Shown: piece by piece, positions 1 to 64,000 of the stretch
Layout of the letters: each line of letters begins with the position of its first letter
Position numbering within the stretch: the stretch's first letter is position 1
Origin: an uncultured Candidatus Saccharibacteria bacterium
GTDB taxonomy: Bacteria; Patescibacteriota; Saccharimonadia; Saccharimonadales; Saccharimonadaceae
Length of the DNA stretch: 64,000 nucleotides
Direction: 5' to 3'
Assembly (NCBI GenBank): GCA_963456375.1
Contig: CAUOLH010000005.1
Span: 5,912 to 69,911 of the forward strand
Notes under the pieces: model-generated
What the model was told of the DNA's origin: nothing
Seen by the model: the letters and a program-made list of their open reading frames with translations, nothing else
Database searches by the model: none
Program-made: the position numbers and the translations under genes

Positions 1-1
1 G

Positions 2-3000
2 ATGGCGCAATTTGCATTTAACGCCACAGGTATTAGCGATTTTAACGCAGTACGCTTGGTGGTTGCCAGCCCGGAAGATATCCTAAAATGGAGCCACGGC
101 GAAGTTACCAAGCCGGAAACGATTAACTACCGCACCCAAAAGCCAGAGCGCGACGGCTTGTTCTGCGAGCGAATCTTTGGCCCAGTCAAGGACATCAATC
201 CGCACGATTCTAAACTCAAGGGCGTGCGCTCGCGCGAAGCTGCAGTCGATAAAAACGGCGAATTAGTCACTAAATCAATCGTCCGCCGCGAGCGCATGGG
301 CCACATTCAATTAGCCGCGCCAGTAGCGCACATCTGGTTTATGCGCGGCACGCCAAGCGCTATGAGCCAACTGCTGGGCATGACCGTCCGCAACATTGAA
401 AAAATCGTTTACTTTGCCACGTACGTCATTCTGAACGTCGACGAAGAAACTCGCGATCAATACCTGGCAGACTTGGAAGCGGAAACTGATTTGGCGCGTA
501 AAGCCATTAAAATTCGCTATGAGAAAATGGCGGAGGAAGACGGCGCTGATATCAAGCAGCTAGCCAAGGAACAGAGCCGCGAAGTTGAGGAGCTGGAAGA
601 AAATTACATTGGCAAGAAGTCGCAATTGGAAGGCTTAAATAAGGGTGCGTTGATTTCAGAGACTGAATATCGCAATTTGCCGGAAGAATACGACGAGCTG
701 ATTGAGGTTGGCATGGGCGCAAGCGCGGTGAAGGCGCTGCTCGATGAAATCGACCTGCCGAAGCTTATCGCTAAATTGACCGAAGAGGCCGAGGGCGCGA
801 AAGGCCAGCGGCAGAAGAAATTACTCAAACGCCTGAAAATGCTGGAAAGTATGGAAACTGCCGGCATTAAGCCGTCCAGCCTATGCATGACCGTTCTGCC
901 GGTAATTCCTCCGGATCTTCGCCCGATGGTGGCGCTGTCTGGCGGCCGGTTCGCGACATCAGATTTGAACGATTTGTACCGCCGGATTATCAACCGTAAT
1001 AACCGCTTGAAAAAGTTGGTTGAGTTGAATGCGCCGGAAGTGATCCAGCGCAATGAAAAGCGCATGCTACAGGAAGCAGTTGATGCTTTGATTGACAATT
1101 CAGCGTCGCGCGGTCGGGCAGTCAGTTCGACTGGCGGTCGCCGCAGCTTGAAGAGCTTGAGCGACATGCTAAAGGGTAAGCAGGGCCGATTTCGCCAGAA
1201 CCTGCTCGGTAAACGCGTTGACTATTCTGGCCGTTCGGTTATCGTGGTTGGTCCAAAATTGAAGATTCACCAGTGCGGTCTGCCAAAGCAAATGGCATTA
1301 GAACTATTCAAGCCATTCGTTATCAGCTGGCTGATTAAGAACGAATTTGCCCATAACATCCGTTCAGCGTCGCGCCTAATTGAGTCGGGCGAGGCGGTGG
1401 TTTGGGATGCGCTTGATTCAGCAATTGAAGGTAAGTACGTGCTGCTTAACCGCGCGCCAAGCTTGCACCGATTGTCAATTCAGGCTTTCCAGCCAGTTCT
1501 GGTCGAAGGCAAGGCAATTCAGTTGCACCCGCTGGTGGCGAACGGATTTAATGCCGATTACGATGGCGACCAGATGGCAGTTCACTTGCCGCTAAGTAAG
1601 GAAGCGCAAGCCGAGGCGCGCAATCTGATGAGCGCCACTAACAACCTGCTGAAACCTGCCGACGGTTCGCCGGTGCTTAACATCGGTCAGGATATCGTGC
1701 TGGGTAACTATTACTTAACCTACGACAAGCCAGCCGCGCAAACAGATAACATCAAATCGTACAGCTCGGTTTACGAAGCGGAAATGGCATATGACAACGG
1801 CGTAATTCATTTGCAAACGCCAATTCGTATTTTCGCCAAAGGCGCGATACGTAACACGACACTGGGGCGCGTCTTCTTCAATGAAATGCTGCCAGAGGAT
1901 TTTCCGTACGATAATAATGTCCAGTCAAAGAAACAATTGAAGAAAGTTTTGGCGCAAATATTTAACAAATACGGCGCCGAGGAAACTGCCAAAATCGCCG
2001 ATCGCATGAAAGGCCAAGCCTTCCGCTTCGCCACAACTGCTGCCGTATCCACTGGCATGACCGACTACGTGCACTTTGACGAAATACCTGAGTTTGTGGC
2101 TGAGGGAGACGCCAAGGCTGCTTTGATTTCTGATCAATTCGATCAAGGTCTGATCACCGAGGATGAACGCTACAACTTGACGGTGAACGCCTGGCGAAAC
2201 GTTGATAATAAGATCACTGCTTTCTTAAAAGACCAGTTGGCACACATGGACACCAGCATCTCAGTGATGGTTAACTCTGGCGCTCGCGGCGACATTTCCA
2301 ATGTGAAACTAGCCAGCGCCATGATCGGCATTCAGGTGGATGCCGCCAACCGCGAAATCGAGCTGCCGATTCGTAGCTCCTACACCGGTGGTCTATCCAG
2401 CCTTGAGGCCTTCGTGGCGACACGCGGTGCGCGCAAGGGCTTGATCGATACGGCGCTTAAGACTGCCGACTCGGGATATCTGACTCGGCGTTTGGTTGAC
2501 GTGGCGCAAGACGTCTTTACAGTTGAAGATGAAGCTGGCGATGACGAGGGCTACGCAATTTACCGTTCAGAAACTGAAGAAACGATGATCGACTTCTCGA
2601 ACCGCTTGGCTGGTCGTTATGCCGCTGAGACGATTCCAGGTCATGTCAATAAGGACGAATTAATCACTCGGGAAATTGCCGACTCAATTGACGATGATGA
2701 AAGCATCCAGAGTGTCAATATCCAATCAGTTCTGTCAACAAATAACCTAAACGGTATTCCGCAGCGCAGCTACGGTGTTGACATGTCAACTGGTAAATTG
2801 GTTGATAAGCATCAGCCAGTCGGCGTTATCGCAGCTCAGTCAGTCGGTGAGCCAGGTACTCAGCTGACCTTGCGTACCTTCCACAACTCCGGTGTGGCCG
2901 GTGGTGACATCACCCAGGGTCTGCCACGCGTTGAAGAATTATTCGAGGCGCGCACACCAAAGGGTCAGGCGTATGTTACGGAAATTGCTGGTCTGATTGA

Positions 3001-3826
3001 TGTTTGGGAAGATGGCAAAAAGTACATCGTCCAAGTTACCCCGGAATCTGGTAAAGTTGAGCGCTTGCCGCTGGATGGCCGAACCATCGTGGTCAAGGCT
3101 GGTTCAAGCGTCAAGGCTGGCGACGTGCTGGCAACTGGCGAAGGTGACGCTCGTCCATTGATTGCACCATTTGACGGTGTGGTTGAAGCAGCTGAAGACA
3201 CCTTGGTGATCGCTGCTGAAGCTGGCGCACCAGCTCGCTACGAAATCCCAGGCACTATGCAGTTGGTCGTCAAAGCCAATGACGTTGTCGAGGCTGGCGA
3301 CCGTTTGACGGCCGGTTCATTGAACCTACACGACTTGATGCGCCTGAAGGGCGTCGAAGCCACGCAGCGCTACATCATCAACGAAGTGCTGCGCATTTAC
3401 GCCGCTCAGGGTCAAGACGTGGCCGACAAGCACCTGGAGATCATCGTTCGCCAGATGTTCAGCCGCGTCCAAATCGAAGATGCGGGCGATAGCGACTTTG
3501 TGACGGGCGACATCGTCTCCAAGGCTGCGGTGGTGAACACCAACAAGCAACTAGCTGCTGAGGGCAAGAATCTCATCAGCTACACCCAGTTGCTACTCGG
3601 TATCACTAAGGTGTCCATCTGGAGCGACTCATGGCTATCCGCTGCGTCCTTCCAGGACACCACTCGCGTGCTGATCAACGCTGCTGTATCTGGCCGCGCT
3701 GACCACTTGCACGGTCTCAAAGAAAACGTCATCATCGGCCGCAAGATCCCAGTGGGAACGGGCGCTGTCGAAGAGGCGGAAACCGACGAGCCAAGCGAGG
3801 ACGAGTTCGCTGACAGTCAGGAATAG
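2..3826 (+). CDS. rpoC: DNA-directed RNA polymerase beta' subunit
   Basis: GEVTKPETINYRT, GRFRQNLLGKRVDYSGRSVI, NADYDGD catalytic loop, GEPGTQLTLRTFH, SAASFQ, GLKENVIIG motifs. Confidence 0.99.
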   Translation: MAQFAFNATGISDFNAVRLVVASPEDILKWSHGEVTKPETINYRTQKPERDGLFCERIFGPVKDINPHDSKLKGVRSREAAVDKNGELVTKSIVRRERMGHIQLAAPVAHIWFMRGTPSAMSQLLGMTVRNIEKIVYFATYVILNVDEETRDQYLADLEAETDLARKAIKIRYEKMAEEDGADIKQLAKEQSREVEELEENYIGKKSQLEGLNKGALISETEYRNLPEEYDELIEVGMGASAVKALLDEIDLPKLIAKLTEEAEGAKGQRQKKLLKRLKMLESMETAGIKPSSLCMTVLPVIPPDLRPMVALSGGRFATSDLNDLYRRIINRNNRLKKLVELNAPEVIQRNEKRMLQEAVDALIDNSASRGRAVSSTGGRRSLKSLSDMLKGKQGRFRQNLLGKRVDYSGRSVIVVGPKLKIHQCGLPKQMALELFKPFVISWLIKNEFAHNIRSASRLIESGEAVVWDALDSAIEGKYVLLNRAPSLHRLSIQAFQPVLVEGKAIQLHPLVANGFNADYDGDQMAVHLPLSKEAQAEARNLMSATNNLLKPADGSPVLNIGQDIVLGNYYLTYDKPAAQTDNIKSYSSVYEAEMAYDNGVIHLQTPIRIFAKGAIRNTTLGRVFFNEMLPEDFPYDNNVQSKKQLKKVLAQIFNKYGAEETAKIADRMKGQAFRFATTAAVSTGMTDYVHFDEIPEFVAEGDAKAALISDQFDQGLITEDERYNLTVNAWRNVDNKITAFLKDQLAHMDTSISVMVNSGARGDISNVKLASAMIGIQVDAANREIELPIRSSYTGGLSSLEAFVATRGARKGLIDTALKTADSGYLTRRLVDVAQDVFTVEDEAGDDEGYAIYRSETEETMIDFSNRLAGRYAAETIPGHVNKDELITREIADSIDDDESIQSVNIQSVLSTNNLNGIPQRSYGVDMSTGKLVDKHQPVGVIAAQSVGEPGTQLTLRTFHNSGVAGGDITQGLPRVEELFEARTPKGQAYVTEIAGLIDVWEDGKKYIVQVTPESGKVERLPLDGRTIVVKAGSSVKAGDVLATGEGDARPLIAPFDGVVEAAEDTLVIAAEAGAPARYEIPGTMQLVVKANDVVEAGDRLTAGSLNLHDLMRLKGVEATQRYIINEVLRIYAAQGQDVADKHLEIIVRQMFSRVQIEDAGDSDFVTGDIVSKAAVVNTNKQLAAEGKNLISYTQLLLGITKVSIWSDSWLSAASFQDTTRVLINAAVSGRADHLHGLKENVIIGRKIPVGTGAVEEAETDEPSEDEFADSQE

Positions 3827-3868
3827 GAATTGATCGTGGCTGCGTAGGCAATCGCCTTTTCTGCAAGG

Positions 3869-3901
3869 AAACCGCTCCGGTAGTTACGGGGCGGTTTTTT
3901 C
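3869..3901 (+). terminator. Intrinsic terminator after rpoC
   Basis: ACCGCTCCG / CGGGGCGGT stem followed by T tract. Confidence 0.8.
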
Positions 3902-3967
3902 TATAAGAGCCGCGCGAAAGAAATAGTAAAATTTGACACGTAAACATAGCTAGGTAATAATAAATGT

Positions 3968-4990
3968 ATGCGTGAAGTATTTTTGTCGGAGACTATACCG
4001 CAAAAAGACTGGTGTCAGACACCGCCGCCAGACGGCTGGGATAAGGTTGTTTGCAGCAGAATAAAAGCCGACAACGGTCTGGGTATCTATATAGCTGATG
4101 CCCGCCAGAAAGACGACCCCAGAGAAAACGACAGAAACACGACTGTCATTTTACCCCCATGGGCGGACGGTACGTATCATAATCCTATATCCCAAGCTCG
4201 AGCGAAAGTTACCGCAGCGCTGGAGAATGGGTTAGTGATATACGTAGACAATCCAGGAGTTGAGCTTGAAACGCCGCGTATGGATAGAGATGTCCGCTGG
4301 GCGCTTTGTCAAGGCAATTTCGAACCTGGCGCCATAGAGCAGTGGGATGCTATCAGCCAAGCACTAGACGGTGCCGACTTGGATTTTAACGCAATTAACC
4401 GCGTTATAGGCTATTCGCTTGGCGCTCACGTTGCGGCGGCGATTGCCCGGACTGCACCGGGGGAAGTGTATCTGGATCGGCTCGATTTATGGGAAGCGGC
4501 TGGTCTTAGTGAGGATTATAAAAACGGCTTGGCTGGTTTCTGTAAATTTGTTGGCAATTTCCTGCAGCACGGCAGCGACCAATGTCCAGAGATATTACAA
4601 ATAAATCCTAATTGGGCAGCTGAACTACGCGAAGTTGACCTCAAATCTACCTTAGCCAAGCTTGCTATTCGCCGAACAGCTGGGATGGCGTGCTACCCAA
4701 TAGCAATCAACCACCATAACATTGCGGAAACAATCGTTAAAGCGAAAGATAGGAAAAATCCCGCAATCGACGGCGATACAACGGTGACTGTCCTAAACGG
4801 TACGGAAAGCTTGATTAGTCCCAGCAGCTGCAACGACCGCTTAGCGCAGCGCCTAGCTCATGCCGGATTAAAGATCGCCAGATTTGAATCAGAGGGCGGT
4901 GTCCACGCCTCGCAGGATAATCTAGGCTGGTGGTCCAGCATACAGCGGCAAATATCGCAGACAATCTCTCGCCTTCAAGCGCAGCCATAG
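3968..4990 (+). CDS. Putative alpha/beta-fold hydrolase (orphan-like)
   Basis: 340-aa ORF with GYSLG (G-x-S-x-G) nucleophile elbow and a C-terminal His (GGVHAS). Confidence 0.6.
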   Translation: MREVFLSETIPQKDWCQTPPPDGWDKVVCSRIKADNGLGIYIADARQKDDPRENDRNTTVILPPWADGTYHNPISQARAKVTAALENGLVIYVDNPGVELETPRMDRDVRWALCQGNFEPGAIEQWDAISQALDGADLDFNAINRVIGYSLGAHVAAAIARTAPGEVYLDRLDLWEAAGLSEDYKNGLAGFCKFVGNFLQHGSDQCPEILQINPNWAAELREVDLKSTLAKLAIRRTAGMACYPIAINHHNIAETIVKAKDRKNPAIDGDTTVTVLNGTESLISPSSCNDRLAQRLAHAGLKIARFESEGGVHASQDNLGWWSSIQRQISQTISRLQAQP

Positions 4991-5160
4991 ATCCTGAATA
5001 CCAAGGTTAGAGTTTCTCCTTCTTGTGTCTTTAATTAGCTTTATCTCTGCTTCTGTATGGGAGTTTGTACGCTATAATTTTAAAGCATTTGACAACGGCC
5101 CTACAATCTCAACTATATATCCTTGAAGGGATTATTTATTTGGTAATTGGTACGGGAACA

Positions 5161-5201
5161 TTGACCTGAGCGTTCCAATATGATATATATATCAGCTTTT
5201 G
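5161..5201 (+). promoter_or_regulatory. TTGAC-N15-TGATATATATATCA-GCTTTTG promoter/operator, copy 1
   Basis: TTGACC at 5161; perfect palindrome TGATATATATATCA 5181-5194; 24 bp (5178-5201) identical to 36051-36074. Confidence 0.7.
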
Positions 5202-5255
5202 CGTACCCGGCACCTGGCGCAGAAGAGTTACTTCGCAGAGAGGAGGTGACTTACT

Positions 5256-5462
5256 ATGTCCGCTCTAACCTTTTTGGCTACTGCACTGACGACAATGCTG
5301 ATCGTCAGTGCAATTGTTTGCCTAGCAATCTATGGCCCAGAGGAAGAAAAGAATTTCATCCAGGGGACCTTTGAGGTCTTCTGGTTGATCGCCCACGTCG
5401 CGGTCATAGTGGCGCTCGCTATCTTCTATATAGCGGCGCTACTTTGGGGTATTAGTATCTAG
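5256..5462 (+). CDS. Small two-helix membrane protein
   Basis: 68 aa, two hydrophobic stretches, strong SD AGGAGGTGA at 5241-5249, own promoter and downstream hairpins. Confidence 0.7.
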   Translation: MSALTFLATALTTMLIVSAIVCLAIYGPEEEKNFIQGTFEVFWLIAHVAVIVALAIFYIAALLWGISI

Positions 5463-5516
5463 ACGAGCCCCTCCCCAGCGGAGTAACACCACTCCGCCCG
5501 CCTGACCACTGCGTCG

Positions 5517-5556
5517 AGTAGAAACTCCGCCTGGTCGGGGGGGTGGAGTTTTTACT
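5517..5556 (+). terminator. Terminator hairpin after small membrane gene
   Basis: AAACTCCGCC / GGTGGAGTTT stem with T tract. Confidence 0.65.
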
Positions 5557-5628
5557 TGGGAAAAGCATTTATTGGAGTCACACCTAAACCGCTGTACAAA
5601 ACACCAAGCATTGTGATATAGTAGGAGC

Positions 5629-5834
5629 AGAGTTTCCTCTTTTCGGAGCGCGCGGTGGTTTGAATGTGTACAGGCTGCATGCTCGGCAGAAAAGGTAAAG
5701 ACACGGGGCGGAGTTGCTGAATCCAAGCCGTAGGCGCTAAGAGAAGCTGGTTTTTGCGTGTCAATGCCGCGCCAGCCCGCTAGAGCCACCAGGCGATAGC
5801 GCCATCATTAGTAAATCAACCAAGGAGAAATTGG
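5629..5834 (+). ncRNA. Candidate structured 5' leader or ncRNA upstream of rpsL
   Basis: Extended -10 TGaTATAGT at 5614-5622; nested pairings 5654-5661/5783-5790, 5673-5677/5773-5777, 5685-5688/5765-5768, 5700-5705/5757-5762. Confidence 0.5.
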
Positions 5835-6248
5835 ATGCCAACAATCAACCAATTGGTGCGCAAGCCGCGCCAAACGGCCAAGAAAAAGTCCAAGTCGCCA
5901 GCACTGGGTCGCATTCACAACGCCCTGAAAACGCGTTACTACGACCAAAATGCACCGCTCAAGCGTGGTGTTTGTGTGCGTGTGACGACCAAGACACCAA
6001 AGAAACCAAACTCAGCTTTGCGTAAAGTTGCCCGCGTGAAACTAAACAACGGCTACGAAGTTTGGGCCTACATCGGTGGTGAGGGTCACAACTTGCAGGA
6101 GCACGCTGTGGTCTTGATCCGCGGTGGTCGTGTGCCTGACCTTCCGGGTGTGCGCTACCACATCGTCCGTGGTGCGTTGGACCTCCAGGGTGTCAACAAC
6201 CGCAAGCGGGGCCGCTCGAAGTACGGTACCAAGAAAGGGGATAAGTAA
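5835..6248 (+). CDS. rpsL: 30S ribosomal protein S12
   Basis: [10 protein letters not shown] start, [34 protein letters not shown]. Confidence 0.99.
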
Positions 6249-6250
6249 TC

Positions 6251-6730
6251 ATGCCTCGTAAAGTTACCAAGAAATTACAACGCCAATTGCAACCTGACCG
6301 CCGCTACCAAAGCGTGCTGGTACAGCGTTTGATTAACAAGTCAATGTTGGATGGTAAAAAATTGGCGGCTGAGCGTGCTGTTTATACCGCACTAGAAACC
6401 GCTGCGAAGAAACTGGACTCAGAAGATCCACTGGCAGTGTTTGAAAAAGCCTTGAAAAACGTCAGTCCAAACTTTGAGGTGAAGAGCCGCCGTGTCGGTG
6501 GTGCTAACTACCAGATTCCATTCCCAGTTCAGGGACACCGGCAGCTACACTACGCGTTTAGCTGGCTGGTGCAATCAGCCCGCGCTCGTAGCGGCATGCC
6601 ATACTCGCAGCGTTTGGCGCTAGAAATCGTTGACGCCTACAACGAAGCTGGTGCTGCCTTCAAGAAGAAGGAAGACACCCACAAGATGGCCGAAGCCAAC
6701 CGCGCCTTTGCACACTTTGCTCGCGGATAA
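6251..6730 (+). CDS. rpsG: 30S ribosomal protein S7
   Basis: EVKSRRVGGANYQ, KKKEDTHKMAEANRAFAH. Confidence 0.99.
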   Translation: MPRKVTKKLQRQLQPDRRYQSVLVQRLINKSMLDGKKLAAERAVYTALETAAKKLDSEDPLAVFEKALKNVSPNFEVKSRRVGGANYQIPFPVQGHRQLHYAFSWLVQSARARSGMPYSQRLALEIVDAYNEAGAAFKKKEDTHKMAEANRAFAHFARG

Positions 6731-6874
6731 TTTCGGTAAAAAATGACAGAGGATTTCACTGAGCCGGGTTTATTTAACGCCCAGTTTTAAGGCAGCTTGA
6801 ATCCGCCGAAATAATACCGAATAAACTAAGAAATCGCTCTATAAAAGGGCGATTTTCTTGATATAATAAAGCTT

Positions 6875-9544
6875 ATGGAACAGAAACCTACGAAAAAGCT
6901 AAAGCTCATCGCGATAATCTCAGGTGCACTATTTGTTATTTTAATAGCTGTTTGGATTTTTATCGCCACCAGACCGCAGGAAACTGGCAACGTTACGCGG
7001 ACTGCCCGCCAAAAGATGAAAAACGCGCTGCTTGGCGACGGCAAATCAGGCGTTCAGACAGTTGTCTCCAAATACGGTTTTACCGTGACATACGACACAG
7101 CGACGTTCAACGGCTCAGCGCATGAAGTCGCAAAAAACTCGAACGACAAGGAATACCGCGCAAAAACCTACAATAATGACGAGCTGAAAGAATCGCGCGG
7201 CTACAACTTGGTGGAAATTGCTTTCAAGCAGGCCAGCGACGCTATCAAGGGCAAAGACGGCAAGATATCCAGCAGGACAATCCGGCCATATTTGACAATC
7301 AATACCTCGCGCGCCCGCAACTATTTTGACCGCTCAATAATGCCTGACAAATATAAGGATAAGAAGAAATATTCTGATTTGGACTTGCTAGCTGAAGTCG
7401 ACGTCATGAAGACAAAAGAAAAAGAGCCCAACGCCAAGCTTACCGTCTCGAAAATCACCATATCGGGCAAAGAATTTCGTAAAATCGACCAAACGCTTAC
7501 CTACACTAATAATGGGACTGTGTACGAGACTGGACACGCTTACAGTTATATGACCGTGCAAAACGGCCGGCCTTACTGGATGAGATTTAATGCCTACAAA
7601 GGAGTTGGCGTCGAGGATTACGTAGCACAGTTGGAAAGAATTATCGCTGGCGTTACATTCCAGAAACCGGATAACAAGCTGTTAGTTGGCGCTAGTGAAA
7701 ATGCCAGTGTTGTCCTAGCTAACTCTTCAACTAATAGCTCGCTAAATAATCAGGACACGATGAACACGCTGGAGAATCTCGACACCGATTCAATCATCAA
7801 CGTGGTCGCCAGAAACCAAATAGCAACCGTGCGTATCGCTTCCGCGCGCTGCGCCGACATAAAATACACTGCAGATAACGGCGCGTCGCTGCAAATACAG
7901 AATGCTTGCGCCGGCGGCATCGGCAGCGGCTCAATTATAACCAACAGCGGGCATGTGGCTACCAACGGGCACGTCGTCGAATGGTCAACCGACACTCTGT
8001 TTTCTAGCGCCATGTCGCAGGCTGGCGAGGATCTATGGAAGTCGTATTTCGAATTTGTCATTAGTGCCGGCTATATTTCCAGAGCAGATTTGGCATCCTT
8101 GGCAGCCAAAGCTCAGGAGGGCAGTGCCGACGCCATAGCAATTATCTTCAGCCTGATCAATAAAGTTCCCGAGCATAACGTCCAAGTCGCAAACGATGAA
8201 AGCGATTACGTCGTGCAAACATCCAGCGACCCGATCCGAATCGACGGAACATACGCCCGCTACAAATGGGTAACTACCAGCACTAATTATTCGGCGAAAA
8301 AAATCGACTCCGAAGTTAATATGAAAAGCTTGCGGCTAGATATTAATAACAAAGAAACCGATGTCGCCATTCTAAAAATCGAAGGCAACTTTCCGGCAGT
8401 CGAATTAGGCGACAGTACGCTATTAGATAGCGGCGACCGATTGACGGCAATTGGGTTTCCGGCGGTTGTTGACGACGGCCTTAACACGAAGAAAGAAAAA
8501 ACCGTGCCTACGGTCACGCAGGGTAACCTGCAGCAAACAGTACTTGATGGCGGCGGACATAAGCTATTCCTTATGTCAACGATGATCGCCTCCGGCAATA
8601 GCGGCGGTCCGGCCTTCGATTCAAAGGGCAAGCAAGTCGGTATTAATACCTATGGCGGCGGCAGGTGTGAGGACGATAAAAAAGGCAACTCCTGTTTCGG
8701 CAAAGGCATCGCCAGAGATATTTCCGACCTAAAAGCCATGGCTAAAAAGAACAACGTCGCCATATCGGCAGACGGCGAGCTGACTAGGCTTTGGAAAGAC
8801 GGTTTGGCGCAATTTGACAAGGGTAAATACTCAAAGGCCAAAGATTATTTTAGCGAGCTTAACCGCCTGTATCCTCAAAACTATCTGGTCGCTAAACTGC
8901 TGAAAATCTCTGAAGAAACCGCGGACGACTACGTCGACGAAGACGTGGCGAAACAATACGGCAACTCGCCGGTCGATAATAAGAGTAATAATACTGCGCT
9001 TGCCGTGGTGGTAGTCTTAACTATTACTATCGGTTTACTGTTCATCGGTACGTCAGTCGTAGTTATTATAGTAACGTCCGACAACAAACGTAAAAAACAG
9101 GAATACGACATGCTGTACGAGGTTAATACTCAAACGCCAAAAACGCCGCCGCCGCACTTTCAGAGACTATACGAGGATGAGCCTGGATACGCTAACTATT
9201 CATATCCGCAGCAGACACCAAACCAACCAACAGCCCAACAACAGACAATGCCGCAGAACCCAGCCTACCAGCAAAACACAGCCCAACAATCTGCCAGTTC
9301 GCCGCAGCAGCCGCAACCTCAACCGACTCAGCCGCTAAATACGCAGCCGCCTCAATCATTCCAGCAGCCGCCGGCCTACCGGCCGCCAACGCAAGCACCA
9401 ATGCAACCGTCGCAGCTGCAACAATACTCGCAGCCGTACCAGCAACCGCCGCAAACGCCGCCATATCCTCAGCAACAAGCACCAACTCAACCGCCAAACC
9501 AGCAGCAGCCGCCAATGAACGGTCCAACTGCGCCGGGAAGCTAG
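6875..9544 (+). CDS. Membrane-anchored trypsin-like (S1) serine protease with Pro/Gln-rich cytoplasmic tail
   Basis: N-terminal TM helix; triad motifs ATNGHV, DVAILK, GNSGGP; TPR-like helix pair; second TM helix; P/Q low-complexity C-terminus. Confidence 0.88.
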   Translation: MEQKPTKKLKLIAIISGALFVILIAVWIFIATRPQETGNVTRTARQKMKNALLGDGKSGVQTVVSKYGFTVTYDTATFNGSAHEVAKNSNDKEYRAKTYNNDELKESRGYNLVEIAFKQASDAIKGKDGKISSRTIRPYLTINTSRARNYFDRSIMPDKYKDKKKYSDLDLLAEVDVMKTKEKEPNAKLTVSKITISGKEFRKIDQTLTYTNNGTVYETGHAYSYMTVQNGRPYWMRFNAYKGVGVEDYVAQLERIIAGVTFQKPDNKLLVGASENASVVLANSSTNSSLNNQDTMNTLENLDTDSIINVVARNQIATVRIASARCADIKYTADNGASLQIQNACAGGIGSGSIITNSGHVATNGHVVEWSTDTLFSSAMSQAGEDLWKSYFEFVISAGYISRADLASLAAKAQEGSADAIAIIFSLINKVPEHNVQVANDESDYVVQTSSDPIRIDGTYARYKWVTTSTNYSAKKIDSEVNMKSLRLDINNKETDVAILKIEGNFPAVELGDSTLLDSGDRLTAIGFPAVVDDGLNTKKEKTVPTVTQGNLQQTVLDGGGHKLFLMSTMIASGNSGGPAFDSKGKQVGINTYGGGRCEDDKKGNSCFGKGIARDISDLKAMAKKNNVAISADGELTRLWKDGLAQFDKGKYSKAKDYFSELNRLYPQNYLVAKLLKISEETADDYVDEDVAKQYGNSPVDNKSNNTALAVVVVLTITIGLLFIGTSVVVIIVTSDNKRKKQEYDMLYEVNTQTPKTPPPHFQRLYEDEPGYANYSYPQQTPNQPTAQQQTMPQNPAYQQNTAQQSASSPQQPQPQPTQPLNTQPPQSFQQPPAYRPPTQAPMQPSQLQQYSQPYQQPPQTPPYPQQQAPTQPPNQQQPPMNGPTAPGS

Positions 9545-9648
9545 AAAAACCCGCGAACATCTGCTATAATCAGCAGCAAGAGTAGTTTTTTGGTGGCAAA
9601 AAATAACACTGAGAATCTCGACAAATTAACGTAACAAAGGAAAGACGA

Positions 9649-11736
9649 ATGGCAGCAAACGTTCCATTACAAAACTTTAGAAATATCGGTATTATTGCTC
9701 ACATTGACGCCGGTAAAACGACGACAACTGAGGGTATTTTATACCGCACTGGCTTGACGCATAAGATTGGTGTGGTTAAAGGCGATGGCGATGGCGCCAC
9801 CACCGACTGGATGGCGCAGGAAAAAGAGCGGGGTATTACCATTACCTCGGCAGCAGTGACCTGCTTCTGGAAAGGCCACAAGATTAATATCATTGACACC
9901 CCAGGGCACATCGACTTTACTGCTGAAGTGGAGCGTTCGCTGCGCGTCCTCGACGGTGCTGTTACTGTATTCGACGGCAAGATGGGCGTCGAGGCGCAGT
10001 CTGAGACCGTCTGGCGCCAGGCTAACAAATACGGTGTACCGCGCATTTGCTTCGTTAATAAGATTAACCAAACCGGCGGCGACTTCTACAAATCTCTGGA
10101 GTCAATTCACAATCGCCTCAGCAAGCAAGCCTTTCCAATTCACTTGCCAATTGGTTTTGAGAAGACTATCAACGGCGTGGTTGACTTGATTGACATGAAA
10201 GCTTACACCTATGACGACTACACTGATCACGAATTGAAGGTTGGCGAAATTCCGGCTGATATGTTGGAGAAGGCGAAGAATGCCCGCAGCTTGCTAGTGG
10301 AAAATGCCGTTGAAGCTGACGACGAATTGATGATGAAGTTCCTTGATCAGGGCGAGGAAGCGATTACTATCGACGAACTAAAGATGGCGCTGCGCAAGCG
10401 CGTGCTGGCTGGCGACTTCTATCTGGTGACTGGCGGCGACGGTCGCGGCGTCATCGTGGAGAAGCTGCTTGACTTGATGGTTGACTTCTTGCCAAGCCCG
10501 CTGGACGTTGACGAAATTTGGGGTAAAAATCCAAAAACTGGCGACGAAGTGAGCCGCAAGCCATCAGACAAAGAGCCGCTCTCAGCGCTAGCGTTCAAGA
10601 TCGCCACCGACCCATTTGTTGGTAAATTGATCTTCATCCGCGTCTACTCTGGCGTGCTGAATTCAGGCAGCTACGTCCTGAACACTACCACTGGCGATAA
10701 GGAGCGCATCGGCCGTATCGTGCGCATGCATGCTGATAAGCGCGAAGATATCGATAAGATTTCTGCCGGTGACATTGCCGCTGTGGTTGGTTTAAAGAAT
10801 ACCGGTACCGGTAACACTTTGACCGATCCAGCGCATCCGATTGCTTTGGAATCAATTGAGTTTCCAGAGCCGCCAGTTTCCATCGCTGTTGAGCCAAAGT
10901 CAAAGGCTGACCAAGAAAAAATGGCACTAGCTTTACAGCGCTTGTCCGAGGAAGACCCAACCTTCCGCATTCACACTGATGAAGAAACCGGCCAGACAAT
11001 TATGTCCGGCATGGGTGAGTTGCACCTAGACATCTTGATCGACCGCATGAAACGTGAGTTCAAGGTTGAAGCTAATATTGGCGAGCCGCAAGTGGCCTTC
11101 CGCGAGTCAATCAAGGGTAAGGCTGAAGTTCAGGGCAAGCACGCCAAGCAGTCTGGCGGCCGCGGTCAATACGGTGATGTTTGGGTGCGATTTGAACCGA
11201 ACGAAGCTGGCAAGGGCTTTGAATTTATCGACGAGATCAAGGGCGGCGTGGTTCCTCAGGAATATCGCCCAGCTGTCATGAAGGGTATCAAGGAGACCTT
11301 GGAAGGCGGCGTTATCGCTGGCTATCCAGTGGTTGACGTCAAGGCGACGCTGTATGATGGTTCGTACCACGATGTCGACTCCTCAGAACTAGCTTTCTCA
11401 CTAGCAGGTTCGTTGGCAGCCCGCGAAGGTATCAAGCAAGCCACCCCAATTCTGCTCGAGCCGGTCATGAAGGTTGAAGTAACCACCCCAGAAGAGTTTA
11501 TGGGCGACATTATCGGCGACCTGAACTCACGCCGCGGCCGCATTGACGCCATGGAAGATTTGATGGGCGGCGCCAAATTGGTCAAAGCTTTCGTGCCGCT
11601 AGCAAATATGTTTGGCTACACCTCGGACATCCGCTCAATGTCGCAGGGCCGCGCAGCCAGCACCATGGAGCTAGCGCAGTACGAGGAAGTACCACCGAAC
11701 GTGGCGCAGGAGATTATCGAGAAGCGCAGCAAGTAA
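9649..11736 (+). CDS. fusA: Elongation factor G
   Basis: [42 protein letters not shown] motifs. Confidence 0.99.
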
Positions 11737-11756
11737 CCGGTAAATCCTCAACAAAC

Positions 11757-11792
11757 AAATATCCCCGGAATATTAACCTCCGGGGATATTTT
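11757..11792. terminator. Bidirectional terminator after fusA
   Basis: AAATATCCCCGGA / TCCGGGGATATTT inverted repeat between convergent genes. Confidence 0.85.
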
Positions 11793-11850
11793 AGTAGAGC
11801 CGCGCGGGCCGCCGCGCTTATCGGCCGCGTTTACCACTACTGCTTACTAT

Positions 11851-13254
11851 CTACTGCTTAATTTCTTCAATCGCCTCTTGCCGAAACGTGCGAATAAGCC
11901 ACCGTCGAATCGGCCGTCCAATCATATTTCCCAGCGACGCGCCAGCCGCCACCGCCAAGCCAATCATCACCGCCCTCATTAGAATCGCTAGCGCCGTCAT
12001 AAACAGCGGATCGCTCGGCGGATGTAGCACGACGCCCATCAGCCCGTTATATAGCGACAATCCCGGCACCAGCGGCACGATTCCAGCAGCGATAATTGCC
12101 ATTGACGGAAATCGCCACAGCCGCGATGTTAGCACCGCCATCAAGCCAATCACTGTCGCAGCGATACCGCTGGACACCACGACATCAAATCCCGCGATCA
12201 ATAGCAGCCGCGAAATCCACCAGCCAAACACGCCGATCAATCCGGATACGATCAGACCAGACCACCTGGCGTGATTACCCACCGCGAAAGCCGCCGCCAC
12301 GATCAGCGCCCCTAAATATTGAAGATGTTTATCCGCCAGCGACAATCGATCCGGCGTCGCCGGAAAAGTAATGCCAAATTTGGTAGCGACATACAACCCG
12401 ATCACCACGCCGACCACGATGCCGCCAGTCGCCATAATCACCTTCAGCAGCCGCGCATTGGCCGTAATATAAAATTCGTCAATTGCATCCTGAAACGCGC
12501 CAACCGTCATTAAACCTGCCACCAGCAGCACAATACCGCTAATCACTAAAAGCGTCGCATTGATATCCATCCGCAAGCCGTACATATTCGCCCAGGCAAT
12601 TCCCGCCGCCGCCAACGTCGCGAAAAGCGCCGCCGAAGCCTGGGAATAAAACGTCGTCATGCCAACGCGCCACAGCCAGCGCAGCACAATCGTCGCCACA
12701 AATCCCATGATAAACGACAATCCAATCATCAGTAGATCGCCGTCATACATCACAATCACCCCGGCGCTAATCAATCCGCCGGAAGCACAAATCACCAGCG
12801 GCGAATGCCGTTTCGGCTGGCTAAGAATTTTCTCGACTCGCTGCTCGGCGATATGCAGAGGCAAATGCTTATTACGAATTTCCAGCGCCAGCGACTGCAG
12901 CGCCTGAATCTGCTGATAATTAGCATAATCCGGCACCATCACCCTGATCATCGTTAACGGCTCGCGATCAACCCCGCGGTCCTGAGAAATAGTAATCAGC
13001 GTATAGCACACATCCATATGCACCGGCCGCCGGCAATACGTCTCAGTAATACCCAGCGACAGCCGCACCACGTCATGCGCCACCACGCCCATACTCAGCA
13101 GCTGTTCGGCGATAGTCATCGTCAGCCGAAGCGCCCGCATATTCGGCGTCAAACTATCATCAATTTTTTCCAAACTATGCATCGGCTCGACGCTGTAAAT
13201 ACTAGCAATCCGCGCCAGCGATTGTGTAATAAACCGGGGAACTTTTCTTTTCAC
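11851..13254 (-). CDS. Threonine/serine exporter ThrE-family membrane protein
   Basis: Soluble N-terminal region then about 10 TM helices; LVPGL motif. Confidence 0.8.
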   Translation of the reverse strand: MKRKVPRFITQSLARIASIYSVEPMHSLEKIDDSLTPNMRALRLTMTIAEQLLSMGVVAHDVVRLSLGITETYCRRPVHMDVCYTLITISQDRGVDREPLTMIRVMVPDYANYQQIQALQSLALEIRNKHLPLHIAEQRVEKILSQPKRHSPLVICASGGLISAGVIVMYDGDLLMIGLSFIMGFVATIVLRWLWRVGMTTFYSQASAALFATLAAAGIAWANMYGLRMDINATLLVISGIVLLVAGLMTVGAFQDAIDEFYITANARLLKVIMATGGIVVGVVIGLYVATKFGITFPATPDRLSLADKHLQYLGALIVAAAFAVGNHARWSGLIVSGLIGVFGWWISRLLLIAGFDVVVSSGIAATVIGLMAVLTSRLWRFPSMAIIAAGIVPLVPGLSLYNGLMGVVLHPPSDPLFMTALAILMRAVMIGLAVAAGASLGNMIGRPIRRWLIRTFRQEAIEEIKQ

Positions 13255-13516
13255 ATATTTAGTGTAACAAATTTCTCAGCAATGAAAATAGCCCGCCGAG
13301 AAAAGGTGTTTTTTCGCAAGAAAACGCTGCCAAGCACAGCCATACCCCGCATGGCAAGGGTAAAATTTACCACGATTTTGCCCCGCAATCTGTTCGGCCT
13401 GTGGAAATAATCGTTATTTTACCGTTAACCCGCCAGAAAATGCTTGCCTAAAATGAGGAAGCGTGATATATTGTGAATAGTCAATTTAGCAAAAATAGAC
13501 AAGGAATGCGAGCCAT

Positions 13517-14032
13517 ATGTCTGAATTACCAGAGAAACAAGTCAAGCGCCTCCGGACGCTCATCCAGGAAGCAGAAACCAATTTAGCGGCAGCCAAGGAG
13601 TTGCTAATCAGCATCGTTGGCGACGACGGGCAAGTCGTTACCCCGAAAAATCCGTCCGACGAAGTCGCCGGCAAGGTTATTGAGGGCGTGTTTGACGGGC
13701 AAATGATGCTCAGTCCTGACGGAAAGAATTATCCAATTCCTGCCAATTATGCCTCGAAATCTAAGCTGGTTGAAGGTGATTTGATGAAATTAACCATCGC
13801 TGAGGACGGCAGCTTTATTTATAAGCAGATCGGCCCAGTGCCGCGCAAACAAGTCATCGGCACGCTAGTCCAGCACGACGGCGTCTATTACGTCGAGGCT
13901 TCCGGCCGCGAATATCGCATTTTGCTCGCCAGCGTCACTTATTTCCGTATTAACGTCGGCGACCAAGTCACCATCATCATCCCGGAAGACAATCCTGACG
14001 CCACCTGGGCAGCTGTCGAAGCGGCATTGTAA
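13517..14032 (+). CDS. Conserved hypothetical protein (coiled coil plus beta domains)
   Basis: 171-aa ORF with SD-like AAGGA and downstream terminator; VIEGVFDGQ / YPIPANYASKSKLVEGD pattern that I associate with CPR genomes. Confidence 0.75.
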   Translation: MSELPEKQVKRLRTLIQEAETNLAAAKELLISIVGDDGQVVTPKNPSDEVAGKVIEGVFDGQMMLSPDGKNYPIPANYASKSKLVEGDLMKLTIAEDGSFIYKQIGPVPRKQVIGTLVQHDGVYYVEASGREYRILLASVTYFRINVGDQVTIIIPEDNPDATWAAVEAAL

Positions 14033-14050
14033 AGTAGTTTCCGCTTTTTA

Positions 14051-14078
14051 AAGCCGTCCGTGTCTGCGGGCGGTTTTT
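14051..14078 (+). terminator. Intrinsic terminator
   Basis: GCCGTCCG / CGGGCGGT stem plus T tract. Confidence 0.7.
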
Positions 14079-14092
14079 GATATAATTGTGTT

Positions 14093-14965
14093 ATGCCAGA
14101 CGATTTTTTACTCGCTTATGCCAGTTTTAATGCCGATAACCAGCCATTTATCGACTGTCAAATCGGCGATGAGATTAAGCGGCGGGAATTGTTTGGACAA
14201 GATTTATCGCTCGAGTTTGACTTCTCGACCAAATATTGTACCGGCTGGGTGGATTTTGAAAATCATTGCAGTCAAATTTGTCCAGATTCCGCCACGGTTG
14301 ACGGCAAATATGAAAATTGTCTGAAATGTCGTAACCGGACTGGGTTTAATCCAGCGTTTTATCATGCTGATTCGGTGTCGGCGCAGCAGGAAAAGATAAA
14401 TCAAAACCCGCACTTCGTCTATCTGGCATATTTCGCGCCGGGAGTTATTAAAGTTGGTATCTCGCAGGAAAAGCGCGGTATTCGACGACTGTTGGAACAG
14501 GGAGCACGGCTGGCGTTGAAACTGGAGACGTTTTCTTCGGCGTTAATCGCCCGGCAATATGAAGCGAAAATTGCCAGTCTGAGTGGCATCATGGAAACAG
14601 TGGCCGCCAGCAAAAAACTGGGGCTGATCAGGCGGACGCTTGATGCTGTGGCGGCGGAGCAGGCCCTAGCTAACACGCTGATGCGCATTCAGCAAAAACT
14701 GGGGCTGGATTTTCCAAACCAAACGCCCATCATGTGCGAAGATTATTTTCAGACAGCAAGCGTAGACCTAACGAGAGTTATACTAATGAAAGATAAGTCG
14801 CAATTAGTCGGCCACGTCCTAAGTGTAATCGGTAGCATCGCCATCACTGAGTATGATGGCAACTTACTGGGTTACAACTTAAAAAAATATATCGGCTACC
14901 GTGCCCAGAAAATCACCGAACCTATTGAGCTGGAATTACCTAGCGAGCAACTGACGCTATTTTGA
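14093..14965 (+). CDS. DUF2797-like protein
   Basis: Cys cluster (YCTG..C..CxxC), HFVYLA, KVGIS, RLLEQGA motifs. Confidence 0.75.
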   Translation: MPDDFLLAYASFNADNQPFIDCQIGDEIKRRELFGQDLSLEFDFSTKYCTGWVDFENHCSQICPDSATVDGKYENCLKCRNRTGFNPAFYHADSVSAQQEKINQNPHFVYLAYFAPGVIKVGISQEKRGIRRLLEQGARLALKLETFSSALIARQYEAKIASLSGIMETVAASKKLGLIRRTLDAVAAEQALANTLMRIQQKLGLDFPNQTPIMCEDYFQTASVDLTRVILMKDKSQLVGHVLSVIGSIAITEYDGNLLGYNLKKYIGYRAQKITEPIELELPSEQLTLF

Positions 14966-15053
14966 TATAATCTCAAACAGTCCATAGCACGGGATGAAAC
15001 TGTACATATATGCATAATATATAAAACGACATACAGTCTATAGTGAATTCGAT

Positions 15054-15569
15054 TTATCGAATAAGTACCGCTGAAGCTATACAAGCAGCCTGACCTGTTC
15101 CCGTTACAGCACACGCAGTAAGTATGTCACGCGCTTTAACTATTTGCTCTCGCCTTTTTGGAACACGTTTTTCTTCGGGGATAACATCTTTCTGTGTACG
15201 CCATCGATTATAATCACCAACAAGACGGGGAACGTGAGCGGCCTGACGTAGACCAACAGCTGCCATCGTTGCAGCGTACACGGCATCAATAGCAAGAAAT
15301 CCCACATTCATAACATCAGGTCCTTGTGTCATGATATCTTGCGCATATTCTTGAGCTATCGTTAAGCCAGATGCCGATTGCATAAAATGGATTGCAGAAA
15401 AACTACTAAATGCAGCGATAGCTCCTAGCGTGCGCCTTGTTTTTTGTTTATCTGGCGAAGTAATATAGCCAACATAAACCTCTTTTAAAAAGAATTTGCC
15501 CGCAAATGGTGCTCTATCAATTAAGTCGAATAACACGGGCTTTTTGCCTGATTGCTTGTTAACTTCCAT
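15054..15569 (-). CDS. Hypothetical membrane-associated protein (orphan-like)
   Basis: 171-aa lower-GC ORF; TTGACA-N17-TAAAAT promoter ending 6 nt before ATG. Confidence 0.65.
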   Translation of the reverse strand: MEVNKQSGKKPVLFDLIDRAPFAGKFFLKEVYVGYITSPDKQKTRRTLGAIAAFSSFSAIHFMQSASGLTIAQEYAQDIMTQGPDVMNVGFLAIDAVYAATMAAVGLRQAAHVPRLVGDYNRWRTQKDVIPEEKRVPKRREQIVKARDILTACAVTGTGQAACIASAVLIR

Positions 15570-15679
15570 ATTTCAATTTTAGTATAAAAGTATTATTTTG
15601 TCAACTTTACGATTTCATTGTTCCTCATCGACTACCGCCTATAATTTTGCTATAATAAACCCATGGAGAACAAGGGGCG

Positions 15680-17218
15680 ATGAGTCAGGCTCTGTACCGA
15701 AAGTACCGCAGCCGCAGCTTAGATGAGGTGTTGGGACAAGATCACGTGACCAACATTTTACGCCGAGCCTTGGAGCAGGGGAAAATCGCCCATGCGTATT
15801 TGCTGACGGGCCCGCGCGGCGTAGGAAAAACATCGGTGGCACGAATTTTGGCGCATGAGATCAATCAATTGCCGTACGACGAGGACGCCTCGCACCTGGA
15901 CATCATTGAGATTGATGCCGCCAGCAACAACGGTGTCGACGACATTCGGGCATTACGTGAAAAAGCGCAAGTGGCGCCCGTTTCCGCACCAAAAAAGATT
16001 TACATCATCGACGAAGTCCACATGTTGTCCAAGCCTGCCTTTAACGCGCTGTTAAAGACGCTGGAGGAGCCGCCAGCGCACGTGGTATTTATCCTGGCGA
16101 CCACCGACGCCGACAAGTTGCCAGCCACCATTCTCAGCCGCGTCCAGCAATTTTTCTTCCGTCCCATCCCAGTCGATATCATGGCGCACCAGCTGATGAC
16201 TATCGCCGAGAAAGAGGGCTTTACTATTGAGGCAGACGCTGCTCGGCTGATCGCTGAGCGTTCGCGCGGCGGCTTTCGCGACGGCATCAGCATGCTGGAT
16301 CAACTGTCGGCATTAGCCAGCGCTGATAAGCCGCTAAGCGCGTCGGACGTTGCCCAGTACCTGGGGCTGAGCGCTACTGAGACGCTGGAGAACCTGCTGG
16401 AATTGTATCAGCAGCACGACGCGCCTGAGGCGCTGAACCTGCTGGGCGAGCTGGAGCAAGCCGGTACTGATCCGGTCGTCCTATCTCATCAATTATTATC
16501 ACTGCTGCGAGCACGCTTACATCAGCGGCCAGAGTTAATTACATTGGTCAAGCAGCTAATTGAAGTCGACCGCCATCCGCATCCAGATTTGAAATTATTG
16601 ACGATATTTATGGATGGTGCTGGAGGTGTAGTTCATAAATCGTCCGAGGCCGCACCCACGTCGACTGCGAGCCCGACTGCCGCGATCAAACCGCCAGTAG
16701 CTATTTCCAAATCGCCAGCAGAAAAACCAAAGCCACCAGTAGCTACTTCAGAAGCGCCAGCCCCAGCCGCTCAACCAGCAGAAAATTCACAAAAAACCAT
16801 CCCGAAACAGGAGCAAACTAACGACTCTGCGGATAAAACGGCAGCAGACGCCACCCCGGCAGGCAATCAACCAGCACCAGACAGCCCACCAGACTCCACC
16901 GCCACAGACATCGACTGGGATAAAATCATCGCCCTGGCCAAAGAGCAGTCGTTCGCTATTGCGACATTGTTGCAAAAGTGCAGTTGGCGGCGGGATGGCA
17001 ATACCTTGACCCTGTACGTCGGCAATGCTTTCGCTAAAAAGAAGCTAGATAATGCGAAAAATCGCCCGCTTATTGCGACAATTGTGCAACAAGTCACCGG
17101 CACTGAACTGGATATTGCGACAATCGGACAAAAAGCCCCGCCCAAAGACGCCGAGCTTGCGAAGATTGCCGAGCTAATGGGCGGCGGCGAAGAAGTTAAC
17201 CTGGAGGAATTATCATGA
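15680..17218 (+). CDS. dnaX: DNA polymerase III gamma/tau subunit
   Basis: LYRKYR, GPRGVGKT, EIDAASN, DEVHML, NALLKTLEEPP; P/A-rich linker. Confidence 0.97.
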   Translation: MSQALYRKYRSRSLDEVLGQDHVTNILRRALEQGKIAHAYLLTGPRGVGKTSVARILAHEINQLPYDEDASHLDIIEIDAASNNGVDDIRALREKAQVAPVSAPKKIYIIDEVHMLSKPAFNALLKTLEEPPAHVVFILATTDADKLPATILSRVQQFFFRPIPVDIMAHQLMTIAEKEGFTIEADAARLIAERSRGGFRDGISMLDQLSALASADKPLSASDVAQYLGLSATETLENLLELYQQHDAPEALNLLGELEQAGTDPVVLSHQLLSLLRARLHQRPELITLVKQLIEVDRHPHPDLKLLTIFMDGAGGVVHKSSEAAPTSTASPTAAIKPPVAISKSPAEKPKPPVATSEAPAPAAQPAENSQKTIPKQEQTNDSADKTAADATPAGNQPAPDSPPDSTATDIDWDKIIALAKEQSFAIATLLQKCSWRRDGNTLTLYVGNAFAKKKLDNAKNRPLIATIVQQVTGTELDIATIGQKAPPKDAELAKIAELMGGGEEVNLEELS

Positions 17219-18573
17219 GCGAAAAAACCCAAACCGAAACCATCGCGGGCAAATTACCGCCCCAAAACCTAGACGCCGAAAAAAGCCTGCTCGGCGCAAT
17301 TCTCATCGACGAGGAAGTCCTGGCGGACGCTTCGGAAATCGTCAAACCTAACGATTTTTATGATAAAAACCACGGGCTGATTTTCGCTGGTATGATGCGG
17401 CTATTTGAAAAGCACAAGCCGGTTGACCTATTAACCTTGACTGATGAGCTGAAGCGCAAGGACGAGCTGGAGCTCATCGGCGGCTCGGCGTATTTGACGG
17501 AACTCACCAACTACGTGCCGACGGCAGCGCACGCGGCGGCGTACGCCGAAATGGTGGCGCAAACAGCGGTGCGGCGGCGCCTCATCAAGGCCAGCAGTGG
17601 TATCACCGAACTCGGCTACGATGAATCGACAACCACCCAAGAATTATTAGAAAAAGCCGAGGCCGAACTATTCAGCGTCTCCGACCAGTCATTGAAACAA
17701 GATTTGGTCAGTCTGGAAAGTATCTTGACCGACAGCTTTGACCGTATCGAGGAGCTTCACCGCAACAAGGGCAGCCTGCGCGGCATGCGGACCGGTTACC
17801 GCGATCTGGACACCATGACGGCGGGGCTGCAAAAGTCGGATTTAATTATCCTGGCGGCGCGACCGGCCATGGGTAAGACTGCGCTAGTGACCAACCTAGC
17901 GTACAACGTAGCGACGATTGAGAAAAAGCCGGTGCTGTTTTTCAGCCTGGAGATGAGTAAGGAGCAGCTGACCGACCGCATGTTATCTGATGCGTCGGGC
18001 GTTAATAGCTGGAATATTCGTACCGGTAATCTGAGCGGCGATGATTTTGAGAAATTATCCGAGGCCATGGGCGAGATGGCAGAAGCGCCGATTTACATTG
18101 ACGACACGCCGGGCCTCAGCATTCTGGAGATGCGTACCAAGGCTCGCCGCCTAGCACACGAAGGCGAAATTGGCCTGATCATCGTCGACTACCTGCAGCT
18201 GATGCAGGCCACCAACAATCACAACGGCAACCGCGTTCAGGAAGTGTCGGAAATTTCTCGTGGCCTCAAACTGATCGCTCGCGAACTCAACGTGCCGCTG
18301 ATCGCCCTGAGTCAGCTGAGCCGTTCGGTCGAGTCGCGGACGCCGCCAATCCCGCAGTTAGCCGACCTGCGTGAGTCCGGCTCTATCGAGCAGGACGCCG
18401 ACATCGTCAGCTTTATCTACCGTCCAGGCTACTACGAACCAGACAACCCAGAAGTCCAAAACATCACCGATCTGATCATCGCCAAGCACCGTAACGGCCC
18501 GGTCGGCAAGATTCAACTCTACTTCCATCCGGAGCGCCTGCGTTTTATGAGTTTAGATCGCAAGCATGACTAG
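17215..18573 (+). CDS. dnaB: Replicative DNA helicase
   Basis: AARPAMGKT, FSLEMS, IVDYLQL, LSQLSR, LRESGSIEQDAD, AKHRNG. Confidence 0.99.
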   Translation: MSEKTQTETIAGKLPPQNLDAEKSLLGAILIDEEVLADASEIVKPNDFYDKNHGLIFAGMMRLFEKHKPVDLLTLTDELKRKDELELIGGSAYLTELTNYVPTAAHAAAYAEMVAQTAVRRRLIKASSGITELGYDESTTTQELLEKAEAELFSVSDQSLKQDLVSLESILTDSFDRIEELHRNKGSLRGMRTGYRDLDTMTAGLQKSDLIILAARPAMGKTALVTNLAYNVATIEKKPVLFFSLEMSKEQLTDRMLSDASGVNSWNIRTGNLSGDDFEKLSEAMGEMAEAPIYIDDTPGLSILEMRTKARRLAHEGEIGLIIVDYLQLMQATNNHNGNRVQEVSEISRGLKLIARELNVPLIALSQLSRSVESRTPPIPQLADLRESGSIEQDADIVSFIYRPGYYEPDNPEVQNITDLIIAKHRNGPVGKIQLYFHPERLRFMSLDRKHD

Positions 18574-18588
18574 AATTGTGATATAATC

Positions 18589-20064
18589 ATGGCAGTGAAA
18601 AAGCAGCAAGTTACTGATATCTTTGTATACAAATGGCGCTATTTTTTTGGCTATATTGTGCTTGTGCTGTTATATATTGGCGCAGTGGTCACTTCGGCGT
18701 TGTACGCGCCAGGCGGATTGACGCAATCAGAAATCGACGCCATAAAAACGACTAACGACCTGTCGCTCAGTATTGACGGTTTGGCAGTCGCCAATCTGCC
18801 GTTCCACGCCTTGCAGCTGGTTTTTTTCAAACTATTCGGCGTCAGTTTGCTAACCATTAAAGCGCCAGCCATCCTCCTTTCGATCATCAGTTCTATCGCC
18901 ATATTCTTCCTGCTCAAGCGCTGGTTTAAGCCGAGCGTCGCCATCCTATCCATGCTTATCATGATCACCACCGCCCAATTTTTGTTTATCGGCCAGAGCG
19001 CTACGCCGGCAATTTTATACGTGTTTTACGCAGCGCTAATTCTGTTGTTTGCCACATTAACGCTTCAGAAAGCCAAAATTACTTGGCTGTGGCGAATATT
19101 GCTAGCTATTACCGCCGCAGCGAGCCTACTAACGCCGTACTTTTGGTATATTAACCTGGGGCTGCTGTTCGTTGCCTTACTGCACCCGCATCCGCGATAC
19201 TATCTTATTTCCAGAAAATACCGCCGCCGCTGGCTGATACCGTTTCTAGTGTTCTGTCTGGCTACTGGCGCGGTTGCTTATCTATGCTTAAAATCCGACG
19301 CTCTCAGAAGCAGCCTGCTGGGATTTGGCGCGCTGAATTTCAACATAGCAAGCAATCTGAAAGTTCTATTTTACTCGTATCTTAGAATTGAGCCGTCAGT
19401 CGTCGATGGACAAATCACGCCGATTATGGACTTTAGCGCGCTTATTCTGATATTCCTGGGGCTCGCCAAAAGCTTCCAAAAACGCGCCAGCGCCAGATCG
19501 TCTATGATTTGGTCATGGCTATTTTTAGCATTAATTTTAATCATTCTCGACCCGCAATTAACCGCCATCACCATCGTACCGCTATTTATCCTGCTGGCAG
19601 TCGGCATCGAGACGCTAATGAACGAATGGTACAAACTTTTCCCGAAAAACCCGTATGCTCGCGGCACTGGCTTGGTATTTATTTCAGCGTTAATCATCGT
19701 TATGGTACTGGGCGGCAGTTTCCGCTACGTTGACGGCTACCAGCATTATCCGTTGGCTGCCCGCGAATTTAACAGCGATTTATCATTGTTAAAGAAAAAA
19801 CTTTCCGCCGATAAGGAAGCCGCGCTGCTGGTTAGCGAGGCCGAATTGCCGATTTATAAAGCCCTCATTAAGCACAATGCTAAGAATTTGCACATCGTCG
19901 ATTCCATACCATCTGACATACATCAGCCGCTATATATCAGCCGCGCCGCCCGCCAGCACGCGCCTAAAGCTAGCCTAAAAAAACTTTACCTATCATCAAT
20001 CCTGGTGAATAGCCGGTCAGAAAACGGCGATCGGTTTTATCTCTACACATCCAGCGAAAAATAA
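18589..20064 (+). CDS. Multi-pass membrane protein, GT-C (PMT/ArnT-like) glycosyltransferase-like
   Basis: About 11 TM helices, luminal loop with P-x-H after first TM; start may be GTG at 18595 (7 nt after TATAAT). Confidence 0.6.
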   Translation: MAVKKQQVTDIFVYKWRYFFGYIVLVLLYIGAVVTSALYAPGGLTQSEIDAIKTTNDLSLSIDGLAVANLPFHALQLVFFKLFGVSLLTIKAPAILLSIISSIAIFFLLKRWFKPSVAILSMLIMITTAQFLFIGQSATPAILYVFYAALILLFATLTLQKAKITWLWRILLAITAAASLLTPYFWYINLGLLFVALLHPHPRYYLISRKYRRRWLIPFLVFCLATGAVAYLCLKSDALRSSLLGFGALNFNIASNLKVLFYSYLRIEPSVVDGQITPIMDFSALILIFLGLAKSFQKRASARSSMIWSWLFLALILIILDPQLTAITIVPLFILLAVGIETLMNEWYKLFPKNPYARGTGLVFISALIIVMVLGGSFRYVDGYQHYPLAAREFNSDLSLLKKKLSADKEAALLVSEAELPIYKALIKHNAKNLHIVDSIPSDIHQPLYISRAARQHAPKASLKKLYLSSILVNSRSENGDRFYLYTSSEK

Positions 20065-20095
20065 GCTATAATAACGTAAGTAATAAAGGAGGAAT

Positions 20096-20386
20096 ATGGC
20101 GTTTGACCAGGTGAAAATGCTGCAGCAATTGCGTAAGGCGCAGAAACAATTAGGTAAAGAAATTATTGAAGTTGAGGCTGGCGACGGCGCAGTTATTGTC
20201 CAGATTACCGGCGAGCTGAAAATTAAGTCGATTAAAATCAATCCGAAGATGGTGGATTTGGATAACATCGAGCAGCTGGAACACTGGATTAAGATCGCGA
20301 TACGCGACGGCATGGCAAAGGCGCAGGAAATTGCTGCCGAGACCATGAAGCCGCTGATGGGCGGACTGGGCAACTTACCGTTTTAA
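20096..20386 (+). CDS. ybaB: YbaB/EbfC nucleoid-associated protein
   Basis: 96 aa, EAGDGAV..V.ITG motif, directly upstream of recR; SD AAGGAGG. Confidence 0.92.
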   Translation: MAFDQVKMLQQLRKAQKQLGKEIIEVEAGDGAVIVQITGELKIKSIKINPKMVDLDNIEQLEHWIKIAIRDGMAKAQEIAAETMKPLMGGLGNLPF

Positions 20387-20389
20387 GTT

Positions 20390-21007
20390 ATGCCTCTACA
20401 TATTTTGCCAAAGGCCTTAACAGCGCTTATTGACGACTTTGGCAGTTTGCCTGGAGTAGGCGCGCGAACAGCCGAGCGCTATGCATATGCCGTCCTGCGG
20501 CGTAATCCCAAGTCAGCCAAGCAGTTAGCGCAATCGCTCGACCGGCTGCACGATCGGGTAAAAACCTGCCCGAAGACATTTGCGCTGATTGACGCGAGTG
20601 AAGAAATATCACCGCTTTACGCTGATAAAAGCCGCAATAAGCAGCTTGTTTGCGTGGTTGAAGAACCGCTAGATATTGTCGCTCTGGAAAGAACAGGGCA
20701 GTTTACCGGGACTTACCACGTACTAGGCGGCGTCATCTCGCCGATTGACGGCATTGGGCCGGAACAGCTGCACATTCCAGAACTGATCGACCGGATCAAA
20801 TCAGACAACGTCCAGGAAGTTATCATCGCTACCAACGCTTCGGTTGAGGGCGAATCAACTGCCTTGTTCTTACAGCGGTATATCCAAGAAGCAGGACTAA
20901 CTATTACCGTATCGCGTCTAGCGCGGGGAATCCCAGTCGGTGTTGACCTTGAATACGCTGATCAAATTACCCTAACGCATGCTCTGGAGGGACGAAAGCA
21001 GCTGTAA
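20390..21007 (+). CDS. recR: Recombination mediator RecR
   Basis: LPGVG.RTAER HhH, YHVLGG.ISP, EGESTA, RLARGIPVG..LEY.D Toprim motifs. Confidence 0.97.
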   Translation: MPLHILPKALTALIDDFGSLPGVGARTAERYAYAVLRRNPKSAKQLAQSLDRLHDRVKTCPKTFALIDASEEISPLYADKSRNKQLVCVVEEPLDIVALERTGQFTGTYHVLGGVISPIDGIGPEQLHIPELIDRIKSDNVQEVIIATNASVEGESTALFLQRYIQEAGLTITVSRLARGIPVGVDLEYADQITLTHALEGRKQL

Positions 21008-21032
21008 ACAAATAAGAAAAAACCTACAATAC

Positions 21033-21064
21033 AAATACCCGCCTCACCCAGGGCGGGTATTATA
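21033..21064. terminator. Bidirectional terminator
   Basis: AATACCCGCC / GGCGGGTATT inverted repeat between convergent genes. Confidence 0.8.
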
Positions 21065-21083
21065 TTTGCTGTTTAGTGTTTAT

Positions 21084-22376
21084 TTACATCTGGCGGCGAG
21101 AAGCTACGTAAGCGATGATGGCTGTGGTTAGTCCGCCGAGGCCTAGTGCTGACATAACGATGTTGGTAGTACCGGTTCTTGGCAACTGATTTGGAGTAGG
21201 AGTCTCTGGGGTTTTCGGAGGTGTTGACGGCGTCTCTGGAGGAGTAACCGGCTTTTCCTTACACTTGCTCAAGTCAGTTGTATGAATCTCCTTGTTAAGC
21301 TCTTCTTTCTTGATTCTCTTAATCTGTTTGCTTTCAATAACACAGATTTCAATTTCTTCTGGAGTTTCTTTACAGCGGCTTAAATCGGTTGTGTGCTTGC
21401 TCTCGTCAAACTCTTCTTTTTTAATCTTCTTAATCTGCTTAGATTCAATTATACAGACGTCGAGCTCTTCCGGAACTTCCTTACAATCATTTGGGTTCTT
21501 AGAATATTTTTTCTCGTCAAACTCTGACTCTTTGATGGTTACCGGATATTTCTTATCCGACAAGCGGCAAACTTGCATTTCTGGCTCTGGTTTGACCGTA
21601 ATTTGCGTCTGGCAGCCCTGGCTAGTCTTTTGAACGTCAGAACCTTCCTTGCCGTTAACTGTCACAGTTACTTTATAGTTGCCCGGCTTCGCATAGGTGT
21701 GCTGAATTTCAGATGACGTTGTAGTTTGCGTCGTGCCGTCGCCGAAGTTATAGGTATAGCTGGTAACGCTAGCGCCGTCTTTGGCAGTTGCCTTGGTGCT
21801 AAACTTGAAAGTATCTCTGGAAACTTCAGTCTTTTGCATAGCGTCGCAAGTTAACGACGGCTTTGCTGGCGGCGGGGTAGGATTACCCCAAATCGGGTTG
21901 CCGCAATCCTTGATGACGCCGGCGATGAACTTGCCGTTGTCGTCAAACCAAGCAAAGATATCGAATTGGTTATACACAAAGCTGTTCTGAACGTCAAACT
22001 TGTAATATTTTGTACCGCCGATAACCTCAGTGCCATACGACGAAGCAGGATAACGGGTATTGCGCTGGACAGTTCGCGCGCCAGTTGCTACCACGCGGCC
22101 GTCAACCACCACGCGGCCGTCTTTATAGACGACACCGTTTTTCATATTCTTACCTTCGATCATCGCGTCATTGGTGTTATTCCAATTCATCAAAGACCGA
22201 AAATCGCTGCGGCTATAATACGTACTTTTCAGCTCCTGGTGGCTGCGCGTACCGCACTCTATTACGTTAATCCACTTGTCGCAAACAGCTGCTCGCGATG
22301 GCGAGGCCAGCCAGACTCCGCCGATGATAGCAATTCCCAGGGAAATAGCTATGCCGATTCTCTTTAGTTTGTTCAT
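21084..22376 (-). CDS. LPxTG-anchored surface protein with PKD domain and Cys-paired repeats
   Basis: Signal peptide; YTYNFGDG...HTYAKPGNY PKD signature; three VC/IC...C repeats; P/T linker; LPRTG + TM helix + RRQM. Confidence 0.88.
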   Translation of the reverse strand: MNKLKRIGIAISLGIAIIGGVWLASPSRAAVCDKWINVIECGTRSHQELKSTYYSRSDFRSLMNWNNTNDAMIEGKNMKNGVVYKDGRVVVDGRVVATGARTVQRNTRYPASSYGTEVIGGTKYYKFDVQNSFVYNQFDIFAWFDDNGKFIAGVIKDCGNPIWGNPTPPPAKPSLTCDAMQKTEVSRDTFKFSTKATAKDGASVTSYTYNFGDGTTQTTTSSEIQHTYAKPGNYKVTVTVNGKEGSDVQKTSQGCQTQITVKPEPEMQVCRLSDKKYPVTIKESEFDEKKYSKNPNDCKEVPEELDVCIIESKQIKKIKKEEFDESKHTTDLSRCKETPEEIEICVIESKQIKRIKKEELNKEIHTTDLSKCKEKPVTPPETPSTPPKTPETPTPNQLPRTGTTNIVMSALGLGGLTTAIIAYVASRRQM

Positions 22377-22508
22377 AAAAACTCCTCTTACTGCCTCTAT
22401 TAACGAGGCTTATACATCCACGTTATCACAAACTTTATGTATTGTCAATAATAATTCGTAATCTTTTATGCTTATTTTCTCTTTCCCAAGATTTGTCGCC
22501 TAATAATA

Positions 22509-22541
22509 AAATACCCGCCTCGGATTGGGCGGGTATCGTTT
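22509..22541 (-). terminator. Terminator of second LPxTG gene
   Basis: ATACCCGCCT / GGGCGGGTAT stem, near copy of 21033-21064. Confidence 0.75.
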
Positions 22542-22554
22542 TGCTATTTTTATA

Positions 22555-23619
22555 TTACATCTGGCGGCGGGAAACTGCGTAAGCGATGATGGCTGTGGTT
22601 AGTCCGCCGAGACCCAGTGCTGACATAACGATGTTAGCAGTACCGGTTTTTGGCAATTCAGCTGGAGTAGGGGTTTCTGGGGTTGGAGGGGTAACAGGAG
22701 TCTCTTTACACTTTGACATATCGGTTGTGTATTGGCTGTTATTCAACTCTTTACGTGTAACGGTGACTGTCTGCTTGTCAGAGATGCGGCACACTTCAGC
22801 TTTATCGCAATCATCCTCGTTCCTTGAATGCTTTTTCTCGTCGTACTCCTTTTCCTTGATGGTAATGATTTTACCAGTCTTCAACTCGCAGACCCTTGTC
22901 TTCTGGCAATCTGTCAAATCCTTTGAATGCTTCTTGCTATCAAATTGCTTTTCTTTAATTGTAATGATCGTGTTGGAATCCAGGTCGCAAACTTTCGTTT
23001 CTTTACAATCTTCAAGGTCTTTTGAATGTTTCTTGCTATCGTACTCGTTTTCCTTAATTGTCACGATCTTTTTACTAGTCAAGTCGCAAACTTTAACGTC
23101 CTTAGCTTTCCAGGTAGCTTGTCCCCAAACTGGGTTGCCGCAATCCTTGATGACGCCGGCGATAAACTTGCCATAGCTGTCAAACCAGGCATAAATAGCG
23201 TAAGTAGTCGTTCCGTCGATAAAGCTCTGGCCAGTGGTGTATCGGTAATAATTATAGCCGCCGTAGTTAACTGTCTCTTCCGGAGAAACCTGGCGTGTGC
23301 CGGCTTTCGCCTGGTATGTGCGAGCGCCAGTAGCAACCACCTGGCCGTCAACGACAACATTACCGTTGGCATCAACCGTACCTTGCTTCATGTTCGTGCC
23401 GTTATTAATCATGCTATCAGTGATGCCGCTATGATTATATAGACTCTTCACATGAGGCCTGGCGTAAGCAGCTTTCAGGTCGCCCTGGCTGTGCGTACCG
23501 CAGGCAACAACGTTAAAGTCGCTACATTTTGCTGCTTTTGATGGCGAGGCCAGCCAGACTCCGCCGATGATAGCAATTCCCAGGGAAATAGCTATGCCAA
23601 ATTTCTTTACCTTATCCAT
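22555..23619 (-). CDS. LPxTG-anchored surface protein, paralog without PKD domain
   Basis: Near-identical signal peptide; four ~33-aa VC..K.I.TIKE..YD.KKHS...DC repeats; LPKTG + TM helix + RRQM. Confidence 0.88.
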   Translation of the reverse strand: MDKVKKFGIAISLGIAIIGGVWLASPSKAAKCSDFNVVACGTHSQGDLKAAYARPHVKSLYNHSGITDSMINNGTNMKQGTVDANGNVVVDGQVVATGARTYQAKAGTRQVSPEETVNYGGYNYYRYTTGQSFIDGTTTYAIYAWFDSYGKFIAGVIKDCGNPVWGQATWKAKDVKVCDLTSKKIVTIKENEYDSKKHSKDLEDCKETKVCDLDSNTIITIKEKQFDSKKHSKDLTDCQKTRVCELKTGKIITIKEKEYDEKKHSRNEDDCDKAEVCRISDKQTVTVTRKELNNSQYTTDMSKCKETPVTPPTPETPTPAELPKTGTANIVMSALGLGGLTTAIIAYAVSRRQM

Positions 23620-23847
23620 AAAAACTCCTTTTCCCAGCCTTATCCATAGGCTTTATGTTGCCATATTAGCACAAACTTTATATTTTGTCAATAATATTTT
23701 AGTACAAATTATGTTTTAACTAGCTTTTTGATTATTTTTGCCTGATATTATATTGTTCCGGCTCAAATACGCCTGGCGATAAGCCTGATTAGCGTCCCGA
23801 ATTATTTTATCTTGCCAATTTAATACCGCTTTTGCTACAATACAACC

Positions 23848-24729
23848 ATGAAACCAGAGGTGGGGAAGGCACGCGCTGAGGATATCGCGGCATTTTTAGC
23901 GAAATTTGACGATGTCGAGGAAGCAATCGACGCAATCCGCAACTTTGCCCAGCCGGCTGTTTCGGCCGGCTTAGTCGACTTACCTCCAACCGCCAAATCC
24001 AATTCAGCCGCTAAGGCTATGACACCGCCCGCTGCCGCGCCAGAACGCTCCAGCCGCTGCCACATCGCCGTAACCGACCTCGCCAAATATTACCGCGTCG
24101 GCCGCCAGACCATTCCAGCGCTCGGCGGCGTTAGCCTTGATATTTTCGCTGGCGAATTCGTGGCCATCACTGGCGCTAGCGGCTCGGGTAAAAGTACTTT
24201 ATTGCAGCTCATCGGCGGACTCGACAAGCCGTCCACCGGTCAAATCCTCATTAACGACCAGCCGCTCAGCCGCTTGTCCGACCGGCAACTGTCGCGGTTC
24301 CGATCGCGTGAAATCGGCTTTGTCTTCCAATCATTTTATCTGCAGCCATTCCTAACTCTGTCCGCCAATCTGGAAATACCCGCCATGTTTGCCCGCATTA
24401 AGTCCAAGCAGCGCCGCGCCCGCGCCCAGGAACTCGCCGAATTGGTCGGACTAGCAGACCGAATGCACCATTTGCCACGCGAACTTTCCGGCGGTCAAAT
24501 TCAGCGCGCTGCCATCGCCCGCGCCTTATTCAATCGCCCGAATATTTTACTAGCCGACGAACCGACAGGCAATCTGGACAGCGCCAACTCCGACCGCATC
24601 ATCGACCTATTTCATCAAATTCGCCGCGAACTCGGCACCACGGTCGTTATCGTTACACATAATCCAGACATCGCCGCAGCGGCCGATCGTGAAATCCGCC
24701 TGAAGGACGGGAGAATAGCCGATGCTTAG
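23848..24729 (+). CDS. ABC transporter ATP-binding protein (LolD/MacB type)
   Basis: GASGSGKST, LSGGQ, ADEPTGNLD, VTH. Confidence 0.95.
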   Translation: MKPEVGKARAEDIAAFLAKFDDVEEAIDAIRNFAQPAVSAGLVDLPPTAKSNSAAKAMTPPAAAPERSSRCHIAVTDLAKYYRVGRQTIPALGGVSLDIFAGEFVAITGASGSGKSTLLQLIGGLDKPSTGQILINDQPLSRLSDRQLSRFRSREIGFVFQSFYLQPFLTLSANLEIPAMFARIKSKQRRARAQELAELVGLADRMHHLPRELSGGQIQRAAIARALFNRPNILLADEPTGNLDSANSDRIIDLFHQIRRELGTTVVIVTHNPDIAAAADREIRLKDGRIADA

Positions 24730-26695
24730 AATCACCGATTCGCTGCGGCTGGCTGGCACCAAACTCCGAGTGCGGCGTATTCGCCTGTCCATCACCGTGG
24801 TCGTGTCTGGGCTGCTTTTCGCGGCGCTGCTGGCGGGACTGACTATGTTAATGGGTGCTCAGCGGAGCGTCGAGGAATTTGATCGAGGCAGCCTGAATAG
24901 CCGCTATTTGGTGGCGCAAACTGCCATTCGGCCAAATAATATTGAATTTACCTCAAATCTAACTGCTCGCGCCGAAGCCGAACGTACGCAAATGATCAAA
25001 GACAAGCAGGCGCTGGCCGCCCGCCTCGGCCTGCCATACGACCCCAAATCCGAACCACCAATCATGCAGTCGTTTCCTGATAGCCAGCCGTACCCGAACG
25101 ACCAGAGCGTCATCGTCCAGCGGCTTATTCGCCAGGAGACCGCCAAATTACCGCGCCTCACAGCGGACGCACAGTGGCAATTTGCCCGCACCCGCGGTGC
25201 CGTGCAGCAGTTTAGTATTCAATCAATCGCCGCGAACGGTATGCTGAATTATATGGAGCGGGGAATTGAGTCGTTTGACGACAAGCGCCAGCAAAACAAC
25301 CAGCCGACACCGCTGGAAGAATTTAAGCAGCAATTCGGCAGCATAACCGCCATCGACCAATCATTGCTGGGCGGCTATTTGCTAGCAAACGCCAACGCCA
25401 AACCCAATGAGATCCCGCTGATCATCCGCTACCAGGACGCTGAAGCGCTGCTTGGCCTCAAGCCGCTGGATAAAAATGCCAGCAATGACACGCAACTAGC
25501 ACGGCTCAAAGAATTGCGCCAAAAAGCCGGGCAGCTGACATTCAGCGCCTGTTATCGCAACCCAGCTTCGCAAGAATTACTGCAAACCGCCAAACAGCAA
25601 ATCCAAGCTGCCGCCAATCAAGCTAAGAAACCATCCGCCGATTATGTCAAGCCAGACCGCGAATACGCCATGCCGTCCACTGACTCCTGCGCCGCGCCGG
25701 CTGTTGTTAAGGATAATCGTTCAGCCGAAGCCAAGCGCACCGAGGCTAACCAGCGCCAATTTGATCAGACTTTCGGCTCAGCCCAGCCCGAACCCGCCCA
25801 GGCCAAATTTACTTTCCGCGTCGTCGGTCTGATGCCAGACGGTATTGAAGCCGCCCAAAGCGACATCGGTAGCTTCTTACAACAATTTTTAAGCACCCGC
25901 CTGTCATACACCTGGATCATGCCGCGCGGCTCAATGACCACCGCGGCGCAAACAGCGCTTGAATCGACTATTCAAACCGCCAACAATGATCAAGGTAATG
26001 CCAACAGGGAAGAGACGCTGGCTATCTATGAATTCAGCGACCCCAATAAAGCTCGCAGCTACCTGGCAGCCGCTTCTTGCGGCGAAGGAACTTCTGGCGG
26101 TACGGGAGGCACCGATTTATTCGCCCAGCCCGAACCTGTTGAAGCTTCCAAAGCCCAAAAGTCTAATAAGTCAATCTGCCTGCCGCACTACGTAGTATTC
26201 GCGTCGCCCACCGGCAGCAACTCGCTCGTCAATTACGACGCCATGGAGCGCCTCAAACCAATCATCATGTGGACATTCATCGGCGTGACGATCATAGCCG
26301 CCTTTATCTTGCTGATTATCATTTCCCGCACCATCGCCGACAGCCGTAAAGAGTCCGCAGTTTTTCGAGCGCTCGGAGCAACGCGGCTTGATATTAGCCA
26401 AATTTATTTCGTTTACACCATGATCGTGGCGCTGCTCACCGCGCTGTTCAGTATCGCCGCCGGACTAATCGTCGTATATATTGCCGACAATTTGCTGGCT
26501 AGTCAAATCACCGCGACACTGCGCATCGCCATGACGCCGAAAGATTTGGCGACGACCTTCCATTTTTGGACGATTGACTGGATAGTCATCGGCGCGGTCG
26601 CCCTTAGTATCATCGCTGCCGCTGTGCTGGCGTGCCTGATACCGCTCATCCGCAACACCCGCCGCAACCCGATTAAAGATATGCGTGACGAGTAG
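24722..26695 (+). CDS. ABC transporter permease (FtsX/MacB type)
   Basis: N-terminal TM, large extracytoplasmic domain, C-terminal RKE.AVFRALGA motif with three TMs. Confidence 0.9.
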   Translation: MLRITDSLRLAGTKLRVRRIRLSITVVVSGLLFAALLAGLTMLMGAQRSVEEFDRGSLNSRYLVAQTAIRPNNIEFTSNLTARAEAERTQMIKDKQALAARLGLPYDPKSEPPIMQSFPDSQPYPNDQSVIVQRLIRQETAKLPRLTADAQWQFARTRGAVQQFSIQSIAANGMLNYMERGIESFDDKRQQNNQPTPLEEFKQQFGSITAIDQSLLGGYLLANANAKPNEIPLIIRYQDAEALLGLKPLDKNASNDTQLARLKELRQKAGQLTFSACYRNPASQELLQTAKQQIQAAANQAKKPSADYVKPDREYAMPSTDSCAAPAVVKDNRSAEAKRTEANQRQFDQTFGSAQPEPAQAKFTFRVVGLMPDGIEAAQSDIGSFLQQFLSTRLSYTWIMPRGSMTTAAQTALESTIQTANNDQGNANREETLAIYEFSDPNKARSYLAAASCGEGTSGGTGGTDLFAQPEPVEASKAQKSNKSICLPHYVVFASPTGSNSLVNYDAMERLKPIIMWTFIGVTIIAAFILLIIISRTIADSRKESAVFRALGATRLDISQIYFVYTMIVALLTALFSIAAGLIVVYIADNLLASQITATLRIAMTPKDLATTFHFWTIDWIVIGAVALSIIAAAVLACLIPLIRNTRRNPIKDMRDE

Positions 26696-26737
26696 CCCCA
26701 CCACCCCACCGAAAATCCCATCTGCTATAATAAGACT

Positions 26738-27724
26738 ATGTTTGATACCGCCAAGCAACTCATCCAATCTGCCAATAACATCGTCATTATCCAGGCCGAA
26801 AACCCTGATGGAGACAGCCTGGGTTCTAGCTTGGCGCTGGAGGAGGTACTGAGCGATTTGGGTAAAACTGTGACGTTGTATTGTCCAGTCGATATCCCCA
26901 AATACCTGCGGTATATCCGCGGCTGGGACCGGGTGGTTAGCGATTTTCCAGCCCGTGCCGACCTGGCTATCATCGTTGATACCAGCGCTGATGTGTTGCT
27001 CAGCAAGGTCTTAGAAACGCCGGGGGTGCGGCACTTTTTGGAAACACACCCAGTCTTGGTCGTCGACCACCACACCGCCGAGTCAACCCTGAGTTTTGAG
27101 CACACCATGCTCTATGACACCGTGGTGGCAACCGGGGAATTACTCTACCAATTGTTCACGCATGCCGGTTGGACCATCAACCAGCAAGCCGCCGAAAACC
27201 TCCTCATCGCCATCATGTCTGACAGTCTGGGTCTCACCACGCCAAATACCACCGCGTCGACCTTTCACGTCGCTGGTGAATTGACCGAGCTGGGCGCTTC
27301 CAATGCCGAAATTGAAGAGCGGCGGCGCGAATTTATGAAGAAATCGCCAGAGATTTTGGCGTACAAAGGCAAGCTAATTGAGCGAATCGAATATTTACTG
27401 GACGGGAAATTGGCGTTGGTGCACGTGCCCTTTGAGGAAATTCAACAGTACAGCGATGCCTACAACCCCGGCGCACTGATCGGCGACGAGCTGCGGTTGG
27501 TCGAGGGCGTGGCGCTCAGCTGCGTTATCAAAACTTATCCCGACGGCAAACTGACCGCCCGCCTGCGCGGCAATTTACCAATCGCCGACACGGTCGCTGG
27601 CTACTTCGGCGGCGGCGGCCATCCGTACGCGGCTGGTTTCCGCGTGTACGAGAATTATGACGAAGTCGTGCGAGAATTGGTGACGGCGACAGATAAAGCT
27701 CTGCGAGAAGCAGAACAGAGATAA
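26738..27724 (+). CDS. DHH/DHHA1 phosphoesterase (NrnA-like)
   Basis: NPDGD, VD, DHH, GGGGH motifs. Confidence 0.93.
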   Translation: MFDTAKQLIQSANNIVIIQAENPDGDSLGSSLALEEVLSDLGKTVTLYCPVDIPKYLRYIRGWDRVVSDFPARADLAIIVDTSADVLLSKVLETPGVRHFLETHPVLVVDHHTAESTLSFEHTMLYDTVVATGELLYQLFTHAGWTINQQAAENLLIAIMSDSLGLTTPNTTASTFHVAGELTELGASNAEIEERRREFMKKSPEILAYKGKLIERIEYLLDGKLALVHVPFEEIQQYSDAYNPGALIGDELRLVEGVALSCVIKTYPDGKLTARLRGNLPIADTVAGYFGGGGHPYAAGFRVYENYDEVVRELVTATDKALREAEQR

Positions 27725-27932
27725 AGTTTATTGCAACCCTTGCGCACAACTCGCCCATCTTTACGAGCATTTGTTTGTTACCGCAGTCGCCGATTACCTT
27801 TACCGCCACGGACAATACAAGCTAAGTGGATTACGCGCTCAATGGTGCTACCTATGATTCCGGCGTGATATCAGCTAGCGGCGGCAAACCAAATATTAAA
27901 CTACCTCTTATATATAATCTAACCCGGCTCGC

Positions 27933-28034
27933 CCTATACGATGCACCAAATCATCATGCACTGCAAAAAACTATGCCAGTTATTGCGCCAATTGCTGACC
28001 TATACGATGCACCAAATCATCATGCACTGCAAAA
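27933..28034. repeat. Two 36-bp exact direct repeats separated by 30 bp
   Basis: CCTATACGATGCACCAAATCATCATGCACTGCAAAA at 27933-27968 and 27999-28034. Confidence 0.95.
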
Positions 28035-28872
28035 GCATCCTCAGAATCAACAGGACCATTGACCTCTCTCCGAATACGCTCAACTTCGTGCGAGATGGGC
28101 GTAGTGCGCTGAGCCACGTTACGCAAATCAGACAGGTAATTTCCTACATAGTATTCAACGGCATAGGCCCGTAGCTCCTTCCTAAGTCGGTCGCAAGATC
28201 TGTCTTCTTTAGTCATCCAATCTGTGATTGCTGCTTGTTTTAAATCTAGCGCATGAGTTGTTTCGTGAGACAAAGTCTCAGCATCAAAGACCCTAAACCC
28301 GCTTGAAAGTATACCTACGTAAGGACGACTATACCACTGAAACGCTTCCCCCCCATAAAGACAAGAGGGAAAGCCTTATACAAACATACACCCGCAGCAC
28401 CTGAAACACCATCCGCCTCAACCGCTAATTGGTTATTACAAAGCTCATCCAAACGACTTTCCACTCTACAGACTGCAGTATCATCATAACCCCTATGGGT
28501 AAGCGTTTCTCTTATAATCTTACGCTGCGCTGGCATAGGGGCGAGTGCTGCAGGCGCAGTAAAATTCACATCTCCAAGAAGAGGTATAACATCTTCATCC
28601 CGCCAACCTAAAGCCTTACTGGTATCTACCTCTCCGTCATTTTCATCAATAATTTCTGTCGGTTCCAGCATTTGAGCCGTTTCGTGCAATTCCAATGCTA
28701 ATCCGCCAAGCGCATCAGTGATTTCGGAACGTTCCAGCGTGCTTAATAACTGTTCCCGAGTATATTTTAGATCATCTAAAGAGGCGCGCCTGTACGTAGG
28801 ATCCGCCAAATACGGTTGTGACCCCCATCCATATCCGATATTATATCCAAATTCGTTTGCAGGTTTCATCAT
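27980..28872 (-). pseudogene. Frameshifted HExxH metallopeptidase-like gene
   Basis: ORFs 28872-28315 and 28273-27980 join if the G7 tract at 28348-28354 gains one G; downstream frame is open from 28375 and contains LSHETTHALD. Confidence 0.6.
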
Positions 28873-28880
28873 AGCTTTCA

Positions 28881-28909
28881 ATTATACATTGGATTTTATT
28901 TTTTGTCAA
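28881..28909 (-). promoter_or_regulatory. Consensus sigma70 promoter
   Basis: TTGACA (28909-28904), 17 bp, TATAAT (28886-28881). Confidence 0.85.
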
Positions 28910-28984
28910 TATTATATTCTCTGCAGGTTCACTCAACGAAAGCGAACTTTGAAAAAGCAGCCTGTCTGCCGTACAATAGAGTTG

Positions 28985-30418
28985 ATGATACAGCTCTACA
29001 ATACCCTCACTCGCCGTAAAGACAAACTGCAGCCGCTTGATGGGCAGACGGTTCGTATGTATACCTGCGGGCTGACGGTATATTCGCAGCCGCATATTGG
29101 CAACTGGGTCGGTTACATCTATTGGGATGTATTGGTGCGGTTGCTGCGCTGGCAGGATATCTCAGTGATTCGCACGCAAAATATCACCGACGTTGGACAT
29201 TTGACCAGCGATGATGATAATGGCGAGGACAAGATGGAAAAGGGGGCCCGCCGCGAGGGCAAGACCGCTTGGGACGTGGCCAGGCAGTACATCGCCATCG
29301 CTGAGCACGAGGCCTACGAGGTATTGAAATTGGTGCGACCCGACCATTTAGTGCGAGCAACGGACTACATCCAGCAGCAAATCGACTTTGCCAAGGGACT
29401 AGACGAGAAGGGATTTTTATACAAAATTGACGGCGACGGCATGTATTTTGACACGTCGCGGCTCCCGGATTATGGCAAATTAGCGCGGCTGGACGTGGCG
29501 GGCCTAGAAGCGGGCGCGCGAGTCAGCGTGGCAGGTAAGCGCAACATCACCGACTTCGCCGTCTGGAAATTTTCACCGACCAACACCAAGCGCGATATGG
29601 AATGGGACAGTCCATGGGGCGTCGGCTTTCCGGGTTGGCACTTGGAGTGTTCAACGATTGCTCGGGAAACGCTGGGGGATAGTATTGACATCCACACCGG
29701 CGGTATTGACCACATTCCGGTGCATCATACCAACGAGATCGCCCAAACTGAAAGTGTCACTGGTAAGCAATTTTCCCAGATTTGGCTACATAACAATCAC
29801 ATCAAGGTCGATGACCGCAAGATGAGTAAGTCGCTCGGCAATATCATCACTCTCAGCGACATCACGGCACGCGGCTTTAGCCCGATGGCTTTTAAGCTGG
29901 CGATTCTCAGCAAGCATTACCAAACCGAGGGCAATTTCACCTGGGAGATTTTGGAAGCAGCCCAGGCGCGGCTGGGGCATTGGCGCGGCTATGCGACGCT
30001 GCGACACCAGACGCACGACACGCTGGATGATGACGACGAGAAGGATGAGCAGGAGGGCACGGTGTCGCTGCTGGCGGCGCGGCAGGCGCTAATCGAAAAG
30101 CTGAATGATGATTTGGATACGCCAGGGGCCTTGGCGCTGATCGACGAGGCGTTTTCACGGCTGGATCACGCGCCGCTGGAGAAAATTCACCGCGGCGGTT
30201 TATTGCAACTGATTGAAATTATTGACGAGGTTTTGGGCTTGGATTTGGCGGAATCGACCCCTGATATTACTGACGATTTGAAGAGATTGATCATCCAGCG
30301 CCGCAGCGCCCGCGCCGAAAAAGATTGGCAAGAATCCGACCGCATTCGCGACGAACTGTTGGCGGCAGGCGTCACTATTCGCGACACGCCAAGCGGCAGC
30401 ATTTGGGCATGGAAGTAA
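28985..30418 (+). CDS. cysS: Cysteinyl-tRNA synthetase
   Basis: LYNTLTR, YTCG.TVY..PHIGN, GWHLECS, HHTNE, KMSKS; start moved to ATG 28985, 7 nt after TACAAT. Confidence 0.98.
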   Translation: MIQLYNTLTRRKDKLQPLDGQTVRMYTCGLTVYSQPHIGNWVGYIYWDVLVRLLRWQDISVIRTQNITDVGHLTSDDDNGEDKMEKGARREGKTAWDVARQYIAIAEHEAYEVLKLVRPDHLVRATDYIQQQIDFAKGLDEKGFLYKIDGDGMYFDTSRLPDYGKLARLDVAGLEAGARVSVAGKRNITDFAVWKFSPTNTKRDMEWDSPWGVGFPGWHLECSTIARETLGDSIDIHTGGIDHIPVHHTNEIAQTESVTGKQFSQIWLHNNHIKVDDRKMSKSLGNIITLSDITARGFSPMAFKLAILSKHYQTEGNFTWEILEAAQARLGHWRGYATLRHQTHDTLDDDDEKDEQEGTVSLLAARQALIEKLNDDLDTPGALALIDEAFSRLDHAPLEKIHRGGLLQLIEIIDEVLGLDLAESTPDITDDLKRLIIQRRSARAEKDWQESDRIRDELLAAGVTIRDTPSGSIWAWK

Positions 30419-30490
30419 TGACAATAGCCCGCCGGAATGACCGAGCGGGCCAGACATAAAGCACGTTAATTTAATTAACAGACCGACAAA

Positions 30491-31624
30491 TTAACTTTCG
30501 CTTTTCAATTTCTTCACTAATTTACTTAGCGGTTTTTCGCTCTCGACACGGTTAGTTTTGGCTTGCTCCAGATAGTTTTCCAGTAAAACTTTCGCAGCGC
30601 CAGCCGCCGGAATAGCGACCAAACCGCCCAGCAAGCCGCCAACGTACAAGCCAATTGTCACCGCCACTAAAACCGTCAACGCCGACAGTTCAACTTTCTT
30701 CGACTGGATTGACGGTGAAACGAAATTATTTTCAATTTGCTGGTAAACAACGAAATAAATAGCGTAAATAATACCGGCAGTTACGTCATTAAACAGCAGC
30801 AGCAGCGATATCAGCGCGCCGGCTATCGTCGCACCGAACATCGGAATAAGCGTTAAAATAAACGTCGCCATGACCGTTAACATTGCCAAATTTGAATTAA
30901 CTACAGGGAAAGTCAAGCTCAATACAAACACCACGAACCCTGACAGCACCGCATCGATGCCCGACACTGTCAATTGCCCGGAAACATAGCCCGTCACCAC
31001 ATTATACATGCGGCCGACCAGTTTCTTATGACGCTCCATTTTCTCTTGGTCGTTATACAGACCCCACAGCCGCCTGACCCACGTCGGGCCCTCCAGCAAC
31101 ATTAAAAACGACATCACCAGTACCAGAAACAGCGATGTTAAAAACGAAGCCAGCGAGCCGACGCTGCTTAAAATATTCGTACCGACGCTAGCTGCCCATG
31201 ACGAAGATTGCTGCTTGAGATTCTCCAACATGGCATCAACCTGCGGACGCAGATTATTCTTATCGATAAAACTATTAACGCCGTGCCACTGCGAACCAGC
31301 TTGGTCAATTAAGCTCGGCATACTTTCGACAAATTTAGCGGATTGCTGGACAATTGGCGGCACCACGAACCACACCACGCAGCCCAGCAGCAGAATCAGC
31401 GTAACATACGCCAGCGCCGTGCCGCCGAGCCGGCTTTTACCAGGCAATTTTCTAGCAATTGCCGCCACCGGACGATTCAATGCCAGCGCCAGGAACAGAG
31501 AAACTCCCAGTAAAATCAGCGCATCCTTCGCCGAATAAATCGCCAGTCCCGCCAGCCCGAATCCAATAACCACCAGCCAAAACCGCACAAATGTTTTAGT
31601 GTCTATTTCAATGCGTACTTTCAT
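30491..31624 (-). CDS. AI-2E family (PerM-like) transporter
   Basis: Multi-TM; LIPMFG and QQIENNFVSP motifs. Confidence 0.9.
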   Translation of the reverse strand: MKVRIEIDTKTFVRFWLVVIGFGLAGLAIYSAKDALILLGVSLFLALALNRPVAAIARKLPGKSRLGGTALAYVTLILLLGCVVWFVVPPIVQQSAKFVESMPSLIDQAGSQWHGVNSFIDKNNLRPQVDAMLENLKQQSSSWAASVGTNILSSVGSLASFLTSLFLVLVMSFLMLLEGPTWVRRLWGLYNDQEKMERHKKLVGRMYNVVTGYVSGQLTVSGIDAVLSGFVVFVLSLTFPVVNSNLAMLTVMATFILTLIPMFGATIAGALISLLLLFNDVTAGIIYAIYFVVYQQIENNFVSPSIQSKKVELSALTVLVAVTIGLYVGGLLGGLVAIPAAGAAKVLLENYLEQAKTNRVESEKPLSKLVKKLKSES

Positions 31625-31626
31625 AC

Positions 31627-32859
31627 TTAAACTTTATCAGCTTTTCGCTTCATCCGCAACGCTGACAGAGATAACTTGCTGTCATACGACATCGCGCCGT
31701 AGCGGAAAATCCGCACTGCCAGCCACAAGACAAACACTGCCGCCACGATCAAAAGCGCCACCCCCAGCAAACCTTCCCAAGCCGGCAAATTGCCAACCGC
31801 ATTCCTGAGCAGCAGCGGAATCGGCGCCGTGAACGGAAACAGCGATAAGAACTTGACGAATGGCGAATCAGGGAAGGAAACGAACGCCGTAATGCCGTAA
31901 AACGGCCCAAATATCAGCATAATCACCAAGCCAAACCACTGGCTAGCTTCCTTGGCAGTCGGCATCATCGCACCCAAAGTCACCAGCATGCCGGTAAACA
32001 TCATAAAGCTCGCCAGAAAAATCACCAGCGCCAAGCCAATCCGCACCGGATCAAATACCAATAAGCTTAAATCCATATTCGGCAGCTGCAGCTTTGAGCC
32101 GAACGCCAAGTAACCCGCCGCCACCGGCAGAACAATCACCAACATCTGAATCAACGCCAGCACCATCAGCGATAGAATTTTGCCAGTGATCAGCGTATCG
32201 GTTTTTACCATCGTCAGCAGCATCTCCACCGTGCGGTTTTCCTTTTCCTCGGTGGAGCTGGTTAGCATTTGGTTGCCAAAGAAAGTAACCAGCATAAAGA
32301 AAATCACTAAAAATAGCCCCGGCGCAATCATCTCGTTAATACCGCCGTGCTCCTTGCCATCCAGATAAGTAGTTGACGATAATTGAACTTTGTTTTGTAG
32401 AATGGCGACTTGCGCTTGGCTGACACTGCTGGCTACTGATTGGCTTAGTAAGCTTTGCGCCACTGCGCCGTATTTGCCGTTCTGAAACAACCCGACATCC
32501 TTACCGTAAACTTCAACTTTTTGCTTGCTAATATCCTTCGGGAAGTAAATATAAGCGTCAATTTTGCCGTTTTTTACGTCGTTGATTCCAGCTTCTTTCG
32601 ACTCGACAGTTTTCGTCTTAGCCGCCATGAGTAGCTCTGGTCTGACAAGTTTTGAATCGTCAGTAACCGCCAGCGAAAATTCCTGTTTTTCCAATTCCTT
32701 CGCCGCTTGCATCGTCGTACTTTGCGACCAAAACATAATGCCATATAGCGCCGCAAACATCAATGGAAAACCTAGCGCCATCAGCCAAAAAGTCGGCTTT
32801 TTCAGTACCCGGATAGTCTCAAACTTGAAAACTGTCCCCAAATTATGCATTTTACTCAT
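31627..32859 (-). CDS. ABC-2 type permease (NatB/YhaP-like)
   Basis: EEKENRTVEMLL motif, TM pattern; start at ATG 32859 overlapping the upstream ATPase gene. Confidence 0.9.
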   Translation of the reverse strand: MSKMHNLGTVFKFETIRVLKKPTFWLMALGFPLMFAALYGIMFWSQSTTMQAAKELEKQEFSLAVTDDSKLVRPELLMAAKTKTVESKEAGINDVKNGKIDAYIYFPKDISKQKVEVYGKDVGLFQNGKYGAVAQSLLSQSVASSVSQAQVAILQNKVQLSSTTYLDGKEHGGINEMIAPGLFLVIFFMLVTFFGNQMLTSSTEEKENRTVEMLLTMVKTDTLITGKILSLMVLALIQMLVIVLPVAAGYLAFGSKLQLPNMDLSLLVFDPVRIGLALVIFLASFMMFTGMLVTLGAMMPTAKEASQWFGLVIMLIFGPFYGITAFVSFPDSPFVKFLSLFPFTAPIPLLLRNAVGNLPAWEGLLGVALLIVAAVFVLWLAVRIFRYGAMSYDSKLSLSALRMKRKADKV

Positions 32860-33601
32860 CGCCCAACTCCTTTGCTTCGCCGCCGTACACTTTAACAAAA
32901 ATATCATCCATTGATGCGCCGCCGAACTGTTTTTTCACCTCTGCCAGCGTGCCGTACGCCGCCGCTTGGCCGTCTTTTAATAGAATCAGCCGATCGCACA
33001 GCTGTTCGACTTCTTCCATCTGGTGCGTCACGTAAATAATCGTCGCGCCAGCCTTGCGCCGCTCCTCAATGATATTCATCAGCAGCCGCCGATTGACCGG
33101 ATCAAATCCCTTGGTCGGCTCGTCCATGATTAGCAGTTCCGGATCGCCCATAATGGTCACGCCCAGCTGAATTTTTTGCTGCTGGCCGCCGGAAAGCTTG
33201 TCCAGCCGCATACCAGCTTTATCAATCAAATTAACGCGCTTCAGAAAGCTCAGAGAAAATTCCTTCGCTTCGTCGCGGCTCAAACCTTTCAGCTGGCCGA
33301 AATAAATCATCACATCCAGCACTTTTTCCTTTTTATACAGCCCGCGCTCTTCCGGCAGATAACCGAGGTTAATCTGGCTATCTACCGCATACGGCTTACT
33401 GTCAATCAGCAGCTCGCCCGCCGTCGGCTCGTATAGCCCCAGCAGCGCCCTGAGCGTCGTGGTTTTTCCCGAACCGTTGCTACCGAGAAAGCCAAACACT
33501 TCTCCCTGAAAAACGTCAAAGCTCAAATCTTTAATAACTGTTTTATTGCCAAATTTCATCTTAAAATGACGAATTTCAACAATTTTTTTCCTATCCGGCA
33601 T
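32852..33601 (-). CDS. ABC transporter ATP-binding protein
   Basis: GSNGSGKTT, LSGGQ, MDEPT, VTH. Confidence 0.95.
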   Translation of the reverse strand: MPDRKKIVEIRHFKMKFGNKTVIKDLSFDVFQGEVFGFLGSNGSGKTTTLRALLGLYEPTAGELLIDSKPYAVDSQINLGYLPEERGLYKKEKVLDVMIYFGQLKGLSRDEAKEFSLSFLKRVNLIDKAGMRLDKLSGGQQQKIQLGVTIMGDPELLIMDEPTKGFDPVNRRLLMNIIEERRKAGATIIYVTHQMEEVEQLCDRLILLKDGQAAAYGTLAEVKKQFGGASMDDIFVKVYGGEAKELGDE

Positions 33602-33694
33602 GTACTCTCCTTTTCTTTGAAGAAAATTATAGCACTATCCCGCCCGAGCTGCCAAACCGCTATCCTAACTCACCAAATGGCGTATAATAGTTAT

Positions 33695-34363
33695 ATGCGG
33701 CTGCTAGTTATCGAAGACGAACGAAAAATTGCCCGAGTCATCGCCGAGGCGCTCAAACGCGAGACATACGCCGTTGACGCTGTACACGACGGGGAAGAGG
33801 GCTTTAATTTGGCAGACAGCCAGCCGTACGATTTACTGATTGTTGATCGAATGCTGCCGGGCATGGAGGGCGCGGAAATTGTTAAAAAATTGCGTAAAAA
33901 CGGTAAAAATATGCCGATTTTATTCCTCACAGCGCTGGGCACCACCGAAGATAAAACCTTCGGGCTGGACGCCGGCGCGGATGATTATTTGGTTAAGCCG
34001 TTTGCTATCGACGAGCTGCTGGCACGAGTCCGAGCCTTACTGCGCCGGCCGCCAATTCAGCAGCCGGATGTTCTAAAAATTGCCGATTTGACGATTGATA
34101 AGCAGCAGCAAACCGTGATGCGCGCTGGAAAGACTATTGACTTAACTAGCAAAGAATACGCGCTGCTGGAATATTTAATGCAGCACCCGAACCAGATTCT
34201 CAGCAAGGAAACGCTAATCGATCATGTTTGGGATTTTGATGCCGATATTTTACCGAACAATGTCGAGGCGTACATAAAAAACTTGCGCCAAAAAATCGAT
34301 AAGCCGTTCAAAAAACAATTGATAAAAACCGTCCGCGGTTTCGGTTACCGGATTGAAGCATGA
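33695..34363 (+). CDS. OmpR/PhoB-family response regulator
   Basis: LVIEDE, D.MLP, GADDYLVKPF, TVRGFGY; start ATG 33695, 6 nt after TATAAT. Confidence 0.96.
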   Translation: MRLLVIEDERKIARVIAEALKRETYAVDAVHDGEEGFNLADSQPYDLLIVDRMLPGMEGAEIVKKLRKNGKNMPILFLTALGTTEDKTFGLDAGADDYLVKPFAIDELLARVRALLRRPPIQQPDVLKIADLTIDKQQQTVMRAGKTIDLTSKEYALLEYLMQHPNQILSKETLIDHVWDFDADILPNNVEAYIKNLRQKIDKPFKKQLIKTVRGFGYRIEA

Positions 34364-35310
34364 AAATTTTTACCTCGGCAACTATTAAATTGGCGGGCTG
34401 GTATTTACTGATTTTAATGGTCGTCAGCCTGTTGTTTAGCAGTATTATTTTTCAAGTGGCGCGCTCGGAAGTTGACGCGCAAATCCATAAAATTATCATC
34501 CAGCGCGGCAACGATTTTCCTAGCATTGACTTGTCGGAACGAATGGATATTTCGACGCGCAATCTGCTGATTAGCTTGGGCTATATCAATCTCATCGTGC
34601 TGCTGGCAGGCGGCGCTTGCTCGTATTTATTGGCGAGGATTACGCTGCGACCGATTGAGGCGGCGCATAAAGCCCAGTCGCGGTTCGTTTCCAACGCCAG
34701 TCATCAGCTGCGCACGCCGCTGGCAATTATGAAAGCAGAAACCGAACTGGCGCTGAAAAACCCGAAGGCGCCGCGGGCGGAACTAACGGAAACGCTGGAA
34801 AGCAATTTGGAGGAAATCAACAAATTGACCGAGCTAACCGCCATGCTTTTGGAGCTGTCGCGAACAGAAAACAGGCTGGCGCTGGAAGATAAAAGTTTCG
34901 ACTTGGCAGAATTGATATCCAATCTCATCCGCGAACGAAAAGCCGAAACCCGCACGGAAATGAATTGTCCGGAACACACAAATATCTCTCTTCACCAAGC
35001 CGCAACGCGGGAGCTGTGCGCGATTTTACTTGACAATGCATTAAAACACAGTCCGAAAAATTCGCCGGTAAAAATCCAGGTGCTGCCATCGAAACAGAAT
35101 ATCACCGTGCATTTTACTAACGACGGCGCAATTTCCCAGCAGAATCTGCCGCACGTGTTTGAGCAGTTTTTCCGCGGCAACCAGCGGACGAAAGGCTATG
35201 GATTGGGACTGCCGCTGGCGGAACAATTGACCAGGGCTTTGGGCGGACAAATCTCTGTTACCACCATAAAAGGCTCGACAGTTTTTACCATTTCTTTGCC
35301 AATTGTTTAG
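34360..35310 (+). CDS. Sensor histidine kinase
   Basis: Two TMs, ASHQLRTPL H-box, LLDNALKH N-box, GYGLGL G2 box. Confidence 0.95.
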   Translation: MKIFTSATIKLAGWYLLILMVVSLLFSSIIFQVARSEVDAQIHKIIIQRGNDFPSIDLSERMDISTRNLLISLGYINLIVLLAGGACSYLLARITLRPIEAAHKAQSRFVSNASHQLRTPLAIMKAETELALKNPKAPRAELTETLESNLEEINKLTELTAMLLELSRTENRLALEDKSFDLAELISNLIRERKAETRTEMNCPEHTNISLHQAATRELCAILLDNALKHSPKNSPVKIQVLPSKQNITVHFTNDGAISQQNLPHVFEQFFRGNQRTKGYGLGLPLAEQLTRALGGQISVTTIKGSTVFTISLPIV

Positions 35311-35387
35311 ATTTTCAGCTAATTTTCAGAATCGGATGTTGTAATGGGATTATTGATTGGTTGGATTGCCAGTCTGAAAGGGGAAGT

Positions 35388-35846
35388 ATGAGTACAACAT
35401 TTTTAAGCAAAAAAGGATTTAAGGAACTGCATAAGGAGATCTCGCGCTTGGAGATTGAAGAAAAGTCGCTGATCGCCGAGCTGAAAGAAATCGGGCGCGC
35501 CAAGTCCCGCGACGATAAATTGCATCGCAGCGACGTCATCATCAGCCTGGAGAACGTCCAGTCCCGGCTGAGCCTGAAGAGAGAAACCGCCAAAACCGCC
35601 AAACCACTGCCGCGCAAACGCGACCGGCTGAAGATTGCGCTGGGTTCGGTGGTGGATTTGATGGATCAGCACGGGCAAATGTTCCGCTATAGGCTGGTTC
35701 ACAGCCTGGAGGCTAATCCGCTGGACGGGCGAATTTCTGTAGACAGTCCGCTGGGTAAAAGCCTATTGAACCACAAAGCGTCAGAAACCGTTTCCTGGAA
35801 AAACGGCTCCGCCAGCCGCCAGCTGCAAGTCCTGAATATCAGCTAA
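35388..35846 (+). CDS. GreA/GreB-family protein
   Basis: N-terminal coiled coil; EANPLDGRISVDSPLGKSLL C-terminal motif. Confidence 0.85.
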   Translation: MSTTFLSKKGFKELHKEISRLEIEEKSLIAELKEIGRAKSRDDKLHRSDVIISLENVQSRLSLKRETAKTAKPLPRKRDRLKIALGSVVDLMDQHGQMFRYRLVHSLEANPLDGRISVDSPLGKSLLNHKASETVSWKNGSASRQLQVLNIS

Positions 35847-35902
35847 ATCGTTCAAGTTCAAGCGCCTGTCTATATTCAGGCAGCGATTGTCCACTATAAA
35901 TC

Positions 35903-35932
35903 AATAGCCTCCGCGCCTTGGAGGCTATTTTT
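35903..35932 (+). terminator. Intrinsic terminator
   Basis: AATAGCCTCC / GGAGGCTATT stem plus T tract. Confidence 0.85.
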
Positions 35933-36033
35933 TATTTTCTATTCATTTTCCCGCGATTTTTCATGATTTTACTTATTTTTACCTCATTTTCACCCTATTT
36001 TTGCCTAAAATTCAAGAAAATTGCTGAAATCCA

Positions 36034-36074
36034 TTGACTTTAACATTCAGATATGATATATATATCAGCTTTTG
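36034..36074 (+). promoter_or_regulatory. TTGAC-N15-TGATATATATATCA-GCTTTTG promoter/operator, copy 2
   Basis: TTGACT at 36034; palindrome 36054-36067; 24 bp identical to 5178-5201. Confidence 0.7.
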
Positions 36075-36289
36075 TTGACGAGTTGAGTGAAAAACTCCTT
36101 GTCCGAAAGTGTATCATTGACAAGCAGATGTAAGCACGAGATGAGATCTTGATTGGTAAAGAGAGGCGTTATTAGGTTTCTTTGGCGGTTGAGACCTCGT
36201 CTCGTGTGATGTAGAGAATCACGCGTAGCTTGCTCTCCAGACGGAGAGTGGGCGGCAGTCGCCGCGAGGAAACACGAAAGGAGCCTATC

Positions 36290-36739
36290 ATGGCTCACGA
36301 CGTTGTCATCAAGATCCGAGACGCCAATGGCGACATCGTCGCCGTCGATGAGATGCCGCTGCCGAGCAGCGTCAACACCACCGACCTGGTCATCGAGACC
36401 AAGGTCGTCGACGTCCCGGCGCGCCCGCGACGGAAGGAGCGCAGCCCGCTCCACCCGCGAGCGTTGACGCTGTCCGACCTCAAGGTCGGCATGAAGATCA
36501 GGGTTTGCAGCAAGACACTTGGGATCACCAAGTACACTGCTATCATCGCTGGCAAGCCGTTCTCTGACGACAACAACATCGGAGAGAAGATTCCTCTCGT
36601 CGTTGTTGACCAGGGTCCTCTCGGATACGAGGGAGTCGGTTACCATGAGATGTACACTGGAGACATGGGTCTGACACCCTACAACAGGAGTCGCCGTTCC
36701 TGGTGGAACCCCGACTGGTACACTGTCACCGCTAGGTGA
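36290..36739 (+). CDS. Hypothetical protein (149 aa) with GC3-rich codon usage
   Basis: SD AAGGAG before ATG 36290; strong C/G third-position bias; ~220-nt hairpin-rich leader. Confidence 0.7.
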   Translation: MAHDVVIKIRDANGDIVAVDEMPLPSSVNTTDLVIETKVVDVPARPRRKERSPLHPRALTLSDLKVGMKIRVCSKTLGITKYTAIIAGKPFSDDNNIGEKIPLVVVDQGPLGYEGVGYHEMYTGDMGLTPYNRSRRSWWNPDWYTVTAR

Positions 36740-36925
36740 CCCCAGCTGAATGCGGCAAGTAGAGACGATATTGAATTAACCGATGTCGTCTTGACATCGT
36801 GTTTTCTCTTCATATCACCATCTGCTTGTCGCATTCGCTCCATAGATGCGTATCTATGCTGATGAGTCGGAAACGACGAAAGCGAATCCCGCATTTCCCG
36901 CGCGGCAAACCGCCGAAAAACCACC

Positions 36926-37108
36926 CTACAAGACGTTCTTTTTCATCAATTGAACGCGTAGATTCAGAACATCTTTCATAATATCCTGGTCGCGCTGCTG
37001 CATGACACTGCACAGCATCGCCGTCGTAGCAATTTGAATGCCAATGACCACAACAAATCCGGCGATAATCCACCGATTTTGCTTCAGCTTCTTTTTTACA
37101 TTTTTCAT
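36926..37108 (-). CDS. Small single-TM hypothetical protein
   Basis: 60 aa, basic N-terminus plus TM helix, SD AAAGGA, upstream TATAAT. Confidence 0.55.
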   Translation of the reverse strand: MKNVKKKLKQNRWIIAGFVVVIGIQIATTAMLCSVMQQRDQDIMKDVLNLRVQLMKKNVL

Positions 37109-37224
37109 GTTTTTTCCTTTGCTGGTTAGCTATATCTTTTCATTATTATATACCGTTTTACCGCCAGAACACTAATCATAAGTACAATTTACTGCCATTT
37201 CCGCGCGCCCCAGGCAGCTAGGAG

Positions 37225-37256
37225 ATATTGACATAGATTGCTATTATTGATATATA
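37225..37256 (+). promoter_or_regulatory. TTGAC-N15-TGATATATA promoter, copy 3
   Basis: 31/32 identical to 53770-53801. Confidence 0.7.
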
Positions 37257-37338
37257 AATGTGTATAACTCTTGCTTGCAGGATTCACGAAAATCTTGCAT
37301 TGCGCTAGTTTTAAATAATCGTTAACAGGAGTATTCTT

Positions 37339-37830
37339 ATGACAACTTCATCCAAAGGCTTTGAAGCGCTACCCATTAGCCAGGAGTCAACAAACCCCGA
37401 CCTCGCCGAAAATCGGACAGAGACGCGCGAGCAAGACCCAAATGTGCGGGAGTTTTCTCGCCGGGCAATAGTTGCTTTTTTTACTAACACTATTGGAGAG
37501 GAAACAGGCGAAGAAGATTTTGCCGCACACAAAGAGATATTTTCATTCATGTCATCCGATATACGAGAAAAGTTTGGACATCCACTAGATCAGGTTGCCA
37601 CCACTCCTTATAGCGACAAGGTAGTCCATGAGCTTTGTCGTGCATATATAGCGGCGCAGCATCCTCTCTTATTAAATAGAGGTCAGCCTCAGCCTGGATG
37701 TAACACAGAACAGTGGTTAGACCAGACAGCGCGTCTCGTAGCACGCGGCAATCCAGACCAAGACCTAAAGGTCAGACGATTTCCTGCAGAAATATATGCA
37801 CAACTTGTCAATCTCGTGGATTATCAATAA
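37339..37830 (+). CDS. Hypothetical protein (orphan-like)
   Basis: 163-aa ORF with SD AGGAG downstream of the shared promoter. Confidence 0.65.
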   Translation: MTTSSKGFEALPISQESTNPDLAENRTETREQDPNVREFSRRAIVAFFTNTIGEETGEEDFAAHKEIFSFMSSDIREKFGHPLDQVATTPYSDKVVHELCRAYIAAQHPLLLNRGQPQPGCNTEQWLDQTARLVARGNPDQDLKVRRFPAEIYAQLVNLVDYQ

Positions 37831-38178
37831 TATTTTTAGATAATACTCCGCCACCCTACCTGTTAGTAACATACCAAGCGGTTGGCGTGTTTTCCTATGA
37901 TGGAAATATACCCAGAATCGTCTAGCCAAAGTACACATAATACCGACAAGAAATAACAGAACGCACGAAAAACGAGACTGGGGAGCGTCTGGCGAAGTAC
38001 GCTATGTCTCTGCTTCGCCTCAAATCTGCTTCATCATGCAGGCATTTTTACAGTTACCCCGTACAAATCCCCCTACCTTTGCAATGGCTAATAAGGAGTT
38101 CGCAGGTTTATTCCTAAATGGATTCTATCAAGCAGCTAAAATCTCGACACCCGGCAGTTTTTACCATATAATCAGCTT

Positions 38179-40695
38179 ATGGTTTTTTATACTATTTCTG
38201 CCGATGAGGCGCTAAAAAAGCTGCATACGCGCGCTGGCGGGCTCAGCGCTGCCGAAGTCAAACGCCGCCAAAAACAATACGGATTGAACATTATCAATAT
38301 CAAGTCTGAACCGCTTTGGAAAAAGATTTTAGAGCCGTTTATGGATGTGTTCGTGGTGATTTTGGCAGCCGCCGCCGCAATTAGTTTGCTCCACGGCGAG
38401 GCGATTGACGCAGTTATTATCTTCATCATCATCGCGGTTTCTGCCGTTATTTTTTATGTCCAGCGTTTTTCAACCGACCGGGTACTACGCAGCCTGTCGC
38501 GCCGCGACGCCCAAAAAATCGACGTGCTGCGCGCCGGAAAAGTTACTGCCGTGGACAGCTCGCAGCTGGTGCCGGGCGATATCGTCAATTTATCCGAAGG
38601 CGAGAAAGTCCCCGCCGATATCCGCCTGATTAAGACCGCCAATTTGCGGGTTGACGAGGCGCAGCTGACTGGCGAATCTGTGCCAATTTCTAAAAATATC
38701 GAGGTGCTGGACGGAAAAAAAGAAATTTACGAGCAAACCAACATGCTATTCCAAGGTTCTTTCGTGGTATCCGGCACAGGCGCTGGCGCGGTAATCGCCA
38801 CCGGCAATGATACTGAGTTCGGCAATCTGGCAATGCTGTCCAAAAAAGAAGCCGCTAAAAGCCCGGTTCAGCAGAAAATCGACAAGCTAATTACCAAAAT
38901 TATCGCGGCAGTGGGCAGTATCTCGCTGGTGGCGTTCGGGCTGAGTTTGCTGCGCGGCATGGATTTTTTGGATAGCCTGAGATTTGTCATGGCGCTGGCA
39001 GTCAGCGCCGTGCCGGAAAGCTTGCCAATTGCTATTTCCGTGGTGCTGGTCTTAGGAATGCGGCGGATGGCTGCTAAAAAAGCGCTGGTTCATCAAATGC
39101 GGGCGATTGAGACGATCGGCGTCATTACTACCATTGCCACAGATAAAACTGGCACGCTGACGAAAAATCTGCTGACGGTGCAAGATACTTGGACGCTGGA
39201 AAAGCATAACAATTTGGCGAAGTTGATGGCGTATTTCGTAAATCGCGGCGATAGTAAAAGCCACGATCCGCTGGATATCGCGCTGGATAATTTTGCTCGG
39301 AAAAACAATGCCGGTGTTCGCGGTCTACCAGCAGCAGAGCTGCCGTTCAACCAGGAATTCTCGATGTCGGCGACGGTTTGGCATCATGGCGCGGATTATA
39401 AAGTGTATTACAAAGGGGCGCCAGAAGAAATCATCAAGCGCTGCAAATTGCCGGCAGCGGAAGCTAGGCGCGCCAAGCGGGCGATTGGCGATTTGACGTC
39501 GCAGGGCTACCGCGTCGTGGGTTTAGCGGCCAGCGACACCTCAGAAATCCTGACAGATTTTTCGCAAATTTCGCGCCAAAAATTGCGGTTCGCCGGACTG
39601 GCGGCGGTGGCAGACGTCCTGCGTCCAGAGGCAGCACGAGCCATCAAATCAGCGCTGGCGGCGGGGGTTTCCGTACGCATGATCACCGGCGACCACTTCG
39701 AGACGGCATACCAAATTGGCAAGAAACTTGGCATGGTAAAAGACAGGGAAGAGGTTTTCGATTGCCGAGAAATGTCGAAGATGACCGACGACGAACTAGA
39801 CGAAATCATTGAGCGGACAAAGGTTTTCTCGCGCGTTATCCCGGAACAGAAATACCGGATTTTAACCATCTTAAAGCGCCATAACATCACCGCCATGACT
39901 GGCGACGGCGTTAACGATGTACCGGCGCTATCCGGCGCGGACGTCGGGATTGCCATGGGTTCAGGATCACATATCGCCAAAGATGCCGGCGCGATAATCC
40001 TGCTGGACGACAATTTTAAGACGATTATCGACGCCATGAAAGAAGGCCGCACGATTATCGCCAACGTGCGGCGAATGCTGTTTTACTTGTTATCAACCAA
40101 CACCGGCGAGCTAATCACCATGATCGGCGCGCTGCTAATCGGCATTAAAACTCCGCTGGAGCCAGTGCAGATTTTATGGGTCAATTTGGTAACCGACACG
40201 TCGATGGTCATTCCGCTAGGACTGGAACCTGCAGAAAAGAACACCATGAAACAGCCGCCAAAGCAACCTGACGCGCCAATTCTGGAGCAAAAAATGATCT
40301 GGCGGATGTGTATTGTCGCCTTGACGATGTCGTCGCTGGCTCTCGGCGTTTATGTCATATTTGAAAAAAGCCGCGGCCACGACTATGCGCAGACGCTGGC
40401 TTTCGTTTCGCTGGTGGTCAGCCAATGGGCCAATGCGTTCAACGCCCGCAGCGACCAAGATTCGATATTTGTACGCCTGAAAGTAATGAACCGTAGCTTC
40501 TACTTTGGCATGATCTTATCCGTGGCTCTGCAGATGCTGGCGCTATTCGGCCCGCTCGGCGAGGTGCTTCACATCAAACCTGTTGAACCAATACACCTGG
40601 CGCTAATAAGCATAACTGCGTTCGCTGTGCCGATTGGAACATGCGAACTGCATAAATTGCTTAGTAGACGCCAGGCGAGGGGGTTTGGTAGATAA
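38179..40695 (+). CDS. Cation-transporting P-type ATPase (P2A-like)
   Basis: TGES, AVSAVPE, DKTGTLT, KGAPE, TGD, TGDGVNDVP, LWVNLVTD. Confidence 0.97.
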   Translation: MVFYTISADEALKKLHTRAGGLSAAEVKRRQKQYGLNIINIKSEPLWKKILEPFMDVFVVILAAAAAISLLHGEAIDAVIIFIIIAVSAVIFYVQRFSTDRVLRSLSRRDAQKIDVLRAGKVTAVDSSQLVPGDIVNLSEGEKVPADIRLIKTANLRVDEAQLTGESVPISKNIEVLDGKKEIYEQTNMLFQGSFVVSGTGAGAVIATGNDTEFGNLAMLSKKEAAKSPVQQKIDKLITKIIAAVGSISLVAFGLSLLRGMDFLDSLRFVMALAVSAVPESLPIAISVVLVLGMRRMAAKKALVHQMRAIETIGVITTIATDKTGTLTKNLLTVQDTWTLEKHNNLAKLMAYFVNRGDSKSHDPLDIALDNFARKNNAGVRGLPAAELPFNQEFSMSATVWHHGADYKVYYKGAPEEIIKRCKLPAAEARRAKRAIGDLTSQGYRVVGLAASDTSEILTDFSQISRQKLRFAGLAAVADVLRPEAARAIKSALAAGVSVRMITGDHFETAYQIGKKLGMVKDREEVFDCREMSKMTDDELDEIIERTKVFSRVIPEQKYRILTILKRHNITAMTGDGVNDVPALSGADVGIAMGSGSHIAKDAGAIILLDDNFKTIIDAMKEGRTIIANVRRMLFYLLSTNTGELITMIGALLIGIKTPLEPVQILWVNLVTDTSMVIPLGLEPAEKNTMKQPPKQPDAPILEQKMIWRMCIVALTMSSLALGVYVIFEKSRGHDYAQTLAFVSLVVSQWANAFNARSDQDSIFVRLKVMNRSFYFGMILSVALQMLALFGPLGEVLHIKPVEPIHLALISITAFAVPIGTCELHKLLSRRQARGFGR

Positions 40696-40807
40696 TATAA
40701 ATTATCTAGTTATTTGCTGTTTTCTAATCTGACTCAGGGTCGGCGCTTTCAGGATCGCCAGGTGTTACTATGCTGAATTCGGCGGCAGAATTAGGAAGAA
40801 AGGTTTT

Positions 40808-41317
40808 CTACTTGCCCGTATGTGTAACGCTTACATCACTAACGCCATCAATTGCATTTGTGCGTACACAAACCGTAGTTGCGCCTCCTCGAAAAACATC
40901 TACCGGTTGCAGAGAAGTCATCGAAGCCGCAGACGCATCACCACCTACTTCTTTAAAAAATCCTCCTACCCTTCTCTGATCTTCTTTATTCATTACGACA
41001 GTACCCGGCATACCCGGCACAGACTCCGGGCTACCAATCTCAAACTCCTGGCAGGTAACTTCTGTAGTGTTTGCTTTCACCACTTCAGCAGCGTGACCAA
41101 CACCGAACATTCCGCCTACCGCGACAGCAATCGCTGCTGCTGCTCCCAAGCCGCGGCGAACAAACTCTTTGATACGCCCGTTTTTTTCATGACCCAGCTC
41201 AGAGCGACCATTTTGATCGTCTTTAGGCGCTTCAAGAGTTCTTTGACCAAATTGTTCGCCTGGACCTACTACCTTAACTGGTGTCCAGCCATCTGGACTT
41301 GGTAATTATTTTCTCAT
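40808..41317 (-). pseudogene. Single-TM hypothetical gene with premature stop at codon 4
   Basis: SD AAGGAG + ATG at 41317, TAA at 41308-41306, then 52 open codons in frame with the 41149-40808 ORF. Confidence 0.6.
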
Positions 41318-41466
41318 AAAACTCCTTCTTACTCCTTATGTTTAAGATTATAACAGTTATCTATAATACTCCTATTTTCCTAATTTGTCAATAGTATTTG
41401 GCCATAATCTTTATAATTCAACAAAAAACGCCCTTTCACGGGCGCGAGCTTGATAATTAGCTAACT

Positions 41467-41541
41467 TGGCTGGGACGGCAGGATTCGAACCTGCGAATGC
41501 TGGGACCAAAACCCAGTGCCTTACCACTTGGCGACGTCCCA
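41467..41541 (-). tRNA. tRNA-Gln (anticodon TTG)
   Basis: TGGGACGTCGCCAAGTGGTAAGGCACTGGGTTTTGGTCCCAGCATTCGCAGGTTCGAATCCTGCCGTCCCAGCCA folds as a cloverleaf with encoded CCA. Confidence 0.98.
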
Positions 41542-41635
41542 TCAAAGCCAGGACATTGCTAATTGTAGCACGCCCAATAAAAAAATTCCATAATCGGTCT
41601 TGCAACCAGACGCCAACATAACGTATAATCTAATT

Positions 41636-42064
41636 ATGAATAACCGTAAGGGTTTTACCATCGTCGAGGTGCTGATTATCATTGCCGTCATCGCTGTTCT
41701 GGCTACCATCGGCGGATTAGCGTGGCGATCGGCTCGTAATAGCTCCATAGATTCTAAGACTAAAACCGACTTGAAAATCATCGCCAACGCTATTGACCGA
41801 TATCATCAAGACAACGGGCAATATCCGGCGCCGACTGGCTGCTATACATCAGGTTGCAGCGGCGGACAATTGGCTGGAGTTTTAATCCCAAAGTACATGA
41901 AAGAATTGCCAAAGGACTATAAAGATAATAATTACCATTACATCGCCAATGGGACGGCGGACAGCTATGCCATACAAGCATATAAGGCAGATGGCAGCGT
42001 ATGTAAATCTGGCAAAAACATGCAGTCTTCTTGGTTTTCATCGGCGCCAGAGTGTAATTTCTAA
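41636..42064 (+). CDS. Type IV pilin / GspG-like pseudopilin
   Basis: RKG|FTIVE class III cleavage motif, hydrophobic helix, Y...NGQYP, C-terminal Cys pair. Confidence 0.92.
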   Translation: MNNRKGFTIVEVLIIIAVIAVLATIGGLAWRSARNSSIDSKTKTDLKIIANAIDRYHQDNGQYPAPTGCYTSGCSGGQLAGVLIPKYMKELPKDYKDNNYHYIANGTADSYAIQAYKADGSVCKSGKNMQSSWFSSAPECNF

Positions 42065-42083
42065 TCTGTTATAATAACTCTTG

Positions 42084-43682
42084 ATGAGACGGCAGATTTT
42101 TGAGACGCTGACACTGGAGAAGATCGTTGGCGGCGGGCAAGCATTAGGAACGCTGGCCGATGGCCGCAAATGTTTCGTATGGGGCGGACTGCCCGGCGAG
42201 ACGGTTACTGTCCGCATTACCAAAAAGAAATCGCACTTCATCGAGGCGATTGTCGAGGAGGTGATCTCGCCAAGCCCCGACCGTATCCAGCCGCGCGATC
42301 CGGATAGTTATCTTTCGACCAGTCCTTGGCAGATTGTGCCGCTCGAGATAGAGCAGGCGTGCAAAAGGCAATTGATCGACGACGCCTTTACGCTGCACAA
42401 TGTTGCATTACCGGCAGCGATTGATATTTATTGCAACAATGTTGCATATGGTTATCGCAACAAAGTTGAATTTAGCTGGTATAGTGAATCAGTAGTGTCT
42501 AAAGAGGTATCTAAGAAAAAATCTGAGCCGGCTTTAGCGAGTCCCGGATCATTTTCTGATGATACCCGAAGGATAGATAATGGTAGCAATCGTGAGAGAC
42601 AATCTGGCGATACACTTGACTTGGCATTTTTCCGCCGCGGCAGCAAGGGTAAGATTGTCGTCGATGGCACAAGTTTGGCACGCCCAGAAATCAACAACTT
42701 GGCGCGGGCGATCCGTGATTTACTGCGCCATAAACGCGTCGCGGCTCGCCAACTCAAGACCTTGCTCGTCCGCTGCGATCAGTCGGGGAGTTGCGTCTGG
42801 CAACTATATATCAAGGATCGCTTGCCCGAAATAATTACCGCTAATGAAGCCGCCACGCTGCCGGCTCAGGGCGGGGAAATTATCTATTCCGATCCGCGTT
42901 CGCCAGCCAGCCGCATCACCGAGCGCTTGGTGTGTTTCGGCAACACCACCCTGACCGACACCATCCTTGGCGTGCCGTTCCGCTACGCCTGCGAAAGCTT
43001 TTTCCAAGTCAATACCCCGGTTTACGAGCAGGCACTGCGCGATATGAAGGAGTGGGTGCCGCGCGATTGCAATAGCCAACACTCGGGTCGGCAGCTCGAG
43101 AACCACCAGAAAAAACCTGAACAGCACGGAACAAACAGTCAGCACGGCTCGTCAAACTCTTTTTCTGAAGGCTTTGCCTTTCCGGCGAGTGTGCGCCAAG
43201 AGCGCCAACTGATTCAGTTAGCGGCGCGCCGGCCTGAAGAGAAAGGTGTTTGTGAGACGGGCGAGCCAACCCTTGATTTCTACGCTGGCGTCGGCACCAT
43301 TGGCCTGACCATTGGCGGCGGCAACGTCACGCTGGTGGAAATCAACGCCGACGCTGTCCGCGAAATGCAGTGCAACATCACTGAGCTTGGCCGCACCGAC
43401 GCCCGCGCTGTCCTCGCTCCCAGCGAACAAGCCCTCGACCATATTACAGGCAAGGAAATCGTCATCGTTGATCCGCCGCGCGCCGGCCTACATCCCGACG
43501 TTATTGCAACATTGTTGCAAAAACTGCCGCCGCGCATCATTTATCTCAGTTGTAATCCCGTCACCCAAGCTCGCGACGTCGCCTTACTCCAACAAAACTA
43601 CCGAATAGTCCACCACCGCGGCTATAATTTTTTCCCGAGAACGCCGCATATTGAACACTTGGTTATCCTTGGTAAAAAGTAA
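42084..43682 (+). CDS. 23S rRNA (uracil-5)-methyltransferase, RlmD/TrmA family, with two in-frame insertions
   Basis: TRAM-like N-terminus, YRNK, SFFQVN, LDFYAGVGTIG, VDPPRAG, YLSCNP, FFPRTPHIE. Confidence 0.92.
   Translation: MRRQIFETLTLEKIVGGGQALGTLADGRKCFVWGGLPGETVTVRITKKKSHFIEAIVEEVISPSPDRIQPRDPDSYLSTSPWQIVPLEIEQACKRQLIDDAFTLHNVALPAAIDIYCNNVAYGYRNKVEFSWYSESVVSKEVSKKKSEPALASPGSFSDDTRRIDNGSNRERQSGDTLDLAFFRRGSKGKIVVDGTSLARPEINNLARAIRDLLRHKRVAARQLKTLLVRCDQSGSCVWQLYIKDRLPEIITANEAATLPAQGGEIIYSDPRSPASRITERLVCFGNTTLTDTILGVPFRYACESFFQVNTPVYEQALRDMKEWVPRDCNSQHSGRQLENHQKKPEQHGTNSQHGSSNSFSEGFAFPASVRQERQLIQLAARRPEEKGVCETGEPTLDFYAGVGTIGLTIGGGNVTLVEINADAVREMQCNITELGRTDARAVLAPSEQALDHITGKEIVIVDPPRAGLHPDVIATLLQKLPPRIIYLSCNPVTQARDVALLQQNYRIVHHRGYNFFPRTPHIEHLVILGKK
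43146..43267. repeat. Degenerate palindromic in-frame insertion in rlmD-like gene
   Basis: GGCTCG..CGAGCC ends, imperfect CAAACTCTTTTTCT / AGAGAAAGGTGTTTG arms, internal AACTGA-T-TCAGTT hairpin. Confidence 0.5.
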
Positions 43683-43789
43683 ACTGCCAAAAAACACCAG
43701 CACTAGCGCAAAAACAATGATTTGACACTGACAATGTACCGCTGATATAGTATTTTAGTACTATCATAAAGGAGGAGAGTTTTACATTT

Positions 43790-44758
43790 ATGACAACAGC
43801 ACCAGAATCGTCAGAAAAAGCACCGCATAAGGCGTCGGATAATGAAGTGCTAGCAAAAATGCTGGCAGGCTGGGAAAGTTTAGAAGCATACCCTGATAGA
43901 AGCATCAAAACCGAAGTCGAATTTGAATCTAATAAAACTCATAGCCCGTTTGAAGAAGTGGAGGCAATTAACGGAAGCAGCCTTGTGGACGGTAGAGTAT
44001 TCTTCAGAGACGCAGTGAAACTAGCCCAGCTAACCATGCAGACTAACCCGGAGACGCTAGACGAAAACCAGAAATTGTTGCTTAATTTTGGCGGGGTTTA
44101 TGTCCTTGTAGGTGAAGATTCCAACCCTAAACAATTGGAACAAGCTTGGGCGCGAGCCATGCGCGGACACTGCAATCAGCAGATAACTGTCGCTGAAAAC
44201 GATACTCCCGAAGCTGCTATTGAATATCCGCTGGTAACACAAACCCTGGACGGTATACCACAAGAGACCCTTGAAGCCGAAGCACAGGAAGACGAGAAAA
44301 AACGCCTAGCCGGAGATGAACAGATAGAACGTGCCGATGCTATTATTAACATGGAAGAAACATACAAAAAGTTAAAAGAAGAAGTATGGGACGTAAAGCT
44401 TACTCTTTACGGCGGTGAAAAGACAGATAACGTCTACGGCGACAGGGAAAATCAAACAGAGGAAAGACAATTCGAATCAGTACGTGACGCTAGAGTCTCA
44501 ATGTCGCGTACTTACGCTATACTGTGGGCAAAACTTATGCAAGCACGCCTTAATGAAAACAGGAATGTAGCCATAGCCGACGTCGCAGAGAAAACTCTTA
44601 ACCGAATAGGTATCACTATCCCTGAAAAACAAACGGGAGAATCAGATCCGCTCGTTATGAGCATGATTTTTGAACTAGAAAGTGAATTTGTATTCGACTG
44701 GGAACATAGTGAAGCATTAGGCAAATGGTTCAATGAAAGACATCGCCCCAACCATTAG
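43790..44758 (+). CDS. Acidic hypothetical protein (orphan-like)
   Basis: 322 aa, SD AAGGAGG, upstream TTGACA...TGATATAGT promoter. Confidence 0.75.
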   Translation: MTTAPESSEKAPHKASDNEVLAKMLAGWESLEAYPDRSIKTEVEFESNKTHSPFEEVEAINGSSLVDGRVFFRDAVKLAQLTMQTNPETLDENQKLLLNFGGVYVLVGEDSNPKQLEQAWARAMRGHCNQQITVAENDTPEAAIEYPLVTQTLDGIPQETLEAEAQEDEKKRLAGDEQIERADAIINMEETYKKLKEEVWDVKLTLYGGEKTDNVYGDRENQTEERQFESVRDARVSMSRTYAILWAKLMQARLNENRNVAIADVAEKTLNRIGITIPEKQTGESDPLVMSMIFELESEFVFDWEHSEALGKWFNERHRPNH

Positions 44759-44786
44759 AGTCAGACCGCTTACAAGGCTAGCGAGC

Positions 44787-44828
44787 AAAAACCCGGCAGG
44801 CATACGATTTGTCTGCCGGGTTGTTTTA
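44787..44828. terminator. Bidirectional terminator
   Basis: AACCCGGCAGGC / GTCTGCCGGGTT inverted repeat between convergent genes. Confidence 0.8.
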
Positions 44829-44841
44829 TTACAACGGCACT

Positions 44842-47259
44842 TTACTTCCGATTTTCTCGGGTGATTAATTTTTTGCCAACACGGCGGGCTAGCCACCACT
44901 GAGCTAGGGCGACGATGACAACCACGGCGATACCCGGCCAGAGCAAGATAATATTTGGCACGGTAAAGTCAAAGAACTGCCTGAGTGGCCCGACACCAAA
45001 GCTCACCAAGGTTACAAGCAGCACGCCTGCCATATACAGCGTCCGCGCCAGGTGCGCCCGCTTATCCAAAATTACACCGAGCATCGGTCCGACCAAAAAC
45101 ACCAGATAAATCCCAAAGAACGTGGCTGTTAGGACGGTCATCGTCGCTGCCTCGGCCGCCTGATTTGGATGCAACGTCACGCCCGACCAATAGGTAAACG
45201 CCACGGTAAGACCCGTCAGCAGCGCGATCGGCGCCACCGCCTGCAAGGTATCGCGCCAGAAATGTGCCGGATTGACCCGATGGCGCGGACGCGGCGGAAA
45301 CAGCGTCCACATAATCGTCGGCATGGTCACCAGGAAAATATTGAGGAAGGTGATGTGCCGCGGCGCGTATGGATAATTCAGCCCGACCAGCATGGTGCTT
45401 AGTAGTAGCACCACGCCGTAAATAATCTTATGGAAGAACAGGGTAGCGATCACTTCGATCGCTTGCATGATCCGATTGCCCAGCTTCATGCCAATCGGCA
45501 GGGATGTAAACGAATTATTGAGTAAAATAATATCCGCCACCCGCCGCGACGCCGGAGCACCCGCGTACATCGCCACGCCGAGGTCGGATTTTTTCAGCGC
45601 CAGCGCGTCGTTGACGCCGTCGCCGACCATGCCAGTGAACTTGCCGGACTGCTTAAAATGAGCGATCAGCCGCTCTTTTTGCTCTGGCAGCACGCGGGCA
45701 AAAATTGTATGTTCATCAGCGGCCTTATTGAAGGCTTTGTCGCTGAGACCCGCCAGCGCCGAGCCGAGGATAGCCTTGTCCGGGTTGGCAATACCCGCCT
45801 GGCGCGCGATGTGCTGAACGGTGCGCGGATTATCGCCGGAAATCACGCGAATGACCACGCCTTGCTCCTGGAGGAACTTGACCGTGTCAATCACACCGTC
45901 GCGCAGGGAATTACGCAAAATCACCGCGCCAATCGCCCGCCCAGAGCCGTCCGGCAGATCCTTGAGTTTCACTGTTTCATCATCAAACTCCGCCAGCATC
46001 AGCACCCGTAGACCGCTGTCCGCCCATTCGTCCAGCTGGCGCTGCGTCATAGCGTCAACCGGCGCTAACTTGGCCACAAACTCCGGCGCCCCCATCATCA
46101 ATGTCCGCACCGCACCGTCGACCTTGGCCCGGACGCCCGCCATCTTGCGCGCCGAAGAAAAGGCCATTACCTCGATGATCTCCGCGTGCTTAGGCGGCGT
46201 GATTTCCGCTAGGATCGCTTGCCCGGTAATATTGCCGCCGCTGGTTTCATGGGCAATGAGGGCGGCTAGCTCGGCAACGTCCGAAGCAGCTTCAGATAAT
46301 TTCATCTCCGAAAATCTACGCGCTGGGCTGCCCGCGGCCGCTTGGGCTGCGGATTTTTCCGAGGTATCCGTGATCGAATTTGCCGATATCATCTCATCAA
46401 ACGCCACCACCCGCTCCAGCGTCACCTCGTCGCTGGTCAGCGTGCCAGTCTTGTCCACCGCCAACAGATTGAGCAGCGCCATCGCCTCAATCGCCGCCAA
46501 TTTCTGCGGCAACACCTTGGCCTGCGCCAGCCGCAGCGAGCCGAACGCCAGCAGCAGGGAACTAGCCAGCAGCAGCCCCTCCGGCACCACCGTTACCGCC
46601 GCCGAGGTAATCGTCTTGAGGATAATCACCACATTATCGCCCGACAAATAATACACGGTAAAGATCAGCGCCGCCAGCACAATCGCGCCGTATGTCAAGA
46701 AGGAAATCGCTCGCCAAATCGCTCGCTGCAATGGCGTCAGCTCTGGCTTGTAGCGTTTCAGGACTTGGCTGATGGCGCCAGCTTTCGTTTGGTCGCCGAC
46801 CGCCGTGACCCGCGCCGTGCCTTCGCCTGCCAACACCGTAGTTGCCGCCAGCACCGTGTCGCCAACCGCTTTCTCAATCGCCGCCGACTCGCCAGTGAGC
46901 ATACTTTCATTGAGCTCCAAGCCCTTCGACACCATCACTGTCGCGTCCGCCGGCAGCTCATCACCAGCCCGTAGGATAATCTCATCGCCCACCACCAGCG
47001 AATCATATGGCACCTCCACCGCCTGGCCGTCACGCAGTACCCGCGCCCTGGGCGCACTCATCAGCTCCAGCCGGTGCAGCACCCGCTTGGCACGAATTTC
47101 CTGAACGATGCCAATCAGCGAATTGACCACGATCACCACCGAAATAAACCAAGCATCCCGGTACTCGCGGACATAAATCAGCGCCCCGGCCAGCAGGAAA
47201 ATCGCCAGCACAATCGGCGACAGTAAATTTCTCTTGATAATATCCAGATAATCTTGCAT
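44842..47259 (-). CDS. Cation-transporting P-type ATPase (CtpE-like)
   Basis: TGES, VPEGL, DKTGTLT, MGAPE, SGDN, GDGVND. Confidence 0.96.
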   Translation of the reverse strand: MQDYLDIIKRNLLSPIVLAIFLLAGALIYVREYRDAWFISVVIVVNSLIGIVQEIRAKRVLHRLELMSAPRARVLRDGQAVEVPYDSLVVGDEIILRAGDELPADATVMVSKGLELNESMLTGESAAIEKAVGDTVLAATTVLAGEGTARVTAVGDQTKAGAISQVLKRYKPELTPLQRAIWRAISFLTYGAIVLAALIFTVYYLSGDNVVIILKTITSAAVTVVPEGLLLASSLLLAFGSLRLAQAKVLPQKLAAIEAMALLNLLAVDKTGTLTSDEVTLERVVAFDEMISANSITDTSEKSAAQAAAGSPARRFSEMKLSEAASDVAELAALIAHETSGGNITGQAILAEITPPKHAEIIEVMAFSSARKMAGVRAKVDGAVRTLMMGAPEFVAKLAPVDAMTQRQLDEWADSGLRVLMLAEFDDETVKLKDLPDGSGRAIGAVILRNSLRDGVIDTVKFLQEQGVVIRVISGDNPRTVQHIARQAGIANPDKAILGSALAGLSDKAFNKAADEHTIFARVLPEQKERLIAHFKQSGKFTGMVGDGVNDALALKKSDLGVAMYAGAPASRRVADIILLNNSFTSLPIGMKLGNRIMQAIEVIATLFFHKIIYGVVLLLSTMLVGLNYPYAPRHITFLNIFLVTMPTIMWTLFPPRPRHRVNPAHFWRDTLQAVAPIALLTGLTVAFTYWSGVTLHPNQAAEAATMTVLTATFFGIYLVFLVGPMLGVILDKRAHLARTLYMAGVLLVTLVSFGVGPLRQFFDFTVPNIILLWPGIAVVVIVALAQWWLARRVGKKLITRENRK
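46271..46386. repeat. Palindromic element inserted in frame in P-type ATPase
   Basis: Core CGCGCTGGGC..GCTTGGGCTGC (46319-46350) resembles the uvrD element core; imperfect arms 46304-46316/46352-46365; outer TCGGCAA/TTGCCGA. Confidence 0.65.
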
Positions 47260-47747
47260 TAATCAGCCTGAATCCTCTTATATCGAAACCGCGCGCCAAC
47301 CCGCCAGCCGCCGCGCGCATCCGGATCGAATTGATAAATCTCGCCGTTTTTTACCTCTGAAATAATACCCAGCGCTGGATTGTACGGCGCCAGCGTCCGG
47401 TAATACAGCAAATCACCGCTTGATATAATTTTCATGCCAGGGAATACACTCTGAAAACGCTCGCGGCCGATGTCGTCAAAATAATTCGGCTGTCCTTTCG
47501 GCGGTAAAAATTCCTCGACCTTCAAACCCATACGGCGCACTATTTTTTTAATATCGGCAAGCGTGGCCGACGATGACGCCTCGACATACACGACCAGGTG
47601 ATTTTTACTCGTCAAGAATACGCTGGCTGCCGCCGTCCGACCAACATCGCTCATCGGTAAAATTATCGACTGAATCTCAACCGAAAAATCAAACTTTTCC
47701 TTGGCAATTTCTTCCAGCGCTAATACGTCATACGTCGTCGTATTCAT
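47259..47747 (-). CDS. Conserved hypothetical protein
   Basis: 162 aa, TAATG overlap with the ATPase gene, TAAAAT 6 nt before ATG. Confidence 0.8.
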   Translation of the reverse strand: MNTTTYDVLALEEIAKEKFDFSVEIQSIILPMSDVGRTAAASVFLTSKNHLVVYVEASSSATLADIKKIVRRMGLKVEEFLPPKGQPNYFDDIGRERFQSVFPGMKIISSGDLLYYRTLAPYNPALGIISEVKNGEIYQFDPDARGGWRVGARFRYKRIQAD

Positions 47748-47860
47748 AATTATATTTTACCACCAACAGCGAATTGCCGCTAATTTACCGGTAATTACGA
47801 TATAATTATTGAAGGTGTCTCACTTAGCTTTATAGACACTATAACAAAGAAAGGTACTTT

Positions 47861-48334
47861 ATGGAATCAACTGAAAATACTGCAGCCAAGTGGGAATGGG
47901 TTAGAGACGAAACAGCCAAACTTGCCTCAAGTATAGCTTCAAAACAGGAGATCATTAAAAGTGTCTCATCTGCTCTTGATAAGCTTATTGCAGACCTTGA
48001 CACTGAGCTTGAGACATTCGAAAGACTAAGCACTCTAGCCGACAAGGAAGTACTACGCGAAGAAAGCGGTACTCTTAATGATGAAACGACTACTATTTCA
48101 GAACCAGAACAAAAGCCAAAACAAACGACTCCTGATACAAAAGAAAAACCGACCAAATCCTCGCCAAGGAAGTCGAATAAAAAGGAACAAGATAAATCGT
48201 CCACAAAAAAATCGATAAAAAAAGACGGATCAAAAAAGAATAGTACAAAACCAAACACACCCTCAAAGCAGACAGAGCTAGAACTAAAAGCTGCCGAAGA
48301 CGACCAGCTCGATCGGCAGGAGAGCCAAAAATGA
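47861..48334 (+). CDS. Hypothetical protein, coiled coil plus K/S/T-rich tail
   Basis: 157 aa, AT-rich, ATGA overlap with the helicase gene. Confidence 0.7.
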   Translation: MESTENTAAKWEWVRDETAKLASSIASKQEIIKSVSSALDKLIADLDTELETFERLSTLADKEVLREESGTLNDETTTISEPEQKPKQTTPDTKEKPTKSSPRKSNKKEQDKSSTKKSIKKDGSKKNSTKPNTPSKQTELELKAAEDDQLDRQESQK

Positions 48335-49713
48335 CATCGCCATCAAGCAATAATGATATTGACACATCTGAACTAAATCAAGAAAAAGTAGACCTCTTTT
48401 GGCGAATGGAACGAACCGATGAAACTATGTATATCACCGGCAAGGCCGGCGCCGGAAAGTCTTATTTGCTAGAGTTTTTCGTAAAACACTCTCGAAAAAA
48501 TGTGGCAGTTGTTGCGCCGACAGGTGTTGCGGCGCTTAATGTTGGAGGACAAACCATTCACTCCTTTTTTGGGTTAGATATTGATGTTCAAAATTTAAAT
48601 GAAATCAAACGCAAAGGAGTCTATGGCAAACGCAAAGTTATACTTGAAGAACTAGATACTCTTGTCATAGATGAAGCTTCAATGGTACGCGTGGATCTAA
48701 TTGACGCCATTGATCTTAAATTACAACTTGCAAACGGCAACGACTTACCTTTTGGAGGCAAACAAGTTATTTTATTTGGAGATCTTTATCAACTCCCGCC
48801 CGTAGTTGAGGCTCAAGTAGACCGATATCTTGAAGATAATTACGGTAGTATATTTTTCTTTGCAACTCCAGTATTTCGTCGTACTCAGATTAACTTTTAT
48901 GAGCTAAAAACGGTATTTCGTCAAAGCGACGCAGCTTTTATCGGCATACTAAACGACATTCGCACTGGTAAGGTCACATCAAATGAACTTGCCGCCTTGA
49001 ATACTCGTTGCGGCTTGCTTGAAAATCGTTCTGTTCACAATAGGTTTGTTACGTTAACGCCAAGAAACGATACTGCAGCACATATTAACCAACAAATGTT
49101 AGACAAGATATCGCGTCCAGAATATACCTATAACGCAACCATCAGTGGTAAATTCAACAAAGGTACTTTTCCGACTGAAGCCGCTCTAAAATTAAAAGTT
49201 GGCACACAGGTTATGATGCTGATAAACGATAACCTTGATGATTCTCAGAAAAAAGGTAACAAAGGAAGGCGCTGGGTAAACGGTACGCTTGGTATTATTT
49301 CTGAACTTGGCAAAGACTACATTAAGGTAATGATAAACAGAGTAGAGCATTCTATAAATCAGCACGAGTGGACTCGCAATGAATACGAATACGATGCCGT
49401 GAAAAAGAAATTAATTTCACGCCCCGTAGCCACTTTCAAACAATTTCCAGTGCGACTAGCTTGGGCGTTAACAATACATAAAGCTCAAGGACAGACATAT
49501 CAGTCTGTAGCCGTAAACCTTGAGGGCGGGGCTTTTGCAGCTGGACAGACTTACGTTGCTCTTTCTAGATGCGTGTCGCTTGAAAACCTGTATCTGACAC
49601 ATCCGATTAAAAGTGGAGATATTATAGTAGACCAGGAAGTAGCAAACTTCATGAGTAAACATGAAGATTTTGACAGTAGCGAACCTAGAGTATACACCAA
49701 ACTTTCTCATTAG
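48331..49713 (+). CDS. PIF1-family (SF1B) DNA helicase
   Basis: GKAGAGKS, APTGVAA, DEASM, FGDLYQLPPV, FRQ, QFPVRLAWALTIHKAQGQT, YVALSR. Confidence 0.95.
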   Translation: MTSPSSNNDIDTSELNQEKVDLFWRMERTDETMYITGKAGAGKSYLLEFFVKHSRKNVAVVAPTGVAALNVGGQTIHSFFGLDIDVQNLNEIKRKGVYGKRKVILEELDTLVIDEASMVRVDLIDAIDLKLQLANGNDLPFGGKQVILFGDLYQLPPVVEAQVDRYLEDNYGSIFFFATPVFRRTQINFYELKTVFRQSDAAFIGILNDIRTGKVTSNELAALNTRCGLLENRSVHNRFVTLTPRNDTAAHINQQMLDKISRPEYTYNATISGKFNKGTFPTEAALKLKVGTQVMMLINDNLDDSQKKGNKGRRWVNGTLGIISELGKDYIKVMINRVEHSINQHEWTRNEYEYDAVKKKLISRPVATFKQFPVRLAWALTIHKAQGQTYQSVAVNLEGGAFAAGQTYVALSRCVSLENLYLTHPIKSGDIIVDQEVANFMSKHEDFDSSEPRVYTKLSH

Positions 49714-49758
49714 CAACAGGCGTATCTATAACAAAGTTTTATTAAAAATCTGCACAAT

Positions 49759-50085
49759 TTACCGGTAAAATCCGTCATCAATCCGCGGGCGGAATTTCTC
49801 AGACGAGTCGTGCGCATCGTTCCATTCGCGTAATTTCTCATAACTGCACGGCGAAATATTTTTAGCAACGCAAAATTCCAACTTTTCAACCCGCGCTTCC
49901 AGCTTCAATACGTCTTTGCTTGTCTCGCCAAACAATTTCAACGAATTGGAGATGGAAATAATTAAAGACAAGCTAAGCATGGCTGTAAATATAATAATCA
50001 GAGCACCGAACCGACCGCATTTGCCGCACTTATTTTGCGTATTTGCCGAATTCTTTGCTGATTGTTTTTTCGCTTTTATTGCCAC
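49759..50085 (-). CDS. Single-TM hypothetical protein
   Basis: 108 aa, SD GGAGG before GTG, one TM helix. Confidence 0.7.
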   Translation of the reverse strand: MAIKAKKQSAKNSANTQNKCGKCGRFGALIIIFTAMLSLSLIISISNSLKLFGETSKDVLKLEARVEKLEFCVAKNISPCSYEKLREWNDAHDSSEKFRPRIDDGFYR

Positions 50086-50189
50086 GGTGAACCTCCGTAT
50101 TACTTATGTTTTAATAATTTAATTATACGCCTCTTTAGTTTTATTAGAAATTTTTAGCCAACGCCAGCGTTATGCAGTAAAATAGTTAT

Positions 50190-53100
50190 ATGGATTTTCA
50201 CACTCGCTACGCCAAACTGAACGCCAATCAGCGCCAGGCAGTTGACTACATTCACGGCTCGCTCCTAGTGATCGCCGGGCCGGGCACGGGCAAGACCGAG
50301 CTGCTGAGCATGCGCACCGCCCAGATTCTGCGCCAAACCGACACGCTGCCGGATAGTATTTTGTGCCTGACGTTTACCGAGAGCGGTGCTGCCAACATGC
50401 GCCAGCGCCTGCGCCAGATTATCGGCGAGGATGCGTATAAAATCGCCATTCACACCTTTCACAGCTTCGGCATGGAGATTATCAATCAGCACCGGGAATA
50501 TTTTTTTCACGGCGCTGATAGCCAGCCGGCGGACGAGCTGACGCAGCACCAAATCGTGACGGGGATCCTGGAGGGGCTTGATTGGCGTAATCCGCTGAGC
50601 GTTAAAAACAACGGTAAATTCGTCTACACCAGCGAGCTGATCCGAGTCATTTCCGAGTTCAAGCAGAGCGGCCTCACGCCGGCGGAACTGCGGGCGATTA
50701 CGGCGGATAATCAGCGCGCTATCGCCGACATTACCGCTGACATCCAGCAAGTGTTTGCGAACAAAATTTCTAAAAAAACCATCGAGTTATTTGCGCCGCT
50801 GGCAGAGAACATTGCCAAGAGAGTCGGCGAGGGAAATTCTGCGAAAACCCGCGGAGGAGGCACTACAGAGCTTTCTAAAAATGCTGCCAATTCAGCACTG
50901 CATCACGCCGAACCGTCCGCCAATCTACCGTCCTCCATCACCCCGTACGCTCAGGTTCTGGCGCTCAGTATCGCCCACGCCACCCAAGAAGCGATCGACA
51001 CCAACTCCACCAAACCGCTAACCGCCTGGAAAAACAAATGGTGCGAAAAGAACGCCGCTGGTGAATTCGTCCTGAAGGATTTTACCGCCAGCGAGAAACT
51101 ATCCGCCGCCATTGACGTCTACGAAGCTTACGGCAACGTGCTGGCCGAGCGCTCGCTATTTGACTACGACGATATGATTTTGTCCGTCATTCAAGCCTGC
51201 GAAGCCCACCCGGAACTGCGCGCCAACCTACAAGAGCAATATCAATTCATCATGGTCGACGAGTTTCAGGATACCAACTTGGCGCAGTTGCGGCTGCTGT
51301 TTAATCTGACTGACGATGAGGACAATCCCAACATCATGGCGGTCGGCGACGACGACCAGGCGATTTTCAGCTTTCAAGGCGCGGACGTTGGCAATATTCA
51401 GCGCTTCCGCCAGCACTATCACGACCCGAGAATCATCGTGCTGACGGACAATTACCGCTCGGCGGCCGACATCCTGACGGCGGCGCGCGGGGTGATTACC
51501 CAAGGGACGGATCGCCTGGAGAATACCATTGACGGCTTGTCAAAGCAATTGACCGCGCACGCGTCTGGTAGCGGCGCGCAGGTTGAAATCCAGGAATTTA
51601 CCTCGGTAAGCGAGGAGCGGGCAGGAGTGGCTCAGCAAATTGCCGAGCTGATCAAATTCGGCGAAAACCCAGCGCACATCACCGTCATCGCCCGCCATCA
51701 CAAGGAGCTGATTGAGCTGCTGCCATACCTGTACCGCCAGAATCTGGCTGTCAATTACGAGCGGCACGACGATATTTTAGAGCAAGACATCATTCAGGCG
51801 CTGGACAAGCTAGCGCGGGTCGTCGTGGCGATTCATCAGAATAATCTCGATACCGCCAACAGTCTGCTGCCAGAGGTTATCGCTCATCCGGCATTCGGCT
51901 TTTCGGCGCTGGACATCTGGCAGCTCAGCCTCCACGCTTATAAAAATCGGCAGCTGTGGCTGGAGAGCATGCTGGCGAACAGCACCTTTCAGCCGTTTGG
52001 CGAGTGGCTACTAGAGCGGGCGAAGGACGTACCGAATCTGCCGCTGGAGGAGCAGTTGGACAAGTTGTTGGGGCTGGAAGCCGGAACTATCCCTATCGAC
52101 TCCTCTTTTCGCGCCGGGCGTCTGGGGACGCTCGGGCTGCAATCGCTGTACGGAGTCGATAGGGATAGTTCCGGCACTCACTCTGGCAGGGAATTCTTGC
52201 AATCAGCCGGCGAAGAGCCTTTGCTGGGACTCCGTACAGCGATTGCAGCCCGAGCGTCCCCAGACGCCCGGCGCGAAAAGAGGAGTCCTAGTAAAGGCTC
52301 TTCGCTTAATTCTCTCGCCACCCACTACTTCTCGCCAGAAGCCCTCGCTCAAAACCCCGATGCCTACCTGACCACGCTCGAGAGCCTGCGCACGCTGCGC
52401 CAAAAATTACGCGACCGCGCTACCGACGAAATCCCGACGCTGGCAGACTTTTTAGAGTTCATCGACCTACACCGCTCGACCAAAACCCGCCTGACACACA
52501 TCCGCCCCCAGGCCAGCACCCTCGGCGGCGCCATCAACCTGATGACCGCCCACAAATCCAAGGGCCTAGAGTTCCCGCATGTCTTCGTCATCGGGGCAAT
52601 CGACAGCGCCTGGGGCGAGAAAGTCCGCTCGCGCTCGCGGCTGATTCGCTATCCCGCCAACCTCCAACTCCAGCCCGCCGGCGCCAGCTACGACGAGCGA
52701 CTACGGCTATTTTTCGTAGCGATGACCCGCGCCAAAACCACCTTGACCATGACCTATTCCCAGACCAACGACGCCGGCAGCGACATCATGATCGCCAGCT
52801 TCCTGACCGACCACAAGCCAACGATTATCCCCGCCGCCGATACGCCCGCGGCGCAACTGACCGTGGCGCACACCGACTGGAGCACGCGGCTGAGCGCGCC
52901 GATTACCGCGGATCTCAAGGATGTGCTGGCGCCGACATTCGAAACCTACAAACTTTCCATTACGCATCTCAATAATTTCCTCGACGTCTCGCGTGGCGGA
53001 CCGCAGAACTTTTTGTTGAATAATCTGCTGCGTTTTCCGTCCGCCAAAAGCCCCGCCGCCAGCTATGGTACCGCCATTCACGCCAGTCTCCAGCAGCTGC

Positions 53101-53753
53101 ACAACCTGCTAGGCGCTGACCGCCGCCTGCCGCCTACCGAGCGCATTCTCCAATATTTCCGCACATCGCTCGAGGCCCAGCACCTGCTGTCCGACGACTT
53201 TGAACTATATATAGACAAAGGCACGGCGGCGCTGACGGCGTTTCTGGACGCCAAATCGTCCGAGTTTCATGACACCGAGCTCGCAGAACTCGATTTCGCT
53301 CACCAAGGCGTCGTCGTTGGCGGCGCCCGCCTGACCGGCAAGCTGGACGTCGCCGACATTGATAAGCATAATAAAACCATCTTCGTGACCGATTACAAGA
53401 CCGGCAAGCCGTCGCACTCCTGGAAGGGCATATCTGACTATGAAAAAATCAAGCTTCACAAATACCGCCAGCAGCTGATGTTTTATCAACTCTTGGTCAC
53501 GTCATCACGCGATTATGGCAATTTCACCTTCACCGGCGCCCGCCTGCAATTCGTCGAGCCAGATATGAAAACCGGCGACATCCTCAGCCTGGAGGACACA
53601 TTCTCTAGGGAAGAATTGGCTGAATTCGCCCGGCTGATCGGCATCGTCTGGCGGAAAATCACCACCCTGGAACTGCCGGATATTTCTGGGTATTCCGCGG
53701 ATTATAAGGGGATGGTGCAGTTTGAGGAGGATTTGTTGACAGAGGTAGCGTAG
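50190..53753 (+). CDS. UvrD/REP helicase fused to C-terminal PD-(D/E)xK nuclease (AdnB/AddA-like)
   Basis: AGPGTGKT, VDEFQD, VGDDDQAIF, NYRS, TAHKSKGLEF, FVAMTRA; GKLD...DYKTG nuclease motif. Confidence 0.95.
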   Translation: MDFHTRYAKLNANQRQAVDYIHGSLLVIAGPGTGKTELLSMRTAQILRQTDTLPDSILCLTFTESGAANMRQRLRQIIGEDAYKIAIHTFHSFGMEIINQHREYFFHGADSQPADELTQHQIVTGILEGLDWRNPLSVKNNGKFVYTSELIRVISEFKQSGLTPAELRAITADNQRAIADITADIQQVFANKISKKTIELFAPLAENIAKRVGEGNSAKTRGGGTTELSKNAANSALHHAEPSANLPSSITPYAQVLALSIAHATQEAIDTNSTKPLTAWKNKWCEKNAAGEFVLKDFTASEKLSAAIDVYEAYGNVLAERSLFDYDDMILSVIQACEAHPELRANLQEQYQFIMVDEFQDTNLAQLRLLFNLTDDEDNPNIMAVGDDDQAIFSFQGADVGNIQRFRQHYHDPRIIVLTDNYRSAADILTAARGVITQGTDRLENTIDGLSKQLTAHASGSGAQVEIQEFTSVSEERAGVAQQIAELIKFGENPAHITVIARHHKELIELLPYLYRQNLAVNYERHDDILEQDIIQALDKLARVVVAIHQNNLDTANSLLPEVIAHPAFGFSALDIWQLSLHAYKNRQLWLESMLANSTFQPFGEWLLERAKDVPNLPLEEQLDKLLGLEAGTIPIDSSFRAGRLGTLGLQSLYGVDRDSSGTHSGREFLQSAGEEPLLGLRTAIAARASPDARREKRSPSKGSSLNSLATHYFSPEALAQNPDAYLTTLESLRTLRQKLRDRATDEIPTLADFLEFIDLHRSTKTRLTHIRPQASTLGGAINLMTAHKSKGLEFPHVFVIGAIDSAWGEKVRSRSRLIRYPANLQLQPAGASYDERLRLFFVAMTRAKTTLTMTYSQTNDAGSDIMIASFLTDHKPTIIPAADTPAAQLTVAHTDWSTRLSAPITADLKDVLAPTFETYKLSITHLNNFLDVSRGGPQNFLLNNLLRFPSAKSPAASYGTAIHASLQQLHNLLGADRRLPPTERILQYFRTSLEAQHLLSDDFELYIDKGTAALTAFLDAKSSEFHDTELAELDFAHQGVVVGGARLTGKLDVADIDKHNKTIFVTDYKTGKPSHSWKGISDYEKIKLHKYRQQLMFYQLLVTSSRDYGNFTFTGARLQFVEPDMKTGDILSLEDTFSREELAEFARLIGIVWRKITTLELPDISGYSADYKGMVQFEEDLLTEVA
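52080..52175. mobile_element. 96-bp palindromic element, copy A (in frame in uvrD-like gene)
   Basis: Perfect 24-bp inverted arms 52080-52103/52152-52175 around a 48-nt loop containing the CCGGGCGTC/GACGCTCGG hairpin. Confidence 0.85.
52210..52305. mobile_element. 96-bp palindromic element, copy B (inverted relative to A)
   Basis: 24-bp arms 52210-52233/52282-52305 with 2 G-T pairs; 48-nt loop is the exact reverse complement of the copy A loop. Confidence 0.85.
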
Positions 53754-53769
53754 GCAATCTTGACAAAAA

Positions 53770-53815
53770 ATATTGACATAGCTTGCTATTATTGATATAT
53801 ATATACTTGCTTTTG
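53770..53815 (+). promoter_or_regulatory. TTGAC-N15-TGATATATATAT..GCTTTTG promoter, copy 4
   Basis: TTGACA at 53773, TGATATATATAT at 53793, GCTTTTG at 53809. Confidence 0.7.
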
Positions 53816-53955
53816 TTAACCGGAGCTGATTCTCGACAAGACGCCGCAAATGGCGTCAAGTCCTGACCATGCTTCGCACAAAAGCATGGTTCGAGAGGGG
53901 AGTTAGCTCTTTTCTACTGCCGCAACTCGCGGCGGGAAGGGGGTGAAGATCCCTT

Positions 53956-54132
53956 ATGCCTACGTGGAACGTTTCTGACCGGAACGTCGCTTTTACCAAG
54001 GTAGCCGGCGGTGAGAAGCTTTCGGACTTCGAACGCCGAAAGCTGGCTGAACTCGGCTCCCAGGCTGGAAAGCTAGGAACCGCCGCCAGAAAGGCGGTTG
54101 CCAGAGACGAGGAGCGCTTCGGTAAGCGCTAA
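53956..54132 (+). CDS. Unannotated 58-aa protein
   Basis: MPTWNVSDRNVAFTKVAGGEKLSDFERRKLAELGSQAGKLGTAARKAVARDEERFGKR; SD GGGGGTGA upstream; below the ORF-track length cutoff. Confidence 0.6.
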   Translation: MPTWNVSDRNVAFTKVAGGEKLSDFERRKLAELGSQAGKLGTAARKAVARDEERFGKR

Positions 54133-54265
54133 TCGTCTTTAGGGCAGTTTTCGTTTTGGCGGTCGGGGTTTGTGCGACCCCGAAACCGCTGACCTCGCGT
54201 CAGCAAAAGGGCGTCTGTCCGCCCCTGGCATGATTCCCCAGCCGGTAGCCCGGAAAAGAATCACG

Positions 54266-54345
54266 GGACGCGCAGGCTTGCCCCTCGAACTTCCACGACG
54301 AAGTGGTTGATCGAGGATGGACGGGTTCGATTCCCGCCGCGTCCA
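54266..54345 (+). ncRNA. tRNA-like element (acceptor stem and T arm, no canonical D arm or anticodon loop)
   Basis: GGACGCG/CGCGTCC stem plus discriminator A; CGGG-TTCGATT-CCCG T arm; CCTCGA/TCGAGG long middle arm. Confidence 0.6.
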
Positions 54346-54456
54346 CTGAGATGACACAACGATGTGTCATCTCTCACTCCTGGACTCGCGAGTTCACTCG
54401 TGGCAGTTTTTCTCAAAGACGAGATTAACTCCGAGCAGAACCGCTCGAGTCCGCCA

Positions 54457-54498
54457 CCCCTCACTCTCAATGGCGAGAGTGAGGGGATTTTCCTTTTT
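54457..54498 (+). terminator. Strong intrinsic terminator
   Basis: CCCCTCACTCTC / GAGAGTGAGGGG 12-bp perfect stem plus T-rich tail. Confidence 0.85.
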
Positions 54499-54515
54499 GT
54501 GGTAAAATAACAGAG

Positions 54516-55601
54516 ATGACATCATTTTGGGATAACCTGCCGCAGCCGTTTTTTGCTTTAGCACCGATGGAAGCCGTCACCGACGTGGTTTTTCGCCATG
54601 TCGTGAAGCAGGCGGGCACACCCGACGTGTTTTTCACCGAGTTTGCCAATGCCACGGGCTGGGTGCACGCCGGCGACAAGGCCATCGCTGGGCGACTCAT
54701 CAAAACCGACGATGAGCATCCGCTGGTCGCCCAAATCTGGGGTGGCGAGCCAGGTGATATGGAGCAATTTGCCGCTCACTGCACCAAGCTCGGCTTTGAT
54801 GGCATCGACATCAACATGGGCTGTCCCGCCAAATCCGCCATCAAAAGCGGGGGAGCGGCACTGATCCGCCGACCCGACGTGGCAGTCGCCGCCATCACCG
54901 CCGCTAAAACCGCTGAGCTACCGGTCAGTGTGAAAACCAGGCTGGGCTATTCACGCGTTGACGAGTGGAAAGAATGGCTGGGCACACTACTGGCACAGGA
55001 CCTCGCCAACCTAACCATCCACCTCCGCACCAAAAAGGAGATGAGCAAAGTCCCAGCGCATTACGAGCTCATCGACGACATCATCAAACTACGCGATGAA
55101 ATCGCCCCACAAACTCTCTTGACTATCAACGGCGATATCCGCAACCGAACCCATGGTCTAGAGCTAGTCCGTCAACATCCCGGCATCAACGGCGTCATGA
55201 TCGGGCGGGGGATTTTTAGCGATCCGTTTTGCTTTGTCGGAAGCAAGGTGAGCGAAGCATCTTCTGATGAGAAGACTGTGGATTGTTCGCGAATAGCGGA
55301 CAATCCAGCCGAACGCTCGCGCCAAATCTCCAGTGGAGATTTAAGCGAAAAGTGTGCTTCGAATCAGAACGGTGCGCCGTTCGCCAATGCTTTAGAACAC
55401 AAATCTGAACTAATCGCCTTATTACACTACCACCTTGATCTCTTCGACCACTACCAACCAACCCTCGGCCGCCCCTACGAAACCCTGAAACGCTTCTTCA
55501 AAATCTACATTCGCGACTTCGACGGCGCCAAAGAACTGCGCGAGAAGCTAATGCACACTAAAAACACCAGCGAAGTCCGCCAGATACTTGAAAAAATATA
55601 A
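54516..55601 (+). CDS. dus: tRNA-dihydrouridine synthase with in-frame insertion
   Basis: LAPME..TD, IDINMGCP, SVKTRLG, IH.RT, NGDI, MIGRG. Confidence 0.96.
   Translation: MTSFWDNLPQPFFALAPMEAVTDVVFRHVVKQAGTPDVFFTEFANATGWVHAGDKAIAGRLIKTDDEHPLVAQIWGGEPGDMEQFAAHCTKLGFDGIDINMGCPAKSAIKSGGAALIRRPDVAVAAITAAKTAELPVSVKTRLGYSRVDEWKEWLGTLLAQDLANLTIHLRTKKEMSKVPAHYELIDDIIKLRDEIAPQTLLTINGDIRNRTHGLELVRQHPGINGVMIGRGIFSDPFCFVGSKVSEASSDEKTVDCSRIADNPAERSRQISSGDLSEKCASNQNGAPFANALEHKSELIALLHYHLDLFDHYQPTLGRPYETLKRFFKIYIRDFDGAKELREKLMHTKNTSEVRQILEKI
55253..55382. repeat. Multi-hairpin in-frame insertion in dus
   Basis: CGAAGCA/TGCTTCG (55253/55361) enclosing hairpins 55279-55307 and 55324-55342; third hairpin 55367-55382. 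Confidence 0.65.
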
Positions 55602-55700
55602 CTTTTATTATATGAAAAGTAAGCACGGTTGAGCATATCAACCATCCAACCTATAGCAATAAAACCTGGATTTCTTGATTGGACCAAGTATAACTTAGTC

Positions 55701-56060
55701 CTAAGCTACTCCACGTTCCAGCTTCTTTAAACGATCCTCGTAATCATCAAGACGCGCGCTATGGCGATTCAGATCAGTACCAATAGCGTTAAGAATTTCA
55801 TTCTGGACTTCTTCATTCTCATCAAGGCGCTTATCTATACTATCAAGACGCTCGTTGATATCGTCAAAGCGCTTATCCATGCCATCAAGGCGCTTGTTGA
55901 TACTATCAAAACGCTTATCCATGCCATCAAGGCGCTTATCCGTGTTGTCAAGACGCCTGTTAATACCGTCAAAACGCTTATTTATCTCAGCAGTATGGCC
56001 GCTCAGCACTGATTCCATCAGCTGTTTTATGTCTGCCAAATCGTCGCTAGTCAAGCTCAT
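55701..56060 (-). CDS. Heptad-repeat coiled-coil protein
   Basis: R[FL]Dxx[DN]K repeated about 8 times; ATG 56060 is 6 nt after TATAAT. Confidence 0.85.
   Translation of the reverse strand: MSLTSDDLADIKQLMESVLSGHTAEINKRFDGINRRLDNTDKRLDGMDKRFDSINKRLDGMDKRFDDINERLDSIDKRLDENEEVQNEILNAIGTDLNRHSARLDDYEDRLKKLERGVA
55820..55985. repeat. Degenerate 21-bp tandem coding repeat
   Basis: Recurring ATCAA[GA][GA]CGCTT[AG]T units at 21-bp period. Confidence 0.85.
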
Positions 56061-56145
56061 GCAAAAATTATAGCACGGCATAGTAACGGCACGCAAATCA
56101 ATTCTATCGCCGTCAAAACACAATTATAACGATAGCAATCCAGAA

Positions 56146-56571
56146 TTACCGCCGTCGCTTGCGCCGATGAAGATCCGCCACTTTCAATCGCACCATGTGC
56201 CGGTCGATGAGCTGCTTGGCTTTTTCGCGCTCGACTTGGTCGCCGGCTTCGTCGCGGGCTTTGATGGCGCGCTCCAGCGCTGCCTGAGTTTCCGCCTCGA
56301 TGATATCGTCGCCGTGGTCGGCCTCATCCACTAGGATTTGCACTGATGAATAATCAATTTTCACCACGCCGCCGGAAATTGCGAAATATTCCAATTGGCT
56401 ATCCAAATCTTCTTTGTGGCGGCGCACAGTGATGACACCGTCCCGCGCAATCGTCACTAGCGGCTCATGACTCGGGAAAACGGATATTTCGCCGTCAATG
56501 GTTGGGATTGACAGCGAATAAACCTCTTCGTCGACCTTCGTGCCAACAAGTGTAACTAATGACAATTTCAT
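56146..56571 (-). CDS. atpC: ATP synthase F1 epsilon subunit
   Basis: GEISVFPSHEPL, AISGG, last gene of the operon. Confidence 0.95.
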   Translation of the reverse strand: MKLSLVTLVGTKVDEEVYSLSIPTIDGEISVFPSHEPLVTIARDGVITVRRHKEDLDSQLEYFAISGGVVKIDYSSVQILVDEADHGDDIIEAETQAALERAIKARDEAGDQVEREKAKQLIDRHMVRLKVADLHRRKRRR

Positions 56572-56573
56572 GG

Positions 56574-58085
<1,512 letters not shown>

Positions 58086-58109
58086 TTAATCTCACTTTTC
58101 ATATCGCAT

Positions 58110-58559
58110 CTATGCCTCCTGATAATCCATAATTATATCCAAAGAATAGCTCTTATCCGACAGCGCTCGACGAGCTGGTTCTATCATATCATCAGGAAAA
58201 CGCAAATTCAGTTTTTCTAAAGCCTCTAACGTCACGAAGTCAACCTGCTGGATTCCTTCTTCGCGCGGGGCAGGATAATCATCGGCAATGTGTCCCAGAA
58301 AAAACACAACCAGCGACATGCCAGAATCAGTATTTTTCAGCAGCACCGACAGAACACCGTCAATTGCAACTGTATAGCCAGATTCTTCCTTCGCTTCGCG
58401 TACCGCCGCCTCCACCAAACCTTCGCCCGGCTCGACATGTCCCGCCGGAAAATTCCATGTGCCTAATTGTCCGTAGTTATCTTTGCCCTCTTGAATAACT
58501 AATAATTTACCGTCTTTTACGACAACAGTGCTGACGAATAGGGTTGTGCTATTCATCAT
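58110..58559 (-). CDS. Nudix hydrolase inside the atp operon
   Basis: GHVEPGEGLVEAAVREAKEESG Nudix box. Confidence 0.93.
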   Translation of the reverse strand: MMNSTTLFVSTVVVKDGKLLVIQEGKDNYGQLGTWNFPAGHVEPGEGLVEAAVREAKEESGYTVAIDGVLSVLLKNTDSGMSLVVFFLGHIADDYPAPREEGIQQVDFVTLEALEKLNLRFPDDMIEPARRALSDKSYSLDIIMDYQEA

Positions 58560-59437
58560 TGTTCCATCGCCTCCACGCCGCCAGAAATTTCCGCCAGCTC
58601 CTGGGTGATCGCACCCTGACGGGCTTTGTTCATCGCCAGCGTCAAGTCATCCACCAGATCAGACGCGTTGTCTGTCGCATTCTTCATGGCCATCATCCGC
58701 ATAGAATGCTCCGAAGCGCGAGCGTCCAGCAATGCCTGCAGTAATCGCGCACCTGTCAAACGGTTCGCCACGGCGTCCAGCACTTCTGGAATACTCGGCT
58801 CGTATTTGGCATCAGAAACCGTATTCGAAACCTCGCTCGGATCGATCAATGCTTTAGTACCCGCCGGCAGCAAGCGCGACAGCTCCGCCGTCTGCACCAT
58901 GCTATTGACAAACCGCGTGTACACCAGCGTCACCGCATCAACCTCGCCATTCTCAAACATGCTAATGGCAGTGTTCAAAATCGTGTGAAAGGTGAGTCCA
59001 GACGGCTGATCTGGCAGGTCCTCGTACGTACCGATAATCTTCGTATCCTTCAGGCGCGAGGCAAACTGCGACGCCCGACGCCCAATTGTCAAGGTTAGAT
59101 TCTCGATACCGCGTTCGTCGTCGCGCTTCAGCAGCTCCAGATATTTCTTCAAGACATTGGTGTTATACGCACCAGCTAGACCCTTGTCGCTAGCGATGAC
59201 GATGATCAAACGCTTGGTAATTTTGCGGCGCTTAAACAGTGGGTGATTATCGGTCGCACCTTGGCTGGCCAGATAGCTCAGCAGCTCCTCGGCCGCCATG
59301 GTGTAGGGAGCCGAGGCCTTGTCCGCCTCTTGGGCGCGGCGCATTTTGCTGGCGGCCACCAACTGCATCGCCTTGGTGATTTGCTTGGTCGAATCCACCG
59401 AGCGAATGCGATTTTTCAACGCGCGGGTATTAGGCAT
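58556..59437 (-). CDS. atpG: ATP synthase F1 gamma subunit
   Basis: ITKAMQLVAASK, SDKGLAG, ASEHSMRM, NKARQGAITQEL. Confidence 0.99.
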   Translation of the reverse strand: MPNTRALKNRIRSVDSTKQITKAMQLVAASKMRRAQEADKASAPYTMAAEELLSYLASQGATDNHPLFKRRKITKRLIIVIASDKGLAGAYNTNVLKKYLELLKRDDERGIENLTLTIGRRASQFASRLKDTKIIGTYEDLPDQPSGLTFHTILNTAISMFENGEVDAVTLVYTRFVNSMVQTAELSRLLPAGTKALIDPSEVSNTVSDAKYEPSIPEVLDAVANRLTGARLLQALLDARASEHSMRMMAMKNATDNASDLVDDLTLAMNKARQGAITQELAEISGGVEAMEQ

Positions 59438-59638
59438 GGTTCTTCTCTCCTCTGCGCCTTTTTTGCCTTCTTAGTCCCTTTAGAACGTGGCGAGATACCG
59501 ATTTCCACATCACCCAATAATCTTGTTCTCTAGGAATCTTTGGACGATGCGTTTTCAATTGAAAATCATTCGCGCTATCTATAGCTCTACCGTAAGAATC
59601 AGCAGCTTGCTTAAATTCAGGCGAATCTCGTCTTAATT

Positions 59639-59642
<4 letters not shown>
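59430..59642 (-). CDS. Small hypothetical ORF between atpA and atpG
   Basis: 70 aa, GTGA overlap with atpA stop and overlap with atpG start; AT-richer than flanks. Confidence 0.45.
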
Positions 59643-61165
<1,523 letters not shown>

Positions 61166-61173
61166 TTTTCCTC

Positions 61174-61719
61174 CTAGATTTTCTTCGCCCGCAAGTCGTT
61201 TAATTTCTTCAAAACCGTTGCGTCCAGCGTTGCAGTTGGCGTCCGTAGTTTGAAACCGCCGATGAGTGCTTGGTCAATTGATTCACGCAGTAACACAGTG
61301 ATGTCCTTAGTACTGTGGTCGCTCGGAACCTCCGCATCAAGATGTTCGACATGCTGAGCAGCGCGGTCGCTACCATCTGTTTCGGGTGCGCGGGCTTCGC
61401 TCCGGGCATCCTTTCTGGACGCTCGGGCTGCAGAGCGACCCTCCACAGATGTCAGCGACTCCATACCCGAGTTAGATGATAGTAGCCGCTTAATTGCATC
61501 CTTTGTCGCCTCGCCCAGCGGCGTTGCGCTTTCCACCGTCGCCACAACTGTCCCGCGCTCAGCCAATTCCACCTCAATATCCCGCGCCAACAATTCGACT
61601 TCGCGCTCATGCTTTTCATAAATCAAGAACCCGGCAATCTCTTCCAGCACCGCGTCATTACCCGCCAAAAGCTGCTCTGCTGCATACTTCGCCAGCTTTC
61701 GCCTGGACACCAGCCGCAT
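61174..61719 (-). CDS. atpH: ATP synthase delta subunit (short form) with ~55-aa in-frame insertion
   Basis: Operon position; VESATPL and ID.ALIGG..DATV motifs flanking a low-complexity insert. Confidence 0.88.
61366..61459. mobile_element. 94-bp palindromic element inserted in frame in atpH
   Basis: Arms GTCGCTACCATCTGT / ACAGATGTCAGCGAC; core TTCGCTCCGGGCATC..GACGCTCGGGCTGCA (61396-61432) matches the uvrD element core. Confidence 0.8.
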
Positions 61720-62262
61720 TTATTCAGCCTCCTTCAGCGCTGTTGAAATCAGCTTCGCATCCTTTTTAGCATCAAGCTTTTCGCCCAAAACTTTGCCAGT
61801 CGCCTCCGCCACTAATTCCAGCGTCGAGTTATGCAATTCTTTCTTCGCATTCGCAACTTCCTGAGCGATTTTATCGTGCGCTTCCTTTATCATCGCTTCA
61901 GACTTGGCGGCCGCTTTGGCGTTGGCTTTATCAACTAGCTGCTCGGCTTCTTCGCGCGCTGACGCCATAATGTCGCCAGCTTCCGCCCGGGCCTTCTGTA
62001 TCAACTCGCTGGCCGTTTTCTCAGCCTTATCTGCATTCTCGCGCGCCGATTTGGCTGCTTTATCAATAGTCTGCATATCTTTATCGCGCTTATCTAAGAT
62101 CGCCAGCAGCGGCGGATAAACAAACTTGCGCAAAATAACCAGCAGCAGCAGGAAAGCGACCGTCTGCAAAGCGAGCAACCGCCAATCAATTCCCAGCGAA
62201 CCAAACAAATCTGCTTTTTCCGGCGCGTCAGAATTGGCAAATTGTGTTAATATTTTCTCCAC
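61720..62262 (-). CDS. atpF: ATP synthase Fo b subunit
   Basis: N-terminal TM (Q..AFLLL..L.KF.YPP) followed by coiled coil. Confidence 0.95.
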   Translation of the reverse strand: MEKILTQFANSDAPEKADLFGSLGIDWRLLALQTVAFLLLLVILRKFVYPPLLAILDKRDKDMQTIDKAAKSARENADKAEKTASELIQKARAEAGDIMASAREEAEQLVDKANAKAAAKSEAMIKEAHDKIAQEVANAKKELHNSTLELVAEATGKVLGEKLDAKKDAKLISTALKEAE

Positions 62263-62278
62263 AATTTACTCCCGAAAA

Positions 62279-62491
62279 CTACATAACTTTGCCGACGATT
62301 GCCGCCACGAAACCGATGATCGCGATCGCGTCAATAAACGAAATACCTAAAACCATCATGGTGCGCAAGTCATTAACTTTCTCCGGATTGCGGCCAGCTG
62401 CGTTCATCGCTGACACGCCAACCATCGCTGCGCCAATTGCCGCAAATGCCGCTGGAATAGCGTAGGTAAGTGTAAATGCTAATTCTTTCAT
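62279..62491 (-). CDS. atpE: ATP synthase Fo c subunit
   Basis: 70-aa helical hairpin, RNPE loop, acidic residue in FIDA. Confidence 0.95.
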   Translation of the reverse strand: MKELAFTLTYAIPAAFAAIGAAMVGVSAMNAAGRNPEKVNDLRTMMVLGISFIDAIAIIGFVAAIVGKVM

Positions 62492-62523
62492 ATAATTTCT
62501 CCTTTATTTAATACTTTACTTTT

Positions 62524-63357
62524 CTAATCATTCTCCGCCGCTATATTTTTAGCTTGAACAGATGAATGAGCACGATCAGCCGGCTCGTCTGCATCGTGGT
62601 GAGCCAATCCCAGGGAAATAAATACAGTTGACAACATAAAGAAAATATACGCCTGAATGCCGCCGATAAACAATTCAAACAAATAGAACGGCTGCAGCGC
62701 TGCCGGCGACGCCAGTTTCGCCATATACGCGATAACCGCCAGCAAAATCTCGCCGGCAAACACATTGCCAAACAGCCGGAAGCTCAAGCCAAGCATCCGC
62801 GAAAATTCCGCTACCAGCTCCAGAATGCCAACGAAAGACATAATCGGATCTTTCAAAGGATTCACAAAATAACGGCCCATATTTCCCTTAAAACCAAGAT
62901 ATTTGAAAGCGTAAACCTGCACCGCCACAATCGTCACAATTGCCAGTCCAAACGTCATATTAAGATCTGCTACGCCGCCGCGGAACAGGGGAGTGCCATG
63001 CCCGCCAATGGTAATCGGACCGACGACCGGCAGCAGCCCTAGCCAATATTGCGCAACGATGAAAAAGAATATAGTGATACATAGCGGCGCTACCCGGCGC
63101 GCCCATTTCTGGTCAGGGATAACCTGGCCAACCGTTTTATATAACCCGTCAAATGTCCAGTTCATCAAGCGCGTCATAAAAGTAGGCTTTTTCTTACCCA
63201 GCGCTGCCGCGCGCGTTCGGAACATCAGCCATATCAGAACAACCAAACCAACGATGCCAAGCATGTGCGAATTAGTAATCGGGAAGCCGAACACATTAAA
63301 AACCTCGTCGGCTTTGACCGAAATATGCAAACCAGCGTTCGCCATACTGTCAATCAT
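62524..63357 (-). CDS. atpB: ATP synthase Fo a subunit
   Basis: LSFRLFGNVFAGE, IQAYIF. Confidence 0.97.
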   Translation of the reverse strand: MIDSMANAGLHISVKADEVFNVFGFPITNSHMLGIVGLVVLIWLMFRTRAAALGKKKPTFMTRLMNWTFDGLYKTVGQVIPDQKWARRVAPLCITIFFFIVAQYWLGLLPVVGPITIGGHGTPLFRGGVADLNMTFGLAIVTIVAVQVYAFKYLGFKGNMGRYFVNPLKDPIMSFVGILELVAEFSRMLGLSFRLFGNVFAGEILLAVIAYMAKLASPAALQPFYLFELFIGGIQAYIFFMLSTVFISLGLAHHDADEPADRAHSSVQAKNIAAEND

Positions 63358-63614
63358 TTCTTTGACTCCTGGCGCCTAATCTGCGCAATTTGCAGCCACA
63401 CTAAACCGAAAGACACGGCAAAACCCAGCGCAACGCCGGAAACCATCAACCACGGCTTCGTCCTGTAGCAATAGTCAGCCGCCAGCCCAACCAGCGTAAA
63501 ACCGATCGTCGGCACAAACATTCGCCACGTCGTCCCGACAATAGTTTTCGCCATCAATACAGAGGCATCGGCCTCGCTTTTTTTGCCAGTTTTAACATGA
63601 GTCTTTTTTGCCAT
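63354..63614 (-). CDS. AtpZ/AtpI-family protein
   Basis: Two TMs with G..AD....T.PW motif, first gene of the atp operon. Confidence 0.85.
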   Translation of the reverse strand: MAKKTHVKTGKKSEADASVLMAKTIVGTTWRMFVPTIGFTLVGLAADYCYRTKPWLMVSGVALGFAVSFGLVWLQIAQIRRQESKK

Positions 63615-63653
63615 TACTTATTAATATATCAATCTGCTATACTGTTTGGCAAG

Positions 63654-63893
63654 ATGCCGCGCCGAAATTATCCGAAAAACCGCCAGAAAATACCATCTGC
63701 GCCAGTGAAATCGCCAAGCGCTGCTGTCAATTCCGCCTGCCGGCAAAAACGCCGCTTTACCTCTGAAAAACAAGCCAAATCCGCCGCCGAAACCCAGGAA
63801 TTACTCAACTCCAGAATACACCTGCAAACATACCAATGCGAATGGTGCAGGGGATGGCATTTAACCAGTAAAAACTTGCAGCTACGAAAGTAA
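63654..63893 (+). CDS. Small hypothetical protein with C...CxxC..WH motif
   Basis: CRQKRRF.SE..A...YQCEWCRGWHLTS, possible Zn-binding. Confidence 0.7.
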   Translation: MPRRNYPKNRQKIPSAPVKSPSAAVNSACRQKRRFTSEKQAKSAAETQELLNSRIHLQTYQCEWCRGWHLTSKNLQLRK

Positions 63894-64000
63894 ACTTAGT
63901 ATGTCAAAGTCCTTTGCATATTTGTGTACTTGTTCGCCTTTGGAATATAGCTATTGTTCGTTGTGCCGTCGCCCAACTGTCCATGAGAATTATTACCTAC

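Follow-up and report, generated by a model that had tools for sequence, protein, structure and literature searches.

An in-frame palindromic doublet in a Saccharibacteria UvrD-nuclease gene, the flipping of its core and a related repeat of the Saccharimonadales

The palindromic block in the uvrD gene

The window, i.e. the whole stretch of 64,000 nucleotides of a Saccharibacteria genome (G000) that was analyzed, contains a helicase-nuclease gene interrupted by two neighboring hairpins. The following features were assigned:

50190..53753, + strand: host gene, fusion of a UvrD-type helicase and a PD-(D/E)XK nuclease, 1187 aa (ORF, domain search)
52080..52103, + strand: left arm of hairpin 1, its inner 6 bp in common with the core (complementarity count)
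52098..52157, - strand: core copy 1, in the orientation (R) opposite to that of the commonest allele (reverse-complement and allele comparison)
52111..52137, - strand: bulged hairpin inside core 1, a homolog of hairpin 1 in the order-wide repeat described below
52152..52175, + strand: right arm of hairpin 1, pairing with the left arm at 24/24 positions
52176..52209, + strand: in-frame spacer between hairpins 1 and 2
52210..52233, + strand: left arm of hairpin 2
52228..52287, + strand: core copy 2 (F), its reading frame differing from that of copy 1
52248..52274, + strand: inner bulged hairpin of core 2
52282..52305, + strand: right arm of hairpin 2, 22/24 complementary

An earlier note on this DNA, made from the letters alone, had described the central 60 bp of the hairpins as exact reverse complements. 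This was confirmed, as the two segments match at 100% over 60 nt and are separated by 70 nt. The note had also described two self-complementary hairpins of the type 24-48-24. Both enclose a loop of 48 nt, but only the arms of hairpin 1 pair completely (24/24), those of hairpin 2 imperfectly (22/24, with two G·T pairs). The outer 18 bp do differ between the copies as stated, the left arms being alike at 4 of 18 positions. The pattern GACTCC-(40-60)-GGAGTC was matched twice against 0.04 matches expected, a number that none of 100 shuffles reached. The spacer contains a short core-like piece which is used by the deletions of other strains.

The open reading frame is free of stops, as the earlier note had it, and the block makes up residues 631-706 of the protein. 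Empty-site orthologs exist: among 36 same-genus genomes, 12 were empty at this site and six filled. Measured against the 12 genomes with an empty site, the insert adds a net 201 nt or 67 aa, which corrects the previous figure of about 75 aa. It lies between segments aligning to PcrA 160-309 and PcrA 553-625. In SF1A helicases the segment between these matches is subdomain 2B, which is tolerant of change. To judge from the motif positions, the insert would thus be situated in the region of subdomain 2B, where the core is probably lodged in a tolerant loop.

As far as can be tested, the doublet does not seem to be an assembly artefact, since metagenome contigs of independent origin (L141 type) carry the same allele of copy 1 (arms, orientation and core variant all alike) and other genomes also contain doublets with both pairs of arms. 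The exact inverted pairing of the two cores was seen in the window only. A second variable insert was noticed in the N-terminal part of the same gene (window ~50820-50895), where nine genomes have 0-27 extra aa without strong folding.

Copies of the core and their sites

Four clear copies of the core were found in the genome of the window, two in uvrD, one in atpH and one between rplJ and rplL. Besides the uvrD doublet, the window itself contains:

61386..61447, - strand: third core copy, in frame in atpH (ATP synthase delta); it flips between strains and the site is empty in two clade genomes
46304..46364, - strand: probable worn, short-armed core copy that keeps the frame of a P-type ATPase gene; the match is weak (E 0.58), corresponding to a 30-aa insert relative to genome G011

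In relatives the core is also present upstream of rsmH, so that the clade has four fixed sites, uvrD, atpH, rplJ-rplL and rsmH. Up to five copies of the armed unit, which measures 96 bp, occur per genome, and 47 of 131 genus genomes hold one to five copies. Five more distant genomes carry the armed form in frame in cysS, dusB, a rluB-like gene, topA, a methyltransferase gene and the same uvrD loop, with its own arms at each site. These copies bear out the earlier view of a dispersed non-autonomous palindromic repeat, and they support the proposal that arms are regenerated around a fixed core.

The same note had called the element recently active, which is not supported by the distribution of the copies. 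All 58 true metagenome copies (80 loci fetched) were located at three known sites, uvrD (22), rplJ-L (21) and rsmH (15), atpH being largely left out by the search pattern, and no genus genome holds more than five copies. Among 80 fetched genome loci, 46 of the 48 from Saccharibacteria lie at the four sites. The clade's site set is static. Matches in organisms other than Saccharibacteria (32/80 genome loci, 22/80 metagenome loci) were set aside as chance, since the rest of the core was missing from them, and 25 further genome matches and at least 39 further metagenome matches stand outside these counts. A single match in viral contigs, situated in a coding region, was likewise judged to be chance.

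A related repeat throughout the Saccharimonadales

A covariance model built from 39 cores (R1) gave weak matches in 23 of 150 other Saccharimonadales genomes. Most of these matches share one motif, made up of a leader rich in purines, the bulged hairpin known from the core and another hairpin. A second model (R2), derived from 22 of the R1 matches, was matched 606 times, in 98 of the 151 Saccharimonadales genomes searched and up to 25 times per genome; in these counts the training copies match by construction and at most 29 candidates were scored per genome. R2 scored both cores of the window at 22 bits (E 0.002). In a phylum-wide draw the repeat was detected in two of 151 genomes, both of which belong to the Saccharimonadales.

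Of 74 order-wide copies inspected, only two overlap an ORF; the others lie between genes in both orientations. They are frequent in ribosomal-protein operons, in 23S-5S spacers and before tRNAs, and no gene family was enriched among the neighbors of the 74 copies. In the 23S-5S rRNA spacer, several copies are located inside what looks like the processing stem. Multiple copies, a mostly extragenic hairpin, covariation, both orientations and a patchy distribution are all features of REP-like sequences that this repeat shares. By model matching the core is shown to be an apparently derived, worn form of a Saccharimonadales-wide, two-hairpin, mostly intergenic REP-like repeat. The long outer arms are absent from the order-wide form (6.2 versus 5.9), so the transition from it to the armed form is not observed.

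Searches of Rfam with sets of four and eight loci returned nothing on the element at E<=5, and no description of the repeat was found in the open-access literature searched. An apparently undescribed repeat is exposed in about two thirds of the sampled Saccharimonadales genomes.

Strong covariation in both hairpins, together with the preference for ribosomal-protein operons, 23S-5S spacers and tRNAs, could indicate a functional structured RNA involved in processing, stability or regulation, the arms of which would be kept by selection on mRNA folding. This explanation is distinctly unlikely. Between co-directed genes the repeat occurs in both orientations (28 versus 19 of the 74 copies), its presence is patchy, and the inner helix, which is 98% paired, has many two-sided but few one-sided (wobble) changes. 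Moreover, the arms of the clade's copies have no G·U preference, and a flip converts G·T to A·C without loss.

Orientation, reading frames and alleles

Both orientations of the core were found at all four clade sites. In the metagenome copies, uvrD revealed 15 F, 6 R and one FF, rplJ-L 8 F and 13 R, and rsmH 3 F and 12 R; for atpH the genome loci gave 7 F and 5 R. Two independent assemblies, i.e. two of the four runs compared, had opposite strands joined inside the arms. At uvrD, 39 of 41 loci spanned the site and represented 36 distinct alleles comprising one or two cores in either orientation as well as deletion forms. In these cultivable oral strains, for which dozens of genomes exist, empty, filled, flipped and deleted alleles are present side by side.

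Thirty-five of the 36 uvrD alleles are in frame, although their net inserts range from 75 to 210 nt in nine length classes, whereas the lengths of intergenic inserts are not tied to multiples of three. The only frameshifted allele is a 130-nt collapse of a direct pair. As such a collapse removes 130 nt and thereby shifts the frame, this may be part of the reason why the doublet persists. The core is read in four frames at uvrD, one DNA segment thus being tolerated in four reading frames within a repair helicase. A single peptide frame (AARA...ARxE) recurs at several sites.

Among related uvrD proteins (119 parsed of the best 120), intact direct doublets constituted the commonest class (60/119) and the inverted pair did not occur (0/119); since full-length proteins had been selected, this survey is silent on the keeping of the frame. 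The inverted doublet of the window is a rare allele. The two cores of a doublet differ on average by 5.3 nt (11 doublets) and cores of different alleles by 5.7 nt, values which do not bear out a general conversion of the two cores of a doublet into each other. The complete identity of the window's cores therefore reflects local homogenization of a rare variant and not the typical state.

The abundance of both orientations at four sites, and their scatter on a tree of the flanking protein with weak resolution (119 rows; 20 changes for R), might suggest a domesticated phase-variation switch in which an invertase would flip the core and thereby alternate the helicase peptide or the expression of rplL and rsmH. 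It is very improbable that such a switch is operating. Flipped uvrD alleles belong to a pair of fixed haplotypes, and wherever the flanks of rows are identical the orientation is the same, from which it appears that rare flips were spread by recombination; the pattern fits this better than a fast switch. The core is freely deleted or worn. Switches of the Hin/Fim type have conserved recombination sites and a dedicated recombinase, whereas the arms here are unrelated between sites, with common stretches of 4-6 bp at most and not even that at atpH. The serine resolvase domain (PF00239), the only resolvase class searched for, was absent from G000 and two further genomes (G029, G030).

Origin of the arms

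More than one Watson-Crick pair type was observed at 22 of 93 arm positions. The arms of copy 1 have 3.4 mismatches with their own partner and 5.2 with the partner of another allele (permutation p 2e-4, a value that is overstated because the alleles are related), and four distinct perfect pairs exist among 21. For the arms of copy 2, concerted change was not significant in the same permutation comparison (p 0.18). On the coding strand, the arm mismatches comprise 25 G·T and 28 A·C (p 0.78), revealing no bias for a strand or for G·U. This tally was made in a fixed register; three cores with mixed arms were left out of it and rsmH and atpH are not part of it. Because the mismatches are neutral with respect to the strand, they argue for a process that would act at the DNA level.

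The clearest test of where an arm comes from is provided by atpH, since two clade genomes are empty there; at uvrD, the divergence of the empty relatives is too great for the arms to be assigned to the host. In the 87-nt flipped insert of genome G010, 15 of 15 positions reproduce the upstream host codons in inverted form. The 87-nt flipped insert of locus L267 contains, at 13 of 13 positions, an inverted copy of its own, different upstream codons. In these two alleles the atpH arm is shown to repeat, in inverted form, codons that flank the insert in the same strain. The G029 allele did not match its own upstream flank, and two F alleles at atpH matched the downstream flank over 7 bp only. Inspection by eye revealed no direct target-site duplication at the atpH insert, the copy of the flank being inverted. 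Since host codons can be recognized as the source of an arm, the template-switch model set out below is directly testable.

Proposed mechanism and relation to known systems

The observations are best explained by a coding palindrome of the RPE kind; template switching at the DNA level would write its arms and invert its loop, selection would keep the frame and recombination would shuffle the alleles. We assign this reading a probability of roughly 0.7. Its starting point would be the core, homologous to the order-wide two-hairpin repeat and occupying unrelated sites. The core may have arrived long ago through an enzyme acting in trans that recognized hairpins in single strands and is now absent from the clade. 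An arm would then be formed as an inverted copy of flanking host sequence, as seen at atpH and presumably also at uvrD. Subsequently, template switching during replication probably caused the changes of the arms in step and the two orientations of the core with break points in the arms. The surviving alleles keep the frame, probably because selection on the translated protein removes the others, the peptide itself being near-neutral filler. Finally, recombination between strains may reshuffle a few flip, duplication and deletion alleles.

The element bears on the question of how such palindromes spread and how they stay palindromic while diverging. Neither the flipping of the core between strains nor its kinship with a repeat of the whole order had been recognized in the earlier note. 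What is new in the present analysis is the parent form found across the order, the arm at atpH that was copied from the host, a set of sites that is static and the occupation of the same sites by different families.

Homogenization of arms and inversion of spacers by template switching are documented for coding DNA (PMC8604942), and the same signatures for RNA genes (PMC8794818). According to these articles, one arm overwrites the other, stems extend from the flanks and loops invert, repeatedly and in coding DNA as well, which resembles the present case. What differs is that at least 48 bp are inverted here, rewriting at least 16 residues, and that the loop is a dispersed repeat. Since the spacer inversions reported for coding DNA in PMC8604942 comprise 2-5 bp, recombination of the RecA type between the arms would account for the flips equally well.

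The Rickettsia palindromic elements (RPEs), to which the block had been compared before, proved to be the right analogy in that palindromes lie in frame in unrelated housekeeping genes. As described in PMC10969869 and PMC3733652, RPEs are small palindromic repeats with several families per genome, inserted in frame in unrelated housekeeping genes of a reduced, host-dependent bacterium without an adjoining mobilizer. Their length of ~100-150 bp is close to the 96-bp units found here, and in-frame insertion together with empty orthologs was seen at uvrD and atpH as well as in cysS, dusB, the rluB-like gene, topA and the methyltransferase gene. Coding palindromes of this style are thereby extended to the Patescibacteria. 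By contrast, RPEs are described in these sources as encoding a conserved peptide, whereas four frames are used to read the present core, which can turn round at a site already occupied and whose arms differ by site and copy host DNA. Four proteins were compared with NCBIfam, which presumably includes RPE models, and no such model was among the matches at E<=0.1.

With REP and REPIN sequences, as portrayed in PMC3116915 and PMC3733652, the repeat has in common a GC-rich bulged hairpin, a mostly extragenic position, both orientations, compensatory change, mosaic clusters and some in-frame copies in DNA-repair genes. According to the same sources, REPINs have constant ends and a variable middle, while the element described here has a constant middle and variable ends. 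An unpaired GTAG or CGTC tag adjoining the hairpin, as in REPs, is missing, since the GTRG pattern was absent from all 84 copies and CGTC occurred only within the stem of some cores. A mechanism by RAYT and REPIN, named as an analogue in the earlier note, is not supported, as no Y1 transposase (Y1_Tnp) was found in the window's genome or in six filled relatives and the doublet is normally direct. An inverted doublet as a conserved moving unit, typical of the REPIN-RAYT system, was not seen in any of the 119 proteins, and neither the clade nor the surroundings of the repeat contained a RAYT. Unlike MITEs, the element has neither constant terminal inverted repeats, only 4-6 bp being constant, nor a direct target-site duplication. 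From comparisons of sequence, it appears that the element works like RPEs and REPs but is not a member of the RPE, REPIN-RAYT, SRM or MITE classes.

Candidate enzymes

The main alternative to template switching is that a hairpin-specific nuclease or transposase, either a small Ssn-like GIY-YIG protein or a RAYT, nicks existing hairpins and that fold-back synthesis copies the target in inverted form and swaps the cores. SsnA cuts single-stranded DNA near hairpin repeats (PMC11893778). The Ssn/SRM-NTS systems resemble our findings, in as much as hairpin repeats occur in small genomes that also contain stand-alone GIY-YIG genes; they differ in that the repeat studied here apparently does not lie on both sides of GIY-YIG genes and in that such genes are missing from the clade of the window. 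Stand-alone GIY-YIG genes of ~80-100 aa (L421-L450) are common in the Saccharimonadales, where the insertion point is often a tRNA, rnpB or 23S rRNA gene and the inserted gene is flanked by hairpins or target duplications of its own. Four of 30 small GIY-YIG loci had the order-wide repeat within 1.5 kb, on one side only, compared to 0.42 expected. These nearby loci sit in tRNA or rRNA contexts, and the two closest cases both adjoin tRNA genes, a context which the repeat uses anyway. Across genomes, the copy number of the repeat did not correlate with the number of GIY-YIG genes (rho 0.17, p 0.17; 63/151 genomes). The SRM consensus motif was absent from the window block and from all 84 copies, none of ten Y1_Tnp loci carried the order-wide repeat, and in the window's genome neither a stand-alone GIY-YIG nor a DUF559 gene was detected. 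A weak GIY-YIG match in G006 turned out not to be a gene. In view of these data, an enzyme of this kind is an unlikely cause.

SbcD and MutS were missing in all five genomes searched, filled and empty alike. Their loss might constitute a permissive background, but since empty-site relatives lack them as well it does not explain why this clade is loaded. Three segments of G000 (C10:26091-26704, C11:2-352 and C14:3507-4093), which we take from their motifs to be pieces of an IS1595-like transposase with short ends, had no link to the 60-bp core.

Other palindromic families and the reuse of sites

In 603 ORF pairs of G000 and the empty-site genome G011, insert segments of at least 10 aa numbered 46 in G000 and five in G011, some of them being pieces of one insert and many low-complexity linkers. 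Several of the extra inserts of G000 belong to other palindromic families. An ungapped genome-wide stem scan did not separate the genomes (17 stems in G000, 11 in G011). One such family was designated B:

55273..55358, + strand: palindromic family B, in frame in dusB; the site holds the 60-bp core in three other genomes
C20:2586, C3:11001, C3:46263, C5:72955 and C2:8107 of G000: family B copies elsewhere

Family B elements measure ~115-170 nt; the six copies lie in frame in dusB, rnhB-yraN, leuS, an ABC-F gene and topA, and one is intergenic. They come and go between strains and flip in frame in leuS, topA and the ABC-F gene; thus, flipping is not specific to the 60-bp core.

The dusB loop (window 54516-55601; L486-L505) contains at least five kinds of cassettes, as counted by eye, in 19 clade genomes, all in frame. 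The cassettes comprise 71-133 aa compared to 36, and one of them was observed either way round (G340, G381). The loop of the ABC-F gene has a mosaic structure, and the rsmH, topA and methyltransferase sites are likewise reused by different cores; the empty rsmH site of G011 is itself a short hairpin. This reuse would be expected from an enzyme that nicks existing hairpins, but a small number of tolerant loops would also give it. One might go further and imagine a self-modifying system of hairpin cassettes, in which an enzyme acting on single-stranded DNA, perhaps a stand-alone GIY-YIG nuclease, would target hairpin tips, copy the target as inverted arms and exchange cores. We consider this idea tentative and rather doubtful. 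If true, loops of essential proteins would be refilled, flipped and rewritten in several frames, amounting to a standing generator of new protein sequence.

Further inserts were noticed in the genome of the window. An RNA methyltransferase-like gene has palindromic inserts at window positions ~42500-42590 and 43146-43268, assigned to families E and C, each of which has a copy elsewhere in the genome. Upstream of rsmH (C2:29600-29760) a different hairpin element is found where most relatives carry the 60-bp core; its ends resemble the hairpins beside small GIY-YIG genes. Contig C8 contains an mnmA-like gene into which a long hairpin is inserted in frame (400-640; z -3.8) and an intergenic 31-bp stem enclosing two inner hairpins (16145-16249). 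An ileS-like gene (C2:127749-131681) has a 299-aa insert with phosphatase-like and Nudix-like segments, as judged by eye, which is absent from G011 and from a second copy of the gene on C22. Finally, a short gene with heptad tandem repeats of the LDxxDKR type (window 55701-56123) adjoins the ATP synthase operon.

Follow-up and report, generated by a model that had tools for sequence, protein, structure and literature searches.

What is a tRNA-like fold without a D arm or an anticodon loop doing between two housekeeping-type genes of Nanosynbacter (Candidatus Saccharibacteria), a tiny bacterium that lives as a parasite in the mouth? The fold lies in the window, by which we mean the whole stretch of 64,000 nucleotides analysed here (GCA_963456375.1, contig CAUOLH010000005.1, positions 5,912–69,911), in a 762-nt gap separating a UvrD-like helicase gene from a dus gene. 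The original prediction, made from the sequence, was of a tRNA mimic acting as a processing signal or decoy released from a larger transcript.

A tRNA-like fold that is neither tRNA nor tmRNA

The element has the acceptor (54266–54272 paired with 54338–54344 and followed by A54345, as read from the sequence and by folding), the short D region (54273–54282, 10 nt), the middle arm (54283–54316, with 6 bp, an internal loop, 4 bp and a 6-nt loop) and the T loop (54326–54332) that were first described, and it likewise has A3–U70 rather than G3.U70 at pair 3–70 and a CTG tail with CCA absent. Only the T arm requires some correction, as the loop is canonical but the stem is imperfect, with four pairs and an A.C mismatch (54321/54337) at a position which is A–U in six of the seven distinct versions of this 80-nt type. 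The domain folds with z = -3.71, with none of 200 shuffled sequences equally stable, and a genome-wide scan for the acceptor-plus-T-arm motif returned 19 matches, these being 18 ARAGORN tRNAs and the element itself, compared to 0 matches in each of five shuffled genomes.

The suspicion that this might after all be an ordinary tRNA can be dropped, as ARAGORN does not call it and, with Rfam at gathering level, finds only a tRNA-Gln elsewhere in the window; membership of the tRNA family (RF00005) was also rejected because the D arm and 7-nt anticodon loop are absent, the tail is CTG and no CCA-adding enzyme was found. A permissive Rfam search gave a sub-threshold tmRNA match alone (RF00023, 19.1 bits against a gathering score of 47) which lacks the mRNA-like domain, with ~300 model positions missing. 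We rejected tmRNA identity because of this score and because there is no mRNA-like domain with a tag frame and pseudoknots inside the element, and alanylation of the tmRNA kind is not to be expected of an A3–U70 acceptor without CCA. A tmRNA with a deleted middle was dismissed as the genome has a full tmRNA elsewhere and longer relatives of the element hold two tags rather than a full tmRNA, and a derived RNase P RNA was dismissed as a full type A RNase P RNA is found on contig C21. The possibility raised earlier that the 3' half duplicates a resident tRNA or ssrA end, as an att-site remnant would, does not hold either: no exact match elsewhere in the genome exceeds 17 nt, the length shared with the T arm of a tRNA-Leu, which stops short of the acceptor strand, and the 3' end of the resident tmRNA is different. 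The tRNA-like fold is real, and it is not a tRNA, a tmRNA or an att remnant.

The tRNA-like domain lies within a transcript-like unit

The gap contains a series of features running from a promoter-like site to an intrinsic terminator (Table 1), and this layout together with the fold supports the earlier suggestion of a tRNA mimic within a larger transcript-like unit, though a small ORF in the unit had been missed. We refer to the unit as a cassette and to the tRNA-like domain as its tag.

Table 1. Features of the cassette and its flanking genes (window coordinates).
Feature	Position	Strand	Basis or remarks
UvrD/PcrA-like helicase gene (upstream flank)	50190..53753	+	NCBIfam matches below equivalog cut-offs
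Promoter-like site (TTGACA, TG, TATA-rich -10)	53773..53802	+	By eye
5' stem with two inner hairpins	53822..53910	+	Folding; inner part exchanged among relatives
Short hairpin, then strong Shine-Dalgarno site	53919..53955	+	Sequence and folding
58-aa basic ORF P0001, predicted microprotein, probably helical	53956..54132	+	Translation
Three junction hairpins after the ORF	54158..54224	+	Folding; recur with substitutions in relatives
H-type pseudoknot	54225..54263	+	Loop 54231–54236 pairs with 54258–54263 after an A run
tRNA-like domain	54266..54345	+	7-bp acceptor, 10-nt D region, long middle arm, T arm, A73; CTG after
Spacer hairpin after the tRNA-like domain	54348..54373	+	Folding
Conserved 3' rod-shaped domain	54382..54452	+	Consensus of versions; model R1
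Intrinsic terminator, 12-bp stem and T-rich tail	54457..54495	+	Terminator prediction
tRNA dihydrouridine synthase (Dus)-family gene (downstream flank)	54516..55601	+	NCBIfam matches below equivalog cut-offs

The promoter-like arrangement is found again in relatives, as well as at three other loci of the same genome with small ORFs; a consensus promoter scanner made no call at this site. With limits taken from the promoter-like site and the terminator, the RNA probably starts near 53808–53810 and the apparent transcript is ~690 nt long (about 53808 to 54495), the fold of the whole 688 nt having z = -8.68 against 20 shuffles. Three runs that are only guessed to be RNA gave four short contigs which lie in 53810–54531 and leave the flanking genes untouched save for 16 nt of dus, which as evidence of expression is too thin to count. 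The outer 5' stem is kept in most relatives, with one subgroup having a different 5' domain, and the Shine-Dalgarno site is folded within its own hairpin (53937–53955). The pseudoknot ends 2 nt 5' of the tRNA-like domain, and relatives have different structured sequence, or a second tRNA-like domain, in place of the spacer hairpin. The rod is the most sequence-conserved part of the unit (its consensus, from 29 of 57 distinct versions, has 23 pairs, five of them with changes on both sides), and a search with model R1 recovered a single clear copy from this genome, with further copies in one sister genus. Pairing between the 5' and 3' ends of the Nanosynbacter transcript was considered and rejected, as the 3' bases pair inside the rod instead.

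Some further observations concern the surroundings of the cassette. Three units with the same promoter type lie outside the window (G000 C3:4364, C3:7887 and C8:15822), each with a 5' hairpin, strong ribosome site, GC3-rich ORF of 63–84 aa and structured 3' end, and with the tRNA-like domain absent by the acceptor-plus-T-arm scan. Within the window, a promoter-like stretch at about 37225 is 94% identical to that of the cassette over 35 nt, with a 149-aa ORF (GC3 0.78) nearby at about 36290. The dus gene has an in-frame insertion of ~30 codons compared to the copy at locus L218 (361 vs 328 aa; window about 55220–55400) resembling a repeat at four other places in the genome, possibly a palindromic repeat within coding sequence.

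Processing enzymes available to the cell

The genome (932 kb, 97.85% complete) has an RNase P RNA (261.8 bits) and an RnpA protein gene. The L15 region of this RNA is reduced and without the usual GGU (L040 1501–1850), although CCA is encoded by all 35 of the 35 tRNA genes detected by ARAGORN. No CCA-adding enzyme (PF01743) was found in the genome, with a single weak match among 41 genomes of the genus, and no RNase Z was found in it or, above the cut-off, in any of 41 genomes of the family. Of RNase P, RNase Z and the CCA-adding enzyme, it appears from gene content that only RNase P is available to the cell. Because the other two were not found, the release by RNase Z and addition of CCA envisaged in the original prediction are left without support, and the free RNA of ~80 nt with a CCA end that it anticipated is unlikely; nor is the parallel drawn there with bacterial Y RNAs borne out, as no Ro60/TROVE gene was found in this genome. 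An SmpB gene is located ~16 kb from the element on the same contig. We note that the resident tmRNA (G000 C17:11825–12224, L032; 75.6 bits in Rfam) is not among the 35 ARAGORN calls, and that the assembly yielded neither a 16S nor any tRNA for Ile, Phe or Tyr.

Conservation and replacement in the tag

DNA searches matched the unit in 30 of 36 genomes of the same genus and in none of 24 genomes from other families. An exact 21-nt rod pattern was found in 68 genome records, 67 of which are titled Saccharibacteria and several Nanosynbacter, with the one other record (L097) set aside as a chance match. Among the carriers of the cassette are isolates with complete genomes, including one (L116) with the same 80-nt type of tag. 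Of 99 same-genus loci, 90 could be aligned with the A-rich motif preceding the tag as anchor, and these provided 56 distinct versions, with some genomes perhaps counted twice; the nine unanchored loci included two that were truncated, three having a tag with a variant spacer, three with a 51-nt tag and no pseudoknot, and one without a tag (L102). The same two housekeeping-type genes flank 88 of the 90 loci, and no integrase was seen in the fetched flanks examined. At four loci (L024, L025, L026 and L029), ~1.1 kb with an additional gene, which by eye we take to be helix-turn-helix and Fic-like, lies between the cassette terminator and dus.

Of the 56 distinct versions, 53 have a fully paired acceptor and 44 have all 12 stacked acceptor/T pairs, while the tags range from 55 to 127 nt. 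In an alignment of 26 chosen versions, which are related by descent so that changes on both sides of a pair do not amount to a probability, the acceptor is 99.4% paired with five of seven pairs changed on both sides and the T stem is 95.4% paired with two of five so changed; overall pairing is 88% in the true register and 27–56% in slid registers. The hairpin helix defined for this alignment (columns 17–34) was out of register (51.9% paired) and provides evidence neither way. The middle part itself falls into nine classes, each conserved internally, and may keep the whole D arm while a long hairpin replaces the anticodon loop, or be D-less, anticodon-like or minimal; some over-long middle arms end in 7-nt loops that look like the anticodon loops of Leu, Cys, Trp and Arg tRNAs, and one subgroup has tandem tags, two per unit. 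It follows that the absence of a D arm and anticodon loop, though correctly described for the window copy, is a property of only one allele of an exchangeable slot. Taken together, these comparisons show an acceptor/T stack of 12 bp which has been selectively retained while the D and anticodon part was replaced.

C74 is near-invariant (55 of 56 versions), and an account of the R-C-Y tail by pairing with L15 has to face the missing GGU in this RNase P RNA. CCA is encoded by six of the 56 versions and G3.U70 is found in 14, none of which has CCA; 13 combine G3.U70 with A73. A further sample, of 108 metagenome matches, was anchored on the rod. The 80 that passed the rod filter held 51 distinct tags, 36 of them new; every one has an R-C-Y tail and 14 encode CCA, and again G3.U70 and CCA were never combined. 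The script found 19 of these loci to be tagless, though the 11 with long flanks proved by eye to have variant or damaged tags. The best Rfam match amongst relatives was tmRNA, with up to 33.9 bits.

A pseudoknot partner of at least 5 bp is present in an upstream hairpin loop in 52 of 55 distinct leaders, ending 0–3 nt before +1, compared to a mean of 3.5 and maximum of 8 with shuffled tails; in this count the downstream strand served as the anchor and the partner strand did not. Neither structure is universal: tag and pseudoknot are both absent from L102, the pseudoknot is absent from the shortest tags (L076, L123, L236 and L291), the T arm is lost in L249, the T stem is broken in L018 and L248, and there is an extra base in the acceptor of L014, L223, L234 and L274.

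The microprotein slot and exchange of modules

In relatives the ORF slot is occupied by 52 distinct proteins of 46–60 aa, in about ten families which are helical or CxxC-rich, with many carrying CxxC pairs (it should be noted that the first ORF search used patterns biased towards G at one ribosome-site position). The window protein P0001 has no Pfam or PHROG family and no usable match in the ESM Atlas. Its family alignment (A1) takes in 164 clusters in the protein database and was found in none of 300 other genomes of the order that were sampled. Searches of Pfam and PHROGs with 22 of the 52 versions gave zinc-finger matches only, all below cut-off.

On a tree of the flanks (a 300-nt marker, with 68 rows from 88 loci coming mostly from assembled bins in which chimeras are possible) the tag classes need 23 changes compared to a minimum of eight. 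The 80-nt class spans two deep clades of this tree and is paired with three ORF classes, and L117 appears chimera-like, crossed in the T arm. This suggests that ORF and tag have been exchanged independently among strains by recombination, and a fixed chromosomal site with a swapped microprotein and tRNA mimic looks like a locus under diversifying selection.

Inserts at the same site in sister genera

Amongst 55 genomes of the family having the helicase, we fetched 30 loci, 28 of these from other genera. At three loci dus directly follows the helicase with no insert, and at most of the other sister-genus loci the insert is GC-rich and structured, its small ORFs being similar in kind. Of the 28 loci, 11 held between them 12 recognisable tRNA-like elements; CCA is encoded by none of these elements, and in most the anticodon arm is abnormal. 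At 13 of the 28 the cargo is enclosed by a long stem. Rfam searches of 19 loci gave 11 tRNA-family matches and one weak tmRNA match. The tag in these genera is often upstream of the ORF. The rod model was matched in two genomes of one further genus among 149, and in one of the two, at locus L218, the order by eye matches that of the cassette, with promoter, 5' stem, ribosome site, zinc-finger ORF, a D-less tag which encodes CCA, rod and terminator. Two other loci (L187 and L189) have two or three tandem cassettes, each with a promoter-like site, enclosing stem and terminator. Sister genera hold comparable cargo at the same site, and their enclosing-stem cassettes may be either homologous or merely site-sharing. 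A 15-nt 3' motif had matches in 42 of 301 genomes of the order, of which the 30 loci inspected were chance matches, and the sister-genus stem motif was found in two of 251. Three viral scans produced 17 matches without a T loop upstream by pattern, then 0 and 0.

A candidate RNase P-type processing tag

We favour reading the element, with a rough probability of 0.45, as an RNase P-type processing tag in a modular microprotein transcript. The unit would be transcribed from about 53808 to 54495, and RNase P would measure from the T loop and cut 5' of G54266 to leave an upstream piece (leader, ORF and hairpins) ending in the pseudoknot, which would block 3' decay. The downstream piece (tRNA-like domain, spacer and 3' rod) would stay joined, and would be uncharged because the cell appears to be without RNase Z and the CCA enzyme. 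The tag may be read as a cut signal because the conserved acceptor/T stack is what RNase P measures and the pseudoknot ends so close to +1, and the retention of only that part of the tag which RNase P reads argues for processing, as do the presence of RNase P RNA and protein genes, the failure to find RNase Z and the CCA enzyme, and the rarity of encoded CCA. In one review, RNase P is described as measuring the acceptor/T stack, with the T loop needed and the D loop seemingly dispensable, and both MALAT1 and tmRNA are named as substrates (PMC4919913). As in mascRNA and t-elements, a conserved acceptor/T stack lies within a longer transcript unit, here with predicted limits, and it is the genes for 3' release by RNase Z and CCA addition that were not found.

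Several features sit less comfortably with processing. The protein subunit of RNase P binds the unpaired leader, and the pseudoknot leaves ~2 unpaired leader bases, which may hinder the enzyme; the tag and pseudoknot are also not obligatory, being lost or damaged at some loci. A pure cut site would leave unexplained the several unrelated and well-paired middle arms, some of which end in anticodon-like loops of 7 nt, and the maintenance of G3.U70, as well as the near-invariant C74, since the RNase P RNA is without the usual GGU in L15. In sister genera where the tag is upstream of the ORF, it cannot make the 3' end of that mRNA.

Some of this would be accounted for if the tag were never cut and served instead as a tRNA decoy or docking domain in an intact folded RNA, which is the main rival and one we regard as possible, if doubtful. 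Its partner would be a recogniser of tRNA shape (an anticodon nuclease, synthetase, the L1 stalk of the ribosome or a modifying enzyme), with the variety of tags resulting from an arms race, and such a role would suit the internally conserved middle-part classes, the anticodon-like loops on over-long arms, the tandem tags, the versions having G3.U70 and A73 without CCA, and the stability of the whole 688-nt fold; the linker of GOLLD also carries tRNAs (10.1101/2024.12.08.627333). Yet the window version has neither an anticodon-like loop nor G3.U70, versions of 51–55 nt retain the stack alone, and no partner gene travels with a unit whose flanks are so constant. The same variety could also mean that captured tRNA or tmRNA remnants now serve chiefly as joints for DNA recombination in a hypervariable island, as the changes in tag class on the flank tree, the spread of the 80-nt class over clades and ORF classes, the crossing in L117 and the lost or damaged tags might suggest; we consider this decidedly unlikely, as changes on both sides keep the long-range acceptor pairing, which DNA homology alone would not, no integrase was seen in the fetched flanks examined, and identity with resident tRNA or tmRNA ends goes no further than a generic T arm. 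There is hardly any credence to be given to a minimal tmRNA-like domain working with SmpB in ribosome rescue: tmRNA is the best Rfam match here and in relatives, the D stem and anticodon loop are replaced as in the tRNA-like domain of tmRNA, and an SmpB gene is present, but a full tmRNA is found elsewhere, the window copy is without G3.U70 and CCA which never occur together in other versions, there is no tag frame inside the domain, and other alleles have a full D arm.

A further alternative places the function outside the cell, with the RNA exported to the actinobacterium that serves as attached host. Its ORF would be translated there on host ribosomes, and host enzymes would mature the tag or bind it. 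Most bacteria have a C at the 16S position flanking the anti-Shine-Dalgarno sequence where all five of the family genomes checked (L205–L209) have a U, and the base opposite is G in 38 of the 39 distinct cassette ribosome sites covering the position, compared to 15 of 35 strong sites of ordinary genes. In addition, GC3 of the ORF in a low-GC subgroup is 0.54–0.74 compared to 0.44–0.53 in flanking genes, and the ribosome site is masked by a hairpin in many versions. However, G forms a wobble pair with the cell's own U anyway, and the preference could be explained by hairpin structure (the G is often the first base of a GNRA-like loop in the masking hairpin), by shared descent of the sites or by the biased search patterns, each alone. 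The window ORF, with a GC3 of 0.66, equals its flanks (0.68–0.70), the genome's own 16S is not in the assembly, and we know of no route of RNA export, so that export to the host is a long shot. Translation by the host alone, for want of an anti-Shine-Dalgarno sequence in the epibiont, was rejected outright as the 16S tail has one and ordinary genes use Shine-Dalgarno sites; in PMC9297842 its loss is reported for Parcubacteria alone.

Comparison with known systems

Returning to the processing tag, we take mascRNA and menRNA, along with the plant mitochondrial t-elements, to be the closest known kind. In MALAT1 and NEAT1 a tRNA-like fold is embedded in a longer RNA immediately downstream of a compact, A-rich tertiary element, and the cut by RNase P makes the 3' end of the upstream RNA (PMC4919913, PMC8457004). 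The cassette differs in being bacterial, in having an upstream RNA which encodes a microprotein and ends in a pseudoknot instead of a triple helix, in belonging to a genome with no detected RNase Z or CCA enzyme to finish the tag, and in having a polymorphic and exchanged tag and ORF. Like the tRNA-like domain of tmRNA (RF00023), the tag has an acceptor and T arm, no D stem and a long helix replacing the anticodon arm; unlike tmRNA, the window allele has no mRNA-like domain, G3.U70 or CCA, scores far below gathering and coexists with a separate true tmRNA.

The cassette also resembles GOLLD and ROOL in being several hundred nucleotides long and highly folded with a conserved 3' part and variable remainder, and tRNAs are sometimes found in the GOLLD linker (10.1101/2024.12.08.627333). 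It is nonetheless chromosomal, single-copy here and not phage-borne in the three viral scans, and has an ORF with a ribosome site and tRNA-like parts that cannot decode; membership of these families was rejected because there was no family-model match in Rfam, an ORF is present and there is no phage context. Bacterial Y RNAs (YrlA) and RNase P-processed phage RNAs such as P4 CI and P1 C4 are, as the tag may be, tRNA-like small RNAs cut from longer bacterial transcripts. The tag differs from them in that neither a Ro60/TROVE gene in this 97.85% complete genome nor an Rfam match was found, on which grounds we also rejected it as a bacterial Y RNA. No description of such a cassette was found in Rfam families or in the literature searched, which covered papers readable without subscription. 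The tag would probably act like a known kind of element, and the novelty appears to lie in a cassette with two independently exchanged slots.

Significance

The cassette is invisible to standard annotation, having a short ORF and a sub-threshold RNA, and as it is carried by isolates with complete genomes, including the 80-nt type in L116, it is directly testable. If the processing-tag reading is true, it would be a bacterial counterpart of the MALAT1/mascRNA arrangement needing RNase P alone. How Saccharibacteria exploit their bacterial hosts is largely an open question on which the cassette may bear, and a bolder suggestion, which we think unlikely, is that this family runs polymorphic RNA cassettes, used against or inside the parasitised bacterial host, in which interchangeable microprotein ORFs and non-decoding tRNA mimics would serve as tRNA-enzyme decoys or host-ribosome mRNAs. 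If that were true, the cassettes would constitute an RNA-based interface between epibiont and host.

Follow-up and report, generated by a model that had tools for sequence, protein, structure and literature searches.

A low-copy Saccharimonadales hairpin repeat carried in frame by a loop of ATP synthase subunit delta and its likely remodelling

How did a long hairpin come to lie within the coding sequence of an ATP synthase subunit, and does it belong to a dispersed family of elements? This question is raised by the atpH gene of an uncultured Candidatus Saccharibacteria bacterium (genome of 932 kb in 28 contigs, 98% complete), located in a 64,000-nucleotide stretch of DNA, hereafter the window. 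An earlier note on this DNA had proposed that an element shared with a nearby helicase gene was inserted into a surface loop of AtpH.

The atpH insert and its alleles

The 181-amino acid open reading frame at positions 61174..61719 of the reverse strand is flanked by atpF and atpA, matches the Pfam family OSCP (E 1e-9) and retrieves delta/OSCP chains as the first 44 rows of a fold search; operon position, Pfam match and fold identify it as atpH. Its segment SNSGMES...DHSTK (residues 82-138) had been read as an insert of about 55 amino acids. This length holds in comparison with the shortest alleles of relatives (125-127 aa; net gain of 54-56 codons) but not with the nearest empty alleles, L057-L059 (132 aa; net gain of 49 codons). 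The insert is composite, as the 49 codons comprise 30 codons of the element, a 48-bp piece of another insertion allele and three further codons. The element insert proper (61384..61473, reverse strand, N83-P112), delimited by comparison with the empty alleles L057-L059 and the 162-aa alleles L051 and L053, carries its core antisense to atpH. Allele comparison traces the 48-bp piece (61317..61364, reverse strand, R119-D134) to the 168-aa insertion allele (L005, L049), of which it represents the orphan arm together with the tail; it is bounded by 7-bp direct repeats (61317-61323 and 61365-61371). Judged from these comparisons, the window allele combines parts of two insertion alleles in a mosaic. 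Even without an insert AtpH is short, at 125-133 aa compared with about 175-180 aa in solved bacterial chains, and within the atp operon (56146-63357) a Nudix-like open reading frame (58110-58559, named by eye) separates atpG from atpD.

The postulated empty allele is present among relatives. The gene was found in 118 of the 131 genomes of the genus, and among 57 frames parsed from 72 fetched loci, 27 encode 125-133 aa, 29 contain the core and one contains another insert; as the loci were the best matches to a filled query, these counts are not frequencies. L056 is one further filled allele beyond the 57. About ten length classes were distinguished, and every allele read is in frame without stops. 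Since the 161-aa and 162-aa classes have both outer junctions in common, they point to one insertion that was later inverted. The 168-aa class and L056 have a different inner stem and may represent a second insertion. In the metagenome allele L279 the 48-bp piece is joined to the front of the 161-aa class, which indicates that the modules recombine. Start and end types are reshuffled across alleles, in accord with the natural competence demonstrated in a relative (available part of PMC10633639), and the inner hairpin is deleted in L050 and L054. An independent insertion at atpH is borne out insofar as the element has its own site there, but not as a fresh private event: it is common to many congeners and has since been flipped, deleted and recombined. 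Unlike a MITE, the element shows no target-site duplication relative to the empty atpH and leuS alleles, although such a duplication could have been erased by later remodelling.

In an AlphaFold2 model of AtpH (mean pLDDT 65.7, pTM 0.46), residues 85-137, between helix 70-82 and strand 141-148, mostly have pLDDT values below 50, as would be expected of any insert given the shallow alignment of 34 rows. The insert is thus predicted to be a disordered loop peptide, in agreement with the original proposal, and frame keeping suggests that it is likely translated as part of AtpH. The two RNA runs examined derive from other atpH alleles: X15 contains one shorter by 147 bp, and X10 stops before the insert. 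A 460-bp contig from one DNA run, which may be the source sample, is identical to the window over 61228-61687.

Among 16 alleles of 178 aa, pN/pS was 0.67 in the element, as opposed to 0.13-0.31 in the host parts of atpH, which are under purifying selection. Synonymous diversity of the insert was low (8 changes on 25 sites). Since the core is read in five of the six frames in long host frames and pN/pS is high in the element, no particular insert peptide seems to be under selection. The description of atpH as an important gene is weakened by Tn-seq of S. epibionticum in co-culture, in which, according to the available part of PMC10633639, all ATP synthase subunits were dispensable and the 381-bp delta gene was scored non-essential (Table S1), though the purifying selection on the host parts speaks for the gene.

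A hairpin family at dispersed loci

The 94-bp hairpin at 61366-61459 withstood randomization. As RNA it folds with -49.7 kcal/mol on the forward and -51.6 kcal/mol on the reverse strand (z of -4.9 and -6.3; 0 of 300 shuffles each), and as DNA with z of -4.3 and -3.9 (0 of 300 and 1 of 300 shuffles). The lowest-energy fold of a wider 191-nt mRNA stretch pairs otherwise and stands out less from shuffled sequence (z -1.83, 9 of 200 shuffles). Alignment and covariance model define the family core at 61396..61432 of the forward strand, which consists of TTCGC, one bulged base, a variable stem-loop with a conserved G.T pair, and GCTGCA. This GC-rich core is stop-free in all six frames.

The reported match between the atpH and helicase cores also held. 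A 15-mer of the core is exact at 52127 (+), 52244 (-) and 61418 (+), and the two cores align over 30/37 positions (BLAST E 0.012 against the genome) with a local score of 37, compared with at most 29 in 60 shuffles. Taken alone, this match is modest. A covariance model, built partly from the genome's own copies, assigned four strong hits to the genome (E <= 8e-13) and no others, the next match having an E of 0.17; one lies in atpH, two in the helicase gene and one between rplJ and rplL (contig C6). The atpH and helicase copies belong to one dispersed family and occupy separate insertion sites. In the relatives' atpH alleles L048 and L052, the 34-bp core is identical to the helicase core of the window. 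Shuffle scores, stem covariation and the covariance model led us to reject a chance match.

The helicase host is indeed a separate site about 9 kb off, but it is not a plain uvrD. The gene at 50190..53753 of the forward strand encodes an 1187-aa fusion of a UvrD-type helicase to a PD-(D/E)XK nuclease, with an AddA/AdnA-like architecture. Copy 1 (52080..52175, forward strand, core 52108-52141) has perfect 24-bp arms around a 48-bp inner part, and copy 2 (52210..52305, reverse strand, core 52244-52277) has different 24-bp arms. In 30 of 31 loci the helicase loop was between 24 and 101 aa long and contained copies that were single or double, direct or inverted; the loop parser recognises in-frame alleles only, yet no stop occurred within the gene-strand matches listed. 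A further apparent insert of about 40 aa was seen by eye in the same gene (50810-50930), for which neither a second copy in the genome nor a long stem was found.

Within the genus, a strict pattern occurred in 35 of 131 genomes with one to four copies each, and its reversed control in none. The strict pattern gave only three loci in the genus, a count that was discarded when the model yielded a fourth in G006, G051 and G106. A looser pattern matched 21 of 401 genomes of the order, with 4 control hits, and the covariance model found one to five copies in 28 of 151 genomes of the class, of which 27 belong to the genome's own order and one is a weak match outside it. The exact pattern retrieved 65 loci from GTDB, mostly Saccharibacteria and none titled Rickettsia. 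The non-Patescibacteria matches among those listed fell mostly in ordinary frames and lacked the inner stem; they were set aside as chance matches, as were six hits of the loose pattern. Rfam covariance models run on 15 loci at E <= 1 matched just two tRNAs and an L10 leader, with no match for the element.

In 27 distinct cores, picked for having a stem, the flanks and the stem base are fixed, 23 retain the G.T pair, and variation is confined to the distal stem; pairing reached 96.3% against 73.7% after shuffling and covariation 0.565 against 0.122, with 72 two-sided changes. Two subtypes emerged from a survey of 49 of the 54 model hits. The armed subtype lies mostly in frame inside genes, its hosts being cysS, leuS, dus, dnaX, a pseudouridine synthase gene, rnhB-yraN, tsaD, mutM, an RlmD-like gene and an ABC-F gene, while the armless double-hairpin subtype is intergenic and often located by tRNA genes. 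One subtype has a 5-bp terminal repeat; a cognate IS was not found.

Armless copies (L313, L336, L339, L349, L350, L358, L360, L364, L316, L348) have an additional 5-prime hairpin and a pyrimidine tail mirroring it (9/9 in L358, L360 and L364), which possibly forms a triple helix; they often lie 6-12 nt upstream of tRNA 5-prime ends, and some are bounded by direct repeats of about 30 bp.

Other inserts were also noted. In L428 and L429, entire domains of about 175 and 116 aa are inserted into the leuS loop in which the element lies elsewhere. A further in-frame hairpin family of about 86 bp has six clear copies in both orientations, in dus (window 55273-55358), ABC-F, leuS, rnhB-yraN, topA and one unassigned frame (G000:C5:72981, C3:11014, C3:46279, C20:2599, C2:8123; hosts except dus named by eye); in other genomes, its loop in dus is taken by the atpH family. 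Two more in-frame hairpin families with two copies each lie at 42509-42569 and 43146-43268, both in a 534-aa RlmD-like gene, with partner copies in topA and an ABC-F gene (G000:C2:8270, C5:73209); this placement suggests that several families gather in the same few loops. Finally, a 140-aa open reading frame of the reverse strand (55701-56123) is built from 21-bp tandem repeats encoding a heptad, likely a coiled coil.

Host-derived arms and flipped cores

The arms of the hairpin had been described as unrelated, which is too simple for atpH. The outer arm at 61366-61380 is host-derived (codons T114-D118, whose homologue in the empty allele reads T-N-A-S-D), and the opposite arm at 61445..61459 is an inverted copy of these adjacent codons, as seen from the fold and from a 12/15 match to the flank of the empty allele L058 at the insertion site, where the next best place in the gene gives 8/15. 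Of 13 161-aa-type alleles, ten agree at 13-15 of 15 positions between the host 15-mer upstream and the opposite arm, in two concerted variants; the arms of the remaining three are mismatched (9-10/15), and we read these alleles as recombinants. At leuS, three filled alleles mirror the conserved E-I-E/D-F codons ahead of the loop, each in its own spelling, and the arm occupies the place of native loop residues in empty alleles. A host origin of the arms could not be shown at the helicase, dus and pseudouridine synthase sites. A polarity rule, by which host sequence 5-prime of the element is always the template of its 3-prime arm, fits atpH but failed at leuS L270 and cysS L116. Over 26 arm pairs, whose copies are non-independent, 58 G.T wobble pairs lay on the strand opposite the core and 29 on the core strand.

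The core itself is found in both orientations. Of the 29 genome alleles of atpH, 22 have it antisense and 7 sense, and the 34 metagenome copies divide into 23 antisense and 11 sense. The inner 48 bp of helicase copy 1 match the reverse complement of L214 at 46/48 positions but the direct strand at only 12/48, between identical 24-bp arms. Both orientations also occur among relatives at rplJ-rplL, and one leuS site is sense in L235 and L317 and antisense in L270. Between rplJ and rplL the core measures 31, 35 or 38 bp, none a multiple of three, as opposed to 33 or 36 bp in genes. Core flips at four loci, the use of five frames, host-copied arms and a mosaic allele go beyond the earlier note.

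The flips are unlikely to be assembly artefacts, as the atpH arms are only 14-15 bp long and contain mismatches, sense and antisense alleles differ beyond the flip, and both types occur in single-contig genomes (G006 sense, G048-G054 antisense). A fixed chromosomal orientation of the copies was not seen, both strands being used within single genomes.

Arm homogenisation and spacer inversion, both present between these alleles, are described outcomes of template switching by polymerase (available parts of PMC8604942 and PMC5941160), which likely acts on these arms and cores. Neither MutS nor SbcD_C was found in the 98% complete genome, and their absence would favour template switching. Recurrent flips and arms encoding conserved residues are likewise shared with coding inverted repeats, including the coding palindromes of Nematomorpha, as far as described in the available parts of PMC8604942, PMC5941160 and PMC6649704. 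In contrast to yeast template switching, where the inverted spacers given in these sources are 2-5 bp long, 48-60 bp are flipped in frame here, since the spacer is a mobile, stop-free core.

Origin of the element and rival explanations

We consider it probable that the atpH insert is a low-copy Saccharimonadales hairpin repeat, lying in frame in a loop of AtpH, which is likely non-autonomous and selfish, likely translated as a predicted disordered peptide, and likely remodelled by template switching and recombination. A core of 35-50 bp recurs at unrelated loci, its flanks fixed, the base of its stem bulged and the distal stem free to vary. Bulged single-stranded hairpins resemble the substrates of HUH/Y1 transposases. 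If the explanation as a whole holds, we lean slightly towards copying of the core in trans by an enzyme that recognises such a hairpin, with the element probably inert in this genome. Genic copies would persist only if they add whole codons to a permissive loop, as the reading frames suggest. The arm pattern could then be accounted for by fold-back of the nascent strand, which would write neighbouring host codons into the opposite arm, and the flips by sister-strand switching, which would turn the core over between the arms. Homologous recombination, likely following natural transformation, would have mixed insertion alleles to give the 181-aa mosaic.

The search for a mobilising enzyme produced no linked candidate. 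Y1 transposases are absent from the genome itself and from five carrier genomes; in the order they are common, with over 200 matches spread across 112 of 401 genomes (a tally that includes the unpublished G410, G439 and G369), and the core was near none of the best 30 of these loci. Y1/RAYT enzymes were therefore rejected as mobilisers, all the more as those genes own separate perfect palindromes; about 205-aa Y1 transposases (L376-L395) have such palindromes on both sides, resembling TIRYT cassettes. GIY-YIG enzymes are a lead only: in two of 30 GIY-YIG loci an armless copy lay close by, each time in the vicinity of tRNA or RNase P genes, which this subtype favours as well, and none of the 218 loci of the element search contained a GIY-YIG frame. 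Separately, a small GIY-YIG gene at L424:1430-1740 lies inside an apparent RNase P RNA gene (by eye) between 19-bp perfect inverted repeats, with a similar arrangement in L401, and the GIY-YIG gene of L416 adjoins a duplicated tRNA 5-prime end. A phage source was discarded after a viral search returned 0 hits.

Might the core spread with no dedicated enzyme at all, through rare ectopic template switches or the uptake of transforming DNA guided by microhomology, mostly to nearby loci, its stems staying paired solely through template-switch repair? The missing mobiliser would fit, as would the one to five copies per genome, the apparent closeness of many copies (9 kb apart in this genome, 6 kb in G388 and 2.6 kb in G186), the competence of a relative (available part of PMC10633639) and the failure to find MutS. 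However, template switching would be expected to remove the bulge and the G.T pair. Both are nevertheless kept across many families together with the unpaired flanks, which argues for recognition by some enzyme, and the host genes cluster as well. We regard enzyme-free spread as improbable.

Strong covariation, the fixed internal loop and the low synonymous diversity of the insert, as well as the frequent position of armless copies just upstream of tRNA genes with a tail mirroring the first stem, could reflect a host-selected cis-acting RNA, such as a pause site or a stability or processing signal, recruited into genes. Such a signal would hardly be expected in either orientation at one site, nor to be missing from close relatives; because the bulge and G.T pair are strand-specific, one orientation would lack them, the inner hairpin is deleted in two alleles, and the 15 loci had no Rfam match for the element. 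We regard a host RNA signal as very improbable, although the low synonymous diversity and the conserved G.T pair count somewhat against the preferred reading of a selfish hairpin, as they also fit selection on an RNA structure.

Translational bypass elements occur in fungal mitochondria, and long closing stems could draw the flanks together, but removal of the element from the product as a hairpin intron or by bypass, giving an AtpH of empty length, is highly implausible, as all alleles read at atpH and the helicase keep the frame without stops, the intergenic copy takes frame-breaking indels that genic copies do not, and the junctions have no common splice or take-off motif.

With the selfish hairpin as the preferred reading, the closest known likeness is to the RPEs of Rickettsia (Ogata et al. 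2000, 2002), palindromic repeats in frame in genes, as summarised in the available parts of PMC10969869 and PMC3184786. Both are dispersed palindromic repeats of about 100-150 bp, in frame in unrelated housekeeping genes of a reduced genome as well as intergenic, and without known mobiliser; the element is likely RPE-like. They differ in copy number (4 here, 44 reported for RPE) and in phylum, and unlike the RPE, for which the accessible text of PMC10969869 gives a conserved peptide encoded in one frame, the element uses five frames with a pN/pS of 0.67, has locus-private arms drawn from host codons and a core that flips at a site. With REP/REPIN sequences, as described in the available part of PMC3733652, it shares a short imperfect hairpin core (20-40 bp), an inverted doublet at the helicase and a preference of intragenic copies for DNA repair and tRNA/rRNA enzymes. 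In contrast to the REPs of that source, it has no unpaired terminal GTAG/CGTC tag, its CGTC being paired and not conserved, and unlike REP-RAYT systems it is low in copy number and does not flank the Y1 genes checked. A literature search, mostly without subscription papers, found no description of such elements for Saccharibacteria.

A bolder possibility, which we hold to be doubtful, is that a hairpin seed recognised by a Saccharimonadales enzyme settles in protein loops, builds its arms from host codons and flips in living populations, acting as a reversible switch between unrelated 30-residue loop peptides. If true, ultra-small bacteria would possess a sequence switch that needs no recombinase and that gives rise to new protein sequence.

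The origin, spread and change of coding palindromes such as RPEs have so far been untested, since those in Rickettsia are old and have become fixed. In the present case, close relatives differ at one and the same loop, which is found empty, with the core sense or antisense, with a deletion, or as a mosaic. Because a relative with an empty allele is cultured and naturally transformable, and atpH is dispensable in culture (available part of PMC10633639), allele swaps, flip rates and translation should be directly measurable. In practical terms, core genes of Saccharibacteria that carry such inserts give distorted gene lengths, alignments and tests of selection.
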